From Lacisediminihabitans sp. (lineage in GTDB: Bacteria; Actinomycetota; Actinomycetes; Actinomycetales; Microbacteriaceae): a stretch of DNA of 64,000 bases. Below the pieces are notes generated by a model, which saw nothing but the letters and a program-made list of their open reading frames with translations, did not search any database and was not told the origin of the DNA. The stretch is from assembly GCA_043746355.1 (NCBI GenBank), contig JAYTRC010000055.1, positions 34,879 to 98,878 of the forward strand, read 5' to 3'. The position numbers were made by a program, and so were the translations under genes. Below, piece after piece: positions 1 to 64,000 of the stretch (position 1 is its first letter; every line of letters starts with the position of its first letter).

Positions 1-32
1 TCGCCGGTGCTGCGCGTCGTGAAGGTTCGCAA

Positions 33-1022
33 GTGACCGCCGGGCGCACCCGCGACATTTCGCTGACTGAGGCGCGTGAGCTGGTGCAGCGCGCGATCGA
101 TAAAGCCGAACAGCTCGGGCTGCGTGGCGGTATAGCCGTCGTCGGAGGCAGCGGGGCACTCGTCACGACGTCCCGGCTCGACCGCGGTGGCGCAGGGGGA
201 ATGACCCGTGCCCGATCGAAGGCATGGATCTCGGCCACCCAGCAGATTCCGAGCGCAGAGCACCTCACGCGCATGAACTTCGTCTCGGCACCAGTAGAGC
301 AGGGGTTCAAGACGGCTTCTCCTGAGGCACTCTTCCCAGGGGCGGGCGGAATGCCGATCTTCTCCCCGGACGGCACAGAGGTGATCGGCGGCATCGCCGC
401 GTCGGGGGCGACGGTCAGTCCGTTCTTCCCCGCCGGCATCGAGCAGCAGAACATGATCGCCGCTGGCCAGCCAGCAAACCCGGAAGACCTCCTCATTCAC
501 TATGCGCTCGGCCTTCCGTACGTCGGCCAGCACGGCGACGATCACGCACGGTGGGCTCGTTCGTTCGGCGAGTTCCCCGCAGATGCGCCCGACGGCCTTG
601 GCATGGCGCCCGCCCCCCGCGCCTCGGCCCAGCACGAGCACGACTGGGCAGTGCGACTCTCGGATGCGGTGATCGCCGAGGCAACCCGTCGAGGCGAGCG
701 CCTCGCGATCGCGATCGTCGACCATCGCGGCGACCCGATCCAGCAGGACGTAATGGATGGCGCTTCAACCGCCGGTGCCTTCCTCTCGCTCGCCGTCGCG
801 GCTACCGCGGCAACCTTCCAGCGGCCGAGCGGCGACCTCGTCAGGCTGTTCGGGTCTGAGCTCGATCGGGTGGCGGCCGCCGTGCCGTACGCGATCCTGG
901 CGGCGCCCGGTGGCGTGCCGATCAGCGAAGACGGGAACACGGTTGGCGGCTTGGGAATCGCTGGTGTCACCCCCGCCCGCGCCCACGAGATTGCAACCGC
1001 CGTGCTGCAGGGCTTCGCGTGA
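33..1022 (+). CDS. Tandem GlcG/HbpS-like (heme-binding/PduO-C type) domain protein
   Basis: Two repeats of the GlcG-like fold: ISLTEARELVQRAIDKAEQLG..IAVVG..SRLD..ARSKAW..GGMPI..IGGIAASG and AVRLSDAVIAEATRRG..AIAIVDHRGD..GGVPI..VGGLGIAG; GTGA overlap with next gene. Confidence 0.7.
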   Translation: MTAGRTRDISLTEARELVQRAIDKAEQLGLRGGIAVVGGSGALVTTSRLDRGGAGGMTRARSKAWISATQQIPSAEHLTRMNFVSAPVEQGFKTASPEALFPGAGGMPIFSPDGTEVIGGIAASGATVSPFFPAGIEQQNMIAAGQPANPEDLLIHYALGLPYVGQHGDDHARWARSFGEFPADAPDGLGMAPAPRASAQHEHDWAVRLSDAVIAEATRRGERLAIAIVDHRGDPIQQDVMDGASTAGAFLSLAVAATAATFQRPSGDLVRLFGSELDRVAAAVPYAILAAPGGVPISEDGNTVGGLGIAGVTPARAHEIATAVLQGFA

Positions 1023-1933
1023 CCAATGTCTGCATCGTCGGCGTCGGCGCGATCGGCAGCCTGTTTGCCGCCCATCTCGCCCAGCTCGATGACGTGACGG
1101 TCTGGGCCTTCGACGTCTCAGCCGCCAATGTTGAGGCAATCGAACGGAACGGGCTGGTGCTCACCGGCAAAGCCGACCTGCGCGGCACAGTCCATGCCCG
1201 CACCTCTGCTTCGGACATCCCGTCGTGCGAGTTTGGCATCGTCGCGGTCAAGTCCGAGTACACGCGGGCTGCAATGACCTCGGCAGCGTCGATCTTCGTC
1301 GATGGCGCGGTCGCGAGCGTGCAGAACGGTATCGGCAACGAAGAGGTGATCGCGGAGTTCGTGCCGCGCGTGATCCGGGGAACGACACTCGCGGCCGGGC
1401 ATCCGACCGGTGCGGGTGAAGTGCACTTCGACGCAACCGGGGGCACCTGGCTCGGCCCGTTCGAGCCGAAACCCGCATCGATGCGGGAGGTCACCGCCCT
1501 CGCCGGGTTGATCGACCTGAGCGGAATGCCCGCCCATGCGATGGCAGATGCCCGGGGTGCACAATGGACCAAACTTGTGTTCAACGCTGCCGGCAACGCC
1601 CTCGGCGCGGTCACCGGCCTCAGCGTCGGCCAGCTCGGTGATGACCCATACCTGCGTCCGATCGTCGATGGTCTGATCGCTGAGGGGGAGGCCGTGGCAT
1701 TCGCCCTCGGAATCACCCTCGACTCCGACCCTGGCGCGATGATCGACGAGGCGATCCAGATTGCCTATGGCCACCGCGCGAGCATGCTGCAGGATGTCGC
1801 TGCCCGCAGGCACACCGAGATCGACGTGCTGAACGGCGGCATCGTCGCAGCCGGACGTGAAGTCGGAGTACCGACCCCGTTGCACGAAGCGATGGTTGCG
1901 CTGGTCAAGGGCGTCGAGCGGTCCTGGGGCTAG
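1019..1933 (+). CDS. Ketopantoate reductase (ApbA/PanE family) oxidoreductase
   Basis: N-terminal GVGAIG Rossmann motif, IVAVKS, SVQNGIG, WTKLVFNA, SMLQDV..RHTEIDVLNGGIV..GVPTP. Substrate not certain. Confidence 0.85.
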   Translation: MTNVCIVGVGAIGSLFAAHLAQLDDVTVWAFDVSAANVEAIERNGLVLTGKADLRGTVHARTSASDIPSCEFGIVAVKSEYTRAAMTSAASIFVDGAVASVQNGIGNEEVIAEFVPRVIRGTTLAAGHPTGAGEVHFDATGGTWLGPFEPKPASMREVTALAGLIDLSGMPAHAMADARGAQWTKLVFNAAGNALGAVTGLSVGQLGDDPYLRPIVDGLIAEGEAVAFALGITLDSDPGAMIDEAIQIAYGHRASMLQDVAARRHTEIDVLNGGIVAAGREVGVPTPLHEAMVALVKGVERSWG

Positions 1934-1951
1934 CGTCGACCCGCTCCACCG

Positions 1952-2572
1952 CTAGAGTTCCGTCGCGACCCCGCGTTCGAGGATGGTGAGAGACGTGCCG
2001 TCCGGCGTGAAGTGTCCGAGCATCGAGTGCGGCATCCCGAGGTCTGCCCAGGCTGCTTCATGAATGGGGATGGCGACGCGCGGCGAAACGGTGCGCAGGT
2101 ACTCGATCACGTCGCCGAGCTTCAGCCAGGGTCCGCTAATCGGAAGCGCGAGCACGTCGACCTTCACGTCCGGCACATCGAATGAGTCACCAGGGTGAAA
2201 GAGTGCGCCGTCGTCGATGACGAATGCGACGTTCGCGCTGCCCGGAAAGTTCTCGTAGATCGGGGCGTGGGTTTCGCCGAGTACATCGATGACCGAGCCG
2301 CCGACCTCGATGCGATCGCCGCGCTTCACCGCGCGAGCGTTGATCGACGGCGCGCTCTCAGGGTCGGCAAGCACGACCGCGTTCGGGTTGGCTGTGATCA
2401 GCTCGACCACCTTCGGAACGTCGAGGTGATCCTCGTGATTGTGGCTGATGAGAATTGCGTCGAGGTCACGAAGACCCTCGAAACCGCTCGACAGGGTTCC
2501 CGGGTCGATCAGGATGCGCGCGCCGGCGGTTTCGACGAGGAGGCAGGCATGGCCGAGGTGGGTGATCTTCAT
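1952..2572 (-). CDS. MBL-fold metallo-hydrolase (UlaG-like)
   Basis: MKITHLGHACLLVE..ILIDPG, SHNHEDH metal motif, FHPGDS, AIPIHE; start placed at ATG 2572 overlapping the stop of the upstream gene. Confidence 0.85.
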   Translation of the reverse strand: MKITHLGHACLLVETAGARILIDPGTLSSGFEGLRDLDAILISHNHEDHLDVPKVVELITANPNAVVLADPESAPSINARAVKRGDRIEVGGSVIDVLGETHAPIYENFPGSANVAFVIDDGALFHPGDSFDVPDVKVDVLALPISGPWLKLGDVIEYLRTVSPRVAIPIHEAAWADLGMPHSMLGHFTPDGTSLTILERGVATEL

Positions 2573-3138
2573 AATGCTCCGTTGTGTGCTTCTGCTGTGT
2601 CGACGCGGAAGACCCTGAGTTGCAGGGCCAGGGTTGAGTAATAGCCGACCAGCGTGGTGAGCTCGAAGATGGTCGATCGTTCGAGGTCGACCGCCCACTG
2701 CTCGTCGTCGAGGTCCCCGTTGGCCAGCGCGAACACAGTATTCGCGATGGCCTGCTCGCGCGGATCTGACAGCGTCGGAACCCCGCCGGCACTGACCGTG
2801 GCGAGCTCACTCTCTGTGAGGCCGGCCGCCCGGCCGACAGCCTCGTGGGACTGCTGCTCGAACGTGCTGCCCCAGTGAGCGGCGATAATGAGAATCGCGA
2901 GCTCGCGCTCGCGCGCGGTCAGCGCGGTCTCATATCTCACGGCAGTGCCCAGCGACTGCAGTGACCTGGCGATCCCCGGCGCGAGCAGGAACGCGTTGAA
3001 CGGGCCGTTGAGCGAGCCGTCGTCTGCGGTCAGCGCGAAATGCTGCACGCCCTTTGATCGGGGGCCGTGCACGATGTCGTCGTAAAGCGTGGCCTGGTCT
3101 GCGTCCAGTTGAGCCGGAACGAGCCGGGCCAGTCTCAC
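2569..3138 (-). CDS. Carboxymuconolactone decarboxylase/AhpD-like family protein
   Basis: LNGPFNAFLLAPGIA, LTARERELAILIIAAHWGSTFEQQSHEAVGRAAGL, ELTTLVGYYSTLA are typical of the CMD family. Confidence 0.75.
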   Translation of the reverse strand: MRLARLVPAQLDADQATLYDDIVHGPRSKGVQHFALTADDGSLNGPFNAFLLAPGIARSLQSLGTAVRYETALTARERELAILIIAAHWGSTFEQQSHEAVGRAAGLTESELATVSAGGVPTLSDPREQAIANTVFALANGDLDDEQWAVDLERSTIFELTTLVGYYSTLALQLRVFRVDTAEAHNGAL

Positions 3139-3151
3139 GGAAGCTCCATTC

Positions 3152-3949
3152 TCACAGCGCCCTGAGCCTCATACTGATGTCTGCCGCGGCCTCCTGCAGC
3201 TGGGTGAGCAGCGCGCCCCGGAGGGAGGCCACGTCGTGACGCGACGACGAAACTGCGATGTTGATCGCCGCGACAGGAGCCTCGGCCCTCCCGAAGACCG
3301 GCATGGAGACGGAGCGGAGGCCCTGCGCGAGTTCCTGGTCCTGGATCGAATAACCCTGTTCGCGGATGCTCGCGAGCCGGGCATCCAACTCGGCGCGACT
3401 CGTGACCGCGTTCGGCCCCGCGCCGCCGATGAAAGAGTGTGTGCCAATGCGCTCGTCGAGTTCCTGCGGGCTGAGCCACGCGAGCAGAAGTTTTCCCATC
3501 GATGTGTAGACAGCGGGCAGGGTCGAACCGACCTGCACGTTCGCGGTGACGAGGTCGGCGTTCTTGAGCCTGGCGAGGTACAGCACCTGGTCATTGATGA
3601 GGATGCCGAGGTTGACGGTCTCGCCCGTCGTCTCAGCGAGGTGACGCAGTGGTCGTTCGCTCACCTGTACGAGGCTGGAGCCGCGGAGAGCCGCAGAGCC
3701 GAGGGTAAGCACGGAGACGCCGGGCTGAAGGTCGCCGTCTGGCGTGCGGTCGAGGAAGCCGTCTTCTTCGAGAGTGGAGACGATGCGAAATGCTGTTGGC
3801 ATAGGGATTCCGGTGCGGTCGCAGATTTCCCGCAGCCGAAGGGACGCGGTATTTTCGTCGAAAAGTTTCAGCACCTGCAGCCCTTTTGCGAGAGACTCGA
3901 TTCGGTACTGGTTTGTCGGCTTGCGCGTTTCGTCGTCGTCATCGACCAC
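3152..3949 (-). CDS. IclR-family transcriptional regulator
   Basis: SLAKGLQVLKLF..HTH..TAFRIVSTLEEDGFL; TGETVNLGIL, VGSTLPAVYTSMGKLLLA, GYSIQDQELAQGLRSVSMPV. Confidence 0.92.
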   Translation of the reverse strand: MVDDDDETRKPTNQYRIESLAKGLQVLKLFDENTASLRLREICDRTGIPMPTAFRIVSTLEEDGFLDRTPDGDLQPGVSVLTLGSAALRGSSLVQVSERPLRHLAETTGETVNLGILINDQVLYLARLKNADLVTANVQVGSTLPAVYTSMGKLLLAWLSPQELDERIGTHSFIGGAGPNAVTSRAELDARLASIREQGYSIQDQELAQGLRSVSMPVFGRAEAPVAAINIAVSSSRHDVASLRGALLTQLQEAAADISMRLRAL

Positions 3950-3972
3950 GGAAGATCCCCTCTAAAAGCCAG

Positions 3973-3994
3973 TTTCGCCTGACGAAAGTAGACT
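3973..3994 (+). promoter_or_regulatory. Putative IclR operator (TTTCG-N5-CGAAA) next to a TAGACT -10 element
   Basis: Perfect 5-bp inverted repeat at 3973-3987 in the divergent iclR/esterase intergenic region; TAGACT at 3989-3994. Confidence 0.5.
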
Positions 3995-4060
3995 ATCGTT
4001 TGCAGTGATGCAGGGCAACCTTTGCGGCCCGGATCCGTTGCAACGACGCAGGAGCAGTTC

Positions 4061-4867
4061 ATGACAGCAAGCCCAACCGTCCTCAGGGACGTGGTCTTCT
4101 CCACCATCCCGGGCTTCCGGCCGGTGACCCTCGACCTGTACCTGCCACTGGGCGGCCATGCGACGGTCATCCTCTTCGTGCACGGCGGTGGCTGGCGGCT
4201 CGGTTCGCGGCGTGCCTTCGGCCCGAATTTCACCACCGAGAGCTCTTTCGACCGCATCGTCGCGGCGGGATTCGCCGTGGCGTCCGTCGACTACCGGCTG
4301 AGCGGCGAGGCGACGTTCCCGGCGCAGGTCGATGACGTTCGAAGCGCGATGGAGTGGATCGCTGAGCACGGGGCCGAGCACGGCCTGGACTCCTCCCGAA
4401 TGATTGTCTGGGGCGAGTCAGCAGGAGCAACACTCGGCGCACTCGTGGCGCTGGAAGACCCGGCAAAGGTGCCCGGAGTGAGCGTGCTGGGCGTCATCGA
4501 CTGGTACGGGCCGGCCGACCTCGTCGCATTTGCCGAAGCGGCGGATCCGGCGACGCTCGCGGCCTCGCGCGAATCGGAGTGGCTCGGCGGCACAGCTCTC
4601 GACCTGCCGGATGCAGCCAGAATGGCCAGCCCGGCCTACCAGGTGCGACCCGATGCCCCGCCGTTCCTGATCGCGCACGGACTGGCAGACCAGTTCGTTC
4701 CACACTCTCAGAGCGAGCGGTTCGCGGATGCCCTGCGCGTGAACGGCGTCGAGGTGGAGTTCACCTCCGTGCCGGGGGCGAACCACATGTGGAACGGGGT
4801 GGCCGACACCGCACCGCTGCTCGACCAGGCGCTGGAATTCGCGCGCCGCGTGACGGAGGGATCCTGA
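4061..4867 (+). CDS. Alpha/beta hydrolase (HSL-like esterase/lipase)
   Basis: HGGGW oxyanion motif, GESAG nucleophile motif, IAHGLADQFVP, GANH. Confidence 0.88.
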   Translation: MTASPTVLRDVVFSTIPGFRPVTLDLYLPLGGHATVILFVHGGGWRLGSRRAFGPNFTTESSFDRIVAAGFAVASVDYRLSGEATFPAQVDDVRSAMEWIAEHGAEHGLDSSRMIVWGESAGATLGALVALEDPAKVPGVSVLGVIDWYGPADLVAFAEAADPATLAASRESEWLGGTALDLPDAARMASPAYQVRPDAPPFLIAHGLADQFVPHSQSERFADALRVNGVEVEFTSVPGANHMWNGVADTAPLLDQALEFARRVTEGS

Positions 4868-4868
4868 A

Positions 4869-5705
4869 ATGACCGAGATCCTCTCAGCGTCTGCTCTGCT
4901 GCAGCAACGACTCTGGAGCGCTGACCCCGAAGCGTGGGCGCTGTACAGCGAGCCGCACAATCGGCCGCTGTTCGAGGCGGTGCTCGACGCGGCGCAGGTC
5001 GCGACCGGGACCGACCTGCTGGATGTCGCCTGCGGCACCGGCCTGGTGCTCCAGCTCGCAGTAGAGCGCGGGGCGACGGTCACCGGCATCGACGTCTCCG
5101 CCGCGATGCTCGGCGTTGCGAAAGAGCGTCTGCCCGAGGCCGACCTGCGGCTCATCGACATGCAGGTGCTGCCGTTCGCAGACGACAGCTTCGACGCGGT
5201 CACCGGCGTCAATGCGTTCCAGTTCGCCGCAGACCCTGTTGCCGCGATCGTCGAGGCCGCGCGCGTGCTGCGACCCGGCGGGCGGCTCGCCGTCGGCATG
5301 TTCGCGGAGCCGGAGCGCTCCCAGTCGACCGCGATCCACGACGCGATGGCGATGTTGAGTCCGCCTGCCCGCGACGGCGAGCACCAGCCGTACGCGCTGT
5401 CAGCGCCGGGCAATCTCGAGGCAGTCTTCGCCTCGGCCGGCCTCACGCTGGAAGGCCAGGGCCAGGGCGAGGTCGAGTGCGTGTGGGCATACGACAAGGT
5501 CGACGACGCGGTGCGTGGCCTGCGCGGCTCGGGAGGAGGCACTCGTGCTGTCGAGGATGCCGGAGCAGCGGCCGTCGGCGCCGCCATCGAACAGGCGCTC
5601 ATACCGTTCACCGATGCCGCCGGGCGTGTTCGCATGGTCAATACCTTCCGCTGGGTCAGCGCCACAAAAACGGGCGCTACGAAAGCGGGGGTCACAGATG
5701 ACTAA
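4869..5705 (+). CDS. Class I SAM-dependent methyltransferase
   Basis: LLDVACGTG, TGIDVSAAML, LPFADDSFDAV, RVLRPGGRL. Confidence 0.9.
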   Translation: MTEILSASALLQQRLWSADPEAWALYSEPHNRPLFEAVLDAAQVATGTDLLDVACGTGLVLQLAVERGATVTGIDVSAAMLGVAKERLPEADLRLIDMQVLPFADDSFDAVTGVNAFQFAADPVAAIVEAARVLRPGGRLAVGMFAEPERSQSTAIHDAMAMLSPPARDGEHQPYALSAPGNLEAVFASAGLTLEGQGQGEVECVWAYDKVDDAVRGLRGSGGGTRAVEDAGAAAVGAAIEQALIPFTDAAGRVRMVNTFRWVSATKTGATKAGVTDD

Positions 5706-6180
5706 TCGCGGTTTCCACCACATCGGCTACTGGGTTGACGACCTCGACGCCGCGATGGCCGACGCCACCGAACTCCTCGGGGTGGGGCCATTCCGGGTGA
5801 TGGAACACGTCGACCTGGGGGAGTTCCGGTTCCAGGGTGGGCCGGGCATCCTCGATCACTCCGCTGCCTTCACCCAATGGGGACCCATCATCCTCGAGCT
5901 CAACCAGGCGCACGACGTGCAGCCGCCCGAGCTTCGCGCGGCTCTGGGTGTCGCTCACGGAGCGGTCAGCCACACCTCGTGGTGGACGCCGGATCTCGCC
6001 GCCGAGACGCAACACCTGGAGTCCGCGGGCTGCGCCCTGCTCACCACCTCGGTCGGCGGTGCCGTCGCGAACTGGTTCAGCGGTGGAAAGCTCTTCGGTC
6101 ACCCGATTGAGATCCACCAGCCGACGCCCGGGGTGCTCGGGATGTGGGCGTCCCTGGGCGAGGGCAGCAGCTACCCGTAG
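5698..6180 (+). CDS. VOC (glyoxalase/epimerase-like) family protein
   Basis: FHHIGYWVDDLDAA..LGVGPF..AFTQWGPIILELNQ..SHTSWWTPDLAAETQHLE; ATG 5698 overlaps the methyltransferase end. Confidence 0.8.
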   Translation: MTNRGFHHIGYWVDDLDAAMADATELLGVGPFRVMEHVDLGEFRFQGGPGILDHSAAFTQWGPIILELNQAHDVQPPELRAALGVAHGAVSHTSWWTPDLAAETQHLESAGCALLTTSVGGAVANWFSGGKLFGHPIEIHQPTPGVLGMWASLGEGSSYP

Positions 6181-6280
6181 TGCAACGTCCGAGTCGGGGT
6201 TGGCCTGCGCCCAGCATCCCGCCGACCTCTGCGCCGCGACAGCGACGCACTGAGCGCGGGCTGGCTGAGCCCATCCTCGC

Positions 6281-7264
6281 CTACGAAACCCTCTCTGGCT
6301 GCGTGTCGGTTGCTTCGGCTACCTCGGCAGCGTCCGCCGTCTGGTTGCTCCCGGCAGTCCTGTCGCTGCCGGCAGGCTTATCCGGCTTCGGCACCCAGTC
6401 GTCGCGATATACCGAAAGCTCTTTCCCCTGATGCCGACGCGCCTGTACGACGATCAGCACGACGCCGACCGCGACCGTAACGAACGAGGCGAACACGTTG
6501 TCTGGCAGGCCCAGGATGCGGTCACTGGTCGGATCGATACGGATCGCCTCGAGCCAGCTGCGGCCGAGCCCGTACCAGATGAGGTAAACCCCGAAGGCTT
6601 TGCCCCAGCGCAGTTCAGACCCGTGCCCGCGCAGGCGACGCTCGAGAAGGATGATGATGGCGACGCCGATCAGGTTCCAGATGATCTCGTAAAGAAAGAG
6701 GGGTTGAAAGAGCGTTCCCGCCCGCAGCGACTCCAGGTGATCGTTCGTGAGCGCGATGTTGGGCCGCGCGATCTGCAGACCCCACGGCAGTGTGGTCGGC
6801 AGCCCGAACAGCTCCTGGTTGAACCAGTTGCCGAGTCGCCCGGTCGCCTGCGCTACGAGCATTGCGGGGGCGAGGGCATCCGCAAACGACCACAGTTTGA
6901 TTCCGTGCCGACGGCATCCGATGTAGGCGCCGACTGCGCCACCGATCAGGGATCCGTACAGCGCGTTACCGCCGTCCCAGATGGCGAGAGTGTTCCACAG
7001 GTTGTCGCCCGGCGCAAAATAATCGCCGGTGTGAGTGAGCACGTGATAGAAGCGAGCGCCGACGATGCCAAATGGCACAGCCCAGATGATCACGTCGAGA
7101 ACGATGCCCTGGGTTGCCCCGCGGGCGCTCATCCTGCGCTGGGTGATGATGATTGCCAAAATTATCCCGGCGAGGATGCAGATCGCGTAGGTGTGGATCG
7201 TGAGCGGCCCGATCATGAACTGCCTGAAAATCGGGTCTGGGCTCGGAATGCTCAACGGAATCAT
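6281..7264 (-). CDS. lgt: Prolipoprotein diacylglyceryl transferase
   Basis: IVGARFYHV, AIWDGG..YGSLIGG, AQATGRLGNWFNQELFG, FQPLFLYE, YGLGRSWLEAIRID. Confidence 0.93.
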   Translation of the reverse strand: MIPLSIPSPDPIFRQFMIGPLTIHTYAICILAGIILAIIITQRRMSARGATQGIVLDVIIWAVPFGIVGARFYHVLTHTGDYFAPGDNLWNTLAIWDGGNALYGSLIGGAVGAYIGCRRHGIKLWSFADALAPAMLVAQATGRLGNWFNQELFGLPTTLPWGLQIARPNIALTNDHLESLRAGTLFQPLFLYEIIWNLIGVAIIILLERRLRGHGSELRWGKAFGVYLIWYGLGRSWLEAIRIDPTSDRILGLPDNVFASFVTVAVGVVLIVVQARRHQGKELSVYRDDWVPKPDKPAGSDRTAGSNQTADAAEVAEATDTQPERVS

Positions 7265-7394
7265 CGAAAAAAGCCCTTCAGGGGGAGGTCGCGGCTACAC
7301 ACTGCACAGCTATCTTCGCATTTGCGCCTTCGGCTCGACCACCTGCCACCCAGTTCACGGCTGATCACGTTATCTTCGGGCTGAGGAAAGGCGG

Positions 7395-7862
7395 ATGCCC
7401 GTGGCAAACCAGAACGTCGAAACCGACGAACAGCGACTCACCCAGGCGGCGGGCAGGCTCGCCCTCGTTATCGGCAGGCTCAACCGGATGCTCCGCGCGA
7501 CGGAGGGTGTGAGCCACAGCGGCCTGTCTGCACTGTCGAGCATCGTTAAATTCGGGCCGCTCAGACTCAACGAACTGGCGCAGCGCGAAGGCGTCGCCGC
7601 AGCAACCGTGACCCGCATCGCCGTCGACCTTACCCGTCGCGGGTTCGTCACAAGAAAGACAGACCTGCTCGACCGTCGTGCCACCAGGATCGAGGCGACC
7701 ACCGCTGGCGTCGACTACATCATGCAGGCCAGGTCGGCCAGGGCCGACGTAATGGCTGCCCTTCTCGCAACGCTCAATGAGCACGGCGTCGGCCTGCTCG
7801 AAGAGTCACTGCCGGTTCTCGAAGCGCTCGTGACCGAGGCACACGTCGCGGGCCGTTCTTAG
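7395..7862 (+). CDS. MarR-family transcriptional regulator
   Basis: LSALSSIVKFGPLRLNELAQREGVAAATVTRIAVDLTRRGFVTR..DRRATRIEAT. Confidence 0.88.
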   Translation: MPVANQNVETDEQRLTQAAGRLALVIGRLNRMLRATEGVSHSGLSALSSIVKFGPLRLNELAQREGVAAATVTRIAVDLTRRGFVTRKTDLLDRRATRIEATTAGVDYIMQARSARADVMAALLATLNEHGVGLLEESLPVLEALVTEAHVAGRS

Positions 7863-8329
7863 GCTCGCAGTACCCGCACCAATTGCTCGAGTATCGGCAC
7901 CTGGCCCTTTACGACCTTCTCCATGGCCGTAGCGATGTCGATCCATTCCGCCCTGTCGATCTCAGGAAAACTCTGCATTCGACCCGATCGCGGCGGCCAT
8001 TCACTATCGAACGTGTTGCTCTCGACGAAGACCACCTCTGCAGCAGTGCTTGCGGCGAAGACCGTGACGACCTTGCCCGACGACTGGCTGAAGTCACCGA
8101 AGTGCTGGTAACGCTCATCCGGGGCCGGTGCTCCGATCTCCTCGCGGAACTCGCGAAGTGCTGCAGCGAGGTCGGCCTCAGCAGCCAGCGGCTCACCCTT
8201 CGGGATCGACCAGGCTGCGGCATCCTTCCGCCCCCAGAACGGGCCGCCCATATGCCCGAGAAAGACTTCGGTGCCCGCCGAGGTGCTGCGATGCAGCAGG
8301 ATGCCGCAGCTGCGGAGTATTGCGATCAT
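7859..8329 (-). CDS. NUDIX hydrolase
   Basis: WSIPKGEPLAAEADLAAALREFREEIG Nudix box; HMGGPFW and EWPPRSGRMQSFPEIDRAEW family motifs. Confidence 0.88.
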   Translation of the reverse strand: MIAILRSCGILLHRSTSAGTEVFLGHMGGPFWGRKDAAAWSIPKGEPLAAEADLAAALREFREEIGAPAPDERYQHFGDFSQSSGKVVTVFAASTAAEVVFVESNTFDSEWPPRSGRMQSFPEIDRAEWIDIATAMEKVVKGQVPILEQLVRVLRA

Positions 8330-8454
8330 TGACCCAGCATAAGAAGGCGCTACCAGAGAAATTTCTGGTGACGTTCCGAACGTACGCGGTGAGGGTTTGC
8401 AGCAACTCGATCCCGGCGTACCGTGCCGAGCACAGAGATCCTGAGGAGGACATC

Positions 8455-8649
8455 ATGGGCATTGTCGATGACGCCAAAGACGCTGCAGCGGCAACGGGCG
8501 AGAAGATCAGCCGCACTGTCGAAGACACGAAGGAGCGCATCGGCGATCACGCTGACGAGGTGAAAGCCGACGCCAACGTGAAGGCCGCTGAGCGTGAGCG
8601 TGATGCGACGCACGCCAAGAACGAGTACAAGGAGAACCTGCGCGACTAG
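8455..8649 (+). CDS. Small hydrophilic CsbD-like/general-stress-type protein (64 aa)
   Basis: Strong SD (GAGGAGG) before ATG 8455; MGIVDDAKDAAAATGEKISRTVEDTKERIG..; followed by an intrinsic terminator. Confidence 0.6.
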   Translation: MGIVDDAKDAAAATGEKISRTVEDTKERIGDHADEVKADANVKAAERERDATHAKNEYKENLRD

Positions 8650-8667
8650 CGCGCGGAAGGTGAAGTG

Positions 8668-8696
8668 AAAGGGCGGTGCTTCGGCGCCGCCCTTTT
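8668..8696 (+). terminator. Rho-independent terminator
   Basis: aaaGGGCGGTGC-ttcg-GCGCCGCCCttttt hairpin with U-tract. Confidence 0.85.
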
Positions 8697-8775
8697 TCGT
8701 GTGACGCCCCAGCTCGTGTGAATCGCTCCTTCTTACAGGGTGCAAGATTGAAATCCAGGATTTGCGAGGAGAACA

Positions 8776-9336
8776 ATGACCAGGCTCATGATCATCGTCG
8801 GCAGTGTGAGACCCGGCCGGGTGGGGCTTCCCATTGCCCAGTGGGTGCAGGCAGCAGCTGAAGCGCACGGAGGGTTCGACATCGACTTCGTCGACCTTCT
8901 CGAGCTGGCGCTTCCCTTCATGGACGAACCGAATCACCCTCGCCTCCACAATTACACGAAACAGCACACGCTCGACTGGAGCGCCAGGGTCACGGCTGCG
9001 GAGGCGTTCGTCTTCGTCACCCCCGAGTACAACCACAGCTTCTCGCCTGCGCTGAAAAACGCCATCGACTTTCTCTGCCTGGAGTGGTGGCGCAAGCCCG
9101 TCGGTTTCGTCAGCTACGGCGGCGTGTCGGGCGGAAGCCGCGGAGTGACGGCACTGGAACCGATCACCGCTGTAGTCGGCCTGGTGCGAGTCGGGGCTGA
9201 AGTCGAGCTCGCCTTCGGCGGTGCCCAGGTCGCCGACGGGGTATTCAGCCCGAACGACAAAGAGATCGCCGTTCTCGGCACGATGTTCGCTGAACTCGTG
9301 GCTGAAGCCGAGGTGCTGAAGCCGCTGCAAAGCTGA
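8776..9336 (+). CDS. NADPH-dependent FMN reductase
   Basis: IVGSVRPGRVG, FVTPEYNHSFSPALKNAIDF, KPVGFVSYGGVSGGSRG. Confidence 0.92.
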   Translation: MTRLMIIVGSVRPGRVGLPIAQWVQAAAEAHGGFDIDFVDLLELALPFMDEPNHPRLHNYTKQHTLDWSARVTAAEAFVFVTPEYNHSFSPALKNAIDFLCLEWWRKPVGFVSYGGVSGGSRGVTALEPITAVVGLVRVGAEVELAFGGAQVADGVFSPNDKEIAVLGTMFAELVAEAEVLKPLQS

Positions 9337-9366
9337 CTCGACTGCGGTTCTAGCTCGGCTTTCGTT

Positions 9367-10578
9367 TTAGCTCGGCTGAACCGGAATCGGCTCAGTGTCA
9401 GGGATCGGGCTGGCATCCTTACCGCGCAGGTCGGGTGACGCGCGCCGGAAAATCGTCGGAATGATGAATCCGAGAGCGGCAAGGCTGGCGGCGACCCAGA
9501 ACGCGCCCGGTGCATGGAACCTGTCGATGAGAAAGCCGGCGACAGCTGAGCCGAGGGCTGCACCGATGAGCTGGCCTGTGCCGACCCATCCATAGGCCTC
9601 CGCTGTCTCGCTGAACCTCACACTCGACGACACGATTGCGAACATGACCGCGAGGGCGGGTGCGATGCCGATGCCGGCGATGAGCAGGGTGACGGCGAGC
9701 CACCAGAAATTGAGGGAGAAAGCGGCCAGGGCCATGCCGACGAAAACCACGAAGATGCGTCGGGCCATCGCCCACGGGCCGATCGGAAGGTGACCGAAGG
9801 ACAATCCGCCGATGAGCGACCCAATCGAGAAGATCGCGAGCACGATGCCGGACTCCGGGCTGTGGTTGCCGAAAGTCGAAACAACCCCGGCTTCAATCGC
9901 TGAGCACGCGCCGATCAGCAGGAAGCCGGTTACCGTGGCGAGCAGCACAGCGGGCTTGGCCAGCACGACTCCGAGGTTGCGTTTACTGCGGGGGATGCGC
10001 ACCCGGCCCAGCTCGGGCGATGAGATGAACCAGATCCCCCCTCCCAGCAGGAAGGTCAGAGCGACAAGGATCGCGAGCACCGTGCTCACCTGGGTGGCGA
10101 TCAGTGTTGTGATGACGGGGCCGACCACCCAAATCACCTCCTGCGCTGAGGCGTCCAGCGAGAACAGCGGGGTGAGCTGGCGTGAGTTCACCATCGTCGG
10201 GTAGATGGTGCGCACCGCTGGCTGGATGGGCGGGGTGCTGAGCCCGCCGATGAGTCCGAGCACCATATAGAAGGGGAGCGGCAGTGTGGGAACGAGTGCG
10301 ATCGTGCCGACGGCCGTTGCGCAGACGATCATGGTGAGGATGAGCACGCGGCGCATTCCCCACACCCCCATCCAGCGGCTGGTCAGGGGGCCGGCAATGG
10401 CCTGGCCGATGCTCGTCGCAGCGAGCACGAGGCCGGCGGCGCCATAGGAGTGGGTGATTCGCTCGATGTGCAGCAGGTACGCGAGAGACAGCATGCCGTT
10501 CGGGATGCGTGCAACCAGCTGGGCTGACATGATTCGCGCGACGCCGCGCGTTCTCAGTAGGCTCAGATAGCTGTTCAC
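9367..10578 (-). CDS. MFS transporter
   Basis: About 12 hydrophobic segments; GPLTSRWMGVWGMRRV motif-A-like; EAYGWVGTGQLIGAALG. Confidence 0.88.
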   Translation of the reverse strand: MNSYLSLLRTRGVARIMSAQLVARIPNGMLSLAYLLHIERITHSYGAAGLVLAATSIGQAIAGPLTSRWMGVWGMRRVLILTMIVCATAVGTIALVPTLPLPFYMVLGLIGGLSTPPIQPAVRTIYPTMVNSRQLTPLFSLDASAQEVIWVVGPVITTLIATQVSTVLAILVALTFLLGGGIWFISSPELGRVRIPRSKRNLGVVLAKPAVLLATVTGFLLIGACSAIEAGVVSTFGNHSPESGIVLAIFSIGSLIGGLSFGHLPIGPWAMARRIFVVFVGMALAAFSLNFWWLAVTLLIAGIGIAPALAVMFAIVSSSVRFSETAEAYGWVGTGQLIGAALGSAVAGFLIDRFHAPGAFWVAASLAALGFIIPTIFRRASPDLRGKDASPIPDTEPIPVQPS

Positions 10579-10699
10579 AAGGTTGCAAGCTTACCGGCGC
10601 GTGCGTTTGCGGCATCAGGGTCAACTCCCGCGGTTCGCAGGGTTGCCCGATTTTGCTCAGTTAGAGTGCAGGAGCACGACTTGACGGGAGCTGGTGATT

Positions 10700-12010
10700 A
10701 TGTCGATCGATCCATCACGACGCACGACGCGAGGCGCACAGCCCGTTCGGCACGGCAGGCTGCACTCGAGCAAGCCCGTCGTCGCAGCCCTCCGCATTGT
10801 CGGGGTAGCGCTCGCCGTTGCCCTTGTGGGCTCTCTTTCCGTTGCAGGCATCGCGGTCTGGCAGGTCACCTCCAGCATCAAGACCGGGGTGCAGCTCACC
10901 GATAAAAACGGCAAGACCATTTCGCCGCCGCCCAATGTCGGGGCGATCGAAGGTGGCGTAAACCTGTTGCTCGCTGGCACGGATACTCGCTCAAACCAGG
11001 GCGGCCAGTTCGCAAACCGTGCAGACCAGGCTGCGAGCTCAGGAGCGGGCAACAACGATGTCACGATGGTGCTCCACATTTCCGCGGATCACACGAGCGC
11101 GACTGTTGTCAGCATCCCAAGAGACACCATGGTTTCGATACCGTCCTGCCCAAATGGTCACGGCGGTGCTTCGGGTGCGACATCGAGCGGGATGTTCAAC
11201 ACCACCCTCTCGCGTGGTGGGCTCAACTGTGTCGTGCTCACCGTCGAGCAGATGACCGGTCTCAGCATCCCCTATGCCGCCGAAATCACCTTCGACGGGG
11301 TAGTCGGAATGTCGAACGCTGTCGGAGGGGTGACGGTGTGCATTGCGTCTGCGATCCACGACCCCTATGTCGGGCTCAACCTGGCCGCGGGCGAGGTAAC
11401 CCTCCAGGGCTCCGATGCACTTGCTTTCGTTCGGTCTCGACACGGTGTCGGTGACGGAAGCGACCTCGGTCGCATCAGCAGCCAGCAGGTATTCCTCTCT
11501 GCCCTGGCCCGCAAGCTGACCTCGGCAGGTGTGCTCGGTAACCCGGTCGCGCTGTACTCGATTGCTAAGACCGCTGCATCGAACATGACACTGACCGATG
11601 GCCTGACCAACCCGACGACGATGGTGGCTATCGCTTTGGCGCTGAAAGGCGTCGGTCTCGGAAACATAAATTTCCTCCAGTACCCGACCACCGCTGATCC
11701 TGCAAATCCCAACCGGGTAATTCCGCTCACGTCGGCAGCTTCCGTGCTAAATGCAGCTCTTGTTGCGGATAAGCCGATCCAGTTGAGTGGGAAGGTCGGC
11801 CGCGCTGCCGAACTCGACCCCAACGCAACCGCGTCGGCAGTTGCGACCCCCGCGCCGAGTCCGAGTGGCAAGTCGACCTCTAAAGCGACCCCATCTCCCG
11901 CGGCGGCGACGGCTGCTCCGACGACTCCCGCGGTTGTGCTTCCCTCGAGTGTCACGGGGCAGACTGCCGCGCAGCAGACCTGCACGAAGAGCAGCGGGAC
12001 GAGTAAGTAG
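10700..12010 (+). CDS. LCP (LytR-CpsA-Psr) family cell-wall polymer ligase
   Basis: N-terminal TM; NLLLAGTDTR, NDVTMVLHI, VSIPRDT, ALAFVRSRH, SDLGRISSQQVFL; Pro/Ala/Thr-rich tail. Confidence 0.92.
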   Translation: MSIDPSRRTTRGAQPVRHGRLHSSKPVVAALRIVGVALAVALVGSLSVAGIAVWQVTSSIKTGVQLTDKNGKTISPPPNVGAIEGGVNLLLAGTDTRSNQGGQFANRADQAASSGAGNNDVTMVLHISADHTSATVVSIPRDTMVSIPSCPNGHGGASGATSSGMFNTTLSRGGLNCVVLTVEQMTGLSIPYAAEITFDGVVGMSNAVGGVTVCIASAIHDPYVGLNLAAGEVTLQGSDALAFVRSRHGVGDGSDLGRISSQQVFLSALARKLTSAGVLGNPVALYSIAKTAASNMTLTDGLTNPTTMVAIALALKGVGLGNINFLQYPTTADPANPNRVIPLTSAASVLNAALVADKPIQLSGKVGRAAELDPNATASAVATPAPSPSGKSTSKATPSPAAATAAPTTPAVVLPSSVTGQTAAQQTCTKSSGTSK

Positions 12011-12203
12011 GGCTGGCTGGTTCGGCCCCCATTAACGGCGCTCGGCCGTAGCCGGGGGCGCAGCGGGCTTCGTGACCTCACCCGCCCAATTCGCCAGGCA
12101 GGTCTCGACAAGCTCAACCCCGGTATTCCACACGGCAGCAGCTGCGAACGGCAAAGTGCACGCTCATGGCCGGCAGACACCACCCCGCGAATACCACGCA
12201 AAT

Positions 12204-12254
12204 CTCTCCACAGCCTGTGCAAAACGCCGACAACTTATCCCCATCTGTGGAGGA
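12204..12254. promoter_or_regulatory. Two head-to-head pairs of DnaA-box-like 9-mers upstream of nrdA
   Basis: CTCTCCACA (12204-12), TGTGCAAAA (12216-24), TTATCCCCA (12235-43), TGTGGAGGA (12246-54); each has 1-2 mismatches to TTATCCACA or its complement. Confidence 0.5.
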
Positions 12255-12259
12255 CACGC

Positions 12260-12309
12260 CCACTAGATGTGGTGTTGGCGCAATGTCGGAGGCCCGCTAT
12301 ATAGTGGTG
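12260..12309 (+). promoter_or_regulatory. Tandem NrdR boxes
   Basis: ccaCTAGATGTGGtgt (12260-75) and ccgCTATATAGTGgtg (12294-309) resemble the acaCwAtATaTwGtg NrdR consensus, upstream of an RNR operon. Confidence 0.75.
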
Positions 12310-12523
12310 AAACCGCAGAACAGCGACTTCAACCCCGGCTCGCAGGAGCCCCTCACAAGACGCATTCTGCACAGTTTCCGGGGGAGCAAGTTTCTAGAGA
12401 CCGAGAGACTGACAGTTTTTAGAGACAAATGGTTTTTAGTTACAAATTTTTAGAACTACGCACGTATTCAGGGGCATGGAAAGCGTCGAAACGACTTTCC
12501 CAGAGTTAATGAGTGGAGCACTG

Positions 12524-14974
12524 GTGGCAATCACCGTAGTCAAGCGCGACGGACAGCGCGAACCGTACGACGCGAACAAGATCAACCTGGCTATCGAGCG
12601 TGCCAGCGCAGGTCTCGACGACAACATCACCTGGGTCACCCAGATCGCCTCAGAACTCGAGCTCACCCTGTTCGACGGCATCACGACACAGCAGCTGGAT
12701 GAAGCAGTCATTCAGGTGGCCCTCCAGAACGTGAAAGACGACCCGGAGTTCGACACCGTCGCAGCCCGACTGCTGCTCAAGACCATCTACAAGCGCGTAC
12801 TCGGCGACTACGAGACAGCCGAAGAGCTCAAAGCACTCCACCGCAGCCACTTCAAGGCCAACGTCACCCGCGGAGTCGAAGAGGGGCTGCTCGACACGCG
12901 CCTCGTCGAACTGTTCGACTTCGACGTGCTCTCGGCAGCACTCGAACCAGCGCACGACGAACTTCTCAAGTACATCGGCCTCGTCACCCTGAACAACCGC
13001 TACGGAATCAAGGGTCGCAACGGCGACGCCCTCGAAGTTCCACAGTACTTTTGGATGCGCATCTCAATGGGCCTCTCGCTCAACGAGGCTGACCCCACTT
13101 CACACGCGCTCACGTTCTACGAGAAGATGTCGCAGCTCGAATACATCGCGGCAGGCTCGACCCTGGTCAACGCGGGCACCGTCTATCCGCAACTCGCGAA
13201 CTGCTTCGTCATGGAGATGCAGGATGACATGGAGCACATCGCCAAGACCACGCGCGATGTCATGTGGCTCACCAAGGGAACCGGCGGCATCGGGCTGAGC
13301 GTCACGAAGCTGCGCGCTCAGGGTTCGCCGATCCGCTCGAACAACACGACATCGACCGGCCCGATCCCGTTCATGCACACCATCGACTCGATCCTGCGAG
13401 CGGTGAGCCGCGGCGGCAAGAAGTTCGGCGCCCTCTGCTTCTACATGGAAAACTGGCACCTCGACTTCCCCGAATTTCTCGACCTCCGCCAGAACTCGGG
13501 CGACCCGTACCGTCGCACCCGCACAGCGAACACCGCCGTCTGGATCAGTGACGAGTTCATGAAGCGCGTGCAGAACGACGACGACTGGTACCTGTTTGAC
13601 CCGCTCGAAGTCTCTGACCTCAACGAGCTCTACGGCAAAGCGTTCTCGGTTCGGTACAACGAGTACGTCGCACTGGCCGAAGCCGGCCAGATGCGCATGT
13701 TCAAGAAGATCGGTGCACGCGAACAGTTCAAGTCGATCCTGATCTCACTGCAGACCACCAGCCACCCGTGGCTGACCTGGAAAGACACGATCAACAACCG
13801 TGCACTCAACAACAACACGGGCACCATCCACCTCTCCAACCTCTGCACCGAGATCACCCTGCCGCAAGACGAAGACAACGTCTCTGTCTGCAACCTGGTC
13901 TCGATCAACCTGTCGCGTCATGTGATCGACCTCGCAGAGGGCGGCCTGAAGATCGACTTCGACAAGATCGCAGCCAGCGCCCGACTGGCAGTTCGCCAGC
14001 TCGACAACCTGATCGACATCACCCGGTCCTCGGTGAAAGAGGCCGACTTCTCGAACCAGCAGAACCGCGCCGTCGGCCTCGGCGTCATGGGCTTCACCGA
14101 CATCGTCGAACGTCTTGGCTTCAGCTACGAGAGCGAAGAGGCGTACGACCTGATCGACGAGATCATGGAGCACGTCTCCTATGCGGCAATCGACGAAAGC
14201 ACGGAGCTTGCGAAGGAGCGCGGTTCATACCCGAACTTCGAGGGCTCACGCTGGTCTGAAGGTCTTGTGCCCATCGACACGATTGCACTCACCGAAGCCG
14301 ATCGCGACATGGAGATCAAGGTCAACCGAAAGACACGACTCGACTGGGATGCGCTGCGCACCAAAGTCAAGGGCGGAATGCGCAACGCGACCCTCATGGC
14401 TATCGCGCCGACAGCATCCATCGGCCTGGTTGCTGGCACGACCCCAGGATTCGATCCGCAGTTCTCGCAGATCTTCAGCCGCGCGACCTCGAACGGCAAG
14501 TTCCTCGAGGTGAACCGAAACCTGGTCGGCGACCTGCAGAAGCTCGGCATCTGGAACACCACCAAGGAGCAGATCCTGCGGAGCCAGGGCAACATCCAAG
14601 ACATCGACTCGATTCCGGATGCCGTCAAGGCCACATACAAGACCAGCTTCCAGCTGTCTCCGTACGCGTTCCTCGAGGTCGCCGCTCGAGCCCAGAAGTG
14701 GATCGACCAGGCGATCAGTCGCAACATGTATCTCGAGACGCGCGACCTCGGCGACATGATGGACATCTACATGTCGGCGTGGGAGCGCGGCGTGAAGACG
14801 ACCTACTACCTGCACATGAAGCCGCGTCACACCGCCGAGCAGTCCACGGTCAAGGTCAATAAGGCCGAAGAGCTCAATTCCACAGTATCTGTGCCGGCCG
14901 CGGCTGAAACGCCAGCCGCTGCACCCCGTCGAGGCTTCGGCTTCGGCGGGCTCGCACCCAAGACAGGGGAGTAG
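12524..14974 (+). CDS. nrdA: Ribonucleoside-diphosphate reductase alpha subunit with ATP cone; lacks the C-terminal CxxC
   Basis: ATP cone (VVKRDG), LANCF, SNLCTE thiyl-radical Cys, VCNL, TTYYL PCET tyrosines. Start at GTG 12524 (GGAG SD); alternative starts 12476 and 12509. Confidence 0.95.
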   Translation: MAITVVKRDGQREPYDANKINLAIERASAGLDDNITWVTQIASELELTLFDGITTQQLDEAVIQVALQNVKDDPEFDTVAARLLLKTIYKRVLGDYETAEELKALHRSHFKANVTRGVEEGLLDTRLVELFDFDVLSAALEPAHDELLKYIGLVTLNNRYGIKGRNGDALEVPQYFWMRISMGLSLNEADPTSHALTFYEKMSQLEYIAAGSTLVNAGTVYPQLANCFVMEMQDDMEHIAKTTRDVMWLTKGTGGIGLSVTKLRAQGSPIRSNNTTSTGPIPFMHTIDSILRAVSRGGKKFGALCFYMENWHLDFPEFLDLRQNSGDPYRRTRTANTAVWISDEFMKRVQNDDDWYLFDPLEVSDLNELYGKAFSVRYNEYVALAEAGQMRMFKKIGAREQFKSILISLQTTSHPWLTWKDTINNRALNNNTGTIHLSNLCTEITLPQDEDNVSVCNLVSINLSRHVIDLAEGGLKIDFDKIAASARLAVRQLDNLIDITRSSVKEADFSNQQNRAVGLGVMGFTDIVERLGFSYESEEAYDLIDEIMEHVSYAAIDESTELAKERGSYPNFEGSRWSEGLVPIDTIALTEADRDMEIKVNRKTRLDWDALRTKVKGGMRNATLMAIAPTASIGLVAGTTPGFDPQFSQIFSRATSNGKFLEVNRNLVGDLQKLGIWNTTKEQILRSQGNIQDIDSIPDAVKATYKTSFQLSPYAFLEVAARAQKWIDQAISRNMYLETRDLGDMMDIYMSAWERGVKTTYYLHMKPRHTAEQSTVKVNKAEELNSTVSVPAAAETPAAAPRRGFGFGGLAPKTGE

Positions 14975-14983
14975 AAAGACATC

Positions 14984-15079
14984 ATGGCAACGTTCGACAC
15001 TGTGCTTTCGCCCGAAGGCACCCAATACGAAGTTCCCACCGACCCGATGGACGAGCTGCACTGTGAGGCGTGCCAGTAA
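14984..15079 (+). CDS. 31-aa peptide MATFDTVLSPEGTQYEVPTDPMDELHCEACQ, resembling the RNR alpha C-terminal CxxC redox tail
   Basis: Translated by hand, not in the ORF track; ATG preceded by AGAAAG/GGGGAG; in frame with nrdA after its TAG; its TAA overlaps the nrdB ATG (TAATG). Confidence 0.75.
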   Translation: MATFDTVLSPEGTQYEVPTDPMDELHCEACQ

Positions 15080-16071
15080 TGGGAATTCTAGGAACCGGCC
15101 TGCAGGAAGGCCTCTTGCTCAAGCCGATCAAATACCAGTGGGCCATGGACCTCTACGACCAGGCGGTCGCAAACACCTGGTTTCCGAACGAGATCCAGCT
15201 CGGTGAAGATATCGCCGATTTCAAGAAGATGACAGACGAAGAGCGTCACGCCGTCACCTTCCTGATGAGCTATTTCAACCCGAACGAGCTGCTCGTCAAT
15301 AAGGCGCTCGCCTTCGGCGTCTACCCCTACGTCTCCGCGGCGGAGTGCAGCATCTACCTCGCCAAACAGATGTGGGAAGAAGCCAACCACTGCATGTCGT
15401 TCGAGTATGTGCTCGAGACCTTCCCGATCGACCGGGAGGCGGCGTACAACTCCCACGTCGACATCCCCTCGATGGCTCGCAAGGAAGCGTTTGAGCTCAA
15501 GTACATCAAGCGCATGACCGAGAACACACTCGACATCACGACGACAGCGGGCAAGAAAGATTTCGTCCGCAACCTCGTTGCATACAACGTCATCCTCGAG
15601 GGCGTCTGGTTCTACTCGGGCTTCATGGTGGCGCTGAGCTTCCGTCAGCGCAACCTGCTGCGCAACTTCGGCTCGCTGATGGACTGGGTCGTGCGCGACG
15701 AGAGCCTGCACCTCAAGTTCGGCATCAACCTGATCCTCACGGTTCTCGAAGAGAACCCAGACCTGCAGACCGAGGAGTTCGCTGCCGAAATCAAGCAGAT
15801 GATCCTGGATGCCGTGGAAATGGAAGAGGAATACAACCGCGACCTGCTGCCCGGTGGCATCCTCGGCCTCAATGCCAATTACATCAACCAGTACGTGAAG
15901 TACCTGGCCGACCGCAGGCTCGAAGAACTCGGCTTCGAGGCCGAGTACAACGTGTCGAACCCGGCGAAGTGGATGGCTGCTGCCAACGACACCCTGCAGC
16001 TGGTCAACTTCTTCGAGTCGACGAACACGTCGTACGAGTCGAACGCGTCGGCCACCGTCGCGGCCAAGTAA
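15079..16071 (+). CDS. nrdB: Ribonucleotide reductase beta subunit, class Ic (R2c, Mn/Fe)-type
   Basis: W34, first ligand E70 (Asp in class Ia), EEANHCMSF with Phe108 at the radical-Tyr position, LEGVWFYSGF, DESLH, C-terminal NFFE..SY. Confidence 0.92.
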   Translation: MGILGTGLQEGLLLKPIKYQWAMDLYDQAVANTWFPNEIQLGEDIADFKKMTDEERHAVTFLMSYFNPNELLVNKALAFGVYPYVSAAECSIYLAKQMWEEANHCMSFEYVLETFPIDREAAYNSHVDIPSMARKEAFELKYIKRMTENTLDITTTAGKKDFVRNLVAYNVILEGVWFYSGFMVALSFRQRNLLRNFGSLMDWVVRDESLHLKFGINLILTVLEENPDLQTEEFAAEIKQMILDAVEMEEEYNRDLLPGGILGLNANYINQYVKYLADRRLEELGFEAEYNVSNPAKWMAAANDTLQLVNFFESTNTSYESNASATVAAK

Positions 16072-16077
16072 CGGGTA

Positions 16078-16572
16078 GTGACACAGGTCTCACAGATCAC
16101 TCTCGCGCGGGTCGACTGGCTCGACCCGCGCGCTGAGGCGCTACGCGACGACATGAATGTCGAGATGGACGAGCTGTACGCAACTGCAGTTGCCAACCGC
16201 GACCCCGAAGTCATGAAAATCTTCTCGGCTGCTCTCGCTGTAGATCCGCCGACCATCGTCGGCACCGTGCTCGCGCTCGATGGTGAAGTGGCCGCGGGCC
16301 AGGCCGGCCTCCGTCCCCACGGTGATGCACTCGAGGTCAAGAAAGTGGTCGTGCATCCAGCCCAGCGTGGTCGCGGCATTTCTCGACTTCTCATGAACGA
16401 GCTCGAAGTGATTGCGCGCGAGCAGAGCTACACAAAGCTGGTTCTGCAAACCGGTGACCGCCAGCTCGCCGCGATCGCGCTGTACGAATCAATCGGCTAC
16501 GTCAAGATCCCGCCGTATGCACCGTACGAACTGATCTCGAACGCCGTCTGCTACGAGAAGCACCTCACCTAG
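16078..16572 (+). CDS. GNAT N-acetyltransferase
   Basis: EVKKVVVHPAQRGRGISRLLM..LVLQTGDRQLAAIALYESIGY. Confidence 0.88.
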   Translation: MTQVSQITLARVDWLDPRAEALRDDMNVEMDELYATAVANRDPEVMKIFSAALAVDPPTIVGTVLALDGEVAAGQAGLRPHGDALEVKKVVVHPAQRGRGISRLLMNELEVIAREQSYTKLVLQTGDRQLAAIALYESIGYVKIPPYAPYELISNAVCYEKHLT

Positions 16573-16666
16573 TTCTGTTTGCCAGCGCACAGCGTGACGG
16601 CGTAGCGTTCCACCCAGAGGTGCTCTCTAGACAGAGCACAAAGTCAACGCTGACCCAGGGAATCCC

Positions 16667-18232
16667 ATGACCAACCCGAGCAACTCCACTCTCTCTGTCG
16701 CATCCATTCTCAAAGAGACTGCAGAGCGCACCCCAGACAAGATCGCAATCGTGGTCGGGGCATCCGAAGTGACCTATGCCGACCTCTGGGAGCAGACCAG
16801 GCACTACGCCGGCGCGCTGGCATCGAAGGGAGTCAGGGAGGGTGACGCGGTGGCGGTGCTCATCCCGAATGTCGCAGACTTTCCTCGGGTCTATTTCGCC
16901 ATCCTGAGCCTCGGCGGCATCGTCGTGCCGATTCACGCCCTGCTCAAGGCAGACGAGATCGAATACGTGCTGAAAGACTCGAAGGCGACCATGCTCGTCT
17001 GCGCCGCACCCCTGCTCGGTGAGGGTGGGAAGGGCGCGAAGCAGGCGGGAGTCCCGGTGCTCTCTGTGCTTTCGCCCGAGCCGATCGAGGGGATCGACCA
17101 ACTCGAAAAGCTCGCCGCGGGTGCGGAGCCGATCCGTACCTACCTGCCGATGGCGCCAGATGCCACGGCGACGATCCTCTACACGAGCGGCACGACAGGC
17201 AAGCCGAAGGGAGCAATGGGCAGTCATTTCGCTCTGGTCGAGCAGACGAGTGTGCTGCTGCTGAACACTTTCGACATGGTTCCTGAAGATGTCATCTTCG
17301 GCGGACTACCGCTCTTTCACACCTTCGGACAGACGGTCACCCTGAATACCGGCTTCCGCGCGACCGCGAAGATCGTGCTGCTGCCCAAGTTCGACGGCGA
17401 GACCGCCCTCCGTACCCTCATCGACAATGAGTGCACGATCATGATGGGTGTTCCGACGATGTATATCGCGCTCCTCGAAGCTGCGAAGACAATCAAGGAA
17501 CGCCCGAAACTTCGCTTTGCGGTCTCTGGTGGTTCAGCCCTTCCGCTCGCGGTTATCGAGCGATTCACGGAGGAGTTCGGGGTGCCGATCTACGAGGGCT
17601 ACGGACTCACCGAGACCTCTCCGGTCGCGAGCTTCAACCATGTTGGTCGTACGCCGGTCGCCGGCAGCATCGGAACGCCGATCTGGGGCGTGGAGGTCGA
17701 GATCGCCAATGCTGAGATCGATGGCAGCATCGAACTGATGCCGATAGATGAACTCGGCGAGATCGTGATCCGTGGCCACAACCTCATGAAGGGCTATCTC
17801 AACCTGCCCGAGGAGACGGCGAAGGCGATCGTGGACGGCTGGTTTCGTACCGGCGACCTGGGAACGAAGGATGCGAACGGCTATCTCTGGATCGTCGACC
17901 GCAAGAAAGACATGATTCTGCGCAATGGCTACAACGTGTATCCACGCGAGGTCGAAGAGGTGCTGACCGCGCATCCCGCAGTCTCGACAGCCGCCGTCTT
18001 CGGTACGTCACACGAGACCCACGGTCAGGAGATCATGGCCGTCGTCGTGCTTGCGCCCGGCGCGACGGTCGCCGAGACAGAGCTGTACGACTATGCAAAG
18101 GAGAAGCTCGCCGCGTATAAATACCCGCGTCGGGTCGAGATCGTGCAGACCCTGCCACTCGGGCCAAGCGGCAAGGTGCTGAAGCGCGAACTCATCGTGC
18201 AGTACGAGGCTGAGGCTGCCGTCACAAGCTGA
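16667..18232 (+). CDS. Long-chain acyl-CoA synthetase (AMP-binding)
   Basis: YTSGTTGKPKG, YEGYGLTETSP, WFRTGDLG, GKVLKREL. Confidence 0.92.
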   Translation: MTNPSNSTLSVASILKETAERTPDKIAIVVGASEVTYADLWEQTRHYAGALASKGVREGDAVAVLIPNVADFPRVYFAILSLGGIVVPIHALLKADEIEYVLKDSKATMLVCAAPLLGEGGKGAKQAGVPVLSVLSPEPIEGIDQLEKLAAGAEPIRTYLPMAPDATATILYTSGTTGKPKGAMGSHFALVEQTSVLLLNTFDMVPEDVIFGGLPLFHTFGQTVTLNTGFRATAKIVLLPKFDGETALRTLIDNECTIMMGVPTMYIALLEAAKTIKERPKLRFAVSGGSALPLAVIERFTEEFGVPIYEGYGLTETSPVASFNHVGRTPVAGSIGTPIWGVEVEIANAEIDGSIELMPIDELGEIVIRGHNLMKGYLNLPEETAKAIVDGWFRTGDLGTKDANGYLWIVDRKKDMILRNGYNVYPREVEEVLTAHPAVSTAAVFGTSHETHGQEIMAVVVLAPGATVAETELYDYAKEKLAAYKYPRRVEIVQTLPLGPSGKVLKRELIVQYEAEAAVTS

Positions 18233-18246
18233 TCAGCTCTTCTCGC

Positions 18247-18304
18247 CGAGTTGCACGTTGCGGGCTGTTTGCAGTGAGTGAGAGTGCCCGCAACACGCAA
18301 CTCG
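18247..18304. repeat. Intergenic inverted repeat (19-bp arms, 2 mismatches, 20-nt loop)
   Basis: cgagttgcacgttgcgggc (18247-65) versus gcccgcaacacgcaactcg (18286-304). Confidence 0.7.
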
Positions 18305-18368
18305 ATGAAGTGACTGGGGCACAGTGCTCGATACTTAGCGTTGCGAACTACCGACGTAGAGTTGGCGA

Positions 18369-21300
18369 GTGACTGACGAGAAGACCCCGGGCTGGCTCGG
18401 CCGGCTCTGGGACTACATGCTGCGTCACCGACGTGGAGTCATCATCTCGTTCGGGGCAGCGCTGCTCGGAAGTGCGACCCAGGTCTTCGTTCCGCTCGTT
18501 GCTCGACAGATCGTCGACAACGTCATCGTCGCGAAGAACTCGCCGCTGCTGCCGTGGCTTGTGCTGCTCCTCATGCTCTCTCTCTTCACCTTCGGGTTCG
18601 CCTACCTGCGCCGATACCGCGGTGGCAAAGTCGCCCTCGAGGTGCAGAACGACCTGCGCAACGACATGCACGACCATCTGCAGAAAATGGATTTCACCAG
18701 CCTCGACGCAATGTCGACCGGCCAGCTCGTCTCGCGGGCAAACTCCGATTCAGCGCTGGTGCAGGGGCTGCTCAACATGATTCCGATCATGAGCGGCAAC
18801 GTCATCCTGATGGTGCTCTCGCTGGTCGTGATGTTCATCCTGTCACCACTGCTCGCGCTCGTCAGCCTGGTGGTGACGCCGCTGCTTGTCCTGGTGTCGT
18901 ACCGGATGCGCATCCGGCTGTTCCCGGCCAGCTGGGACGCCCAGCAGCGCGAGGGCGAGATCGCACAGATGGTCGACGAAGACGTGAGCGGTGTTCGAGT
19001 CGTTAAGGCCTTCGGTCGAGAGCGTCGGGAGCTTGAGCGGATGTCGGAGGTTGCCAGCGGCGTCTACGGCTCGCAGATGCGGGCGATTCGCATCGAATCG
19101 CGCTACCAGCCGCTGCTGCAGGCGGTGCCCGTTCTCGGCCAGGTGGCTGTGCTCGCGCTCGGCGGCTGGCTCGCGCTCAACCACGATCTCACCATCGGTA
19201 CCTTTTTGGCGTTCTCGGCCTACATCGCCCAGTTGATGGCGCCTGCACGCCAGCTCGCAGGCATCCTCACCGTGGGCCAGTTGGCGAAGGTGGGCATCGA
19301 GCGCATCTTCCAGCTGCTCGACAAACCGCCGGCGATCGTGGATGCTGCGGATGCCCGCGACCTCCCCGCTGGTGGCGGCGCGATCAGTTTCGCTGGGGTG
19401 AGCTTCGGTTACACCGCTCAAGCGAATGGCCCCGCTACCACCGTGCTCGACGGCATCGACCTCGAGATCGCGGCGGGAGAGCGGGTGGCGATCGTCGGCC
19501 CGAGCGGCGGCGGCAAGTCGACCCTGACCTCGCTCATCTCCCGTTTCTACGACCCCTCGGCAGGCAGCGTGAGCATCGAAGGCGTCGATGTGCGCGCCCT
19601 GCGCCTGCACTCGCTGCGCGAGAACGTCGGCATGGTGTTCGACGAGAGCTTTCTCTTCTCGGACTCCGTGCGGGCGAACATTGCATACGGAAAGCCCGAC
19701 GCCACGGACGAACAGATCGTGGCCGCGGCGACCGTCGCCCAAGCCCACGGGTTCATCGACGCCCTCCCGCGCGGCTACGACACCATCGTCGGCGAGCGCG
19801 GTCTCAGCCTGTCGGGAGGCCAGCGGCAGCGCATCGCCCTGGCGCGCGCGATTCTGTACGACCCGCGCATCCTGATCCTGGATGACGCAACGAGTGCGAT
19901 TGACGCGTCGACGGAAGAATCACTCCACGAGGCGCTTCGGGATGTCTTCGGCACTCGCACTGTAGTGCTGATCGCTCATCGCGAGTCGACGCTGCACCTT
20001 GCCGATCGCATCCTCGTCATGGAGCACGGTCGTATCGTTGCCGAAGGCAGTCACAACGACCTGCTCGACCGGAGCGCCGTCTACCGTTCGCTGATCACCG
20101 GACTCGACGAAGACACCGCGGAGGCGGTGGCACAGGGCAGCATCGAGGTGCTCGCCGGCCTTGTGGATCTCGGTGCCGGTGCGGGCCAGGAGAGGGTGGC
20201 CCCTGCTGTGAGCGCGACCAGCGCCCTCGGGATGGGGCACGGCGGCGGTGGTGGCCGAGGCGGCGGCCGGGGGATGGGTGCCCTTGCCGCCCCGACGCCG
20301 GAGTTGCAGGCGAGCGTCGCCGCACTCGGGCCACCGCGGGACATCCCCACGATCGACCTCGAGCGCGAGACCAGGCAGGATCGTGGATTCACCCTCGGCC
20401 GGGTGCTTGCAGAGTTTCGTCGGCCGCTGCTGCTCGGGCTGTTGTTCGTCGTGGTCGATGCGGTTGCCGGCATCCTCGGTCCATACCTGGTGAAGACGGG
20501 CATCGACGGCGGGGTAGAGACCGGTTCTGCTGCTGTGTTGTTCATTGCCTCGGGGTTCTTCCTGCTCGTAACCCTCGCCGACCTGATCGACGAGATCGCA
20601 GAGACCTTCGTCACCGGTCGCATAGCCCAGCGGGTGATGCTCTCGCTTCGGCTGCGCATCTGGGCACAGCTGCAGCGCCTCTCGCTGGACTATTACGAGC
20701 GCGAGATGGCCGGCCGCATCATGACCAGGATGACGACGGATGTCGACCAGTTCGAGTCACTCATCCAAAACGGGCTGCTCGGCGCTCTCGTCGCCATGGT
20801 CACGTTCGTCGGCGTCGGGATCACGTTGCTGATCGTGAACCTCGAGCTCGGACTCGCGACGCTGACGGTGATTGTTCCGCTCGCCATCGCCACAGTGCTG
20901 TTCCGACGTCGAGCAGAGCGGTTGTACGACGAGTCGCGTGAACGAATCGCGATCGTCAACGCCGACTTCCAGGAGAGCCTTTCGGGTGTTCGCGAATCGC
21001 AGGCCTTCGTGCACGAGGCCGAGACGATGAAGCGGTTTCACGGGCTTGGCGCACGCTACGTGTTCTCGCGGGTCGCCGCCCAGCGTTTGGTCGCCACCTA
21101 CTTTCCGTTCGTACAGTTTCTGTCGGGGGTGGCGAACGCGATCGTGCTCGGTGTCGGAGCCGGGATGATCGCCGGAGGGCAACTCACCACCGGTGCACTC
21201 ATCGCGTTCATCCTCTACATCGACATGTTCTTCTCGCCCATCCAGCAGCTCTCCCAGGTCTTCGACTCCTGGCAGCAGACCCGTGTGTCGGTCGGCAGGA

Positions 21301-22181
21301 TCGCAGAGCTGATGAAGCTCGAGACGCTGACGCCTGAGGCGGAACATCCGGTCGATCCCGGTCGTCTGAGCGGGGCACTCGAACTGCGTGACGTGCGGTT
21401 CAGCTACCCGTCGGTGCCGCCTCGCCCCGGTGTGGATGAACCGCGTGGGCCATCCGACCCCCGTCTGCTGGTCGAGGAGGATGCAGCGTTCCGTAAGCCG
21501 CCCGAAGCCATCCGGGGCATCGACCTGCTGATCGCGCCGCACGAGACGATTGCGCTCGTCGGTGAGACCGGTGCGGGCAAATCGACCGTGATGAAACTGC
21601 TCGCCCGCTTTTACGACGTCGATTCTGGTGCTGTTCTCATCGATGGAACAGACGTGCGCTCGCTCGACCTCGGCGCCTATCGCTCGCAGCTCGGCTACGT
21701 TCCGCAGGAGGCCTTCCTCTTCACCGGCAGCGTGCGCGACAACATCGCATACGGTCGTGAGGGCGCTTTGGATGCCGAGGTCGAGTCGGCTGCGCGCGCG
21801 GTCGGAGCCCATGAGTTCGTGTCGGCGCTCGTCGGCGGGTACCAGCACGAGCTATCGGAACGCGGCCGCTCCCTCTCGGCCGGGCAGCGGCAGCTCATCG
21901 CTCTCGCTCGTGCGGAGCTCGTCGACCCGGTCATCCTGCTGCTCGATGAGGCGACATCGAACCTCGACCTCGCCACCGAGGCGAGGGTGGCGGCTGCGAT
22001 GCGGCAGGTCGCCCTCGGCCGCACCACGATCGTGATCGCCCACCGGCTGCAGACCGCACGCGCGGCAGACCGCATCGCGGTGCTGCACAACGGGGCGATC
22101 AGCGAGGTCGGGTCACACGACGAGTTGCTCGCCGCGGGTGGGCGTTATTGCGCGATGTGGAACGCTTACGTGGGGGCCTGA
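18369..22181 (+). CDS. Fused ABC exporter (TMD-NBD-TMD-NBD), multidrug-type
   Basis: Walker A GPSGGGKS and GETGAGKS; signatures LSGGQ and LSAGQ; Walker B LDDATS (degenerate) and LDEATS; two TMDs. Confidence 0.92.
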   Translation: MTDEKTPGWLGRLWDYMLRHRRGVIISFGAALLGSATQVFVPLVARQIVDNVIVAKNSPLLPWLVLLLMLSLFTFGFAYLRRYRGGKVALEVQNDLRNDMHDHLQKMDFTSLDAMSTGQLVSRANSDSALVQGLLNMIPIMSGNVILMVLSLVVMFILSPLLALVSLVVTPLLVLVSYRMRIRLFPASWDAQQREGEIAQMVDEDVSGVRVVKAFGRERRELERMSEVASGVYGSQMRAIRIESRYQPLLQAVPVLGQVAVLALGGWLALNHDLTIGTFLAFSAYIAQLMAPARQLAGILTVGQLAKVGIERIFQLLDKPPAIVDAADARDLPAGGGAISFAGVSFGYTAQANGPATTVLDGIDLEIAAGERVAIVGPSGGGKSTLTSLISRFYDPSAGSVSIEGVDVRALRLHSLRENVGMVFDESFLFSDSVRANIAYGKPDATDEQIVAAATVAQAHGFIDALPRGYDTIVGERGLSLSGGQRQRIALARAILYDPRILILDDATSAIDASTEESLHEALRDVFGTRTVVLIAHRESTLHLADRILVMEHGRIVAEGSHNDLLDRSAVYRSLITGLDEDTAEAVAQGSIEVLAGLVDLGAGAGQERVAPAVSATSALGMGHGGGGGRGGGRGMGALAAPTPELQASVAALGPPRDIPTIDLERETRQDRGFTLGRVLAEFRRPLLLGLLFVVVDAVAGILGPYLVKTGIDGGVETGSAAVLFIASGFFLLVTLADLIDEIAETFVTGRIAQRVMLSLRLRIWAQLQRLSLDYYEREMAGRIMTRMTTDVDQFESLIQNGLLGALVAMVTFVGVGITLLIVNLELGLATLTVIVPLAIATVLFRRRAERLYDESRERIAIVNADFQESLSGVRESQAFVHEAETMKRFHGLGARYVFSRVAAQRLVATYFPFVQFLSGVANAIVLGVGAGMIAGGQLTTGALIAFILYIDMFFSPIQQLSQVFDSWQQTRVSVGRIAELMKLETLTPEAEHPVDPGRLSGALELRDVRFSYPSVPPRPGVDEPRGPSDPRLLVEEDAAFRKPPEAIRGIDLLIAPHETIALVGETGAGKSTVMKLLARFYDVDSGAVLIDGTDVRSLDLGAYRSQLGYVPQEAFLFTGSVRDNIAYGREGALDAEVESAARAVGAHEFVSALVGGYQHELSERGRSLSAGQRQLIALARAELVDPVILLLDEATSNLDLATEARVAAAMRQVALGRTTIVIAHRLQTARAADRIAVLHNGAISEVGSHDELLAAGGRYCAMWNAYVGA

Positions 22182-22207
22182 ACCGGATCGAGCTCGACCC
22201 GCCCTGG

Positions 22208-23362
22208 TCAGATTCGCTCGATGATCGTGGCGTTCGCCATGCCGCCGCCCTCGCACATGGTCTGGAGCCCGAAACGTCCGCCGGTCTGCTCGAGGGTGCC
22301 GACCAGCGCGCTGAGCAGGCGGGTGCCCGAGGCGCCGAGCGGGTGCCCGATTGCAATCGCGCCACCACGCGGGTTCAGCTTCTCGGGATCGGCCTCGAGG
22401 TCATGCGCCCAGGCGAGCGGCACCGGCGCGAACGCCTCGTTGACCTCATAGGTGTCGAAGTCGCCGATTGACATCTTGTTTTTCGCGAGAATCTTCTTCG
22501 TGGCCGGAATGACTCCGGTGAGCATCTCGACCGGGTCTGACCCGACGGCGACATTGCTGATGAACCTGGCGCGGGGGGTGAGCCCGAGTTTCGACGCCAT
22601 TTCCTCGCTCATGATGAGTGCAGCGGATGCCCCGTCAGTGAGCGGCGAGGAGTTGCCGGGTGTGATCTTCCACTCGATTTCGGGAAAGCGTGCCGCGTAT
22701 TTCTCACTCGCAAACGCGGTCGGAAGCCCGGCGAGGCCCTCGACCGTCGTCGACTCGCGAATCGTCTCGTCATGGCTCAGCCCGGCGATCTCGATGATGT
22801 CGTGGGAGAAGTCGGATGCCGCAGCCAGCCGATGCGAGCGTGCAGAGAATTCGTCGAGCTGCAGTCTCGAGAAGCCCCATCGGGCCGCGATCAGTTCTGC
22901 AGAAATGCCCTGGCTGACGAGGCCGGGTGCGTATCTCTCATTCGTGTAGCTGCCGAACGGGTCGTCGCCCATACCGGCGTAGCCGATCGGCTGGCGGCTC
23001 ATCTGCTCGATTCCGCCGGCGATCACGATGTCGTATGCGCCGGCGATGACGCCCTGGGCTGCGAACGCGACGGCCTGCTGGCTCGAGCCGCACTGGCGGT
23101 CGATCGTCGTGCCGGGAACGGAGTCGGGAAAGCCTGCACCGAGCAGTGCGTTTCGGGCGATGTTGGATGACTGTTTGCCGCCCTGAGTGACGCAGCCGGC
23201 GATCACATCATCGACGAGTGCCGGGTCGAGGTCGTTTCGTGAAACGAGTGCTCGCAGCACCTCGGCGAGGAGGTCGCTCGGATGGATGTCTGAGAGCGCG
23301 CCGCCTGGCTTGCCTTTTCCGGATGCGCTGCGGACGATGTCGACGATGACTGCGTTGCTCAT
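22208..23362 (-). CDS. Acetyl-CoA acyltransferase (thiolase)
   Basis: IDRQCGSSQQ, NEAFA, GHPLGASG, CEGGGMANA. Confidence 0.95.
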   Translation of the reverse strand: MSNAVIVDIVRSASGKGKPGGALSDIHPSDLLAEVLRALVSRNDLDPALVDDVIAGCVTQGGKQSSNIARNALLGAGFPDSVPGTTIDRQCGSSQQAVAFAAQGVIAGAYDIVIAGGIEQMSRQPIGYAGMGDDPFGSYTNERYAPGLVSQGISAELIAARWGFSRLQLDEFSARSHRLAAASDFSHDIIEIAGLSHDETIRESTTVEGLAGLPTAFASEKYAARFPEIEWKITPGNSSPLTDGASAALIMSEEMASKLGLTPRARFISNVAVGSDPVEMLTGVIPATKKILAKNKMSIGDFDTYEVNEAFAPVPLAWAHDLEADPEKLNPRGGAIAIGHPLGASGTRLLSALVGTLEQTGGRFGLQTMCEGGGMANATIIERI

Positions 23363-23394
23363 GGTTTAAACCATAACTGCGTTGAGCAGACCCG

Positions 23395-26300
23395 CTAGCT
23401 CCCCAGCACTTTCACAATCCGCTGCAGTGACACAGGCCCCACGGTGCCGAGGTGCTGCGCGAAGAGGCTGATGCGCAGTTCCTCCAGCATCCAGCGTGCA
23501 GTGACCAGGCTGGGCGACAGGTCGGGCGAGAGCGGCAGGGTGCCGCCCGCGGAACTGTAGCGCTCCGACGCGGTCTGCACCTCGGTCATCCACACCCTGT
23601 CGCGACCCAGGTTCTCGGCGAGCTTGCCGATGCGGTGCACGATTCCGGCCAGATAGACGGGTGTTCTTCGCAACTGTGTGAGCCCGGTTGCAGACACGAA
23701 TCCCGGGTAGACGAGGTTGCCGAGCTGTTCGCGCATGTCGGCCAGCGGGCTCAGCAGGTGAACGCTCGACGCTGCCTTGATCGCCTTCTCGGCCGCTCGC
23801 CCGGCGAGTACTACCGTGCTCACGAGTGAGACCGTACGAAACATCGAATCGAGAATCGTTGCAGACACCTCATCGCGAGCAGCATCGAATTCGGCACGCG
23901 TAAAGACCTCGCGCTCGCCGAGCACCGCGTCGATGCAGGCGACCATGCAGTCCGCGAACAGGTCACCCGTGGTGCGAAACGGGCTCTGCGCGAGGCTGAG
24001 TTTCTCGGTGGTTGTCAGGTGTTCCTGCACGTAGGACACCGGCGAGGGGATGGCGAGCTGCAGCATTTTTCTCACCCCTCCCAGGTGCGCCCGCGCCTGG
24101 TCGGCTGGCGTGCTCATCAGCCGAATTGACACCGAAGCTCCGTCATCGACCAGCGCCGGGTACGCCCTGATCGTGTTCGAGCCCTGCTTCGTGTCGAGCA
24201 GCCGCGGCAACTCGGTGAAATCCCACTCAGTGATGCCAGACTGCTCGAGCGTGCTCGTCACCCGTGAAGGATTCGGGGCTGTGGATGCTCGCGCAACGCT
24301 CTCCCGCGCACTCGACTTCAGCTGCTCCTGCAGCGCGCGCAGGTCTTTGCCGCTGGCGACCGACGTGCCCCGCTCATCCATCACGGCGAAGGTCGGTCGC
24401 AGGTGCGCCGGAATCCGATCGGTGTCGAAGTCGGCCGCAGTCACGGGCACGAAGGTGAGTCGCTGGATCGCAGCGGCCAGGGCCTCGGTGATCGCGAGGG
24501 ACGAGCCCGCCTCATCCAATTCGCCCAACAGTTTGCGCGCCCAGTCGGCGGCGGGAACGACATTGCGGCGAATGGCCTTGGGCAGCGCTTTGATCAGCGC
24601 GGTGACGAGTTCTTCACGCAGGCCGGGCACCTGCCAGTCGAACCCGTCGGGGCGCAGCGACGCGAGCAGCGCCAGCGGAACCTGCACCGTGACCCCGTCA
24701 TCTGCAGAGCCGGGCTCGAAGCGATAGTTGAGAGTGAGCTGCTGGTCGCCCTGCTGCCAGCTACTGGGATATGAGGTCTCGATGGGTTCGACCAGCAGAG
24801 CGTCGACCTGCCCCGGCGCAGGCTCGTCGTCTACGAGGTTCTCGGCCGTCATCGTCAGCAGGTCGGGCGTCTCGACGCGTGCCTTCTTCCACCAGCCTTC
24901 GAACGACCGCTGCGTGTTGACGTCGGCCGGGATGCGCCGGTGATAGAACTCGAAAACCGCCTCATCGTCAAACAGGATGTCGCGACGGCGCGTACGTTCC
25001 TCGACCTCGGCGAGTTCTGTGCGCAGGGCACGATTCGCCCGGTGGAACGCCTGCACGCTCTCCCACTCGCCCTCCACCAGGGCATGCCTGATGAACAGCT
25101 CCCGCGCGTATGAGGGATCGACCCGTGCGAACTGTACGCGCCGGCGCCCGACGATGGGCACCCCATAGAGCGTCACGCGCTCATACGCCACGGCCGCGCC
25201 CTGCTTCTTCTCCCAGTGCGGTTCACCGTAGCTGCGTTTCACCAGGTCGCCCGCGATCGGCTCCGCCCAGGCCAGGTCGATCGCGGCATTGGTTCGGGCG
25301 AACAGCCTGCTGGTCTCAACGAGTTCGGCGCTCATCACTTCGGCTGGCTGCTTCTTGGCCAGGGCCGAGCCGGGAAAGATACTGAACCGCACCTGCCGCG
25401 CGCCAACGTACTCTTTCTTCGCGACATCCCTAATCCCCAACTGGCTTAGCAGGCCCGCCAGGATCGACCGGTGAACGCCATTCGGATTCGCGCTCGGGGA
25501 GCCGACGACCAGCCCGAGCTGCTTCGACATGCGTTCGAGCTGGCGGAAGACGTCTTTCCACTCGCGCACCCGAAGGTAGTTGAGATATTCGCTCTTGCAC
25601 ATCCGCTTGAACGCGTTGCCGCTGAGCTCTTTCTGTTTTTCTTCCAGGTAGTTCCAGAGGTTGAGCATGGTGATGAAATCACTCGTCGGGTCGACAAACC
25701 GCGCGTGCTGCTGGTCGGCCTGGGGCCGTCGTTCACGCGGGCGTTCCCGCGGATCCTGGATGCTCAGACCTGCGACAATCGCCATCACCTCACGCGTGGT
25801 GCCGTGCTGCTTCGACTCGACGACCATGCGGGCGAGGCGCGGGTCGATGGGCAGTTGGGTGAGCTGCTTGCCGACCCTGGTGATCTCGCTGCTGGCCGTC
25901 ACTGCCCCCAGTTCGCGCAGCAGGTCGAGGCCATCCTTGATGCCGCGGGAGTCGGGCGGCTGCAGAAACGGGAAGTTCGCGATATCGCCGAGTCCGAGAG
26001 AGATCATCTGCAGGATGACCGCCGCGAGGTTCGTGCGCAGAATCTCAGGCTCGGTGTACTCGGGCCTCCGCGCGAAGTCCTCCTCCGAGTACAGCCGGAT
26101 CGCGATCCCATCACTGGTGCGCCCCGACCGGCCGGATCGCTGGTTCGCGCTGGCCTGGCTGATCGTCTCGATCGGCAGCCGCTGTACCTTCGAGCGCACG
26201 CTGTACCGGCTGATGCGGGCCGTTCCAGCGTCGATCACATACGTGATGCCCGGCACGGTGAGGCTGGTCTCTGCGACGTTCGTGGCGAGCACGATGCGGC

Positions 26301-27177
26301 GTCGGATGCCCGGGGCCCTGGTGCTCTCGAACACCCGATGCTGTTCGGCCGAGCTGAGCCGGCCGTAGAGGGGCAGCACCTCGGCGCCTGGCAACGCTCG
26401 CCCGCGGATCGCCTCCTCGGCATCCCGAATCTCATTCTCGCCACTCAGGAAGATCAACACGTCGCCGTCGCCCTCACGCGCCAGCTCGTCGATCGCGGCG
26501 TTGATACCGTCGAGCGGATCGGTGTCTGCAGACCGGGTCGAGCTCGTCGAGATCTCACCATCGTCATCCTCATCGACGAGAGCCTCGGCCACCAACGGCC
26601 GGTACCGCACCTCGACCGGATAAGTACGCCCGGTCACCTCGATGACCGGGGCGTTGTCGAAATGACGGGAGAAGCTCTCCGGGTCGATCGTCGCGCTGGT
26701 GATCACGATCTTCAGGTCGGGGCGCTGCGGCATCAGTTGCTTGAGATAGCCGAGAAGAAAGTCGATCGTGAGGCTGCGCTCGTGCGCCTCGTCGATGATG
26801 ATCGCGTCGTACTTTCGCAGCAGCCGATCGCGATGGATCTCGTTCAGCAGGATGCCGTCGGTCATCAGCTTGATCTTCGTCTCTTTGCCTGCGGTGTCTG
26901 TAAACCTCACCTGGTAGCCGACGAGTCCGCCGAGCGGCGTGCCGAGTTCTTCGGAGATGCGCTCGGCGATCGTGCGGGCCGCAATCCGCCGAGGTTGGGT
27001 GTGCCCGATGCTCTTCTTGCCGAGCTCGAGCAAAATCTTCGGCAGCTGCGTCGTCTTGCCCGAGCCGGTCTCACCCGCCACGATGACGACCTGGTTGGCG
27101 CGAATGACCGCCGCGATATCGTTCCGCCGCTGGCTGACCGGCAGCTCCGGGGGATAGGTGATCACGGGGTTGGTCAT
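23395..27177 (-). CDS. hrpA: ATP-dependent RNA helicase HrpA
   Basis: GETGSGKTTQLPK, IIDEAHER, SATID, QRSGRSGR, DUF3418-like C-terminus (WMLEELRISLFAQ). Confidence 0.95.
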   Translation of the reverse strand: MTNPVITYPPELPVSQRRNDIAAVIRANQVVIVAGETGSGKTTQLPKILLELGKKSIGHTQPRRIAARTIAERISEELGTPLGGLVGYQVRFTDTAGKETKIKLMTDGILLNEIHRDRLLRKYDAIIIDEAHERSLTIDFLLGYLKQLMPQRPDLKIVITSATIDPESFSRHFDNAPVIEVTGRTYPVEVRYRPLVAEALVDEDDDGEISTSSTRSADTDPLDGINAAIDELAREGDGDVLIFLSGENEIRDAEEAIRGRALPGAEVLPLYGRLSSAEQHRVFESTRAPGIRRRIVLATNVAETSLTVPGITYVIDAGTARISRYSVRSKVQRLPIETISQASANQRSGRSGRTSDGIAIRLYSEEDFARRPEYTEPEILRTNLAAVILQMISLGLGDIANFPFLQPPDSRGIKDGLDLLRELGAVTASSEITRVGKQLTQLPIDPRLARMVVESKQHGTTREVMAIVAGLSIQDPRERPRERRPQADQQHARFVDPTSDFITMLNLWNYLEEKQKELSGNAFKRMCKSEYLNYLRVREWKDVFRQLERMSKQLGLVVGSPSANPNGVHRSILAGLLSQLGIRDVAKKEYVGARQVRFSIFPGSALAKKQPAEVMSAELVETSRLFARTNAAIDLAWAEPIAGDLVKRSYGEPHWEKKQGAAVAYERVTLYGVPIVGRRRVQFARVDPSYARELFIRHALVEGEWESVQAFHRANRALRTELAEVEERTRRRDILFDDEAVFEFYHRRIPADVNTQRSFEGWWKKARVETPDLLTMTAENLVDDEPAPGQVDALLVEPIETSYPSSWQQGDQQLTLNYRFEPGSADDGVTVQVPLALLASLRPDGFDWQVPGLREELVTALIKALPKAIRRNVVPAADWARKLLGELDEAGSSLAITEALAAAIQRLTFVPVTAADFDTDRIPAHLRPTFAVMDERGTSVASGKDLRALQEQLKSSARESVARASTAPNPSRVTSTLEQSGITEWDFTELPRLLDTKQGSNTIRAYPALVDDGASVSIRLMSTPADQARAHLGGVRKMLQLAIPSPVSYVQEHLTTTEKLSLAQSPFRTTGDLFADCMVACIDAVLGEREVFTRAEFDAARDEVSATILDSMFRTVSLVSTVVLAGRAAEKAIKAASSVHLLSPLADMREQLGNLVYPGFVSATGLTQLRRTPVYLAGIVHRIGKLAENLGRDRVWMTEVQTASERYSSAGGTLPLSPDLSPSLVTARWMLEELRISLFAQHLGTVGPVSLQRIVKVLGS

Positions 27178-27235
27178 GGGCACTCCAGTTTAGAGCCGGT
27201 GTGGGCCGGGTCACAAAGTGCTTGACATCGCAGAC

Positions 27236-27254
27236 TACTTTGCAGTACAAAGTA
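27236..27254. promoter_or_regulatory. Palindromic operator TACTTTG-N5-CAAAGTA upstream of the membrane protein/wHTH pair
   Basis: Perfect 7-bp inverted repeat just upstream of ATG 27258, with TTGACA at 27222-27227. Confidence 0.6.
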
Positions 27255-27257
27255 CAC

Positions 27258-27929
27258 ATGACAAACGACGGAGTGACAAGTGACATGGATGACGAGGCCC
27301 TCGAGCCGGCGGCGATGCTCGCCCTCGTCGAGAAACAGCAGCGATCAATCGGTATGCAGCGCGGCGGGTTTGCGTCCGTCATCATGGGGGCGTGGGGTGT
27401 TGCCTGGCTGCTCGGCTTCCTTGCACTGTGGCTGATTGACGGCCTGCGCCCTGCCTTCGGGATGCCGTTGGTGGCCGGGGTGCTGATCTTCGTCGCGCTC
27501 ATGGTCGTGGCCATCGTCGTGTCGGCAGTGCTCGGCATCCGCGGATCTCACGGGGTGCGCTCGAGCCGTGCATCAACTTTCACCGGCACCGTGTACGGCG
27601 TGACCTGGTCGGTGGCGAGTATGGCACTCGTGGCGATCGGCGGAGGGCTCTATTCACACGGCATGACGGCTGAGCTCGCGAACTTCTACTACCCGATCGC
27701 CTTCATCTTCCTGGCCGGCATCATGTATATCGCGGCTGGCGCGATCTGGCAGTCGGTACCGTCGGTGGTCGGAGGCGGCGTGCTCGTGCTGGTGGCGGCT
27801 ATCGGTGGGTACCTCCCGTATCCGCTGCACTACCTGTTCTTCGCGGTCGCCGGCGGAGGAACCTTCCTGGTGCTTGCAGCGAACTCGGCCATCCACACCC
27901 GCCGGCTGAAGGCGGCCACCCGTGGATGA
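27258..27929 (+). CDS. Integral membrane protein (about 6 TM), unknown function
   Basis: Hydrophobic segments; overlaps the downstream wHTH gene. Confidence 0.7.
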   Translation: MTNDGVTSDMDDEALEPAAMLALVEKQQRSIGMQRGGFASVIMGAWGVAWLLGFLALWLIDGLRPAFGMPLVAGVLIFVALMVVAIVVSAVLGIRGSHGVRSSRASTFTGTVYGVTWSVASMALVAIGGGLYSHGMTAELANFYYPIAFIFLAGIMYIAAGAIWQSVPSVVGGGVLVLVAAIGGYLPYPLHYLFFAVAGGGTFLVLAANSAIHTRRLKAATRG

Positions 27930-28209
27930 GCTCGATCCGGTCATCCACGCCCAGGGCCGACTGCGCATCACGGCCGCCCTCGCCACGCTCGAAGACGGGG
28001 AGGAGCTCTCCTTCCCCCGCCTCCAACAACTGCTCGACATGACGCCCGGCAACCTCTCCACCCACCTCCGCAAGCTCGAGGATGCCGGCTACGTCGCTGT
28101 CACCAAAGCCCACGAGGGCCGCACGCCGATTACCTTCATCGCCCTCACCCGATCGGGCCGTCGAGCGTTCGAGGACTACACCGACGGCTTGCGCGCGCTC
28201 CTCGGCTGA
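27922..28209 (+). CDS. Winged-helix transcriptional regulator (HTH_34/ArsR-MarR-like)
   Basis: LDPVIHAQGRLRI..LSFPRLQQLLDMTPGNLSTHLRKLEDAGYV..LTRSGRRAF. Confidence 0.88.
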   Translation: MDELDPVIHAQGRLRITAALATLEDGEELSFPRLQQLLDMTPGNLSTHLRKLEDAGYVAVTKAHEGRTPITFIALTRSGRRAFEDYTDGLRALLG

Positions 28210-28278
28210 TCCGCCGCCGTGGGAGAACATTCGTTCGTGTGGATACATTTGAGGCAATTTGTCGCGTATCAATCCCTC

Positions 28279-28299
28279 TTGACGTAAGTTATGTATACA
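28279..28299 (+). promoter_or_regulatory. prp operon promoter with TGTATACA GntR-type palindrome
   Basis: TTGACG at 28279-84 and TGTATACA at 28292-99 upstream of the GntR gene. Confidence 0.5.
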
Positions 28300-28322
28300 C
28301 AGACGTCGACGGAGAGGTGCGG

Positions 28323-28949
28323 ATGATGCGCGCAAGCGATCGGGCGTACACCGCGCTCCGCGAAGAGATCCTCGACGGCACCCTTCCGGCCGGCACGGTT
28401 CTCGCCGAGGTTGAGCAGTCCACCAGACTCGGGGTCTCGAGAACCCCTCTTCGCGAAGCGCTGAGCCGACTCGCGGCAGACGGGCTCGTCAGCACCCACT
28501 CCGGCCGTGGCGTGGTCGTCACCGCCGTCTCGATCGAGCGGGTCACCGAGCTCTTCGAGGTTCGGCAGGCGCTCGAAGAGCAGGCCGCCCGACTTGCCGC
28601 GAGGCGCCGCGACCCGCTCGTCTTCGAACGGCTCAGAGCTGAATTCAGCAGCGCCCACGAACTCCTCGACACGGATGACGGCCTGAAGCGCTACTACGCG
28701 CTCGTCGGCGAACTCGACGACGCGATCGACGAGGCGACGGGCAACGCGTTCCTGGTCTCGACATTGGCCGGCGTGCGCACCCACATCGCGCGCATCCGTC
28801 GGCTGTCTGCAGACAATCCGCAGCGCCTCCGCGAAGCCGCGCGCGAGCACCTCGCGATCGTCGACGCGATCGTCGACGGCGAAGAGTCACTCGCTGCCAA
28901 CGCCACCCAGCTTCATCTCTATAAGAGCCTCAAAAATCTGACCAACTAA
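28323..28949 (+). CDS. GntR-family (FCD) regulator of the methylcitrate operon
   Basis: [31 protein letters not shown]; FCD C-terminus (EHLAIVDAI). Confidence 0.9.
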
Positions 28950-28960
28950 GAACGGAAATC

Positions 28961-30460
28961 ATGCAGCTGCACCACGTACGTGTCTACAAAAGCGACGAGA
29001 ACCTCGCGCGCGAAGACCAGCTCGCCTGGAAAATCGCCGAGGTCGCAGCCGACCCCGTCGCTGTGACCCCTGAGGTGACGGAGATGGTCATCAACCGCAT
29101 GATCGACAATGCGGCGGTCGCCGCGGCATCCATCACCCGGGGTCCCGGCATCGCAGCCAGGTCGCAGGCAGAGGAACACCCGGCACGACCAGGGTCAACT
29201 GTCTTCGGCATCGAGGGGCACTTCAGCCCGGAGTGGGCGGCCTGGGCGAACGGGGTCGCCGTGCGCGAGCTCGACTATCACGACACCTTCCTCGCGGCCG
29301 AATACTCGCACCCCGGCGACAACATCCCGCCGATCCTCGCCGTGGCGCAGCACGCACAGAAGACCGGCGCTGAGCTGATCCGCGGTATCGCGACCGGGTA
29401 CGAGATTCAGGTCGACCTGGTCAAGGCGATCAGCCTGCACGCGCACAAGATCGACCACGTCGCCCACCTCGGCCCGTCGGCAGCGGCCGGCATCGGCACC
29501 CTGCTCGGGCTGCCGGTCGAGACGATCTTCCAGGCAATCGGCCAGGCGCTGCACACAACCACGGCAACCCGCCAGTCTCGCAAGGGCGAGATCTCGACCT
29601 GGAAGGCTTACGCGCCGGCCTTTGCGGGAAAGATGGCCGTCGAGTCTGTCGACCGGGCGATGCGCGGGCAGACCAGCCCGACCCCGATCTATGAGGGTGA
29701 AGACGGCGTGATTGCCTGGCTTCTCGACGGACCGGATGCGAGCTACGAGGTGCCGTTGCCCGAGAAGGGCGAGGCGAAGCGCGCGATCCTCGACACCTAT
29801 ACGAAGGAGCATTCCGCCGAATACCAGGCGCAGGCCTGGATCGACCTCGCGCGCAAACTCCACAACGAGCATCCAGAGGTCACCGCCGAGAGCGTCAAGT
29901 CGATCGTCATCCACACCTCCCACCACACCCACTACGTGATCGGTTCCGGCGCGAACGACCCGCAGAAGTACGACCCGAAAGCGAGCCGCGAAACGCTCGA
30001 CCACTCGGTGCCCTACATCTTCACCGTGGCGCTTCAGGATGGCCAATGGGATCACCAGAAGTCGTACTCTCCCGAGCGCGCTGGCCGTGCAGACACCGTG
30101 AAGCTCTGGAACAAGGTCATCACCGAGGAAGATGCGGAGTGGACGCGTCGATACCACTCGAACGACCCGGCCGAGAAGGCATTCGGCGGTCGCGTCGCGA
30201 TCGAACTCAACGACGGCACCACGATCGTCGACGAGATTGCAGTCGCGGATGCCCACCCGCTCGGCGCGCGTCCGTTTGCGCGGGCCGACTACATCCGTAA
30301 GTTCAGGATGCTCGCAGCCCCCGTTCTCGACGAAACCGAGATCGAGCGCTTCCTGTCGCTCGTGCAGCGCCTTCCCGAACTCACCGCCGCCGAGCTCGAC
30401 GGACTGACTATCGTTGCCAAACCCGGCGTGCTCGGTGCAGGCCCGAAGGGACTGTTCTAA
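28961..30460 (+). CDS. prpD: 2-methylcitrate dehydratase (MmgE/PrpD)
   Basis: [39 protein letters not shown]; operon context. Confidence 0.93.
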
Positions 30461-31365
30461 TGCTGTATACGAAAATAACCCCGGCCGAGAAGCGCGCGAA
30501 CCTGCGCGCAGCACTGGCCTCAGGAACGCTGCTGAAGTTTCCGGGTGCATTCAACCCGCTGAGCGCGAGACTCATCCAGGACAGGGGATTCGAGGGCGTC
30601 TATATCTCCGGCGCCGTCATCGCAGCCGACCTCGGGCTGCCAGACATTGGCCTCACGACGCTCACCGAGGTCGCGGCCCGCGGGCAGCAGATCAGCCGAA
30701 TGACCGATCTCCCGACGCTCATCGACGCAGACACCGGATTCGGCGAGCCGATGAACGTCGCCCGCACGGTGCAATCGCTCGAGGATGCGGGAGTCGCGGG
30801 CCTGCACATCGAAGACCAGGTCAACCCGAAACGGTGCGGCCATCTCGACGGCAAGGCCGTTGTGGACGGCGAGACGGCGACCAAGCGCATCCGAGCTGCG
30901 GTCGACGCGCGACGCGACCCGAACCTGCTGATCATGGCGCGCACCGACATCCGGGCCATCGATGGATTGCAGTCTGCGATCGATCGCGCACAGGCCCTCG
31001 TCGATGCGGGAGCTGATGCCATCTTCCCCGAGGCGATGGCCGACCTGGCCGAGTTCGAGGCAATCCGCAGAGCTGTCGACGTGCCGATCTTGGCCAACAT
31101 GACCGAGTTCGGCAAGAGTGAGCTGTTCACGACAGAACAACTCGAGAGCGTCGGCATCAACATCGTCATCTACCCGGTGAGCCTCCTTCGCATCGCGATG
31201 GGTGCGGCCGAGCGCGGCCTCGATACGATCAACAGGGAAGGTTCGTTGACGTCTGAGGTTGCCGGGATGCAAACCCGTGCGCGACTGTATGAACTGCTCG
31301 ACTACGAGTCGTACAACGCCTTCGACACGTCTGTTTTCAATTTCGAAGTGCCGAAAGGGGCATGA
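30460..31365 (+). CDS. prpB: Methylisocitrate lyase
   Basis: DADTGFG, HIEDQVNPKRCGHLDGK, ANMTEFGKS. Confidence 0.95.
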   Translation: MLYTKITPAEKRANLRAALASGTLLKFPGAFNPLSARLIQDRGFEGVYISGAVIAADLGLPDIGLTTLTEVAARGQQISRMTDLPTLIDADTGFGEPMNVARTVQSLEDAGVAGLHIEDQVNPKRCGHLDGKAVVDGETATKRIRAAVDARRDPNLLIMARTDIRAIDGLQSAIDRAQALVDAGADAIFPEAMADLAEFEAIRRAVDVPILANMTEFGKSELFTTEQLESVGINIVIYPVSLLRIAMGAAERGLDTINREGSLTSEVAGMQTRARLYELLDYESYNAFDTSVFNFEVPKGA

Positions 31366-31366
31366 C

Positions 31367-32506
31367 ATGACTGACCCGAATATCCACAAGGGCCTCGCGG
31401 GAGTCGTCGTCGACTACACCGCTGTCTCCAAGGTCAACCCGGAGACCAACTCGCTGCTGTATCGCGGTTACCCGGTGCAGGAGCTCGCTGCCCAGTGCGA
31501 GTTCGAGGCGGTCGCGTACCTGCTCTGGTACGGCGAGCTTCCGACAGACGCGCAGCTCATGGAATTCACCGCTCTCGAGCGTTCGCAGCGCGAGCTCGAC
31601 CCGAGTGTCAAGAAGGTCATCGACGAGTTGCCGCTCAGCGCGCATCCGATGGATGTCGTGCGAACCGCAGTGAGCGTGATCGGTGCGAGCGACGAGACTC
31701 TCGGCCTCGACCCGACCTGGATCGACCACGATCTCACGCAGCAGCGCAGCATCACCCTGTTCGCGAAGCTGCCGGCGATCGTGGCGTATACGCAGCGTCG
31801 CCTCTGGGGCAAGGAGTTCGTCGAGCCGCGGGACGACCTCGGTTACTCCGCGAACTTTCTGCACATGACGTTCGGCGAAGTACCGGAGGCGGTGGTCGTC
31901 GACGCGTTTGACGTCTCGATGATCCTGTATGCAGAGCACTCGTTCAACGCATCGACCTTCACCGCACGCGTGATCGCCTCGACCCTGAGCGATGTCTACT
32001 CGGCAGTCATCGGCGGAATCGGCGCACTCAAGGGCCCCCTGCACGGTGGCGCGAACGAGGCTGTGCAGCACACCTTCGAGGCGATCGGGTCGCCAAACAA
32101 TGCCGAAGCCTGGCTTGAGGATGCCCTCGCGAACAAGAAGAAGATCATGGGCTTCGGGCACCGGGTCTACAAGAACGGCGACTCGCGGGTTCCGACGATG
32201 AAGAAGGCTCTCGACACTCTCGCCGAGCACTACGGCAAGCCAGAGGTGATCGAGATGTACGACGCTCTCGACTCTGCGATGAACTCGCGCAAAAGCATCA
32301 AGCCGAACCTCGACTACCCGTCCGGCCCGGCATACAACCTCATCGGGTTCGACACGACCATGTTCACGCCGCTGTTCATCGCGGCGCGTATCACCGGCTG
32401 GACGGCGCACATCATGGAGCAGCTCGCCTCAAACGCGCTCATCCGCCCGCTCAGCCAGTACAACGGACCCGAGCAGCGCGAGGTTCCGGTGTCAGAGGGA
32501 AATTAA
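31367..32506 (+). CDS. prpC: 2-methylcitrate synthase/citrate synthase
   Basis: IHKGLAGV, AEHSFNASTF, GPLHGGANE, MGFGHRVYK, PNLDYPSG. Confidence 0.93.
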   Translation: MTDPNIHKGLAGVVVDYTAVSKVNPETNSLLYRGYPVQELAAQCEFEAVAYLLWYGELPTDAQLMEFTALERSQRELDPSVKKVIDELPLSAHPMDVVRTAVSVIGASDETLGLDPTWIDHDLTQQRSITLFAKLPAIVAYTQRRLWGKEFVEPRDDLGYSANFLHMTFGEVPEAVVVDAFDVSMILYAEHSFNASTFTARVIASTLSDVYSAVIGGIGALKGPLHGGANEAVQHTFEAIGSPNNAEAWLEDALANKKKIMGFGHRVYKNGDSRVPTMKKALDTLAEHYGKPEVIEMYDALDSAMNSRKSIKPNLDYPSGPAYNLIGFDTTMFTPLFIAARITGWTAHIMEQLASNALIRPLSQYNGPEQREVPVSEGN

Positions 32507-33252
32507 AGCACGACCCGCTCGCCACGCGGGGTTGCCACCAGCAGCCCCGTGTTGGCGAACGCGGCCCCGAGGTCTGCGGTGTTCTCGCTGAAGTGCTCCC
32601 AATCTTCGGTGTGCAGGCCGACCACCTTGAGGGCCTGGAGAGCGGATGCCGCGGCCACCGCATCCGTCGCCGTGAGGGTCAGGGCTGCATCGAGTCCTGG
32701 CACGCGCGCAGCCCCCGCGAACAGGATGGCAACGTCGACCGGCGCGAAGCGGTCGCCGATCTGGCGAACCAGCGGAACCGACGCGTTATCGCCGCTGATG
32801 TAGATAGTCGGCTCGCCGGGGGATTCGAGCACGAAGCCGATGACCGGGCCGACGAACTTCTCAGAACCAGGTGGCCCGTGGAGGGCCGGCACTGCCGTGA
32901 TGGCGACCGGGCCGATATCGTGCGTCTCCCAGTTGTCGAGCCCGACGACAGTGCCGCCGAACAGGTCGCTCGCCGCTTCGAGCGTGCTGAGCGTCAAGAC
33001 ACCCTGGGCGATGAGCTCGAGGCCCTCCCAGTCGAGGTTGTCTTTATGCCCATGATGCGACAGCAACACGAGGTCTACCTGCCCGAGCTGGTCGCGGCCG
33101 ATCGCCGGCCCGGCAGTCTTGACGAGGGTGGTCTCGTCAGGATCGTCATAGGTCTGGGGGGCGTCGAAGGTGGGATCTGTGATGATCCGGAGTCCGGCGT
33201 ATTCGAGGATGGCGGTCGGTCCGCCGATCCAGGTGATGGCTGTCGTAGGCAC
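32503..33252 (-). CDS. MBL-fold metallo-hydrolase
   Basis: [43 protein letters not shown]. Confidence 0.85.
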
Positions 33253-33274
33253 ATGCCGAGCCTACGCTGAAGGG

Positions 33275-35026
33275 ATGTCCAACCGCCTCGCGAGCGCCAT
33301 CAGCCCGTACCTCAGATCGCACGCCGAGAATCCCGTCGACTGGCACCCGTGGGGCGAGGAAGCGTTCGCTCTCGCGACGAGCCGTGACCTTCCCCTGCTC
33401 GTCTCGATCGGATATTCGACCTGCCACTGGTGCCACGTCATGGCGCGCGAGAGTTTCAGCGATCCGGCACTCGCCACGTATCTCAATGAGCATTTCGTGA
33501 GCATCAAGGTCGACCGGGAAGAGCACCCGGATGTCGACTCCAGCTACCTGACTGCGGCTGGAGCGTTCACCGAGAACCTGGGCTGGCCGCTGAATGTGTT
33601 CGTCACTCCGCAGGGGCGGGCCTTCTTCGCGGGTACATACTTTCCACCAACCGGGCAACACTCTTTCAGGGCTGTCCTCGAGGCAGTTGTGGATGCCTGG
33701 ACGACGAAGCGTTCAGAAGTAGAAAGAAACGGCGCGAAGATCGTCGAGGCGCTCGCATCCGCGAAGCCGGCATCCGGGGGCGTGCTGCCGACCGACTTCG
33801 CCCCGATCGTCACCGAGCTGCTGGGCTACGAAGACGAGCAGTTCGGCGGATTCGGCGGCGCTCCGAAGTTTCCCGTCGCGCCGGTGCTGCTGTTTCTGCT
33901 CGAGCGTGGGGCGGCCGGCGACGCCGCCGCGCTTGGCCTCGCGACTCGCACGCTCGAGGCGATGGCGGCATCCGATCTCCGTGATCCTGTCGAAGGCGGC
34001 TTCTTCCGTTACGCGACCAGGCGCGACTGGAGCGATCCGCACTACGAGCGCATGCTTTACGACAACGCCCAGCTTCTGGTTGCCTATTCACGTGTCGGCG
34101 ACCTTGAAGTCGCCAGCGGAATCGCGTCTTTCCTGATCGGGGTGATGTGCCAGCCCGGCGGCGGTTTCGCCTCGGCGCAAGACAGTGAGAGCACCGTCGA
34201 CGGCGAGCGGGTCGAGGGCGGCTACTACGCGCTCGACGCTGCGGGGCGGGCTGGCCAGGTGCCGCCTGCACTCGATGCAAAGGTACTCACCGGCTGGAAC
34301 GGGCTGGCGATCGAGGCCCTCGCGACGGCCGGTTTTGTCTTCGATCGGCCCGAGTGGATTGAGGCAGCCAGGGCCGCCGCCGACTTGCTGCTCGAGCATC
34401 ACCTGCGCGCAGACGGCACCCTCGTTCGCGCGTCGATTGGCGACGAGGTTTCATCGGCGGCCTCGACGCTCGAGGACTACGGGATGCTCGCAGCCGGCCT
34501 CATCCACCTGGCAACTGTGTGCGGCGAATCGCGCTACGCCGCCGCCGCCCGTCTTCTCGTCGATGGTGCGATGCATGGGGTATCCGGCGACCCGCTGCTG
34601 GCCTCGCAGGGACTGGCCATCGCTCGTGATCCGTCTGAGGGGGCGTATCCGTCCGGCGTCAGCGCGCTCGCCGGCGCGGAGCTCCAACTCTGGCTCCTGG
34701 GTGCGGGCGACCGTTATCGGGAGGCCGCCATCCACTCCATGGAACCTCTCGCGGCGATGGCTGCCGCGCGCCCGGTCTCGTTCGGCGCATCACTCGCCGT
34801 GATGTCGAGGCTGGCGGCGCCGGTGTCACAGCTCGTCGTGATCGGGGAGGTACCGCAGGCCGCACGCAGCCGCTCGACGCGCATCGTCGCCGTTGCAACG
34901 GTCGAGCAATCGCAGAGTTGGGGCGAAGCCGGCTTCGAGCTGTTCGAGGGCCGTGATCGCGAGGCGGTCTACGAGTGCCGTGATTTCGTCTGCGCGCTGC
35001 CGGTTGCTGCTGACTCGTTCACCTGA
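33275..35026 (+). CDS. Thioredoxin-domain YyaL/SPATA20-family protein
   Basis: [56 protein letters not shown]. Confidence 0.92.
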
Positions 35027-35610
35027 GGCACGGGCCGCGGGCGCTCCGTCGACCGGCTGATAGCGAAGAGCACTGCGCACCAGCCGACCGCGATGCAGAG
35101 CTGCCCGACGACACCGACCGGGAAGTAGATGTGGTCTTTGAGAAACAGGAAGCACCCGACGACCACCACAGCACTACCCGGCAGGGTGAGAAACCCCCAG
35201 CGGCGGTACAGTGCGAGGCCGGTTATCGCGCTGGCCGCGATAAAGGCGACGCTGCCGATGAATCCGAGGTTGTCGCCGAGGCCGTAGAGGGTGCCGGTGG
35301 CCATGCCCATGTTGTCGAGCTTGAGTCCGCCGGCGCCGATGCCCGCGAGCACGTCGAGGGCTGTGTAGAACGCGGCATAGACGAAGCCGAGGATGCCGAC
35401 GAGCCAACTGACGAAGGCGTCATATCCGCGAATCAGCAGCCACGGCGCGAACCCGAGCAGCGGGAAGACCGGCAGGATCGCGATGTGCAGGTTACGCCAG
35501 TATTCGGCCGTTGCAGCGGTCAGATGCATCGGGTGGGTCACCCCGACAATGGCCAGGGCGAGCGGAGGAATCGCCACCGCAACGTAGGTGAAAATCGTGC
35601 GCGGCGTCAT
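34969..35610 (-). CDS. Hypothetical membrane protein
   Basis: Multiple TM segments; TAGCAT -10 six nt before the ATG (leaderless pattern). Confidence 0.65.
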
Positions 35611-35641
35611 GCAGTAATGCTAGGCGAGTACCGTTACGAGT

Positions 35642-36091
35642 GTGATCAAAGCGGCGATGGTTCTCTTGGCTGGTGCCGTTCTGCTGACCGGATGCGTGAC
35701 GATGATCGTGATGCCGAAGTCATCGCGCTTGCCGTCACCGCTGCCAACAGTCGGCGAAGACCTCTTCTGTTCCGGTAAGAGCCTTGGCAAGAACATCGCG
35801 CTCAATCAGCCGTCCGGGCACTACACGCTGACGGGCCAGTGCGGCATTGTCAGCATCGAGGGAGCGGGCATTACGGCGACGATCGAGTCAGCCAAGAGCG
35901 TCGCTATCAATGGCGACAGAAACACCGTGACCGGCAAGTCGCTCGCTCTCATGAGCATCCAGGGCCAAGACAATACAGTTTCAGCGACGGTCATCGGCTC
36001 GCTCGCGATCAACGGCGATCGGAACAGCGTCACATCTCCGGCCATCGGACCGAAAGCGGTCAATGGCCAGGGAAACACTGTCAGCGGCTAG
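35642..36091 (+). CDS. DUF3060-like lipoprotein (beta-helix repeats)
   Basis: Lipobox LLTGC; repeated (A/S)INGDRN(T/S)VT and IQGQDNTVS units. Confidence 0.7.
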   Translation: MIKAAMVLLAGAVLLTGCVTMIVMPKSSRLPSPLPTVGEDLFCSGKSLGKNIALNQPSGHYTLTGQCGIVSIEGAGITATIESAKSVAINGDRNTVTGKSLALMSIQGQDNTVSATVIGSLAINGDRNSVTSPAIGPKAVNGQGNTVSG

Positions 36092-36663
36092 CGCACGGTC
36101 TTCCGCGCGGTGATGACTCCAGTGTCGAAGCCGAGCAGGTGCAGGCCACCGTGGAAGCGGGCGTGCTCGATCTTGATGCAGCGGTCCATGACCACGGTGA
36201 GGCCCTTGGATTCCGCATACCGGGCCGCGTCTTCGTTCCAGATGCCGAGCTGCATCCAGATAACCTTCGCGCCGACCGCGAGCACATCGTCGACGACGGA
36301 GGGAATGTCGCTCGACTTGCGGAAGACATCCACGATGTCGGGCACAACGGGCAGGTCGGCGAGCGACTTGTAGACCGGCTGGCCGAGAATCTCGGTCGCG
36401 TTCGGGTTGATGAAGTACACGTCGTAGTCGCTCGACGAAAGCAGGTAGGTCGACACGAAGTAGCTCGAGCGGTTCGGGTTGTCAGAAGCGCCGACGATAG
36501 CGATCGAGTGTGCCCTGCGCAGGATGCCGAGGCGCTCCTTCGCCGTCGGGCCGGCCCAGGAGCGCTGGGACTTCAGCAGCTTCGCAAGCGGGGAGTCGGC
36601 CGGCAGCTCGCAACTGAGCCCGTTCGGCAGGACTGTGACGTCGGGTGCAGTCGACGTGCTCAT
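36088..36663 (-). CDS. CoA-binding protein (YccU-like)
   Basis: IAIVGASDNPNRSSYFV, DIVDVFRKS, IWMQLGI, VVMDRCIKIEH. Confidence 0.9.
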   Translation of the reverse strand: MSTSTAPDVTVLPNGLSCELPADSPLAKLLKSQRSWAGPTAKERLGILRRAHSIAIVGASDNPNRSSYFVSTYLLSSSDYDVYFINPNATEILGQPVYKSLADLPVVPDIVDVFRKSSDIPSVVDDVLAVGAKVIWMQLGIWNEDAARYAESKGLTVVMDRCIKIEHARFHGGLHLLGFDTGVITARKTVR

Positions 36664-36665
36664 GA

Positions 36666-37970
36666 TCAACCCTTCACGGCCAGGGTCAAAGCCTGGTCGA
36701 GGTCGTAAACAATGTCTTCGGGGTCTTCTATTCCGACACTGATTCGCACCAGCCCAGGCAGTACGCCCGCATCGAGCAACTGCTGCTCGCTCAGCTGCGC
36801 GTGGGTGGTGGATGCGGGATGGATGACGAGCGTCTTGGCATCTCCGATGTTCGCGAGATGGCTGGCGAGGTTCACCGACTCGATGAACTTCTGCCCGACT
36901 TCGCGGCCCCCACGCACCCCGAACGAGAACACCGCGCCCGGCCCCTTCGGGAGATATTTGCGGGCCCGATCGTAGTGCGGGTGATTCGGAAGACCTGCCC
37001 AGTTGACGAACTCGATCCGCGGGTCGTTCTCGAGCCACTCCGCGACGATCCTCGCGTTGTCGACGTGCGCCTGCAGCCGAAACGGCAGCGTCTCAACACC
37101 CTGCGCGAGCAGCCAGGCGGAGTGCGGTGACAGCGCAGGACCGATGTCGCGCAGCTGCTCGGCGCGCAGTCGAGTGAGAAACGCGTATTCGCCGAAGTTG
37201 CCGTGCCAGTTGAGCCCACCATAGGAGGGCACCGGCTGGTCGAACAGCGGGAAGTGCTCGTTCGCCCAGTGGAAGCGTCCAGACTCGACGACGACACCGC
37301 CGAGGGTTGTGCCGTGACCGCCGAGAAATTTGGTGGCCGAGTGGATGACGACATCGGCCCCCCACTCGATCGGCCGGTTCAGGTAGGGCGTGGCGATCGT
37401 GGAGTCGATGATCAACGGGATGTGGTGGGAGTGCGCGACCGCCGCCAGACCCTCGAGGTCGGCGACCTCGCCCGACGGGTTTGCGATGATCTCAGCGAAG
37501 ATCAGTTTCGTCGTGTCGGTGACGGCAGCGTCGTAGTCCTTCGGGTCAGAACCCTGCACGAACGTCGTCTCGACGCCGAACCTGCGCAGTGTTACATCGA
37601 GCTGGGTGATCGAACCGCCGTACAGGTTCGCGGATGCGACGATGTGGTCGCCCGCGCCGGCCAGCGATGCGAAGGTGATGAACTGTGCGCTCAGCCCGCT
37701 CGCCGTGGCGACAGCGCCGAGTCCGCCCTCGAGGGACGCGATGCGCTCCTCGAACGATGCGACGGTCGGGTTGCCGAGGCGCGAGTAGATGTTGCCGTAT
37801 TTCTGCAGGGCGAAGCGGGCCGCAGCATCCGTCGTGTCATCGAAGACGAACGCGCTGGTCTGGTAGATGGGAAGCGCACGGGCTCCGGTGACAGCATCGG
37901 GGATGTTGCCGGCGTGGATGGCGCGGGTGCGGAAGCCCCACGTGCGGTCGGTACTGTCGCGATCAGCCAT
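36666..37970 (-). CDS. metY: O-acetylhomoserine sulfhydrylase / aminocarboxypropyltransferase
   Basis: PIYQTSAFVF, YSRLGNPT, HSATKFLGGHG PLP lysine, HLANIGDAKTLVIHPASTTH. Confidence 0.93.
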   Translation of the reverse strand: MADRDSTDRTWGFRTRAIHAGNIPDAVTGARALPIYQTSAFVFDDTTDAAARFALQKYGNIYSRLGNPTVASFEERIASLEGGLGAVATASGLSAQFITFASLAGAGDHIVASANLYGGSITQLDVTLRRFGVETTFVQGSDPKDYDAAVTDTTKLIFAEIIANPSGEVADLEGLAAVAHSHHIPLIIDSTIATPYLNRPIEWGADVVIHSATKFLGGHGTTLGGVVVESGRFHWANEHFPLFDQPVPSYGGLNWHGNFGEYAFLTRLRAEQLRDIGPALSPHSAWLLAQGVETLPFRLQAHVDNARIVAEWLENDPRIEFVNWAGLPNHPHYDRARKYLPKGPGAVFSFGVRGGREVGQKFIESVNLASHLANIGDAKTLVIHPASTTHAQLSEQQLLDAGVLPGLVRISVGIEDPEDIVYDLDQALTLAVKG

Positions 37971-38033
37971 GGTTTCACGCTAGCCGACGGCGCGTAACCC
38001 GAAGGCACACAGCGAAATGCTGGGTAACACGCC

Positions 38034-39671
38034 CTATCGCCAGCCTGGGAACCAGTAATGCAGTTGCGCGAACCAGGTCGGAATCTGCATGCCGGTCCAC
38101 ACCGGGTAGAAGAACGCACTGACCGCGACGACGAGCACCAGGAAGATGACGACCAGCCGGATGCCGCTCAGCCGCCGCCAGGCGGGATCGTCGCGAGTAG
38201 CGAGCAGGATTCCGATCACGAAGACCAACCCGAGAATCAGGTAGGGCTCGAAGACGATCGCGTAAAACTGGAAGATAGTGCGCTGGGAGTAGAGCAGCCA
38301 GGGCAGGTAGCCGGCGACGATGCCCATCAGGATGAGGCCGACCCGCCACTCGCGGTACCTGATCAGCCGATAGACCAGGTAGAACAGGGCGGCGGTCGCA
38401 GCCCACCACAGGATCGGGTTGGCGATCGAGGTGACGTATGACGCGCATCCGGTCGCGTCGGTGCAGCCGTTCTGCCCGACGGCGACCGCCTGGTAGTAGA
38501 ACGCCGTCGGCCGGAAGAGGAACAGCCAGGTGAAAGGGTTCGCCTGGTACGAGTGCGGCGTGTGCTCGTTGACGTTGAAGTTGTAGACACTCTGCTGGTA
38601 GTAGATGAAGCTCTGCACCGAGTGCGGCACCCAGGCGAAGGCACCCTTCCACGCGTTGCCGGCCTGGTCGGCCCAGCCGCGGTAGTAGCCGCCCCTGGTC
38701 ACGAACCAGCCGGTCCAGCTGGAGACGTATGTGACGAGAAACACCGGCACCGTGAGCAGGAACGTGACAGGCGCCTGCTTGAAGACCGTGCCGCTGGCCC
38801 AGAACTGGATGCCGGCGCGACGCCGAGCCATCGCATCCACCAGCAGCGTGTACACGGCAAAGGCCGCGAGAAAGTAGATGCCGCTCCACTTCACGGCTGT
38901 CGCTGCGCCGAACAGGATGGCGGCGGTGACGAGCCACGGCCGGGCCCAGAGCGCCGGCCCCCAGTCGATGCTCTTCTCGTTCGCAGCCCGCCTCGCGAGC
39001 CAGCGGTCGAGCCTGCCCTTGCTCTGGCCCCGGTCGAGCAGCACGGCCCAGAAGCCGAGCAGGGTGAAGATCATCACGAAGTTGTCGAGCAGGGCAGTGC
39101 GCGAGAGCGTTATCGCGTGGCCATCGATGGCGAACAGGCCGCCGGCGATCACGGCCAGCAGCGTCGACTTCGTGAGCGTGCGCGCGATCATCATCAGCAC
39201 GAACACCGCGAGTACACCGATGAGAACGGAGCTGATGCGCCAGCCAACCGGATTCTGGGCTCCGAACACACGCAGGCCGAGTGAGATTATCCATTTGCCG
39301 AGGGGCGGATGCGCGACATACGACCCGGCGCTCGTATATGTATTCACGGTGCCGGCGTTGAACCCCTGGTCTGCGCTGGCCGGCCATGACCCCTCATAGC
39401 CGAGGTGCATGAGGGTCCAGGCATCCTTGACATAGAAGGTCTCGTCGAAGACGAGTGCGTGCGGTGTTCCGAGGTGCCACAGCCGGAGGAATGCGGCCAG
39501 CAGCGTGACCGCGATCGGGCCGCCCCAGTGCCAGACGCGCTGCCGCAGGGGAGTGCCGAGCATCCTTCCCCACCAGGAATCGATTCGCGACTGCCGCTCG
39601 TGCCACGCCGGATCAGCAGGCCTGACGCCCGGCGCGACGATCACATCGAAGCCGTCGTCTCGGGAAGTCAC
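38034..39671 (-). CDS. pmt: Protein O-mannosyltransferase (PMT)
   Basis: LVFDETFYVKDA, HPPLGKW, SRTALLD, KWSG, HSYQANPF; divergent from rsmI as in other actinobacteria. Confidence 0.92.
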   Translation of the reverse strand: MTSRDDGFDVIVAPGVRPADPAWHERQSRIDSWWGRMLGTPLRQRVWHWGGPIAVTLLAAFLRLWHLGTPHALVFDETFYVKDAWTLMHLGYEGSWPASADQGFNAGTVNTYTSAGSYVAHPPLGKWIISLGLRVFGAQNPVGWRISSVLIGVLAVFVLMMIARTLTKSTLLAVIAGGLFAIDGHAITLSRTALLDNFVMIFTLLGFWAVLLDRGQSKGRLDRWLARRAANEKSIDWGPALWARPWLVTAAILFGAATAVKWSGIYFLAAFAVYTLLVDAMARRRAGIQFWASGTVFKQAPVTFLLTVPVFLVTYVSSWTGWFVTRGGYYRGWADQAGNAWKGAFAWVPHSVQSFIYYQQSVYNFNVNEHTPHSYQANPFTWLFLFRPTAFYYQAVAVGQNGCTDATGCASYVTSIANPILWWAATAALFYLVYRLIRYREWRVGLILMGIVAGYLPWLLYSQRTIFQFYAIVFEPYLILGLVFVIGILLATRDDPAWRRLSGIRLVVIFLVLVVAVSAFFYPVWTGMQIPTWFAQLHYWFPGWR

Positions 39672-39709
39672 AGCGCAATGCTAAAGCAGGCGAGTGGCAC
39701 AATGGGCGC

Positions 39710-40522
39710 ATGCTGATCCTCGCTGCGACACCGATCGGCAACCTGGGTGACGCATCGCGGCGGCTGGTCGAGGCACTGGCCAACGCGACCGTGATCGCGG
39801 CGGAAGACACCCGCGTCACCATCCACCTCATGCGCGCGCTCGGCATCGAGAACCGCCCGAGACTCATCGCCCTGCATGAACACAACGAGGTTGAGAAGGC
39901 GAATGAGATCGCCGAGCTCGCCAGGACCGAAGACGTGCTCGTGCTCTCGGATGCCGGGATGCCCGCCATCAGCGACCCCGGATTCCCCCTCGTCGCAGCG
40001 GCAGCGGCACTCGGGGTGACCGTCACGGCGCTGCCAGGGCCATCGGCCGTGCTCATGGCGCTCGCAGTCTCCGGGCTGCCGATCGATCGCTTCAGCTTCG
40101 AGGGTTTTCTTCCGCGGAAGGGCCGGATCGGGTACTTCACAGCCCTCGCCTCGGAGCAGCGCACGATGGTGTTTTTCGAATCTCCCAACCGTCTTTCGGA
40201 TGCCCTGGCCGACATGGCTGTCGCCCTCGGCCCCGAGCGACGCGTCGTCGTGTGCCGTGAACTCACGAAGCTGTATGAAGAGGTTAAACGCGGCACCGCG
40301 GCATCCCTCGCCGAGTGGGCAGCCAGCGGAGTGAAGGGCGAAATCTGCATTGTGGTGGAGGGGTCACCGGCGCCGGTCTTCTCGCTCGAGGCGGGCGTCG
40401 CGCAGGTGCAGGCTCTCGTCGCAGCCGGGGTACGACTGCGGGAGGCCTCGACCGAGGTGGCTGAGGCGACAGGCTTATCGCGCCGTGACCTCTACGAGGG
40501 TTCGCTCAAACGCTCGAGCTGA
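39710..40522 (+). CDS. rsmI: 16S rRNA (cytidine1402-2'-O)-methyltransferase
   Basis: ATPIGNLGD, AAEDTR, SDAGMPAISDPG, PGPSA, CRELTKLYEE. Confidence 0.95.
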   Translation: MLILAATPIGNLGDASRRLVEALANATVIAAEDTRVTIHLMRALGIENRPRLIALHEHNEVEKANEIAELARTEDVLVLSDAGMPAISDPGFPLVAAAAALGVTVTALPGPSAVLMALAVSGLPIDRFSFEGFLPRKGRIGYFTALASEQRTMVFFESPNRLSDALADMAVALGPERRVVVCRELTKLYEEVKRGTAASLAEWAASGVKGEICIVVEGSPAPVFSLEAGVAQVQALVAAGVRLREASTEVAEATGLSRRDLYEGSLKRSS

Positions 40523-41355
40523 TCTTCGGTCAGCTCGAGATCAGCGGCTCTCGCCGAATCCGTGATCGATTCTGGCCTGGTCGAGCCCGGGATCGGAATG
40601 ACACAGTGCCCGAGTGACAGTTCCCAGGCGAGCGCGACCTGCTGGGGGCTCACCGGCCTTTCCGTCGAAGCAGTCTGCTCGGCTGCCACCTCTTCGAATG
40701 CCGAGCCCTCGAACCGCTGCCGGCCGATGCCTCCGAGCGGGCTCCACGGCAGAAAGGCGATCTCGTGCTCGACGCAGTACTCGAGCTCGTCGAGGCTCGA
40801 CCGATATGCGGGCGAGAACTGGTTCTGCACGCTCGCCAGGCGGCCACCGAGCACCCGATCCGCCAGCCTGATCTGTTCGATGTTCGCGTTGGAGATTCCG
40901 ACCATCAGGATGACGCCCTCATCGAGCAGCTCCAGCAGCGCGCCGATGGAATCCTCGTACGGCACCGTGGGGTCAGGGCGGTGAAACTGGTACAGCCCGA
41001 TCGCCTTGACCTCGAGCCTCGCCAGCGATTCCCGCGCAGCCTTCTTCAGGTACGCCGGATCCCCGCGCCGATCCCACGGCCCACCGTCGCGATGGATCAT
41101 GCCGCCCTTCGTGGCGACGAGCACCTTCTCGGGGCGGCCCCGCAGCGCCTCGGCGATGAGCTTCTCGTTATGGCCGGGGCCGTCGGCATCCGTCGTGTAT
41201 GCGTCGGCGGTGTCGATCAAGGTGACACCTGCGTCGAGTGCTGCGTGGATGGTGGCGATGCTGCGTTCGCGACCGGGTCGACCCTCGATCGACATCGGCA
41301 TGCCGCCGAGCCCGATCGCGCTGACCTCGATATCGCCGATCCTGCGGAATCTCAT
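40492..41355 (-). CDS. Aldo/keto reductase
   Basis: IGLGGM, IDTADAY, VATKGG, LYQFHRPD, SVQNQFSP, PIPGSTRPESI. Confidence 0.9.
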   Translation of the reverse strand: MRFRRIGDIEVSAIGLGGMPMSIEGRPGRERSIATIHAALDAGVTLIDTADAYTTDADGPGHNEKLIAEALRGRPEKVLVATKGGMIHRDGGPWDRRGDPAYLKKAARESLARLEVKAIGLYQFHRPDPTVPYEDSIGALLELLDEGVILMVGISNANIEQIRLADRVLGGRLASVQNQFSPAYRSSLDELEYCVEHEIAFLPWSPLGGIGRQRFEGSAFEEVAAEQTASTERPVSPQQVALAWELSLGHCVIPIPGSTRPESITDSARAADLELTEDQLERLSEPS

Positions 41356-41507
41356 GCCTCCAGTCTGCCCCTGTCGCCCGCTTCTCGCTTGTGAGCCGCG
41401 CAATCCCGCCCGCGGGCACCTCGCGAGGAAAGTGGGGAGAAACACAGTGCTGTCAGGCTGATGATGCCGCGCCGTCACACTCCCTGACCGCCGAATAGAA
41501 TGGCTGG

Positions 41508-43085
41508 ATGGCCGCCCGCGAACCCTTCTATATTGCGACGCCCATCTTCTACGTGAACGATGTGCCGCATATCGGGCACGCATATACCGAGGTTGCGGCC
41601 GACGTGCTGGCCCGTTGGCACCGCCAGGCGGGAGACGACACCTGGCTGCTGACCGGCACGGATGAGCACGGCCAGAAGATCCTGCGCACCGCTGTCGCCA
41701 ATGACTCGAGCCCGAAGGAGTGGGCAGACAAGCTCGTGGCGGACTCCTGGAAACCGCTGCTCGAACTGATCTCCATCTCGAATGACGACTTCATCCGCAC
41801 CACGGACCAGCGGCACGAGAAGGCCGTGCTCATCTTCCTGCAGAAGCTCTACGACGACGGCTATATCTACTCCGGCGAGTATGAGGGCTACTACTGCGTC
41901 GGCTGTGAGGAGTACAAGCAGCTCGACGACCTGATGGAGACGCCGGATGGCGACTTCTCCGGGCGCCTCGTCTGCAAGATCCACGGGCGGCCGGTCGAGG
42001 TTCTGAAGGAGAAGAACTACTTCTTCAGGATGAGCCAGTTCGAGCAGCCGCTGCTCGACCTGTACGAGTCCCAGCCCGACTTCATCCAGCCCGAGAGCGT
42101 GCGCAACGAGATCATCCAGTTTGTGAAGCAGGGTCTCGACGACCTCTCGATTTCACGCTCCAGTTTCGACTGGGGCATCCAGATTCCGTGGGACAACAGC
42201 CACGTTCTCTACGTCTGGTTCGACGCACTGCTCAACTACATCACCGCGATCGGCTACGGCGTCGACGACGAGAACTTCCAGCGTCGCTGGCCTGCCGTGC
42301 AGCTCGTCGGCAAAGACATCGCGCGTTTCCACGCCGTCATCTGGCCGGCCATGCTGCTGGCTGCGGGCCTACCGGTTTCGAAGCGGGTCTTCGGCCACGG
42401 CTGGTTGCTGGTCGGCGGCGAGAAGATGTCGAAGTCGAAGCTCACCGGCATCGCGCCAGAGCAGATCACCGAGACCTTCGGCGCAGATGCCTTCCGTTAC
42501 TACTTCATGCGCGCCATCAGTTTCGGCTCAGACGGTTCGTTCAGCTGGGAAGACCTGAGCGCCCGCTACCAGGCCGAACTCGCGAACGGATTCGGCAATC
42601 TCGCCTCACGCGTGATCGCGATGGTCGGCCGTTATCGCGACGGTGCTGTGCCCGCTTTCGGCCGGCTGACCGACGCCGACGAAGCCATCCAGGCGACAGA
42701 ACGGCGGGTGACGGATGTCGCGGACGCAGCCATCGAGCGGTTGGCGATTCACGAAGCCCTCGCCGCCGTCTGGACGCTCGTCGATGAGCTGAACGGCTAC
42801 ATTACGATTCAGGAGCCCTGGGCGCTCTCGAAAGATCCGGTCAAGGCCGAACGCCTCGACACCGTGCTGGCCACCGTCGTGCACGGTCTCGGCACCCTTG
42901 CTGTGCTGCTTTCACCGTTCATGCCGACGGCGACCGAGAAGCTCTGGGCGTCGCTCGGCGGTTCAGGCGAGCTGCAGGCCCAGGATGTGCGGGCCGCGTA
43001 CGAATGGACCGGCAACGGCCGGGTGACCGCCCTCGAATCCTCCCTGTTCCCGCGCATCGAACAGACCGACATCTCAGCCGTATGA
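41508..43085 (+). CDS. metG: Methionyl-tRNA synthetase (short form)
   Basis: PHIGHAY (HIGH motif), GTDEHGQK, KMSKS. Confidence 0.96.
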   Translation: MAAREPFYIATPIFYVNDVPHIGHAYTEVAADVLARWHRQAGDDTWLLTGTDEHGQKILRTAVANDSSPKEWADKLVADSWKPLLELISISNDDFIRTTDQRHEKAVLIFLQKLYDDGYIYSGEYEGYYCVGCEEYKQLDDLMETPDGDFSGRLVCKIHGRPVEVLKEKNYFFRMSQFEQPLLDLYESQPDFIQPESVRNEIIQFVKQGLDDLSISRSSFDWGIQIPWDNSHVLYVWFDALLNYITAIGYGVDDENFQRRWPAVQLVGKDIARFHAVIWPAMLLAAGLPVSKRVFGHGWLLVGGEKMSKSKLTGIAPEQITETFGADAFRYYFMRAISFGSDGSFSWEDLSARYQAELANGFGNLASRVIAMVGRYRDGAVPAFGRLTDADEAIQATERRVTDVADAAIERLAIHEALAAVWTLVDELNGYITIQEPWALSKDPVKAERLDTVLATVVHGLGTLAVLLSPFMPTATEKLWASLGGSGELQAQDVRAAYEWTGNGRVTALESSLFPRIEQTDISAV

Positions 43086-44005
43086 GTGACGCCGAGCCCG
43101 GCTACCCGCCCCTTCCGGTGCCTCTCGTCGTGCCTGTCTACGACAACCACACGCATCTCGATCATCTCGACGGTCGGGTCGGCTCGTGGCTCGACATCGA
43201 GCCCCTGAACTACCGCGAGCAGCTCGATCGGGCATCGAGCGTTGGCGTGCGTGGCGTCGTGCAGGTCGGCGTCGACGTGCAGACCTCCCGCTGGTCCGCT
43301 GAGATCGCGGCTGTCGAGCCGCGGGTGCTTGCGGCTGTCGCCATCCATCCGAATGAGGCTCCTGTGCTCGAGGCAGCAGGCACGCTGGATGCTGCGCTCG
43401 CCGCCATAGACGAACTCGCTTCGCGTCCGCGCGTGCGGGCCATCGGCGAGACCGGGCTCGACTTCTTCCGCACTGAGGAGGGCGGGCGAGCAGCCCAGTA
43501 CCGCTCGTTCGAGGCTCACATAGCCATGGCGAAGGCCCACGATCTCGCCCTGCAGATCCACGATCGCGATGCGCACATGGAGGTCGTCGCGACCCTGCGT
43601 CGCAACGGTGCGCCCGAGCGCACCGTCTTCCACTGTTTCTCTGGTGACGCCGACTTCGCGAGGATGTGCGCTGACAACGGCTGGTTCCTGTCCTTCGCCG
43701 GCACGGTCACGTTCAAGAACGCGCAGAACCTGCGGGATGCCCTGGCCGCGATCCCGAGGGATCGCATCCTGATCGAGACTGACGCACCGTACCTCGCCCC
43801 GATGCCGGTCCGCGGCCGACCCAATGCGCCGTACCTGATCCCGCACACGTTGCGCTTCATGGCCAACTTCCTTGAGACCGATGTCTCGATGCTCGCCGCG
43901 CAGATCTCGTCGAACTCCGAGCTCGTCTACGGCCGCTGGGATGCCGAGGCGGTGTCGTCGATCACCATCGACGAGCCGGCGATCGACCCGGCAGACATCG
44001 CGTGA
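43082..44005 (+). CDS. tatD: TatD-family nuclease
   Basis: DNHTHLD, AIHPNE, IGETGLDF, IHDRDAH, FHCFSGD, IETDAPYLAP. Confidence 0.93.
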   Translation: MSDAEPGYPPLPVPLVVPVYDNHTHLDHLDGRVGSWLDIEPLNYREQLDRASSVGVRGVVQVGVDVQTSRWSAEIAAVEPRVLAAVAIHPNEAPVLEAAGTLDAALAAIDELASRPRVRAIGETGLDFFRTEEGGRAAQYRSFEAHIAMAKAHDLALQIHDRDAHMEVVATLRRNGAPERTVFHCFSGDADFARMCADNGWFLSFAGTVTFKNAQNLRDALAAIPRDRILIETDAPYLAPMPVRGRPNAPYLIPHTLRFMANFLETDVSMLAAQISSNSELVYGRWDAEAVSSITIDEPAIDPADIA

Positions 44006-44850
44006 GCGCCCGCACCTCAGGAACCTTGCTCGGGCCTTCAGAGATCCGCGACCTGGCCGCACTCCTCGACATCCAGCCCACCAAGAAGCTCGGTCAGAAC
44101 TTCGTCATCGACGGCAACACGGTGCGCCGCATCGTCAAGGCGAGCGGTGTCGTGTCGGGGGAGAGCGTCGTCGAGGTAGGGCCGGGGCTCGGGTCGCTCA
44201 CTCTCGGACTGCTGGAGGCAGGGGCATCCGTCGTCGCCGTTGAGATCGATAATCGGCTCGCGGCGCAGCTGCCGATCACTGTCGAGCAGGTGCAGCCCGG
44301 TGCGAAGCTGACGGTGATCCTGCAGGATGCGATGACCATCACCGCCCTGCCCAATGCCCCAACCGCCCTGGTCGCGAACCTGCCATACAACATCTCTGTG
44401 CCAGTGCTACTGCACTTCCTCGAACACTTTCCGGGCATCGACAAGGCGCTCGTCATGGTGCAGGCGGAGGTCGGGCAGCGCATCGCGGCCGAACCCGGGT
44501 CCAAGATCTACGGCAGCCCGAGCCTGAAGGCGGCATGGTACGGGCGCTGGACGACTGCCGGGCAGGTCAGTCGGCAGGTCTTCTGGCCGGTGCCGAACGT
44601 CGACTCGATTCTCGTGCGATTCGCGCGCGCCGACCAGCCAGGCAGTGAGCCGGAGCGCATTGCGACGTTCGCCCTCATCGATGCGGCGTTTCAGCAGCGG
44701 CGCAAGATGCTGCGGCAGTCGCTCTCGGTCGTGCTCGGAAGCAGCGGGGCGGCATCCGCTCGCCTCGAAGAGGCTGGCATCGCTCCGACCGCCCGTGGCG
44801 AGGAGCTCACGGTGCTCGACTTCCTGAGGGTCACGCGCGCCGGCGTTTAG
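44002..44850 (+). CDS. rsmA: 16S rRNA adenine dimethyltransferase KsgA
   Basis: KKLGQNF, EVGPGLG, VANLPYNI, MVQAEV, FQQRRKML. Confidence 0.96.
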   Translation: MSARTSGTLLGPSEIRDLAALLDIQPTKKLGQNFVIDGNTVRRIVKASGVVSGESVVEVGPGLGSLTLGLLEAGASVVAVEIDNRLAAQLPITVEQVQPGAKLTVILQDAMTITALPNAPTALVANLPYNISVPVLLHFLEHFPGIDKALVMVQAEVGQRIAAEPGSKIYGSPSLKAAWYGRWTTAGQVSRQVFWPVPNVDSILVRFARADQPGSEPERIATFALIDAAFQQRRKMLRQSLSVVLGSSGAASARLEEAGIAPTARGEELTVLDFLRVTRAGV

Positions 44851-45025
44851 GGGTTGGTCTCCCTGGGCAGCTGGTACATCTTCGTGCTCACTGTCCCACC
44901 CGGAGCGCCTGAGTCGAACCAGGTGCGGGAGGGCAACGTCGTGAACTGAATCTGCGCCGTGAGCTGAGTCGGTCGGCGCAGCTTAGCTGGACGGACCGTT
45001 TGGACGGGTCGAGTAGGTTGGACAC

Positions 45026-45961
45026 ATGACCACCCCGGCCGCTCCCAAGGTGGTGCACGCGCGGGCACCCGGCAAGATCAATGTCTTCCTGAAGGTCGGC
45101 GCGCTGCTGGACGACGGCTACCACGACGTGGCCACTGCCTATCAGGCCGTATCGCTGTATGAAGACGTGCGCGCCTCAGCGGCCGATGATTTCTCGGTCG
45201 AGTTCAGTGGATCCGTCGACACCTCTGCGCTCGCTACCGACGGCTCGAATCTCGCCATCAAGGCCGCGACAATGCTTGCGCATCGTGCTGGCTACCGAAA
45301 AGGCGTGCGGCTCGAGATCGAGAAGAATGTACCCATCGCCGGCGGAATGGGCGGCGGGTCGGCGGATGCCGCGGCGACCCTTTTGGCCTGCGACGCGCTC
45401 TGGGGCACCAACCTCACCCGTGAGGAGCTGCTCGAGCTGGCCACGCAGCTCGGCTCCGATGTCCCCTTCGCGTTCACGGGAGGCACCGCCATCGGCACCG
45501 GCCGCGGTGACCAGCTCAGCCCCGCCCTTGCCAAGGGCACGTTCCAGTGGGTGCTCGCCCTGGCCGATTTCGGCATGAGCACCCCTGAGGTCTACAGCGA
45601 GCTCGACCGTCATCGCGATCGTCACTCGCAAGACATCTTTCCGGCCGCAGTGCAGCCCCAGGTCGATTCAGCGGTGCTGCAGGCGCTCCGGGCCGGCGAC
45701 CCGCACATGCTCGCCGAGGTACTGCACAACGACCTGCAGGCTCCTGCGCTGCACCTTGAGCCCGAACTGGGCGCTGTGATCGAATTGGGCGAAGAGAATG
45801 GTGCGCTTTCGGGGATGGTGTCTGGGTCTGGCCCGACCATCGCGTTTCTCGCCCCAGACCTCGATGGAGCACTCGAGCTGCAGATCGCGCTCAGTGCGGC
45901 ACGGCTCACCGTGGTGCGCGCAACCGGTCCGGTGCATGGCGCGCGCATACTCAGTGAGTGA
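45026..45961 (+). CDS. ispE: 4-diphosphocytidyl-2-C-methyl-D-erythritol kinase
   Basis: [39 protein letters not shown]. Confidence 0.96.
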
Positions 45962-46026
45962 TCCCATTGAGCTTTCAGCATTCGTTCATAGTGTGAGCCA
46001 GTGATGACCAGATGCGGCGATAGCCG

Positions 46027-47616
46027 GTGAACTTCCGTACCCAGGGCTGGCTGGCCGCCCTCACCGGTCTTATCTCGGCGGTAGTCGTTCTCGGTAGTGC
46101 CGAGGCCTGCGCTCTCTTCACGGGCAATGCAGGAAGCCCACTGTTCGCGGTCGGATCCCTCGTCATCGACCTCGCCCCGCCCGGTGCAAAAGACTTCATG
46201 ATCGCGCTCTTCGGCACCGGGGATAAGGCCGCATTGCTGACCCTCCTCGGCATCCTCATCGTCGCCGGTTCGTCCGTCGCCGGCTGGGTCGAGCTTCGAA
46301 AGGCGCCATGGGGCGTCGTGATTTTCGGTGTAGCCAGCCTCGTCGCTATCGTCGCTGTGCTCACGCGGGCTGACGCCAGTGGTCTGGATGGTGTGCCGAC
46401 AGTGATCGGGGCGGTTGCGGGCGTCATCGTGCTGAGGTCGGGCATCCGGCGGCTCAGGCTCTGGCGGGCTGCGGCCGAACGGAACGCACACGTCGCCGAC
46501 CAGGGTCGGGTGCCGAGTCGTTTCGTGCAGGGCACGCCGGTTGAGCGCCGCAGCTTTCTCACCATGTCGATCGTCGCAGGCGCACTCGCGCTCGTCGCCG
46601 GCACCGGTGCCCGAATCGTCAACGCGGGCGCGACCGCGGTCACCGAGGTGCGCAAGAAGATCACCCTGCCGGCGGCGGCGACCCCGGCTCCTGCGCTGGC
46701 AACCGGTACCTCGCTCGACGTGCCTGGCATCTCGGCGGTCGTCACCCCCAACTCGACGTTCTATCGCATCGACACCGCGCTGCAGGTCCCCTCCGTCGAC
46801 TCAGACACCTGGAAGCTCACGGTAACCGGCGAGGTCGAGAATGAAATTGAGATCGACTTCAAGGAGCTGCTGAAGAAGCCGCTCGTCGAGCACTACGCGA
46901 CGCTCACCTGCGTGTCGAACGACGTCGGCGGCGATCTGATCGGCAATGCCCTCTGGCTCGGCTGGCCGATTCGCGACCTGCTCGCTCTTGCTCAACCGAA
47001 AGCCGGCGCCGACATGGTGCTCTCGACGAGCATCGACGGTTTCACCGCCGGAACACCCCTCTCGGTGCTGCAGGACGTGAACACCGAGTCGCTTCTCGCG
47101 GTTGGGATGAACGGCACACCGCTCCCGCTGGAACACGGGTACCCGGTGCGCATGGTCGTCCCCGGGCTCTACGGCTACGTCTCCGCGACGAAGTGGGTCG
47201 TGTCGCTCGAGGTGACTCGATTCTCGAAAGCGCAGGGTTACTGGACTCCGCGCGGGTGGGATGCCCTCGGCCCGGCCAAGTTAGAGTCGCGCATCGACAC
47301 CCCGCGTGCGGGCTCGGCAATCCCTTCGGCAACAGCGACCGTGCCGATTGCCGGTGTCGCCTGGTGCCAGCACGTCGGTGTGAGCAGGGTCGAGGTGCAG
47401 ATCGATAAGGGTGAGTGGCAGACCGCGACCCTCGCCGACTCGATCTCGCCAGACACCTGGGTGCAGTGGGTCTACCAGTGGAAGCCGACCAAGGGCAGCC
47501 ACCAGCTACAGGTTCGCGCGACGGACGCGAAAGGCAATCGCCAGCGGCAGGCCTACGTGTCGCCAGCCCCGAACGGTGCAGAGGGCTGGCACCGAATCAA
47601 CGTGGTGGTCAACTAG
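46027..47616 (+). CDS. Polytopic membrane-anchored molybdopterin oxidoreductase (sulfite oxidase family)
   Basis: N-terminal TM bundle, internal RRSFL motif, FYRIDTAL, TLTCVSN Mo-Cys, MNGTPLPLEHGYPVR, SATKWV, Ig-like C-terminus. Confidence 0.9.
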   Translation: MNFRTQGWLAALTGLISAVVVLGSAEACALFTGNAGSPLFAVGSLVIDLAPPGAKDFMIALFGTGDKAALLTLLGILIVAGSSVAGWVELRKAPWGVVIFGVASLVAIVAVLTRADASGLDGVPTVIGAVAGVIVLRSGIRRLRLWRAAAERNAHVADQGRVPSRFVQGTPVERRSFLTMSIVAGALALVAGTGARIVNAGATAVTEVRKKITLPAAATPAPALATGTSLDVPGISAVVTPNSTFYRIDTALQVPSVDSDTWKLTVTGEVENEIEIDFKELLKKPLVEHYATLTCVSNDVGGDLIGNALWLGWPIRDLLALAQPKAGADMVLSTSIDGFTAGTPLSVLQDVNTESLLAVGMNGTPLPLEHGYPVRMVVPGLYGYVSATKWVVSLEVTRFSKAQGYWTPRGWDALGPAKLESRIDTPRAGSAIPSATATVPIAGVAWCQHVGVSRVEVQIDKGEWQTATLADSISPDTWVQWVYQWKPTKGSHQLQVRATDAKGNRQRQAYVSPAPNGAEGWHRINVVVN

Positions 47617-47647
47617 CTCGACCCGCGGGTTAGCTCGACCCGTGGGT
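47614..47647. repeat. 17-bp tandem direct repeat after the oxidoreductase stop
   Basis: tagctcgacccgcgggt followed by tagctcgacccgtgggt. Confidence 0.7.
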
Positions 47648-47690
47648 TGCCGCGACATCCTTGATCTGCCGCTGCTACCGTCCGGATCCC

Positions 47691-47749
47691 ATCTGGTGCG
47701 CAGTTGTGGTGACTTCACGGCTGCGCATGTCACCACAACTGCGCAGTAG
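47691..47749. repeat. REP-like palindrome copy 1 (17-bp arms, 15-nt spacer)
   Basis: atctgg-TGCGCAGTTGTGGTGAC-N15-GTCACCACAACTGCGCA-gtag; perfect arms at 47697-713 and 47729-745. Confidence 0.9.
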
Positions 47750-47804
47750 TTCGGCCTGTGAGCACATTTCCCGCTCCGCACGCCTGGTGGGGCATTCTGA
47801 ATCG

Positions 47805-48752
47805 ATGAAACCAGAGCCCACCAGACGCTCAGCACTGCCCGCGGGGCTAGACCCTCGCGGATTTTCGACTCAGGATGCTGCGGAGGCGGGCATGTCGCGG
47901 TCGCGCGGCCGGGCATCCGACCTCGAGGCGCCCTGGCGAGGCGTGCGCGCAGTGGTCTCATCGAGCTCCACAACGCTCGCGAAGTGCGCGGCATACAGCG
48001 CAAGGATGCCCCCGGGGCAGTTCTTCAGTCACGCCACCGCGGCAATTATTTATGGGATTCCGCTGCCGTACCGGGTCGAGCAGGATGCCCGGCTGCACGT
48101 TGCGACGATGTTTGGTGACCAGCCCCCTCGCGCCCGCGGCGTTGTCGGGCATCGATTGAGAGGGAGCCACCCCATCGCCAGGCGACAGAACCTGCCGGTG
48201 TGCACAGCGGAGCAGGCCTGGCTGCAACTCGCCACGCAACTGCCGGTGGACGACCTGATCGTCGCTGGTGACTTCCTGCTCAGGCGCAAACGGCCGATTT
48301 CGACACTGGAGGCCCTCGCGCTAGCGATCGAGTCGGGAGGGTCCCGCGCCGGGATCACGCGAGCGAGGGCCGCCATCCGAGACGTACGCGCGGGCACGGA
48401 CTCGCCGATGGAGTCGCGCCTGCGCATCCTTCTCATCCGCTCGGGTCTGCCTGAGCCGATCATCGGATTCACGGTGACGAATCGCGACGGCGACTTCGTG
48501 GGCACGCCCGATCTCGCCTACGTCAGGGAGCGGATCGCGATCGAGTACCAGGGGCAGATCCACCAGTCCAATCCGCAGGTCTTCGCGGAAGACGTCGAGC
48601 GGCGCGAGTTGTTCGAAGCTGCCGGCTGGCACGTCATCCTCGTGTTCAAGGATCACCTGAACAAACGCCCGCACTGGGTGGTGACGCGGGTGTCGGGGGC
48701 ACTGAGCGATCGCGCCAGCCTCCAGCCCATCGGGCAATCTGGTGCGCAGTAG
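47805..48752 (+). CDS. AbiEi-like/DUF559 (Vsr-like PD-(D/E)xK) protein
   Basis: FSHATAA..GIPLP, DSPMESRLR..GLPEP, PDLAY..IAIEYQG..H, AGWHVI; the stop codon lies inside palindrome copy 2. Confidence 0.8.
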   Translation: MKPEPTRRSALPAGLDPRGFSTQDAAEAGMSRSRGRASDLEAPWRGVRAVVSSSSTTLAKCAAYSARMPPGQFFSHATAAIIYGIPLPYRVEQDARLHVATMFGDQPPRARGVVGHRLRGSHPIARRQNLPVCTAEQAWLQLATQLPVDDLIVAGDFLLRRKRPISTLEALALAIESGGSRAGITRARAAIRDVRAGTDSPMESRLRILLIRSGLPEPIIGFTVTNRDGDFVGTPDLAYVRERIAIEYQGQIHQSNPQVFAEDVERRELFEAAGWHVILVFKDHLNKRPHWVVTRVSGALSDRASLQPIGQSGAQ

Positions 48753-48795
48753 TGGTGACCTGTATGCACGGCACGTCACCACGACTGCGCTGTAG
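48737..48795. repeat. REP-like palindrome copy 2
   Basis: atctgg-TGCGCAGTAGTGGTGAC-N15-GTCACCACGACTGCGCT-gtag; same orientation and flanks as copy 1. Confidence 0.9.
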
Positions 48796-48851
48796 ATGTC
48801 TGAGCAGGTCGACGGGCGGCCTTGAGGCCAGACGCCGGTAGGCTCGACCAA

Positions 48852-50666
48852 ATGGCACATCTGCTCGGGGGCGAATCCCTTCATCTCGAATACCCGACCC
48901 GCGTCATCTTCGACAAAGTGACGATCGGCATCGATGAGGGCGACCGCATCGGGGTCGTCGGCCGCAACGGCGACGGTAAGTCCACGTTGCTGCGCCTGCT
49001 CAGCGGTCGCATCGAGCCCGACTCGGGCCGCGTCACGCGACGCAATGGTGTGACGCTCGGGATGCTCGACCAGGCCGATCTTCTGCCAGAAGACCTGCTC
49101 GTCAGCGACGCGATAGTCGATGGCCGCGACGAGCACGAGTGGGCGGGCGATGCCCGCATCCGCGACGTCATCGACGGACTCCTGCTCGACGTTCCGTGGG
49201 ACGCCACGATCGGCGAACTCTCCGGTGGCCAGCGGCGCAGGGTCGCCCTCGCCAAACTGCTGGTCGGCGACTGGGATGTCATCTTCCTCGACGAGCCCAC
49301 CAACCACCTCGATGTCGAGGGAATCGCCTGGCTCGCCGGGCACCTCAAGAAGCGCTGGTCCGCGAACTCCGGCGGGCTGGTGGTCGTCACTCACGATCGC
49401 TGGTTTCTCGACGAGGTCTCCACGGATACCTGGGAGGTGCACGACCAGCTCATCGAGCCGTTCGAGGGCGGCTATGCCGCGTACATCCTGCAGCGGGTCG
49501 AGCGCGACACGATGGCAGCGACGATGGAGTCGAAGCGGCAGAATCTCGCCCGTAAAGAGCTGGCCTGGCTGCGTCGTGGTGCGCCAGCCAGAAGCACGAA
49601 GCCGAAGTTCAGGATGGATGCTGCATACGAGCTCATCGCGAACGAACCCCCACCACGCGACACCGTCGCCCTCAGCCAGCTCGCCACCGCCCGGCTCGGT
49701 AAAGATGTCGTCGACCTTCTGGATGTCGGGGTCTCCTACGGCGATCGCGAAATTCTCACAGACATCGAGTGGCGCATCGCGCCGGGCGAGCGCACCGGCA
49801 TTCTCGGGGTCAACGGTGCCGGCAAGTCGACCCTGCTGAGCCTGGTCGCCGGCACGCAGCTGCCGACCGTCGGGCGCGTCAAGCGGGGCAAGACCATCCG
49901 CGTGGCCATACTCAGCCAGCAGCTGGGTGAGCTCGCCGACATCCTCGACGACCGGGTCATGGATGTCATCGCTCGCCAGAAGAGCTCATACGTAAGCGGC
50001 GGCAAGGAACTCACCCCCGGGCAGCTGCTCGAGCGGATGGGATTCCTGAGCGCCCAGCTCAGCACTCCGGTCAAAGATCTCAGCGGCGGGCAGAAGCGCA
50101 GGCTTCAACTGTTGCTCATTCTGCTCGGCGAACCGAACGTGCTCATTCTCGATGAGCCGACGAACGATCTCGATACCGACATCCTCGCTGCGATTGAAGA
50201 CCTGCTCGATTCCTGGCCCGGCACCCTCATCGTGGTGAGCCACGACCGTTACCTGCTCGAGCGGGTCACAGACAACCAGTACGGCATTCTCGACAAGAAG
50301 ATGCGACACCTGCCCGGCGGGGTCGACCAGTATCTCGAACTGCGCAAGAAACAGGGCACCCGGGGCCAGACGGTTACGGAGTCGCACCGCGAGGAGAAGT
50401 CGTCGGTGTCGACGATCAACTCGAAGGGCCACACGAAGCTGACCGGCGCTGACCTGCGCAATTCCGAGAAAGAGCTCGGGTCGGTCAGCCGCAAGCTCGA
50501 GAAGGTCACGACGAATATCGCCTCGGTGCATGACAGGTTCGCCGCTCACGACCAGTCTGATTTCACCGGTCTCGCCGCGCTGCAGAAAGAACTCTCAACG
50601 CTCGAGACGTCGATGGAAGAACTCGAACTGCGCTGGCTCGAGCTGAGCGAGCTGCTCGGCGACTAG
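48852..50666 (+). CDS. ABC-F family ATPase (Uup-like)
   Basis: Two NBDs (GRNGDGKS, GVNGAGKS; LSGGQRRR, LSGGQKRR; DEPTNHLD, DEPTNDLD), no TMD, coiled-coil C-terminus ending RWLELSE. Confidence 0.92.
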   Translation: MAHLLGGESLHLEYPTRVIFDKVTIGIDEGDRIGVVGRNGDGKSTLLRLLSGRIEPDSGRVTRRNGVTLGMLDQADLLPEDLLVSDAIVDGRDEHEWAGDARIRDVIDGLLLDVPWDATIGELSGGQRRRVALAKLLVGDWDVIFLDEPTNHLDVEGIAWLAGHLKKRWSANSGGLVVVTHDRWFLDEVSTDTWEVHDQLIEPFEGGYAAYILQRVERDTMAATMESKRQNLARKELAWLRRGAPARSTKPKFRMDAAYELIANEPPPRDTVALSQLATARLGKDVVDLLDVGVSYGDREILTDIEWRIAPGERTGILGVNGAGKSTLLSLVAGTQLPTVGRVKRGKTIRVAILSQQLGELADILDDRVMDVIARQKSSYVSGGKELTPGQLLERMGFLSAQLSTPVKDLSGGQKRRLQLLLILLGEPNVLILDEPTNDLDTDILAAIEDLLDSWPGTLIVVSHDRYLLERVTDNQYGILDKKMRHLPGGVDQYLELRKKQGTRGQTVTESHREEKSSVSTINSKGHTKLTGADLRNSEKELGSVSRKLEKVTTNIASVHDRFAAHDQSDFTGLAALQKELSTLETSMEELELRWLELSELLGD

Positions 50667-50718
50667 TGAAGGTCGGGTCAGAGGTACAACGCTCCCGCTT
50701 TCGAGGTCGCCAATGCTG

Positions 50719-51210
50719 TCAGTCGAAGTCGAGACTCAGCTTCCGGAGCAGAGCTGCGACGCGTTCCTGCTCGGCGCTGTTGAGGGCATCGAGCAGCTCA
50801 GCCTCTGAGACGAGAAGCGTCGAGATCGCGGCATCGACCCTCGACTGCCCCGCCGGTGTCATGGTGACGAGGATGCCTCGGCCGTCGCCCGGGTCAGCCC
50901 GACGTTCGACGAGCTCGCGTTCGACGAGCCGGTCGATGCGGTTGGTCATGGTGCCACTCGACACGAGGGTCTGCTGCAGAAGGGCTTTCGGGCTCAGCTC
51001 GTAAGGTTTGCCCGCACGTCGGAGTGCTGACAGCACGTCGAACTCCCACGATTCGAGCCTGGATGCGGCGAAGGCAGCCCTGCGCGCTCGGTCCAGGTGC
51101 CGCGAGAGCCGATCGACCCGTGACAGGACCTGCAGCGGTTCGAAGTCGAGGTCAGGGCGCTCCCGCTGCCAGGCGCCGACAATCCGGTCGACTTCGTCGT
51201 GTGCTGGCAT
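50719..51210 (-). CDS. MarR-family regulator (TamR-like)
   Basis: DEVDRIVGAWQRERPDLD, EFDVLSALRRAG, SSGTMTNRIDRL..DPGDGRG. Confidence 0.9.
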   Translation of the reverse strand: MPAHDEVDRIVGAWQRERPDLDFEPLQVLSRVDRLSRHLDRARRAAFAASRLESWEFDVLSALRRAGKPYELSPKALLQQTLVSSGTMTNRIDRLVERELVERRADPGDGRGILVTMTPAGQSRVDAAISTLLVSEAELLDALNSAEQERVAALLRKLSLDFD

Positions 51211-51288
51211 GGGTTCCATTATCGCTGGTGGTGCTCGCAGGCTGCAGTCAGCGTTTCTGGCAGACTTGACTGCGCGCTGTGTGCGCAA

Positions 51289-51360
51289 TCCGCCTTGGTG
51301 TAATGGCAGCACGACAGCCTTTGGAGCTGTTAGGTCTAGGTTCGAGTCCTGGAGGCGGAG
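51289..51360 (+). tRNA. tRNA-Gln(UUG)
   Basis: Cloverleaf: acceptor TCCGCCT/AGGCGGA, anticodon stem ACAGC-CTTTGGA-GCTGT, T-loop GGTTCGAGTCC; conserved position before glmU. Confidence 0.97.
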
Positions 51361-51385
51361 CGGGACCGGCCGAAGGTCGGTCCCG
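51361..51385 (+). other. GC-rich hairpin immediately after tRNA-Gln
   Basis: CGGGACCGGCC-GAA-GGTCGGTCCCG; no U-tract, so probably a processing or stability stem in a tRNA-glmU co-transcript. Confidence 0.6.
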
Positions 51386-51406
51386 GGGTCGGAAGGAAAG
51401 AGACAC

Positions 51407-52825
51407 ATGCCAGATCTCGCCGTAGTCATCCTCGCTGCAGGCCAGGGCACGCGCATGCGGTCGCGGAAGCCGAAGATTCTGCACACGATCGCGGGCATCC
51501 CCATGATCTCCCATGTGCTCGCCACCGCTGACGAGCTCGGCGCAACCCACATCGTCACTGTCGTGCGTCACGAACGGGATGCGGTCGCCGCAGTGGTCAG
51601 CGAACAGCTGCCGGGCGTCATCGTCGTCGACCAGGACGACACTCCCGGCACCGGTCGCGCGGTCGAACAGGCCCTTGGCGGCCTGCCCGGAACGTTTGTC
51701 GGCAACATCGTCGTACTGAGTGCCGATGTTCCGCTGCTCGACGCGGCAACCGTGCGCGGCCTGATCGACAGCCACGTGCTCGCAGGCAATGCGCTCACCC
51801 TGCTGAGTGCCCAGCTGGCAAACCCGGCAGGGTTCGGGCGTATCGTTCGCAGCGAGTCCGGAGCCTTCGAATCGATCGTCGAGGAGAAAGACGCGACGGA
51901 CTCCGAGCGCGCCATCACCGAGACCAACGCAGGTGTCTATGTGTTCGACTCCGTTGCGCTCTCCGACGCCCTGAGGCAGATCACGACCGACAACGCGCAG
52001 AAGGAGATGTATCTCACGGACGCCGCTGCCGGAATCCGAGCGTCTGGTGCCGGGATCGAGGCCGTTCCGGTCACCGACTCGTGGCTCGTCGCGGGTATCA
52101 ACGACCGCGCCCAGCTCACCGCAGCTGCAACCGAACTGAACGCGCGCATCGTGCGCGGCTGGCAGCTTGCCGGCGTGACGATCCAGGAGCCAGCCACCAC
52201 GTGGATCGACTTGAGAGCCGTGCTGGCTGAGGACGTCGAACTGCTGCCGAGCACCCGCATCCAGGGTGCGACTGTCATCGAGCGCGGCGCGATAGTCGGG
52301 CCAGACACCACCCTGCTCGACTGCGAAATCGGTGAGGGTGCGGTTGTGAAGCGCACGGATGCCACCCTCGCGGTGATCGGAAAGAACGCGAGTGTCGGCC
52401 CGTTCGCCTACCTGCGCCCCGGCAGCTACCTGGGCGAGGACGGCAAGATCGGGGCCTTCGTCGAGACGAAGAACTCGAAAATCGGGCGGGGCTCCAAAGT
52501 GCCGCATCTCAGCTACATCGGCGACACCACTGTCGGCGAGGGATCGAACATCGGTGCCGGCACGATCACTGCGAATTACGACGGCGTGAACAAGCACGCG
52601 ACCGTCGTCGGCTCGCATGTGCGCACCGCGTCGCACAACGTGTTCGTCGCCCCGGTTAGTATCGGTGATGGAGCATATACCGGTGCCGGAACGGTCGTCC
52701 GCAAAGACGTGCCAGCTGGCGCACTCGCCGTGAATGTAGCTCCGCAGCGCACTATTCTGGGCTGGGTCGAAGAGAAGCGTCCGGGCACTGCCGCCGCCAT
52801 AGCAGCAGCTTCCGCAGACGAATAG
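51407..52825 (+). CDS. glmU: Bifunctional UDP-GlcNAc pyrophosphorylase/acetyltransferase
   Basis: LAAGQGTRMRS, GTGRAV, hexapeptide repeats, KVPHLSYIGD, GAGTITANYDG. Confidence 0.96.
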   Translation: MPDLAVVILAAGQGTRMRSRKPKILHTIAGIPMISHVLATADELGATHIVTVVRHERDAVAAVVSEQLPGVIVVDQDDTPGTGRAVEQALGGLPGTFVGNIVVLSADVPLLDAATVRGLIDSHVLAGNALTLLSAQLANPAGFGRIVRSESGAFESIVEEKDATDSERAITETNAGVYVFDSVALSDALRQITTDNAQKEMYLTDAAAGIRASGAGIEAVPVTDSWLVAGINDRAQLTAAATELNARIVRGWQLAGVTIQEPATTWIDLRAVLAEDVELLPSTRIQGATVIERGAIVGPDTTLLDCEIGEGAVVKRTDATLAVIGKNASVGPFAYLRPGSYLGEDGKIGAFVETKNSKIGRGSKVPHLSYIGDTTVGEGSNIGAGTITANYDGVNKHATVVGSHVRTASHNVFVAPVSIGDGAYTGAGTVVRKDVPAGALAVNVAPQRTILGWVEEKRPGTAAAIAAASADE

Positions 52826-52837
52826 AAAGCGAGCACT

Positions 52838-53815
52838 GTGACCGAGATCACCGCCAGCGGAAAGAAGCGGTTGGTGATCGTGTCTGGCAGGGCCCACCCG
52901 CAGCTCGCGATCGACATCGCCGAAGAACTCGGTGCAGACCTCGTTCACACAGACGCGAGAACCTTCGCCTCGAGCGAGGTCTACGCCCGCTATGACGAGA
53001 GCGTGCGGGGTTCGGATGCCTTCGTCATCCAGTCGCATACCCGCCCGATCAACGAGTGGCTCATGGAGCAGCTCATCATGGTCGATGCGATGAAGCGGGC
53101 ATCCGCAAAGCGCATCACGGTGGTGGCTCCGTACTATCCCTATGCCCGCCAAGACAAGAAGGGCCGCGGTCGCGAGCCGATCTCTGCCCGTCTCGTCGCA
53201 GACCTCTTCAAAGAAGCGGGAGCCGACCGCATCATGAGCGTCGACCTGCACGCCGCGCAGATCCAAGGTTTTTTCGACGGCCCGGTCGACCACCTGTTCG
53301 CGATGCCCGTTCTGCTCAAGCACTTCCAGGAGCGTCTCGACCCCGCAACCCTCACCGTCGTCAGCCCCGACATGGGGCGCGTCAAGGTGGCGGATGTCTG
53401 GAGCGACAAGCTCGGCGTGCCGCTCGCGATCATCCACAAACGCCGCGACCCGCTGGTTGCCAACCAGATCACCGTGCACGAGATCGTGGGTGAGGTGAAG
53501 GGTCGGGTCTGCCTGCTGGTGGATGACCTCATCGACACCGGCTCGACCATCGTCAAAGCGTCGGAGGCCCTCAAGGCTGCCGGCGCGCTGGGGGTCGTTG
53601 TCGCTGCGACGCACGCCGTGTTCTCCGACCCGGCCACCGAGATCCTGCAGAGTCCGTTCATCGATTCGGTCGTGGTGACCGACACCCTCCCCATTCCGAT
53701 GGAGAAGCGCTTCCCGACCCTCACCATCCTGCCGATCGCACCGCTCATCGCGAGTGCGATCCACGAGGTGTTCAGCGACGGTTCGGTGACCTCGATGTTC
53801 GACGGCGCCGCCTGA
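52838..53815 (+). CDS. prs: Ribose-phosphate pyrophosphokinase
   Basis: YYPYARQDKK, DLHAAQIQGFF, VSPDMG, LVDDLIDTGST. Confidence 0.96.
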   Translation: MTEITASGKKRLVIVSGRAHPQLAIDIAEELGADLVHTDARTFASSEVYARYDESVRGSDAFVIQSHTRPINEWLMEQLIMVDAMKRASAKRITVVAPYYPYARQDKKGRGREPISARLVADLFKEAGADRIMSVDLHAAQIQGFFDGPVDHLFAMPVLLKHFQERLDPATLTVVSPDMGRVKVADVWSDKLGVPLAIIHKRRDPLVANQITVHEIVGEVKGRVCLLVDDLIDTGSTIVKASEALKAAGALGVVVAATHAVFSDPATEILQSPFIDSVVVTDTLPIPMEKRFPTLTILPIAPLIASAIHEVFSDGSVTSMFDGAA

Positions 53816-55530
53816 TGGCCGAAGACACCTTCGCCCCGCCGCGCCCCTGGATCAAGTCGTATGCGAAGGGCGTTCCCGACGTCATCGACCTGCCGTCCGG
53901 GTCGCTCTTCGACCTGGTCGAGTCGTCGGTGAAGGAGTACGCCGACAACGTCGCCCTCGAGTTCTTCGGGCGCGAGACCACCTACCAGCAGATGGGCCAA
54001 CAGATCCTTCGCGCGGCAGAGGGCCTTCGAGTGCTCGGTGTGCAGAAGGGCGACACCGTTGCCCTGGTGCTTCCGAACTGTCCGCAGCACATCGTCGCCT
54101 TCTACGCTGCGCTCCGCCTCGGTGCGATCGTCATCGAGCACAACCCGCTCTACACGCCGCGGGAGCTGCGCCACCAGTTCGAAGACCACGGCGCGAAAGT
54201 AGCCATCGTCTGGAACAACGTGGTCGAGACAGTACAGGCCTTCCCCGACGATGTGAAGGTCGAGCACCTCATCTCGATCGACGTCACCCGCGCTATGCCG
54301 TTCGGCGCGAGGGCGCTGCTGCGCCTGCCGATCGCCCGGGCGCGCGAGTCGCGCGAGGCCCTCACCACGAAGGTTCGCGACACGATTACGTGGGAGAAGC
54401 TGCTCGAGAACGAGCCGCTCGACGACCACATTTTCAGACCGGACGCCGCGGATGTCGCCCTCATCCAGTACACCTCGGGCACGACCGGTGCGCCTAAGGG
54501 CGCAACACTCACCCACCTGAACCTCAACACGAACGCTGCCCAGGCCAGAGCCTGGGTGCCCACGGTCAAGCGCGGCACCTCCGTCGTCTATGCGGTGCTG
54601 CCGATGTTCCACGCATACGGGCTCACCCTCTGCCTTACCTTCGCAATGAGCATGGGTGCGCGCCTGGTGCTGTTCCCCAAGTTCGATCCAGACCTCGTTC
54701 TCCCTGTGGTGAAAAGACACCCTGCGACATTTCTGCCAGCCGTGCCACCGATCTATGAGCGGCTGATGGCGGGGGCGAAGGAGAAGGGCGTTTCGCTGAA
54801 GGGCATCGAGATCGCTATCTCGGGTGCGATGCCGCTCTCGGCTTCGGTCGTCGAGCCCTGGGAGGCGGAGTCTGGCGGATACCTCGTCGAAGGCTACGGG
54901 CTCTCTGAGACCTCCCCGGTGCTGATGGCGAACCCGGTCGGGCCATCTCGCGTTGCCGGAACCGTCGGACTCCCGCTTCCGAACACCGAGATTCGGGTCG
55001 TCGATCCTGAGAACCCGACAGTCGACCGCACACCGGGTGACGAGGGTGAGCTGATCGTTCGCGGCCCACAGGTGTTCAGCGGCTACTGGAAGAAGCCGGA
55101 GGAGACCGCGGCGGTGTTCGTCGAAGCCTCTGACGAAGGCCTTCCATGGTTTCGCACCGGCGATATCGTCACGGTCGACCCGAAGGGTTTCGTGCGAATC
55201 GTCGACCGCATCAAAGAGCTCATCATCACCGGAGGCTTCAACGTTGCTCCGAGTGAGGTCGAAGACACCATCAAGGGGCATCCGGATGTCGCGGATGTCG
55301 CCGTGATCGGGCTCCCGAGCGACCATAGCGGCGAAGATGTCGTGGCCGCCGTCGTGTTGAAGCCCGGCAGGTCGCTGGATGAGGCGTCGATCCGCGACCT
55401 CGCTCGCGCGAACCTCGCTGCTTATAAGGTGCCGAAGAGAGTCGTCGCGGTGGATGAGTTGCCCAAATCGCTCATCGGCAAGGTGCTGCGCAAACAGGTG
55501 AGGGACGACCTGACCGCCAAAGCGGATTGA
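53815..55530 (+). CDS. Long-chain fatty acid-CoA ligase
   Basis: YTSGTTGAPKG, EGYGLSETSP, WFRTGD, GKVLRKQV; TGATG overlap with prs. Confidence 0.92.
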   Translation: MAEDTFAPPRPWIKSYAKGVPDVIDLPSGSLFDLVESSVKEYADNVALEFFGRETTYQQMGQQILRAAEGLRVLGVQKGDTVALVLPNCPQHIVAFYAALRLGAIVIEHNPLYTPRELRHQFEDHGAKVAIVWNNVVETVQAFPDDVKVEHLISIDVTRAMPFGARALLRLPIARARESREALTTKVRDTITWEKLLENEPLDDHIFRPDAADVALIQYTSGTTGAPKGATLTHLNLNTNAAQARAWVPTVKRGTSVVYAVLPMFHAYGLTLCLTFAMSMGARLVLFPKFDPDLVLPVVKRHPATFLPAVPPIYERLMAGAKEKGVSLKGIEIAISGAMPLSASVVEPWEAESGGYLVEGYGLSETSPVLMANPVGPSRVAGTVGLPLPNTEIRVVDPENPTVDRTPGDEGELIVRGPQVFSGYWKKPEETAAVFVEASDEGLPWFRTGDIVTVDPKGFVRIVDRIKELIITGGFNVAPSEVEDTIKGHPDVADVAVIGLPSDHSGEDVVAAVVLKPGRSLDEASIRDLARANLAAYKVPKRVVAVDELPKSLIGKVLRKQVRDDLTAKAD

Positions 55531-55596
55531 GCTCGTGCAAATACCACCAGTAAATTGCGGGGGTGAGGTCTCGACACGCTCGACCCGCCTGCGGCG

Positions 55597-55971
55597 CTAG
55601 CTGTTGGTCGCCGGCTTCGGCACCGGGGCCAGTCTTGGCGAGATCGGAATGAGTCCGAGAGAGGCCACGTGTTTGTCGCCGCCGAAAACGCCCGTCGCGT
55701 AGCATTCCCACCCGACTCCGCCTGCGCCCATGATCTCGAACCGGGCGCTCTCTCCGGTCGCGCCAGGGGCCTCGTACTTCACCCAGGCGTCACACGCTGA
55801 CTGTGCGGTCGACGACGCGACGGACCAGGTGGTGAGGATGCCCGGCAGCACGAGGCAGGCGATGCCGACCACCACGACGATGCGCATGGCGAGCAGCATC
55901 CGTCGACGACGCGGAACACCCTCGGTCGGCACGTAGCCGGCGAGTTCCGGTTCGATCTCGTACTCGTCCAT
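55597..55971 (-). CDS. Small single-TM hypothetical protein
   Basis: EPELAGYVP..RR-TM-LVLPGI..C..GWECY..LGLIP. Confidence 0.6.
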   Translation of the reverse strand: MDEYEIEPELAGYVPTEGVPRRRRMLLAMRIVVVVGIACLVLPGILTTWSVASSTAQSACDAWVKYEAPGATGESARFEIMGAGGVGWECYATGVFGGDKHVASLGLIPISPRLAPVPKPATNS

Positions 55972-56067
55972 GGGAGTCGATTCTTCCACGGACGAGCGCA
56001 CCTCGACCTCTCGATTCAGTGACGCAGCGTTACTTCTTCAGGCGTGTCACTGCTCTAGACCCCCGTG

Positions 56068-57285
56068 TCACTTCACACGGAGTGCCCGACGACCGTGGCC
56101 GGCGCGGGCGCGCATCCCGAAGACACAGGCTCCCACTCCGAGGGCGATCAGGATGCTCCCGCTTGCGACGAGTGGTGTCGGGTCGGTTCCCGTTATTGCG
56201 AGAGCGTTGAGAACGGCGAGCCGGTACGTCGTTGTCGCCGTCGTGCCCGAACCGTTGGAGGCGGAGAGCGCGAACGTTGTGAGCTGGGTCGAGGTCGGTG
56301 TGCCCGAGATCGTTCCGGTTGTCGAGTTGAGCGTCAGCCCGGTTGGGAGCGCCCCAGAGTTGACGGTGACCGTTGGGGCGGGGCTTCCTGCCATCACAAT
56401 CGCTGCCCGATACGGGCGGTTGACGGTCGCGGTCGGCAGCGTCTGGGTGGTGAAAGTCGGCGCGGTTGTGGTGGTCGTGCCTGTGCTGACTGTTCCGCCG
56501 GTGCTGCCAGATCCGCTCGAGCCTCCGGTGCCTCCGGTGCCGCCCGAGCCGCCAGAGGTAGCGCAGTTCGTCGGCGGGGTGATGACATTGCTGTCGAGAG
56601 TGACCGAGCCGTTTTGGGCGAGCAGTCGCCCCTGCACGGTTGCGCTGGTGCCTGCAGAGATCGACTGGTGAGCCATGACGGTGCCGACGAATGCCGACCC
56701 CGAATCGAGCGTTGCAGATGAACCGACCTGCCAGTAGACATTGCACGCGCTCGCCTGGCCGATCAGGGTGATCGAGCTGCCCGTCGCGGCAGTGAGCGAG
56801 CTGCCGGTCTGAAAGACCCAGGTGGCGTTCGGATCCCCCGCTCCATTGAGCGTGAGATTGCCCGACAACTGCAGCGAACTCGTGGCGTTGTAGACCCCCG
56901 GCGTCAGGTTCAGCCCGGTGAGGTCCTGTGGCACCGAGGTCGACGTGAGTCCGGCGGCCGTTGTGTATGCCGTCCCCAGATCGTTCTGCGCCTGCAGCGC
57001 CGCGGCATCAGCGGCATGCACCTGCCCGCTGTGGGTAACACTCGACAGCCCGGTGATCGACGAGAGGTTGCCGGGGCTCAACCCGATATCCCCGTTTATT
57101 GTCGTTGGACCGGTGTTCGAGATCGAGATCGCAGCGAGCACCCCGTAGGTGCTCGCAGTGCCGAGATCGACTGGCCCCCCTGCGGCTGCTGCCGGCAGCG
57201 CAGCGGAAAGTGCGACTGCCGCTGCACTGCCCAGAGCAACAAACAGTGTCACGCGGCGTGCACGATGGTTCAAAAAAATGCCCAC
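56068..57285 (-). CDS. Secreted ice-binding (DUF3494) protein with Ig-like domain and LAxTG wall-sorting signal
   Basis: Signal peptide; [60 protein letters not shown]; Gly/Thr linker; He_PIG-like [18 protein letters not shown]; LAITG + TM + basic tail. Confidence 0.88.
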
Positions 57286-57432
57286 GATTATCCCCCAGAA
57301 AAGGAGAACCCCGTAATGCCGGGTGTGGGATCTCAGTATTTCTTGTCATCCTAGAATTCGCGAGGAAAAGGCGGTAGGGGGTTGACTTCTAGCTGATATA
57401 CCGGTTTGAAAATTCTCAATAGGGAGCAAACT

Positions 57433-58884
57433 TTAGTGCGAGGAACCCTCTGATTCGATCTCGGTGCGGTCGCCGCTCCACAGGGTGTGGAACGTTCCTT
57501 CCTTGTCGACGCGCTTGTAGGTGTGCGCGCCGAAGAAGTCGCGCAATCCCTGGGTGAGCGCTGCCGGCAGTCGGTCGGCTCGAAGGCCGTCGTAGTACGA
57601 CAGCGACGACGAGAATGCGGGGGAGGGGATGCCGGCGGTCGCGGCGGTGGAGACGACCCGACGCCATGACACCTGCGCGCCCGCGATCGCGTCGCGGAAA
57701 TACGGGGCGGTCAGCAGCGCGACCAGGCCGGGCTCTGCCGCGTACGCCTCGGTGATCCGGTTGAGAAACTGGGCGCGGATGATGCAGCCACCGCGCCAGA
57801 TCTTCGCGATGTCGCCCTTGTGGATGTCCCAGTTGTAGTGCTCGGCACCGGCGACGATCTCGTCGAAGCCCTGTGAGTACGCGATGATCTTCGACGCGTA
57901 GAGGGCGAGCCGAACATCCTCGATGAAGGTTTCAGGATCATCCACCGTCCACGCCTCGGCCGGGCCGGGCAGATCGGATGCCGCAGCGCGCTGGGCGGGC
58001 TTCGATGACAGCGAGCGAGCGAAGACAGCCTCGGCGATTCCGGAGACCGGGATGCCGAGATCCAGCGCCGTCTGCACAGTCCAGGCTCCCGTGCCTTTCG
58101 CACCAGCCTGGTCGACTATGACGTCGACCAGAGGTTTGCCGGTCGACGCGTCAACCTGCCTGAGCACCTCGGCGGTGATCTCGATGAGGTACGACTCGAG
58201 CTCGGTCGTGTTCCAGGCAGTGAAGATGTCCGCGATTTCGGCCGGCGACTTCGCCGTGCCACGGCGAATGAGGTCATATGCCTCGCCGATGAGCTGCATG
58301 TCGGCGTACTCGATACCGTTGTGGATCATTTTGACGAAGTGCCCGGCGCCGTCATGGCCGACGTGGGTGACGCAAGGCTCTCCCTCGGCGACTGCCGCAA
58401 TCGACTTGAGGATCGGGCCGAGGGTAACCCAGGATTCGTCTGACCCGCCTGGCATGATCGATGGACCGAGCAGCGCGCCCTCCTCGCCACCTGAGATTCC
58501 GGCGCCGACGAAGTTGATGCCGGTGTCGCGCACTGCCTTCTCGCGGCGGATCGTGTCTGTGAACAGGGCGTTACCGCCATCCACGATGATGTCGCCGGGT
58601 TCGAACACTTTAGTCAGCTCGTCGATGACGGCGTCTGTGCCGCGACCGGCCTGCACCATGATGATCGCAGTGCGCGGCTTCGACAGCGATGCCGCGAATT
58701 CGTCGTAGCTTGCCGTGCCGACGAACTTTGCTTCAGGATGCTCAGACAGCAGGGTGTCGGTCTTCTCGTGTGAGCGATTGAAAACTGCAACTGTATTGCC
58801 CTCGCGGCTGGCCAGGTTTCGCGCCAGGTTCGAGCCCATGACGGCGAGGCCGACCACTCCGATGTTTGCGACTGCGTCGACCAC
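57433..58884 (-). CDS. gndA: NADP-dependent 6-phosphogluconate dehydrogenase
   Basis: GLAVMG, VDGGN, GISGGEEGA, VKMIHNGIEY, IWRGGCIIRA, RDFFGAHTY. Confidence 0.96.
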   Translation of the reverse strand: MVDAVANIGVVGLAVMGSNLARNLASREGNTVAVFNRSHEKTDTLLSEHPEAKFVGTASYDEFAASLSKPRTAIIMVQAGRGTDAVIDELTKVFEPGDIIVDGGNALFTDTIRREKAVRDTGINFVGAGISGGEEGALLGPSIMPGGSDESWVTLGPILKSIAAVAEGEPCVTHVGHDGAGHFVKMIHNGIEYADMQLIGEAYDLIRRGTAKSPAEIADIFTAWNTTELESYLIEITAEVLRQVDASTGKPLVDVIVDQAGAKGTGAWTVQTALDLGIPVSGIAEAVFARSLSSKPAQRAAASDLPGPAEAWTVDDPETFIEDVRLALYASKIIAYSQGFDEIVAGAEHYNWDIHKGDIAKIWRGGCIIRAQFLNRITEAYAAEPGLVALLTAPYFRDAIAGAQVSWRRVVSTAATAGIPSPAFSSSLSYYDGLRADRLPAALTQGLRDFFGAHTYKRVDKEGTFHTLWSGDRTEIESEGSSH

Positions 58885-58968
58885 TTGCGCTCCCTGTTAG
58901 TGTGCTGGCTCCCTGTTGGTATGCCGACTTAACAGGCTACCGGGTTCCCTCGGGGCTATTCTGGGCGC

Positions 58969-59481
58969 ATGCCAGCGACCCATCCGCTCATCGTCGTGAT
59001 GGGGGTGAGTGGATCGGGTAAAACCACGATCGGCCAGCTGCTGGGCCTCCGGCTCGGCATACCGTTCGAAGATGCTGACTCGTTGCACCCCCCGGCCAAT
59101 GTCGCGAAAATGGCGGCCGGGCATCCGCTCACCGACGCCGACCGCTGGCCCTGGCTTGCCACGGTCGGGGCCGTGCTCGCCTCGGCAGAACCGACCGGGC
59201 TGGTAATGGCATGCTCCGCGCTCAAGCGCAGTTACCGCGACGCAATCCGTGCTGCGGCTCCGGTGGCGAGATTCGTCGATCTCGAGGGCTCCAGAGCGCT
59301 GCTCGAGTCGCGGGTCGCACACCGCCGCGGGCACTTCATGCCCGCAGCACTGCTCGACTCCCAGCTCGCCGCGCTCGAGCCGCTCGCAGCCGATGAGCCG
59401 GGCATCCGCGTCGACCTCGACAGCCACTCGACTCCAGACTCCGTTATCGAAGCAGTAGCCACACTGAAGGAGTTCGCATGA
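58969..59481 (+). CDS. gntK: Gluconokinase
   Basis: MGVSGSGKTT, DADSLHPPANVAKM, LTDADRWPW, CSALKRSYRD, HFMPAALLDSQ. Confidence 0.93.
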   Translation: MPATHPLIVVMGVSGSGKTTIGQLLGLRLGIPFEDADSLHPPANVAKMAAGHPLTDADRWPWLATVGAVLASAEPTGLVMACSALKRSYRDAIRAAAPVARFVDLEGSRALLESRVAHRRGHFMPAALLDSQLAALEPLAADEPGIRVDLDSHSTPDSVIEAVATLKEFA

Positions 59482-60272
59482 AGGTCTTTCGCCCCCTCTT
59501 CGGCGTCGTCACGGCGATCGTGCTGGTTCCGCTCGGCTTCGGACTGATCTGGTTCGGTAACGGCGAGCTACCGCTCAATCACACCTCGGGTGTGCTGCTC
59601 ATCATTGTCGGGATCGCGCTTCTGCTGATGGTCGTCCAGACCGGGCATGTCTCGTCGTCCGGCCTCATTCTCGCCGGTGTCGTCGTCACCATCTTCGGGG
59701 GTGCAGCATTTCTCATGCCCGGTGTCGAGCACAGCGCGGTCACCTTCTTCACAGCGGTGTCACCCCAGATTGCGAAGAGCGCGGGCCAGTGGATCGTATT
59801 CGCCTTCGTCTTCGCGCTCGGGGTCGTGTTTCTCGGCGCCGCCGTCGCCACCTGGTTCGCGCATCGCCCGACCGAGCGGTCATCGTCCCCGACCCTTCGC
59901 GGGTTCATCTCCGTCATTCTCGCGCTGGTCGGCACTCTGGTCGGGTTCGGTTTCATCACCCGCACCGACCAGCAGCTCGTCGTGCTCGGGGCCTTGATCC
60001 TCGGGGCGACGCTGGTCACCGGCATGATCTCGTCAGTCGGGCTGTTTCTCAGCGGCGCGATCGTTTTCATCATCGGCATCCTTTCCCTGGCCTTCGATCC
60101 CGTTGCCCTCTCCATTGCGCGGTCGCAGGTCGTCGGCGGCAACGGTATGGAGGTCGGTGCCCAGGCTGCACTGCAGCTGGGATTCATGGCTGCCGTGGGT
60201 GCGATCTGCCTCGCCACCGCGGTGGTGACCAGGGCGGCACACGAGCGAGCACTCCGTCGTGCGGGTGTGTAA
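59478..60272 (+). CDS. Hypothetical polytopic membrane protein (two similar halves)
   Basis: About 8 TM; halves share the pattern TG(H/M)(V/I)SS.GL.L.G; ATGA overlap with gntK. Confidence 0.65.
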   Translation: MKVFRPLFGVVTAIVLVPLGFGLIWFGNGELPLNHTSGVLLIIVGIALLLMVVQTGHVSSSGLILAGVVVTIFGGAAFLMPGVEHSAVTFFTAVSPQIAKSAGQWIVFAFVFALGVVFLGAAVATWFAHRPTERSSSPTLRGFISVILALVGTLVGFGFITRTDQQLVVLGALILGATLVTGMISSVGLFLSGAIVFIIGILSLAFDPVALSIARSQVVGGNGMEVGAQAALQLGFMAAVGAICLATAVVTRAAHERALRRAGV

Positions 60273-60306
60273 GCGTGTGCGGGGTTGTGTAAGCTAGCGC
60301 AGTACT

Positions 60307-60342
60307 TCGGCGAGGGATGTCGTTACAGGCATCCGTAATCGA
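60307..60342 (+). promoter_or_regulatory. Candidate rplY 5'-leader hairpin with a loop-E-like internal loop
   Basis: TCG-[GCGAG]-GGATG-loop-CATCC-[GTAAT]-CGA downstream of an extended -10 (TGTGTAAGCT, 60286-95). Confidence 0.4.
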
Positions 60343-60442
60343 CGCGGTGGAGCAGGCTTCGCAAAGTCTTTCCTCACGCTGATGCGTTCGAGTTGAATTC
60401 CCAATCTATTGCGGGCCAGCCGCCCGCCGGAAAGTTGCCATC

Positions 60443-61087
60443 ATGTCTGAAAAAAAGGTTCACAAGGAACTAACCAACAAGATCGAGGCCGAGCCGCGCA
60501 CCACGTTCGGTAAGGGTGTCGCGCGCAAGCTTCGCTCGGCTGGCAAGATTCCCGTCGTCGTCTACGGCCACGGTACCGACCCGCAGCATTTCGCCGTTCC
60601 TGCGCACGACGTCGGACTGCTTCTTCGCAAGGCGAACGCGATCCTCGACCTGCAGATCGCGGGCAAGAGCCAGCTGGCTCTCGTGAAAGATGTGCAGAAA
60701 GATCCTCTGCGCCAGATCATCGAGCACATCGACTTGGTCATCATCCGCCAGGGCGAGAAGGTCACTGTCGACATCCCGATCCACCTCGAGGGCGAGTCGT
60801 TCAGCGGCACCACGGTCAACCAAGACGCGAACACGCTGTCGATCGAGGCCGAGGCCACGAACATCCCGGAGCGCATCGTCATCGACATCGAGGGCAAGGA
60901 AGAGGGCTACACGGTTCTCGCCAAAGATGTCGTGCTGCCGGCCGGATCCAGCCTCATCAGCGACCCGGAGCTTCTCGTCGTCGCAGTCACCTCGGCTGTA
61001 GAGGCCGATCTGGGCGATGCGCCGGAAGCGACTGACGCTGATGCTGAGGCTGAGGCACCGGCCGCAGCTGAGGCAGACGCCGAGTAA
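60443..61087 (+). CDS. rplY: 50S ribosomal protein L25/Ctc
   Basis: RTTFGKGVARKLR..IPVVVYGHG, KDVQKDP..IEHIDL, acidic tail. Confidence 0.96.
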   Translation: MSEKKVHKELTNKIEAEPRTTFGKGVARKLRSAGKIPVVVYGHGTDPQHFAVPAHDVGLLLRKANAILDLQIAGKSQLALVKDVQKDPLRQIIEHIDLVIIRQGEKVTVDIPIHLEGESFSGTTVNQDANTLSIEAEATNIPERIVIDIEGKEEGYTVLAKDVVLPAGSSLISDPELLVVAVTSAVEADLGDAPEATDADAEAEAPAAAEADAE

Positions 61088-61099
61088 CGAGCAGACCAA

Positions 61100-61687
61100 C
61101 TGGATACTCTTCAGTGGCTCGTAGTCGGGCTCGGTAACCCCGGGCCCGACTACGCGAGCAACCGGCACAATGTCGGCCAAATGGTGCTCGCAGATCTCGC
61201 CGACCGCCTAGGCGCGAAGTTCAAGAGTCAGAAAAACAACGCCATGGTTGCCGAGGGGCGCACCGGCATCGAGGGTCCGCGCCTGATCCTGGCGAAACCG
61301 AACAGTTTCATGAACCTATCGGGTGGCCCGGTCTCGTCGCTGATGAAGTACTACAGGCTTGAGCCGTCGCAGTTGATTGTTGTTCATGACGAGCTCGACA
61401 TCCCGTTCGACCGCATTCGATTGAAACTCGGAGGCGGTGCGGGTGGTCACAACGGCATCAAAGACATTGCGGCTGCCCTCGGTTCGCCGGACTTCTTCCG
61501 GGTTCGAGTCGGTATCGGTCGCCCTCCCGGTCGACAATCGGCAGCCGACTTCGTGTTGCGCGATTTCGCGTCGACCGAGCGGGCGATGCTTCCTTCCCTG
61601 TTGGCGGATGCCGCTGACGCTGTCGAGCAGATCGCTCGCGAGGGACTGACCGCTGCCCAGTTGCGCTTTCACACGGACCCCTCCTAA
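61100..61687 (+). CDS. pth: Peptidyl-tRNA hydrolase, apparent CTG start
   Basis: WLVVGLGNPG..NRHNVG, KPNSFMNLSG, HDELD, GGHNGIK, RVRVGIGRP. The only start-like in-frame codon between the rplY stop and the conserved N-terminus is CTG 61100. Confidence 0.92.
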   Translation: MDTLQWLVVGLGNPGPDYASNRHNVGQMVLADLADRLGAKFKSQKNNAMVAEGRTGIEGPRLILAKPNSFMNLSGGPVSSLMKYYRLEPSQLIVVHDELDIPFDRIRLKLGGGAGGHNGIKDIAAALGSPDFFRVRVGIGRPPGRQSAADFVLRDFASTERAMLPSLLADAADAVEQIAREGLTAAQLRFHTDPS

Positions 61688-61714
61688 CAGCTCTGCCGCG
61701 CATCCGGTGTCGGG

Positions 61715-61763
61715 TGTGCAGTAGTGGTGACTTAGGGGACTGCTAACTCACCACTACTGCGCT
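61715..61763. repeat. REP-like palindrome copy 3 (solo)
   Basis: TGTGCAGTAGTGGTGAC-N15-CTCACCACTACTGCGCT; same arms and spacer length as copies 1 and 2. Confidence 0.85.
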
Positions 61764-61907
61764 CTCGTTGCTGCATCATCCACTCGGCCGGTGAACTTTT
61801 GCGATCGACCTTGTTGAGACCCCACGAGGCGGTTGCGTCGCCGATGAGATTTCGACGAGCTCGATCCGCCTTCGGCACTGTCAGCGCCCACGCGTAGACT
61901 CGATCAG

Positions 61908-64000
61908 GTGATACTCGAGGGCTTAATCCCGGCGCTTCAGCGCGCCCGCACGTTCGATAACGCCCTCAAATGGAGCAAAAGCAGTGCGGACTTCTCCCTC
62001 GTAGAGGGTCTTCGCGCCCCACTGCTGGCAGCGTTGCTGGATGCTCGACGAGCAGCCAGGGGCACCCCTCAGGCACTCCTCGCGATCGTGGCGACCGGCC
62101 GTGACTCAGAGTCTCTGCGCGGTGCGCTCGCGAGCGTGATGCCGCAGGCGGAGATCATCGAGTTTCCCGCCTGGGAGACCCTGCCGCACGAGCGGCTGAG
62201 CCCAAGCGCTGAGACTGTCGGCAAGCGCATCCGTGCCCTCCGCGATCTCGCCCAGTGGGAAACGAATCCCACCAATGACATCGTGATCGTGGCCAGTGTT
62301 CGGGCAGCACTTCAGCCGCTCGCCGACGACCTAACCAGTCACGAGTCGATCACCCTCGTCGCCGGGGGCCGCGGCTACAACCTCGCCGGCCTCAGCACCC
62401 AACTGGTCGACCTTGCCTATTCGCGGGTTGACATGGTCACGCGTCGCGGCGAGTTCGCTGTGCGTGGCGGAATCCTCGACGTGTTCGCACCGACCGCCGA
62501 GCACCCGTGGCGAGTCGAGTTCTTCGGCGACGAGGTCGAGCAGATCCGCGAGTTCTCCGTTGCGGACCAGAGGTCACTGCCCGAACCTGTGCTAACCGTC
62601 GAGCTGCTGGCCAGCCGGGAGCTGCTGCTCACGCCGGCCGTTCGGCAACGCGCGCGAGAGATGCAGCACGAGTTCCCGAGTCTCGCGCAGATGCTCGCGA
62701 AGGTCGGCGAGGGCATTCCCGTCGATGGGATGGAGTCGCTCGCCCCTGCGCTCGTTGAGAGACTTGTTCCGCTCACCCACTACCTGCCGAACGATGCCGC
62801 CATCGCAGTGCTCGCGCCCGAGCGGGTGGCGAGCCGCGCGGTCAGCCTGGTCGAGACGAACCGTGAGTTCCTGAGCGCGGCATGGAACGCGGCGACGGCC
62901 GGGGCCGAGGCCCCGATTGATCTGGCGTCCGGCGAATTCCTCAGCGTGAACGGGCTGCGCGAGTCGGCGGGGGATCGCGCGTGGTGGACGCTCAGCAGCT
63001 TTGATTCCGGAGCGACAGCACCCCCGCTGCTCGAGCTTGTCGAAACCTCCACCGGCCGAAAGGTGAGCGAGGTCATCCCGGTAGCCGCAACCTCTGAGAT
63101 GCGTGATGGTGACCACTACCTGCGCATCGAAGCCGGCACGGTTCCGACGTTCCAGGGCCAGGCGAACGGGGCGATCGATTACGTCGGCGACCGGTTGAAG
63201 GCCGGCTGGTCGGTCATCATCGTGGCGCAGGGTCACGGCCAGGTCGAGCGGGCAGCGGAGGCGCTTGGCGAGAACGGCTCGGCCGCGCGGCTGGTCGAAG
63301 AGCTGCCCAAGAAGCTTGAGACCGGTGTGGCATACCTGCTCAAGGCAGCCGTTGAAAACGGTTTTGAGCTGCCAGAGCTGAACCTCGTCGTTGTGAGCGA
63401 GAGCGAGTTCTACGGACGCGCTGCCGGGTATGACGCCCGCCAGGTGAAGAAGCTCGCGAGTCGCCGTAAGAACGTGGTTGATCCGCTTCAGTTGAAGGCC
63501 GGCGATTTCGTCGTGCACGAGACCCACGGCATCGGCCGGTTCGCCGAGCTCGTGCAGCGGGAGGTCAGTACCGGCGGTCGTAATCCGGTCAAGAACAGCC
63601 GAGAATACCTGCTCGTCGAGTACGCGCCGTCGAAGCGTGGATACCCGAACGACAAGCTCTACGTTCCCACCGACCAGCTCGACCTGCTCACCCGTTATGT
63701 TGGTGGCGAAGCTCCAGCGCTCAGCAAGATGGGTGGCAGCGAGTGGGCCGCCCAAAAGGGTCGCGCGCGCAAGGCCGTGCGCGATATCGCCGTCGAACTG
63801 GTGAAGCTCTACTCCGCTCGCATGGCGAGTCGTGGGCACGCTTTCCCGCCAGACACCCCGTGGCAGCAGGAGCTCGAAGACTCCTTCCCATTCGCAGAGA
63901 CGCCCGACCAGTTGACCACCATCGATGAGGTAAAGGCCGACATGGAGCGCCCGATTCCGATGGATCGGCTCATCTCGGGCGACGTGGGGTATGGCAAGAC
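61908..64000 (+). CDS. mfd: Transcription-repair coupling factor Mfd (partial, runs off the window)
   Basis: GTG start 7 nt after TAGACT; FPAWETLPHERLSP, RRGEFAVRGGILD, GDFVVHETHGIG, LYVPTDQL, ETPDQL, DRLISGDVGYGK. Confidence 0.96.
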   Translation, partial: MILEGLIPALQRARTFDNALKWSKSSADFSLVEGLRAPLLAALLDARRAARGTPQALLAIVATGRDSESLRGALASVMPQAEIIEFPAWETLPHERLSPSAETVGKRIRALRDLAQWETNPTNDIVIVASVRAALQPLADDLTSHESITLVAGGRGYNLAGLSTQLVDLAYSRVDMVTRRGEFAVRGGILDVFAPTAEHPWRVEFFGDEVEQIREFSVADQRSLPEPVLTVELLASRELLLTPAVRQRAREMQHEFPSLAQMLAKVGEGIPVDGMESLAPALVERLVPLTHYLPNDAAIAVLAPERVASRAVSLVETNREFLSAAWNAATAGAEAPIDLASGEFLSVNGLRESAGDRAWWTLSSFDSGATAPPLLELVETSTGRKVSEVIPVAATSEMRDGDHYLRIEAGTVPTFQGQANGAIDYVGDRLKAGWSVIIVAQGHGQVERAAEALGENGSAARLVEELPKKLETGVAYLLKAAVENGFELPELNLVVVSESEFYGRAAGYDARQVKKLASRRKNVVDPLQLKAGDFVVHETHGIGRFAELVQREVSTGGRNPVKNSREYLLVEYAPSKRGYPNDKLYVPTDQLDLLTRYVGGEAPALSKMGGSEWAAQKGRARKAVRDIAVELVKLYSARMASRGHAFPPDTPWQQELEDSFPFAETPDQLTTIDEVKADMERPIPMDRLISGDVGYGK

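Follow-up and report, generated by a model that had tools for sequence, protein, structure and literature searches.

The window, by which we mean the whole 64,000-nucleotide stretch of Lacisediminihabitans sp. DNA analysed here, contains on its plus strand the genes for both subunits of a class I ribonucleotide reductase (RNR), with a small open reading frame (ORF) between them. The first gene, nrdA (12476..14974), encodes an alpha subunit of 832 aa with an ATP-cone, an all-alpha domain and a barrel (Pfam: ATP-cone, Ribonuc_red_lgN, Ribonuc_red_lgC). It scores 547.8 bits against PF02867 and 1612 bits against NF005101, and in a profile comparison class I models fit it far better than NrdJ models; the nearest solved structure is that of Pseudomonas aeruginosa NrdA (5im3). 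Like other class I alpha subunits it has the barrel, the catalytic Cys, the redox Cys pair, the Asn/Glu residues and the YY radical-transfer pair: C243, N455, C457, E459, C472, Y777 and Y778 are all present, as the first-pass annotation had claimed, and are invariant in 42 relatives. What is missing from this chain is the C-terminal redox Cys pair. NrdA ends in ...RRGFGFGGLAPKTGE followed by TAG (14972-14974), and no Cys was found in its translated sequence over the last ~360 residues, C472 being the last one; the match to NF005101 also stops short, at profile position 782 of 822. The best 120 database relatives are 811-900 aa each and cover 93-96% of the read-through query. The 99.8%-complete, 2.9-Mb host genome contains only one PF02867 gene, this nrdA, and no NrdD was found in it. 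As the tail-less enzyme is thus the sole RNR of the organism, it must turn over in vivo.

The missing Cys pair lies on the small ORF (14984..15079, plus strand), which encodes a peptide of 31 aa, MATFDTVLSPEGTQYEVPTDPMDELHCEACQ, ending in ...YEVPTDPMDELHCEACQ. Its ATG (14984) is located 9 nt past the nrdA TAG and in the same frame as nrdA, and an SD-like GGGGAG (14966..14971, plus strand) lies in the last nrdA codons, 12 nt 5′ of this ATG. At the other end, the last base of its stop codon TAA (15077-15079) is the first base of the nrdB ATG (15079-15081), giving TAATG. The elements pointed out in the first-pass annotation are all present as described, with a small correction to the nrdB ATG, which shares a single base with the stop. 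Searches of Pfam and NCBIfam with the 31-aa peptide gave no match at E≤0.1. When nrdA is read through into the small ORF, the product aligns up to the very C-terminal end of the profile NF005544 (965/965); a structure prediction of this fusion has a mean pLDDT of 35. Redoxins with a thioredoxin fold are ~75-110 aa long and carry their CxxC where helix 1 begins; the peptide does not have this form, its CxxC being at the extreme C-terminus.

The third gene, nrdB (15079..16071, plus strand), was assigned from its Pfam domain (Ribonuc_red_sm) and key residues. The position of the radical Tyr is occupied by Phe (EEANHCMSF) and that of the first ligand by Glu (FNPNELLV). The best PDB matches are the R2 proteins of Chlamydia trachomatis, 1syy and 4d8f, together with 2ani, with E of about 1e-69. 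NrdB has the sequence features of class Ic, the R2c-type beta subunit lacking the radical Tyr.

Is the stop codon between NrdA and its tail an accident of this strain or of this assembly? The comparison took in ~95 loci of Microbacteriaceae, which represent more than 25 genera. In 20 same-genus genomes and in 77 of 78 usable loci (>25 genera), NrdA stops after RRGFG(FG)G and lacks the tail Cys pair, and a small ORF ending in [ED]YxVPxDPMDxLQCxSCQ is located 3′ of nrdA. The manner of separation is variable: the stop codon of nrdA is TGA, TAA or TAG, the small ORF can be in any of the frames 0, +1 and +2 relative to nrdA, and its ATG or GTG is located at -1 (ATGA/GTGA), at +2 (TGATG/TAATG) or 5-19 nt past the nrdA stop. 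An SD-like GGAG, GAAGG or GGTGA is found near the 3′ end of nrdA, at a distance of 5-12 nt from the start of the small ORF. No copy lacks a start codon and SD of its own, and translational coupling links the operon copies to nrdA and in many cases to nrdB as well.

The peptide is 20-35 aa long across Microbacteriaceae copies, with a 17-residue core, Y-x-V-P-x-D-P-M-D-x-L-Q-C-x-S-C-Q, in which none of 98 copies, phage-type copies included, departs from the two Cys or from the terminal Gln. This core is under purifying selection (pS 0.56, pN 0.117, pN/pS 0.21). Codons vary synonymously at the invariant residues across the ~95 loci: Val is encoded by 4 different codons, and Ser by AGC, TCC and TCG. 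By these comparisons chance does not come near to accounting for the arrangement of nrdA and the small ORF, since ~95 related loci repeat the ORF together with its start codon and motif. The family was sampled with 151 genomes, which cover 101 genera; the peptide and this tail-less class Ic-type NrdA are present in the identical 72 of them, which answers the question raised in the first-pass annotation, whether the peptide co-occurs only with tail-less NrdA. The same annotation had named an error in sequencing, or a nonsense mutation confined to the strain, at the TAG, with a continuous ORF in orthologues, as what would overturn its reading; the split in 77 of 78 usable loci speaks against this. 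That the ORF is such an artefact or a decaying remnant is refuted also by the purifying selection, the perfect co-occurrence, the extra copies with conserved operators and the phage copies, and the chance of it is negligible.

A fused counterpart exists outside the family. The motif profile A1 of the peptide matches the extreme C-terminus of NrdA ORFs of 873-1108 aa in the families f15 (Demequina), f14, f8 and f23; in fused forms with a short linker, RRGFGG is followed by 10-25 aa and then by the tail. The Demequina NrdA tail, GGVACPVDPMEALQCESCQ, closely matches the orphan peptide, GGYAVPVDPMDDLQCDSCQ. In Demequina and in further Actinomycetales, fused NrdA thus genuinely ends in the peptide motif. 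An ancestral fused nrdA of the Microbacteriaceae clade may have been cut in the spacer between RRGFGFG and the tail motif; the tail gene would have stayed in the operon, coupled to nrdA and often to nrdB, and would have been duplicated to at least one other locus.

Peptide genes are present in 1-5 copies per genome, and most genomes have at least two. In the genome analysed here a further copy, an orphan, lies on a different contig. Only a copy distant from nrdA is found in a 0.9-Mb reduced genome, in genomes G148 and G500 and in a Homoserinimonas MAG; genome G545 has the operon copy alone, and either kind of copy is thus able to do without the other. The multi-copy nature of this peptide family, the orphan copy behind an NrdR-like operator and the phage copies all go beyond the first-pass annotation.

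The operator of NrdR consists of two 16-bp partially palindromic boxes with conserved C4, A6, A8, T9, T11 and G13, spaced 15-16 bp, and box distances of 14-17 bp were accepted in a published survey (PMC13584703). Upstream of nrdA, NrdR-like box 1 (12260..12275, plus strand; CCACTAGATGTGGTGT) has all six conserved positions, and after a 16-bp linker box 2 (12292..12307, plus strand; GCCCGCTATATAGTGG) has five of the six, with C at position 6; in many relatives box 2 is CGATATATAG, which has all six. The boxes 5′ of nrdA are kept in 70 of 75 related loci, with a variable linker between them. In the 2.9-Mb genome the tandem pair occurs at two sites only, 5′ of nrdA and 5′ of the orphan peptide gene, and nrdR itself is present (147 bits, above the cut-off). 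Judged from these features, nrdA belongs to the predicted NrdR regulon. NrdR-like boxes precede the syntenic orphan copy in all 11 loci examined, from different genera. Box 1 of the orphan operator, ACACTAcATGTAGTGG, is perfectly palindromic and is kept in all 11; in box 2 the critical C4 is replaced by G, and 17 bp separate the two boxes. We infer NrdR control of the orphan copy, though not securely, because box 2 lacks C4 and the linker is 17 rather than 15-16 bp.

The peptide is also encoded by viruses. Clavibacter phage CMP1 and Pontimonas phage phiPsal1 have unannotated free peptide genes coupled to a preceding holin gene. In IMG/VR, 181 contigs contain the peptide, and all 80 of those fetched have free peptide ORFs of 18-30 aa and no adjacent NrdA. 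These viral copies indicate independent selection on the peptide. On one viral contig an NrdH/Grx-like ORF follows the peptide gene.

RNR is essential and is among the most studied enzymes, and the re-reduction arm of the textbook class I enzyme sits on the alpha chain: the tail pair is C754/C759 in E. coli NrdA and CX2C in eukaryotic R1. The C-terminal Cys pair of RNR reduces the active-site disulfide and is in turn reduced by thioredoxin or glutaredoxin (PMC4078304). The small ORF is probably a real, translated gene, and its product probably the redox tail of a class I RNR alpha subunit made as a free micropeptide that re-reduces the active site in trans. Such a separately made, trans-acting tail, one of two possibilities raised in the first-pass annotation, is strongly supported by the comparative evidence. 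An outline of the proposed process is as follows: the Cys-x-x-Cys of the reduced peptide would enter the active site of tail-less NrdA, reduce the C243-C472 disulfide formed in each turnover and leave as an intramolecular disulfide, and the oxidised peptide would be re-reduced by thioredoxin or a similar reductant. The conserved segment Y-x-V-P-x-D-P-M-D-x-L would dock to NrdA, to the reductant or to both. Among the genes of this genome is one for a thioredoxin homologue (WCGPC). However, without a tether a peptide of 25-30 aa is no longer kept at high local concentration, so that efficient turnover would need tight binding or high abundance. In vitro reconstitution in trans failed for a class II enzyme with separately expressed parts (PMC5704485), and function in trans is thus not automatic.

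A variant of this explanation would have the peptide stay on NrdA as a stable third subunit, bound by Y-x-V-P-x-D-P-M-D-x-L, with the CxxC swinging between the active site and thioredoxin. The 11 near-invariant non-Cys positions before the CxxC suggest a binding interface, translational coupling of the operon copy to nrdA favours co-assembly, and NrdJb and NrdJa are known to make a defined complex (PMC4520616); however, the 1-5 copies per genome and the phage and mobile copies without NrdA are less in keeping with a fixed 1:1 partner than with an exchangeable factor that acts according to its dosage, and we regard the variant as less likely than not. A different departure from the free tail is recoding, in which readthrough or frameshifting would join the tail to NrdA and the functional protein would still be fused. 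The ORF in the window is in frame behind the TAG at a distance of only 9 nt, its read-through product reaches the end of the NF005544 profile, and the frame-0/TAG layout is common to a subclade. Nevertheless, relatives show three frames and three stop codons without any slippery or recoding context in common, a start codon and an SD precede each copy, several genomes have no nrdA-adjacent copy at all, and the orphan and phage copies are unable to join NrdA. We consider recoding very improbable, and the regulated UAG readthrough offered in the first-pass annotation is not supported as the mechanism on these grounds, which include the copies far from nrdA, with a promoter region of their own, in many genomes, this one among them. 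The frame-0 TAG is one of several layouts; minor readthrough in this species may occur but would be superfluous.

It is also conceivable, if improbable, that NrdA is reduced directly by another reductant and that the peptide has another role, either as a competitive regulator at the active-site entrance or as a metal helper in Mn/Fe cofactor assembly of the class Ic beta subunit. Sml1, which competes with the R1 tail, offers an analogy for the regulator. Metal binding is within the reach of CxxC motifs, the operon copy is directly 5′ of a class Ic-type nrdB, and phage copies could in principle be inhibitors. Against such a role, it is NrdA rather than NrdB that naturally ends in this motif in sister families, and the motif matches the end of an NrdA profile; the C-terminal region of the tail-less NrdA, the only RNR of the genome, offers no alternative Cys pair; and both Cys and the terminal Gln do not vary even in the phage-type copies.

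With the free, trans-acting tail as the preferred reading, the tail is unlinked and therefore its dosage is set separately, by 1-5 copies, by an NrdR-like operator at one of them and by phage or integrated-element copies. A putative link of dNTP synthesis to peptide abundance, suggested already in the first-pass annotation, is plausible. More tentatively, free tails may be an overlooked third component of class I RNR that limits turnover, with dNTP synthesis tuned through the NrdR-controlled orphan and copy number and with the 20-30-aa copies of Microbacteriaceae phages and integrated elements, as the smallest known auxiliary metabolic genes, raising or hijacking the host dNTP supply without an RNR of their own; we put this at somewhat under an even chance.

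If the peptide does act in this way, a free arm of ~25 residues would show that tethering is dispensable, peptide dosage would be a new layer of dNTP control, and a synthetic peptide would be a simple handle on the poorly resolved re-reduction half-cycle, namely active-site entry and the meeting with thioredoxin. The phage copies would be a new kind of phage auxiliary gene. Judged in the usual way, hundreds of Microbacteriaceae NrdA entries would seem defective, among them the entries from Clavibacter and Leifsonia, which are plant-associated, and probably those of the reduced-genome Tropheryma lineage. The peptides form a family of micropeptides, conserved and presumably functional, which has mostly been missed or mislabelled in gene calling, and few records hold it. 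The 25-aa operon copy of Clavibacter, MNDDTFGDYVVPMDPMDELQCDSCQ, is on record (CCE76311.1 and a UniRef entry) as ‘Ribonucleotide reductase, alpha 2 subunit’, and other database records mislabel the same ORF ‘subunit beta’. In the literature we found no paper describing or testing a detached tail in an oxygen-dependent class I RNR.

Compared with known systems, the peptide resembles the tail of the class I RNR alpha subunit in having Cys-x-x-Cys at the extreme C-terminus and presumably the same job. The class I tail is tethered, whereas here it is a separate product of 20-35 aa from 1-5 genes, some far from nrdA and some on phages. With NrdH-redoxin, thioredoxin and glutaredoxin the peptide has in common that it is a small diffusible CxxC dithiol carrier for RNR; unlike them it has no thioredoxin fold, and by homology it would act a step later in electron transfer, taking over the position of the enzyme's own tail. 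The closest precedent is the split class II enzyme NrdJa/NrdJb of Pseudomonas aeruginosa, in which the catalytic body and the Cys-bearing dithiol-exchange part come from separate adjacent genes and both are needed (Crona et al. 2015, PMC4520616). The NrdJb-type module is a folded, zinc-binding Cys-rich domain (CRD) of a B12-dependent class II enzyme (Loderer et al. 2017, PMC5704485). Separate genes are found here too, but the enzyme is an NrdB-paired class I NrdA, of Ic type, and in place of a folded CRD there is an unstructured-looking 17-residue motif with two Cys that is multi-copy and phage-borne. By analogy, the system described here would work like a split RNR but stands outside the NrdJa/NrdJb family.

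In the window, nrdA (12476-14974, forward strand) encodes an alpha subunit of ribonucleotide reductase (RNR) of 832 residues, which consists of an ATP-cone, an all-alpha domain and a barrel and has a complete set of catalytic residues (C243, N455/C457/E459, C472 and Y777/Y778). Its C-terminus reads ...RRGFGFGGLAPKTGE-TAG, and C472 is the last cysteine, confirming the statement of the first-pass annotation that the protein ends without a C-terminal Cys pair. The separate tail ORF of 31 codons that it had placed between nrdA and nrdB is also found there: this small ORF (14984-15079, forward strand) encodes MATFDTVLSPEGTQYEVPTDPMDELHCEACQ, a slightly atypical peptide having T, H and A where V, Q and S are expected, and its TAA shares one base with the ATG of nrdB (15079-16071, forward strand) as TAATG. 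In NrdB, the radical-Tyr position is occupied by Phe and the first ligand is Glu, and the nearest solved structures are those of Chlamydia trachomatis R2 (1syy, 4d8f), on the basis of which the enzyme is considered class Ic-like. The genome, which is 99.8% complete, has one PF02867 gene and no NrdD. Since it is the only RNR encoded, the tail-less NrdA must function in vivo. Both flanking genes, one for a LytR_cpsA_psr family protein upstream (10694-12010) and the other for an AMP-binding (acyl-CoA synthetase-like) enzyme downstream (16667-18232), are ordinary and unrelated. Just 5′ of the nrdA start codon, the leader (12405-12465) contains three spaced occurrences of an AT-rich word (GTTTTTAGAG, GGTTTTTAGTT and ATTTTTAGAA), which is unusual for a genome of such GC content.

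How does the tail reach the enzyme? Two possibilities had been raised in the first-pass annotation: the tail peptide acts in trans, or it is appended to NrdA by regulated UAG readthrough. The comparison took in roughly 20 congeneric genomes plus 80 further loci drawn from more than 25 named genera of Microbacteriaceae, including Glaciihabitans, Rhodoglobus, Salinibacterium, Leifsonia, Clavibacter, Cryobacterium, Microcella, Pontimonas, Humibacter, Rathayibacter and Aurantimicrobium. In the 20 same-genus genomes and in 77 of the 78 usable further loci, NrdA lacks a Cys pair and terminates soon after an RRGFG(FG)G motif; the small ORF 3′ of nrdA ends with [ED]-Y-x-V-P-x-D-P-M-D-x-L-Q-C-x-S-C-Q. 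The split, with its nrdA stop, Shine–Dalgarno (SD)-like sequence and start codon, is conserved across these genera, which rules out the TAG as a sequencing error or a strain-specific nonsense mutation. Every small ORF starts at an ATG or GTG of its own, mostly overlapping the nrdA stop codon (ATGA, GTGA, TGATG or TAATG) and otherwise located 5-19 nt past it, and the SD-like sequence lies within the final nrdA codons. The frame relative to nrdA may be 0, +1 or +2, and the nrdA stop codon may be TGA, TAA or TAG. Taken with the individual start codons and SD-like sequences, this variation excludes a common recoding mechanism, and regulated readthrough is thus rejected as the mechanism; slight UAG readthrough may occur in Lacisediminihabitans sp. 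alone. An Rfam scan of 11800-16800 (E<=1) gave no RNA family, neither a riboswitch nor a known recoding element, and a word-based search of proteins using residues 815-867, the read-through tail, gave no matches. AlphaFold2 modelling of the read-through fusion, using an alignment of 42 sequences all at least 85% identical, resulted in an unusable model (mean pLDDT 35).

The small ORF itself evolves as a coding sequence. Over a core of 17 codons in 98 copies, pS is 0.56 and pN is 0.117 (pN/pS 0.21), and the invariant core residues are encoded by various synonymous codons, all four for Val and AGC, TCC and TCG for Ser. This pattern is characteristic of a translated gene that is subject to purifying selection. 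All tail-less NrdA proteins retain the RRGFG(FG)G motif at their end (14925-14950 in the window, residues about 817-825, PRRGFGFGG), and it also precedes the tail in fused relatives, in which it is sometimes repeated; it might serve as a hinge, or as a docking site for the tail or the reductant.

The origin of the peptide was traced using A1, a profile of the tail motif with 22 columns. Among 401 genomes of the order, A1 matches the extreme C-terminus of ORFs of 873-1108 aa having the NrdA TTYY motif in families f15 (Demequina), f14, f8 and f23, and the free copies, whose open frames measure 34-64 aa, are confined to Microbacteriaceae. A phylum-wide sample of 401 genomes added just two matches, both fused. 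The free peptides are almost identical to the Demequina tail, ...[VI][GD]GVACPVDPME[AR]LQCESCQ. Fused forms with a short linker have the layout ...RRGFGG, 10-25 aa and [VI]DG-x-x-CP-x-DP-x-ERLQC-x-x-CQ, which places the point of fission precisely in the stretch separating the RRGFGFG motif from that of the tail. When read through, the window peptide aligns to the final positions of the NrdA profile NF005544. Some peptide matches fall in open frames of 800-964 aa; these are artefacts of alternative frames in high-GC DNA that contain an internal start codon, and not fused genes. With the 31-aa peptide as query, phmmer found three matches among 1.8 billion representatives, a 29-aa relative and two spurious repeat proteins; this search is uninformative because the query is very short and small ORFs are seldom called. 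Fused tails have a third Cys (..A-C-P-V-D-P-M-E..) where free peptides have Val, and an invariant Tyr two residues earlier in free peptides (Phe in the copy of a reduced genome) is missing from the fused forms; tethered and free tails differ systematically in this way.

The peptide and the tail-less enzyme occur together. The tail motif is present in 72 of 151 genomes representing 101 genera of Microbacteriaceae, and class Ic-type NrdA is present in exactly the same 72, with zero discordant genomes, so that the peptide is found only with tail-less NrdA. Six of the 72 genomes have one copy, 44 have two, 17 have three, three have four and two have five. In the genome of the window, the second copy is an orphan gene far from nrdA, on the minus strand of another contig (G000:C74, about 165083-165163; 1498-1581 in the extracted locus L112 and about 8102-8185 in L151), and encodes MDNNNDFVGGYAVPVDPMDDLQCDSCQ. 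It scores higher than the operon copy against the family profile (51.7 versus 47.5 bits), and the orphan type is better conserved across genera than the operon type (MD[NY][DE]N.D.[VI]GGYA[VI]PVDPM[DE].LQCDSCQ). In five of the six genera compared, the orphan gene keeps its neighbourhood, with two MaoC/HadAB-like dehydratase genes and murB immediately downstream of it. Only an unlinked copy is present in a 0.9-Mb reduced genome, probably of the Tropheryma lineage, in genomes G148 and G500, and in a Homoserinimonas MAG, where nrdB directly follows nrdA with no copy in between; genome G545 has the operon copy alone. Either copy is apparently sufficient alone.

The two genes share a putative operator. 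In the published NrdR operator (PMC13584703), two 16-bp boxes, each partially palindromic, are spaced by 15-16 bp and have C4, A6, A8, T9, T11 and G13 as conserved positions. Upstream of nrdA are two NrdR-like 16-bp boxes separated by 16 bp, box 1 (CCACTAGATGTGGTGT, 12260-12275) with six of the six conserved positions and box 2 (GCCCGCTATATAGTGG, 12292-12307) with five. These tandem boxes are kept in 70 of 75 related loci with linkers of variable sequence, and a near-identical pair precedes the orphan gene. Genome-wide, the strict family-specific tandem pattern occurs at exactly these two sites; the published loose NrdR regex gives 149 pairs and is not discriminating. One further regex match, which lies on contig C93 with a LemA-like gene on one side and apt on the other, appears fortuitous. 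All 11 syntenic orphan loci retain the orphan operator, among them that of the reduced genome (box 1 there, ACACTATATATAGTAG), and an nrdR gene is found in the genome. NrdR may also bind the orphan operator, but this operator deviates in having G at the critical C4 position of box 2 and a linker of 17 bp. Unlike the nrdA linker, which is not conserved, the orphan linker is filled by a conserved inverted repeat, GGAATGACA-N3-5-TGTCATTCC (loci L112/L151, L143, L148, L149, L153, L157 and L161), to which a second regulator might bind.

The third to fifth copies are without NrdR-like boxes. Two extra copies, L156 (G570:C2) and L163 (G455:C1), lie directly 3′ of an excisionase/AlpA-like HTH ORF (..YKPTPRTVLYKREEVIAWLE..) and probably belong to integrated mobile elements or prophages. 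In G486, a genome with five copies, the motif (..GDYLVPTDPMDELGCDSCQ) ends an open frame of 212 codons (L154 2564-3202, minus strand, G486:C21). Starting at the first internal ATG (MTTSYGPQPGDTLRY...), translation would yield about 115 aa, of which the N-terminal part is unrelated; the tail may be fused to another small domain. Unannotated peptides are also encoded by Clavibacter phage CMP1 (MGDGEYTVPQDPMDEFQCDSCQ; GQ241246, about 36703-36771; L166 2991-3059) and Pontimonas phage phiPsal1 (MSDPFDAIDRVDGIDVPIDPMDLLQCTSCQ; MG835450, about 18372-18464; L165 2990-3082), in both of which the start codon overlaps the stop codon of the preceding holin gene. Relatives are encoded on 181 IMG/VR contigs; in all of the 80 contigs fetched, the ORF is free and 18-30 aa long, and no NrdA lies within 3 kb. 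It often follows closely on a small membrane (holin-like) gene, and in one case it is itself followed by an NrdH/Grx-like ORF. Some of these contigs may be host fragments, which does not apply to the isolated phages CMP1 and phiPsal1. The phage-borne peptide gene may be a micropeptide auxiliary metabolic gene.

As judged from sequence comparison, the small ORF is a conserved, selected and separately initiated micro-gene homologous to the NrdA tail. It strictly accompanies a tail-less NrdA, here the only RNR; its orphan copy has a putative operator in common with nrdA; and viruses carry it as well. Of the two possibilities raised initially, a trans-acting NrdA tail is well supported by these comparative genomic results. 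In class I RNR, the tail Cys pair is described as reducing the active-site disulfide and as being re-reduced by thioredoxin or glutaredoxin (PMC4078304). From this established chemistry, a redox cycle of the peptide can be proposed: the reduced peptide would enter the active site of NrdA, probably docked by the invariant segment ahead of CxxC; its dithiol would reduce C243-C472; it would depart as a disulfide; and thioredoxin would recycle it. A thioredoxin homologue (WCGPC) is encoded in the genome, and tblastn with E. coli NrdH and GrxA gave no matches in it, a weak test that does not prove their absence. The peptide might be either a third subunit that stays bound to the enzyme or a shuttle that exchanges; the variable copy number and the phage-borne copies lean toward a dosage-sensitive, exchangeable factor.

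No paper on a split class I tail peptide was found by full-text literature searches. The Clavibacter or Leifsonia ORF is recorded in a few genome records as 'Ribonucleotide reductase, alpha 2 subunit' or, wrongly, as 'subunit beta'; it appears to have been noticed by an annotator and to be otherwise uncharacterised. Large surveys of RNR C-termini treat split NrdJ as well as class II enzymes that lack a tail; a separately encoded class I tail is absent from their discussion. The closest functional precedent for a detached tail is the split class II enzyme NrdJa/NrdJb, whose separate part folds as a zinc-finger domain (PMC5704485).

What the first reader, a model, noticed from the sequence alone, without database searches (positions are those of the whole stretch)
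47691..48795. DUF559/AbiEi-like nuclease gene precisely bracketed by two copies of a 59-bp palindrome: candidate REP-associated selfish or domesticated element
Seen in sequence: two same-orientation copies of atctgg-TGCGCAGTWGTGGTGAC-N15-GTCACCACRACTGCGCW-gtag sit immediately upstream of the gene and overlapping its stop codon (TAG 48750-52 is inside copy 2). The arms are conserved while the 15-nt spacers are unrelated. The protein has an AbiEi-like N-terminal part and a C-terminal Vsr/DUF559-type motif (PDLAY..IAIEYQG..H). The unit interrupts an otherwise housekeeping ispE..uup region. Established: in Proteobacteria, REP palindromes flank and are propagated by HUH-family RAYT transposases. 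Inference: an analogous repeat-protein system using a restriction-endonuclease-fold protein rather than an HUH enzyme, which might bind or nick the hairpins and spread them.
Basis: partly seen in the sequence, partly recalled or inferred. Interest (0 to 1): 0.72.

Follow-up and report, generated by a model that had tools for sequence, protein, structure and literature searches.

The report
Nuclease gene bracketed by its own palindromes
A small DNA-binding nuclease gene sits between two copies of a hairpin-forming repeat that is also scattered through the genome. The same gene-plus-own-repeat layout recurs across a whole family of actinobacteria, so it looks like an undescribed counterpart of the REP/RAYT repeat systems of proteobacteria, built on an unrelated enzyme.

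Summary
Two same-orientation 59-nt palindromes (47691-47749 and 48737-48795) have conserved arms and unrelated loops. They bracket a 315-aa ORF (47805-48752), and its stop codon lies inside copy 2. By predicted fold, the protein is an AbiEi-like DNA-binding part (best match Rv2827c) joined to a Vsr/EDxHD-like nuclease (best match I-Bth0305I).

The layout is not a one-off:
- This genome holds five such genes. Four have their own, different flanking palindrome pair, and each of those repeat families also has scattered lone copies (3 to more than 12).
- Of 75 homologous loci, 41 have a cognate flanking repeat of at least 20 nt, against 1 of 225 mismatched controls.
- In congeners that lack the gene at this site, the palindromes are missing too; one genome keeps a decayed lone copy.
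- This palindrome type occurs only in the three congeners whose gene it flanks, and its lone copies sit at non-orthologous sites.

The gene is an old, vertically inherited resident next to uup in many genera and is under purifying selection. It is not a recent jumper.

Best reading: a REPIN/RAYT-like repeat-plus-enzyme system with an unrelated enzyme. Binding and cutting of the repeat are untested, and one orphan repeat family here counts against strict dependence on the gene.

The parts
47691..47749 (+). Palindrome copy 1 (ATCTGG-TGCGCAGTTGTGGTGAC-N15-GTCACCACAACTGCGCA-GTAG), upstream boundary of the unit
47757..47762 (+). TGTGAG, a one-base variant of a conserved TGTGGA box that lies 47-48 nt before the start codon in related units; role unknown, probably a promoter or operator element
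   Evidence: box present in 51 of 81 units against 6 of 241 control windows; spacing counted by eye in about 12 loci
47805..48752 (+). ORF of 315 aa: AbiEi-like DNA-binding N-terminal and middle part (residues 1-195) plus Vsr/EDxHD-like PD-(D/E)XK nuclease domain (about 196-305). Conserved D236, E247, H253 and D263. The stop codon TAG 48750-48752 lies inside palindrome copy 2.
48737..48795 (+). Palindrome copy 2 (same arms, unrelated loop), downstream boundary of the unit; it encodes the last 4 residues and the stop codon
61709..61767 (+). Lone copy of the same palindrome family, 22 nt after the stop of the ORF at 61181-61687 (called pth by the first-stage note; not checked here). It is absent from the corresponding site in congeners.

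Best explanation
The unit palindrome-gene-palindrome is one member of a family-wide, two-part system in Microbacteriaceae and some other actinobacteria. One part is a resident, low-copy, vertically inherited gene for a DNA-binding nuclease (AbiEi-type winged-helix part plus Vsr/EDxHD-type PD-(D/E)XK domain). The other part is a cognate hairpin-forming palindrome of the REPIN type: two inverted arms around a free spacer. Two copies of the palindrome bracket the gene, and further copies lie alone in extragenic DNA.

Shown here:
- the bracket layout and its recurrence with a different palindrome for each gene lineage;
- compensatory evolution that keeps the arms complementary;
- the all-or-none presence of gene and palindromes at this site;
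- lone copies confined to genomes whose gene carries that palindrome type, and placed at non-orthologous sites;
- purifying selection on the protein.

Inferred: the winged-helix part reads the arm sequence of its own palindrome, as a hairpin stem or as duplex half-sites. This is why four arms in two copies change in concert with the protein lineage. The copy upstream of the promoter probably also gives autoregulation, as AbiEi does at its own inverted repeats. The nuclease domain nicks or cuts at or near the folded palindrome, and repair or template switching now and then lays a copy at a new extragenic site at a very low rate. The gene itself does not jump.
For: - Anatomy.
- Paralogues with their own pairs: the C1 unit; distant homologues on C88 and C11 found between palindrome pairs spaced about 1.1 kb apart (hhalign 92% and 86%).
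- Repeat families in this genome: T family, 2 flanking + 3 lone + 1 half. S family, 2 + 3 + 2 halves. famC, at least 12 full lone copies. famD, 4 lone copies.
- Survey: 41 of 75 loci have a cognate flanking repeat of at least 20 nt, against 1 of 225 mismatched pairs. The upstream copy lies a median of 123 nt before the match start, the downstream copy a median of 39 nt after the stop, and the median period is 1068 nt.
- Site polymorphism: G006 and G007 are empty, without palindromes. In G001 against G011 the indel starts about 13 nt before copy 1 and ends about 18 nt after copy 2. G002 keeps a decayed lone copy.
- Repeat goes with gene: arm hits at 1 mismatch or fewer occur only in G000, G037 and G005 of 31 congeners, apart from single one-mismatch arm hits in G002 and G014. 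Their lone copies lie at non-orthologous sites. The famE type has 15-19 arm hits in the four genomes whose gene it flanks and none in 22 others.
- Compensatory changes among the 12 copies in Angustibacter: 84.8% of cells paired against 38-50% when the partner is slid; 10 pairs changed on both sides; 0 of 500 shuffles reach the observed score.
- Vertical residence: about 30 loci from many genera lie directly upstream of uup. There are no phage hits and only 3 megaplasmid hits. 55 of 81 genera carry 1-11 copies, mostly intact.
- Selection: dN/dS is 0.11-0.37.
- Folds.
- REPIN/RAYT traits for comparison: 10.1101/2021.07.10.451892.
Against:
- Lone-copy numbers are small and uneven. They range from 0 in Rathayibacter to about 10 in Angustibacter and 3 to more than 12 here, far below typical REPIN populations.
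- G000 holds six well-kept famE palindromes without a famE-flanked gene. One of them shares its site with a copy in G013. Lone copies can therefore persist without a cognate gene, for example as terminators.
- 34 of 75 loci show no clear cognate pair at the threshold used, and the C99 paralogue has only an upstream palindrome.
- The three genomes that share the T-type palindrome are also the closest relatives, so the link between repeat and gene is confounded by phylogeny.
- A hydrolytic PD-(D/E)XK nuclease cannot by itself cut and rejoin DNA as an HUH enzyme does.
Confidence: 0.5

Rival explanations
1. This is an autoregulated stand-alone nuclease, not a repeat-spreading system. The AbiEi-type domain binds the upstream palindrome as an operator. 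The downstream copy closes a repression loop or serves as a terminator or insulator before uup. The nuclease has a cellular job, such as repair or defence. Lone copies are ordinary terminator-like hairpins or extra binding sites that arise and persist independently of the protein.
For: The N-terminal part has the fold of the AbiEi-family protein Rv2827c. From general knowledge, AbiEi proteins are known to bind inverted repeats at their own promoter. Copy 1 lies just upstream of a conserved promoter-proximal box. The gene is an old syntenic resident under purifying selection. Orphan famE palindromes persist without a cognate gene. Lone copies lie in extragenic DNA, often just after stop codons.
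Against: This reading does not explain why lone copies of a given type are found only in genomes whose gene carries that type, nor why they sit at non-orthologous sites. It also does not explain why four of the five multi-copy long palindrome families of this genome each have their own gene of this superfamily. There is no PADLOC hit. No T-run follows the hairpins.
Confidence: 0.27
2. The whole palindrome-gene-palindrome cassette is a mobile selfish element. The nuclease cuts an empty target, for instance the loop of a lone palindrome, and repair from a filled copy installs the gene between two palindromes (homing). Alternatively, the hairpin ends act like the ends of IS200/IS605 elements.
For: The nuclease domain is closest to a homing endonuclease domain (3r3p). 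The gene is present or absent at one site among congeners, with boundaries at the palindromes. Two Agromyces species have the unit in opposite orientation between the same flanks, each with a different palindrome type. At the same site G002 has a lone palindrome and no gene. In some pairs the synonymous divergence of the gene is up to 3.5 times that of uup.
Against: No near-identical copies occur within any genome; paralogues here are 34-38% identical or less. Each lineage keeps its chromosomal position across genera. Phages have none and plasmids almost none. Seven of the eight gene-less sites have no palindrome that could serve as a target. The arms of 17-30 nt are short for recombinational repair. 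At none of the four lone-copy sites examined did relatives hold a gene of this family.
Confidence: 0.13
3. The association is chance or generic: hairpin repeats simply pile up in any long intergenic region, and this gene happens to sit between two.
For: The genome has about 86 palindromes with arms of at least 15 nt, many of them ordinary terminator-like hairpins.
Against: Cognate pairs occur in 41 of 75 loci against 1 of 225 controls. Position relative to start and stop is conserved. The arm pattern is enriched in the window. Four different gene lineages in one genome each carry their own pair.
Confidence: 0.02

Closest known systems
REPIN-RAYT systems (REPtrons) of Proteobacteria
   Same: A low-copy enzyme gene is flanked by its own palindromic repeat. 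The repeat consists of two inverted arms around a less conserved spacer. Several systems occur per genome, each with its own repeat type. The gene stays in the same extragenic space and is vertically inherited. It is absent from phages and nearly absent from plasmids. Lone copies are extragenic (RAYT traits from 10.1101/2021.07.10.451892).
   Different: The enzyme is unrelated: an AbiEi-like winged-helix part plus a Vsr/EDxHD-like hydrolytic nuclease, with no HUH/Y1 domain. Repeat populations are small (0 to about 20 copies, not tens to hundreds). The host is an actinobacterium. No activity has been shown.
AbiEi antitoxins of type IV toxin-antitoxin systems (e.g. Rv2827c, PDB 1zel)
   Same: The fold of the N-terminal 197 residues matches (E 6e-6, TM 0.57-0.60). 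An inverted repeat lies upstream of the protein's own gene.
   Different: There is no AbiEii nucleotidyltransferase partner gene. The C-terminus is a nuclease domain. The inverted repeat is duplicated at the 3' end of the gene and scattered in the genome. No Pfam AbiEi hit was found.
EDxHD / Vsr-like homing endonuclease I-Bth0305I (PDB 3r3p) and the DUF559 / MTES_1575 families
   Same: The fold of the C-terminal domain matches (TM 0.79 over about 105 residues, probability 1.0). The acidic and histidine constellation D236, E247, H253, D263 is conserved. Weak Pfam matches were found.
   Different: The gene is not in an intron, intein or phage. It is fused to an AbiEi-like part and bracketed by palindromes. 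Pfam scores are below the curated cut-offs.
IS200/IS605 insertion sequences
   Same: Similar hairpins lie near both ends in the same orientation, and empty sites lack them.
   Different: There is no HUH transposase. There are no multiple identical copies. The gene lineages stay at fixed chromosomal sites.

Membership tests
REPIN-RAYT (REPtron) | Enzyme is an HUH / Y1 tyrosine transposase (RAYT) | tested here: not met
   Pfam gives only weak MTES_1575 and DUF559 matches. The folds match Rv2827c and I-Bth0305I.
REPIN-RAYT (REPtron) | Enzyme gene flanked by its own cognate palindromic repeats | tested here: met
   41 of 75 loci against 1 of 225 controls.
REPIN-RAYT (REPtron) | Gene at low copy, in the same extragenic space across relatives, vertically inherited, absent from mobile vehicles | tested here: met
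   Synteny next to uup in about 30 loci. dN/dS 0.11-0.37. No phage hits and 3 megaplasmid hits. 1-11 diverged copies per genome.
REPIN-RAYT (REPtron) | Dispersed extragenic population of the repeat that depends on the cognate enzyme | tested here: inconclusive
   Lone copies exist. They are confined to genomes with the cognate unit and lie at non-orthologous sites. However, numbers are small, there are none in Rathayibacter, and six orphan famE copies occur in G000.
REPIN-RAYT (REPtron) | Enzyme binds and cleaves the repeat | not testable with these tools
   Needs purified protein.
DUF559 (PF04480) / MTES_1575 (PF18741) | Score at or above Pfam's gathering cut-off | tested here: not met
   17.4 bits against a cut-off of 20.6, and 24.2 against 38.2. 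14 of 15 relatives match MTES_1575 at E values down to 5e-7 (family tally); for the window protein both scores lie below the curated cut-offs.
Vsr / EDxHD-like PD-(D/E)XK nuclease fold | Three-dimensional fold of the catalytic domain and conserved acidic and histidine residues | tested here: met
   Model pLDDT 87. Match to 3r3p with TM 0.79 and probability 1.0. D236 and D263 are invariant; E247 and H253 are nearly invariant.
AbiEi (type IV TA antitoxin) | AbiEi-type N-terminal fold | tested here: met
   Model pLDDT 93. Match to 1zel (Rv2827c) with E 6e-6 and TM 0.57-0.60. No Pfam AbiEi hit at E of 0.1 or below.
AbiEi (type IV TA antitoxin) | Adjacent AbiEii nucleotidyltransferase toxin gene | tested here: not met
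   The neighbours are a molybdopterin oxidoreductase and an ABC-F ATPase.
Homing endonuclease gene | Sits in an intron, intein or phage gene and spreads to empty alleles | tested here: not met
   The gene is intergenic and chromosomal. There are no phage hits. Position is stable across genera. Presence or absence at the site fits loss as well as gain.
IS200/IS605 | HUH TnpA and several near-identical copies | tested here: not met

The most novel reading that the evidence does not exclude
AbiEi-winged-helix / Vsr-like nuclease genes and their cognate palindromes are a previously unrecognised class of vertically inherited repeat-replicator systems in Actinobacteria. They would be a convergent counterpart of REPIN-RAYT. 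The nuclease would read the stem of its own hairpin, nick it, and so drive rare copying of the palindrome to new extragenic sites. Protein and repeat would co-evolve into many mutually specific lineages per genome.
Probability: 0.35. Interest if true: 0.85.

Novelty: new variant of a known kind. Interest (0 to 1): 0.74.

Why it matters
REP-type repeats with a dedicated enzyme are so far tied to one enzyme class, the HUH/RAYT transposases, mostly in Proteobacteria. Here an unrelated nuclease shows the same ecology:
- its gene is flanked by its own repeat;
- one repeat family goes with each gene lineage;
- inheritance is vertical;
- the dispersed repeat populations are small.

If the protein really acts on the repeat, three things follow. 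Such gene-plus-repeat partnerships would have evolved at least twice. A large set of 'hypothetical' DUF559/AbiEi-like actinobacterial proteins would gain a function. The origin of long extragenic palindromes in high-GC Gram-positive genomes would be explained.

The many mutually specific protein-palindrome pairs would also be a natural library of sequence-specific hairpin or duplex readers. The 25 papers in the searched library that mention DUF559 contain no description of this layout. The nearest item is a table row listing DUF559 as enriched among predicted inversion targets (PMC9881135).

Tried and rejected
- Target-site duplication or insertion into a pre-existing palindrome: rejected. Empty sites (G006, G007, G011 and others) have no palindrome, and no duplicated flank was seen.
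- Lone copies as footprints of deleted units: not supported. At the sites of the lone copies at window 61709 and at G000 C81:32372, relatives carry other DNA but no gene of this family. Only the decayed lone copy of G002 at the uup site fits this idea.
- Horizontal replacement as the cause of the gene's low identity (56% where uup is 97%): not needed. uup dS is already 0.8-0.9, and the gene has dN/dS of about 0.2-0.3.
- Known RNA family or intrinsic terminator: no Rfam match above noise, and no consensus promoter or T-run terminator.
- Known defence system: no PADLOC hit. There are only noise-level NCBIfam hits to ZorE and Vsr.
- Sequence search of solved structures with the family profile: nothing found.
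- Gene conversion as the sole reason the two copies agree: unlikely in this window, because the loops are unrelated. It does occur elsewhere: in L030 the copies are identical over 56 nt, loop included.
- ORF-context calls for lone copies by GC3 were too crude to decide between a terminator and a promoter position.

Full report
**1. The observation.**
The window holds two same-orientation copies of a 59-nt unit at 47691-47749 and 48737-48795, 1046 nt apart. Each reads ATCTGG, a 17-nt arm, a 15-nt loop, the complementary arm, then GTAG. The arms differ at one or two positions and the loops are unrelated. The arm pattern matches 6 times in the window against 0.35 expected, and no shuffle reaches 6. 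Both copies fold as stable hairpins. Between them lies one ORF, from ATG 47805 to TAG 48750-48752, and the stop codon sits inside the left arm of copy 2. Residues before Met30 are conserved in relatives (P12, F20, A25, G29). The long ORF is therefore the real one, and the 286-aa database form is probably cut short. The neighbours are an ispE-like kinase, a molybdopterin oxidoreductase and an ABC-F (uup-like) gene.

**2. The protein.**
Pfam gives only sub-threshold matches to MTES_1575 and DUF559. A profile search of solved structures finds nothing. The AlphaFold model is confident (pLDDT 87). Its C-terminal domain matches the catalytic domain of the Vsr-like homing endonuclease I-Bth0305I (TM 0.79, probability 1.0), with weaker matches to TnsA. 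A separate model of residues 1-197 (pLDDT 93) matches Rv2827c, the AbiEi-family protein of M. tuberculosis (E 6e-6). D236, E247, H253 and D263 are conserved. No partner toxin gene is present and there is no PADLOC hit.

**3. The layout is general.**
In the whole genome (2.9 Mb, 100 contigs) this palindrome, the T family, has five full copies and one half copy. Two of the full copies flank the gene.

A paralogue on contig C1 (38% identity) is bracketed in the same geometry by a quite different palindrome, CGAGTCGTCGAARTTGGCTC, which also has three lone copies and two halves. A third paralogue on C99 has only an upstream palindrome.

I then looked between other palindrome pairs spaced about 1.1 kb apart and found two more, distant homologues:
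- C88:6142-7099, inside the most abundant palindrome family of the genome (famC, at least 12 full lone copies plus halves and contig-end pieces);
- C11:20335-21275, inside famD (4 full lone copies).

Profile comparison to the family gives 92% and 86% probability. Four of five genes thus have their own flanking pair. Four of the five multi-copy long palindrome families of this genome have such a gene.

Across 80 loci from public genomes, 41 of the 75 with complete flanks have a direct repeat of at least 20 nt shared by the upstream and downstream flank. Only 1 of 225 mismatched locus pairs does. The upstream copy lies a median of 123 nt before the match start, the downstream copy a median of 39 nt after the stop, and the median period is 1068 nt. 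The arm sequences differ from lineage to lineage. A TGTGGA box lies 47-48 nt before the start codon in 51 of 81 units, against 6 of 241 control windows. The window has TGTGAG at 47757-47762.

**4. The site in relatives.**
Among same-genus genomes, 9 have a homologue directly upstream of uup and 8 do not.
- G006 has only about 45 nt between the two flanking genes. G007 has 144 nt. Neither has a palindrome.
- G003, G004, G010, G011 and G018 also lack one.
- G002 keeps a decayed lone palindrome of another type.
- Comparing G001 with G011, the indel is 1146 nt. It begins about 13 nt before copy 1 and ends about 18 nt after copy 2.

The units at this one site carry at least five palindrome types. 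All are related at depth (…AGTTGTKGYGAC…) and differ by changes on both arms. In two Agromyces species the unit lies in opposite orientation between the same flanks.

**5. Resident, not jumping.**
About 30 of the 80 loci, from many genera, lie directly upstream of uup, all co-oriented with it. The C1 and C99 paralogues have their own syntenic groups. Identity of the protein falls to 56% where the uup N-terminus is 97% identical. But uup dS is already 0.8-0.9 for those pairs, and the gene has dN/dS of 0.11-0.37. This points to purifying selection that is more relaxed than on uup, not necessarily to replacement. There are no phage hits and only three hits on Arthrobacter megaplasmids. In one genome per genus, 55 of 81 carry 1-11 copies, mostly intact.

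**6. Lone copies.**
At one mismatch or fewer, the T-type arm occurs as palindromes in only three of 31 congeners: G000, G037 and G005. G002 and G014 each have one single-arm hit at one mismatch. These three are exactly the genomes whose uup-site gene carries this type. Their lone copies are at non-orthologous sites and appear as indels against each other.

The famE type has 15-19 arm hits in the four genomes whose gene it flanks and none in 22 others. G000, however, has six copies without a cognate gene, and one of these shares its site with a copy in G013.

Angustibacter has 2 flanking copies plus about 10 lone ones. Their central stems differ yet stay complementary: 84.8% of cells are paired against 38-50% when the partner is slid, 10 pairs changed on both sides, and 0 of 500 shuffles reach the observed score. 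Rathayibacter has none beyond the flanking pair.

**7. Reading.**
The pattern matches point by point what is described for REPIN-RAYT systems: a low-copy, vertically inherited enzyme gene in a fixed extragenic space, flanked by its own repeat, and several specific systems per genome. The enzyme, however, is unrelated. I take this as the best explanation (0.5).

The step 'the protein reads its own palindrome' is the best-supported inference. 'It nicks and thereby spreads it' is the weakest. The main rival is an autoregulated nuclease whose palindromes are operator and terminator (0.27). That rival is favoured by the AbiEi-like fold and by the orphan famE copies. A cassette that homes or transposes as a whole is less likely (0.13). 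Chance is excluded.

**8. Literature and limits.**
Only 25 papers in the library mention DUF559, and none describes this layout. PMC9881135 lists DUF559 among predicted inversion targets. Earlier notes of this scan report the same layout in another genome; I treated these as leads only.

Noticed in passing
G000 contig C88:6003-7150 (outside the window): A distant homologue (about 319 aa, motif PD...EFDG..K) is bracketed by the genome's most abundant palindrome family, famC (CGCGGCGGGGATATCGCCTCGCGGAC). FamC has at least 12 full lone copies, and many more pieces lie at contig ends, so the family probably breaks the assembly.
   Followed up: partly
G000 contig C11:20169-21340 (outside the window): Another distant homologue (313 aa) is bracketed by famD palindromes (GTTCCATYTCGTACCGAT). 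Its stop codon again lies at the edge of the downstream copy. Four lone famD copies occur elsewhere.
   Followed up: partly
G000 contigs C11:38806, C45:104859, C48:104187, C59:13664, C81:32372, C88:44609: Six well-preserved palindromes of the famE type (TCGTTGRG-TTGGTAGTTGTTGCGG...) occur here. This type flanks the uup-site gene in G001, G008, G009 and G013, but it has no cognate gene in this genome. They are orphans, perhaps relics of an earlier specificity.
   Followed up: partly
window 47757-47762; L029-L108 upstream regions: A conserved TGTGGA box lies at a fixed 47-48 nt before the start codon, between copy 1 and the gene. It is shared by lineages whose palindromes are unrelated. Its role is unknown.
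   Followed up: partly
window 47614-47647: A 17-nt tandem duplication (TAGCTCGACCCGYGGGT x2) starts at the stop codon of the oxidoreductase gene, just before the unit.
   Followed up: no
window 48852-50666 and about 30 loci of L029-L065: This gene lineage lies directly upstream of, and co-oriented with, the ABC-F gene uup across many genera. E. coli Uup is linked to template switching and precise excision at repeats (PMC7145654). A functional tie is possible but was not tested.
   Followed up: no
L074 versus L079: In two Agromyces species the unit is inverted between the same flanks (83-91% identical), and each carries a different palindrome type. This fits the listing of DUF559 among predicted inversion targets (PMC9881135).
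   Followed up: partly
L030:1390-1445 and 2403-2458: In a close relative the two copies are identical over 56 nt, loop included. Their left arm is of the G000 type and their right arm of the G005 type. This points to recent conversion between the copies and shows that imperfect pairing is tolerated.
   Followed up: no
window 47805-47892: The database protein for this gene starts at Met30 (286 aa), but conserved residues upstream show that the ORF begins at or before ATG 47805.
   Followed up: partly
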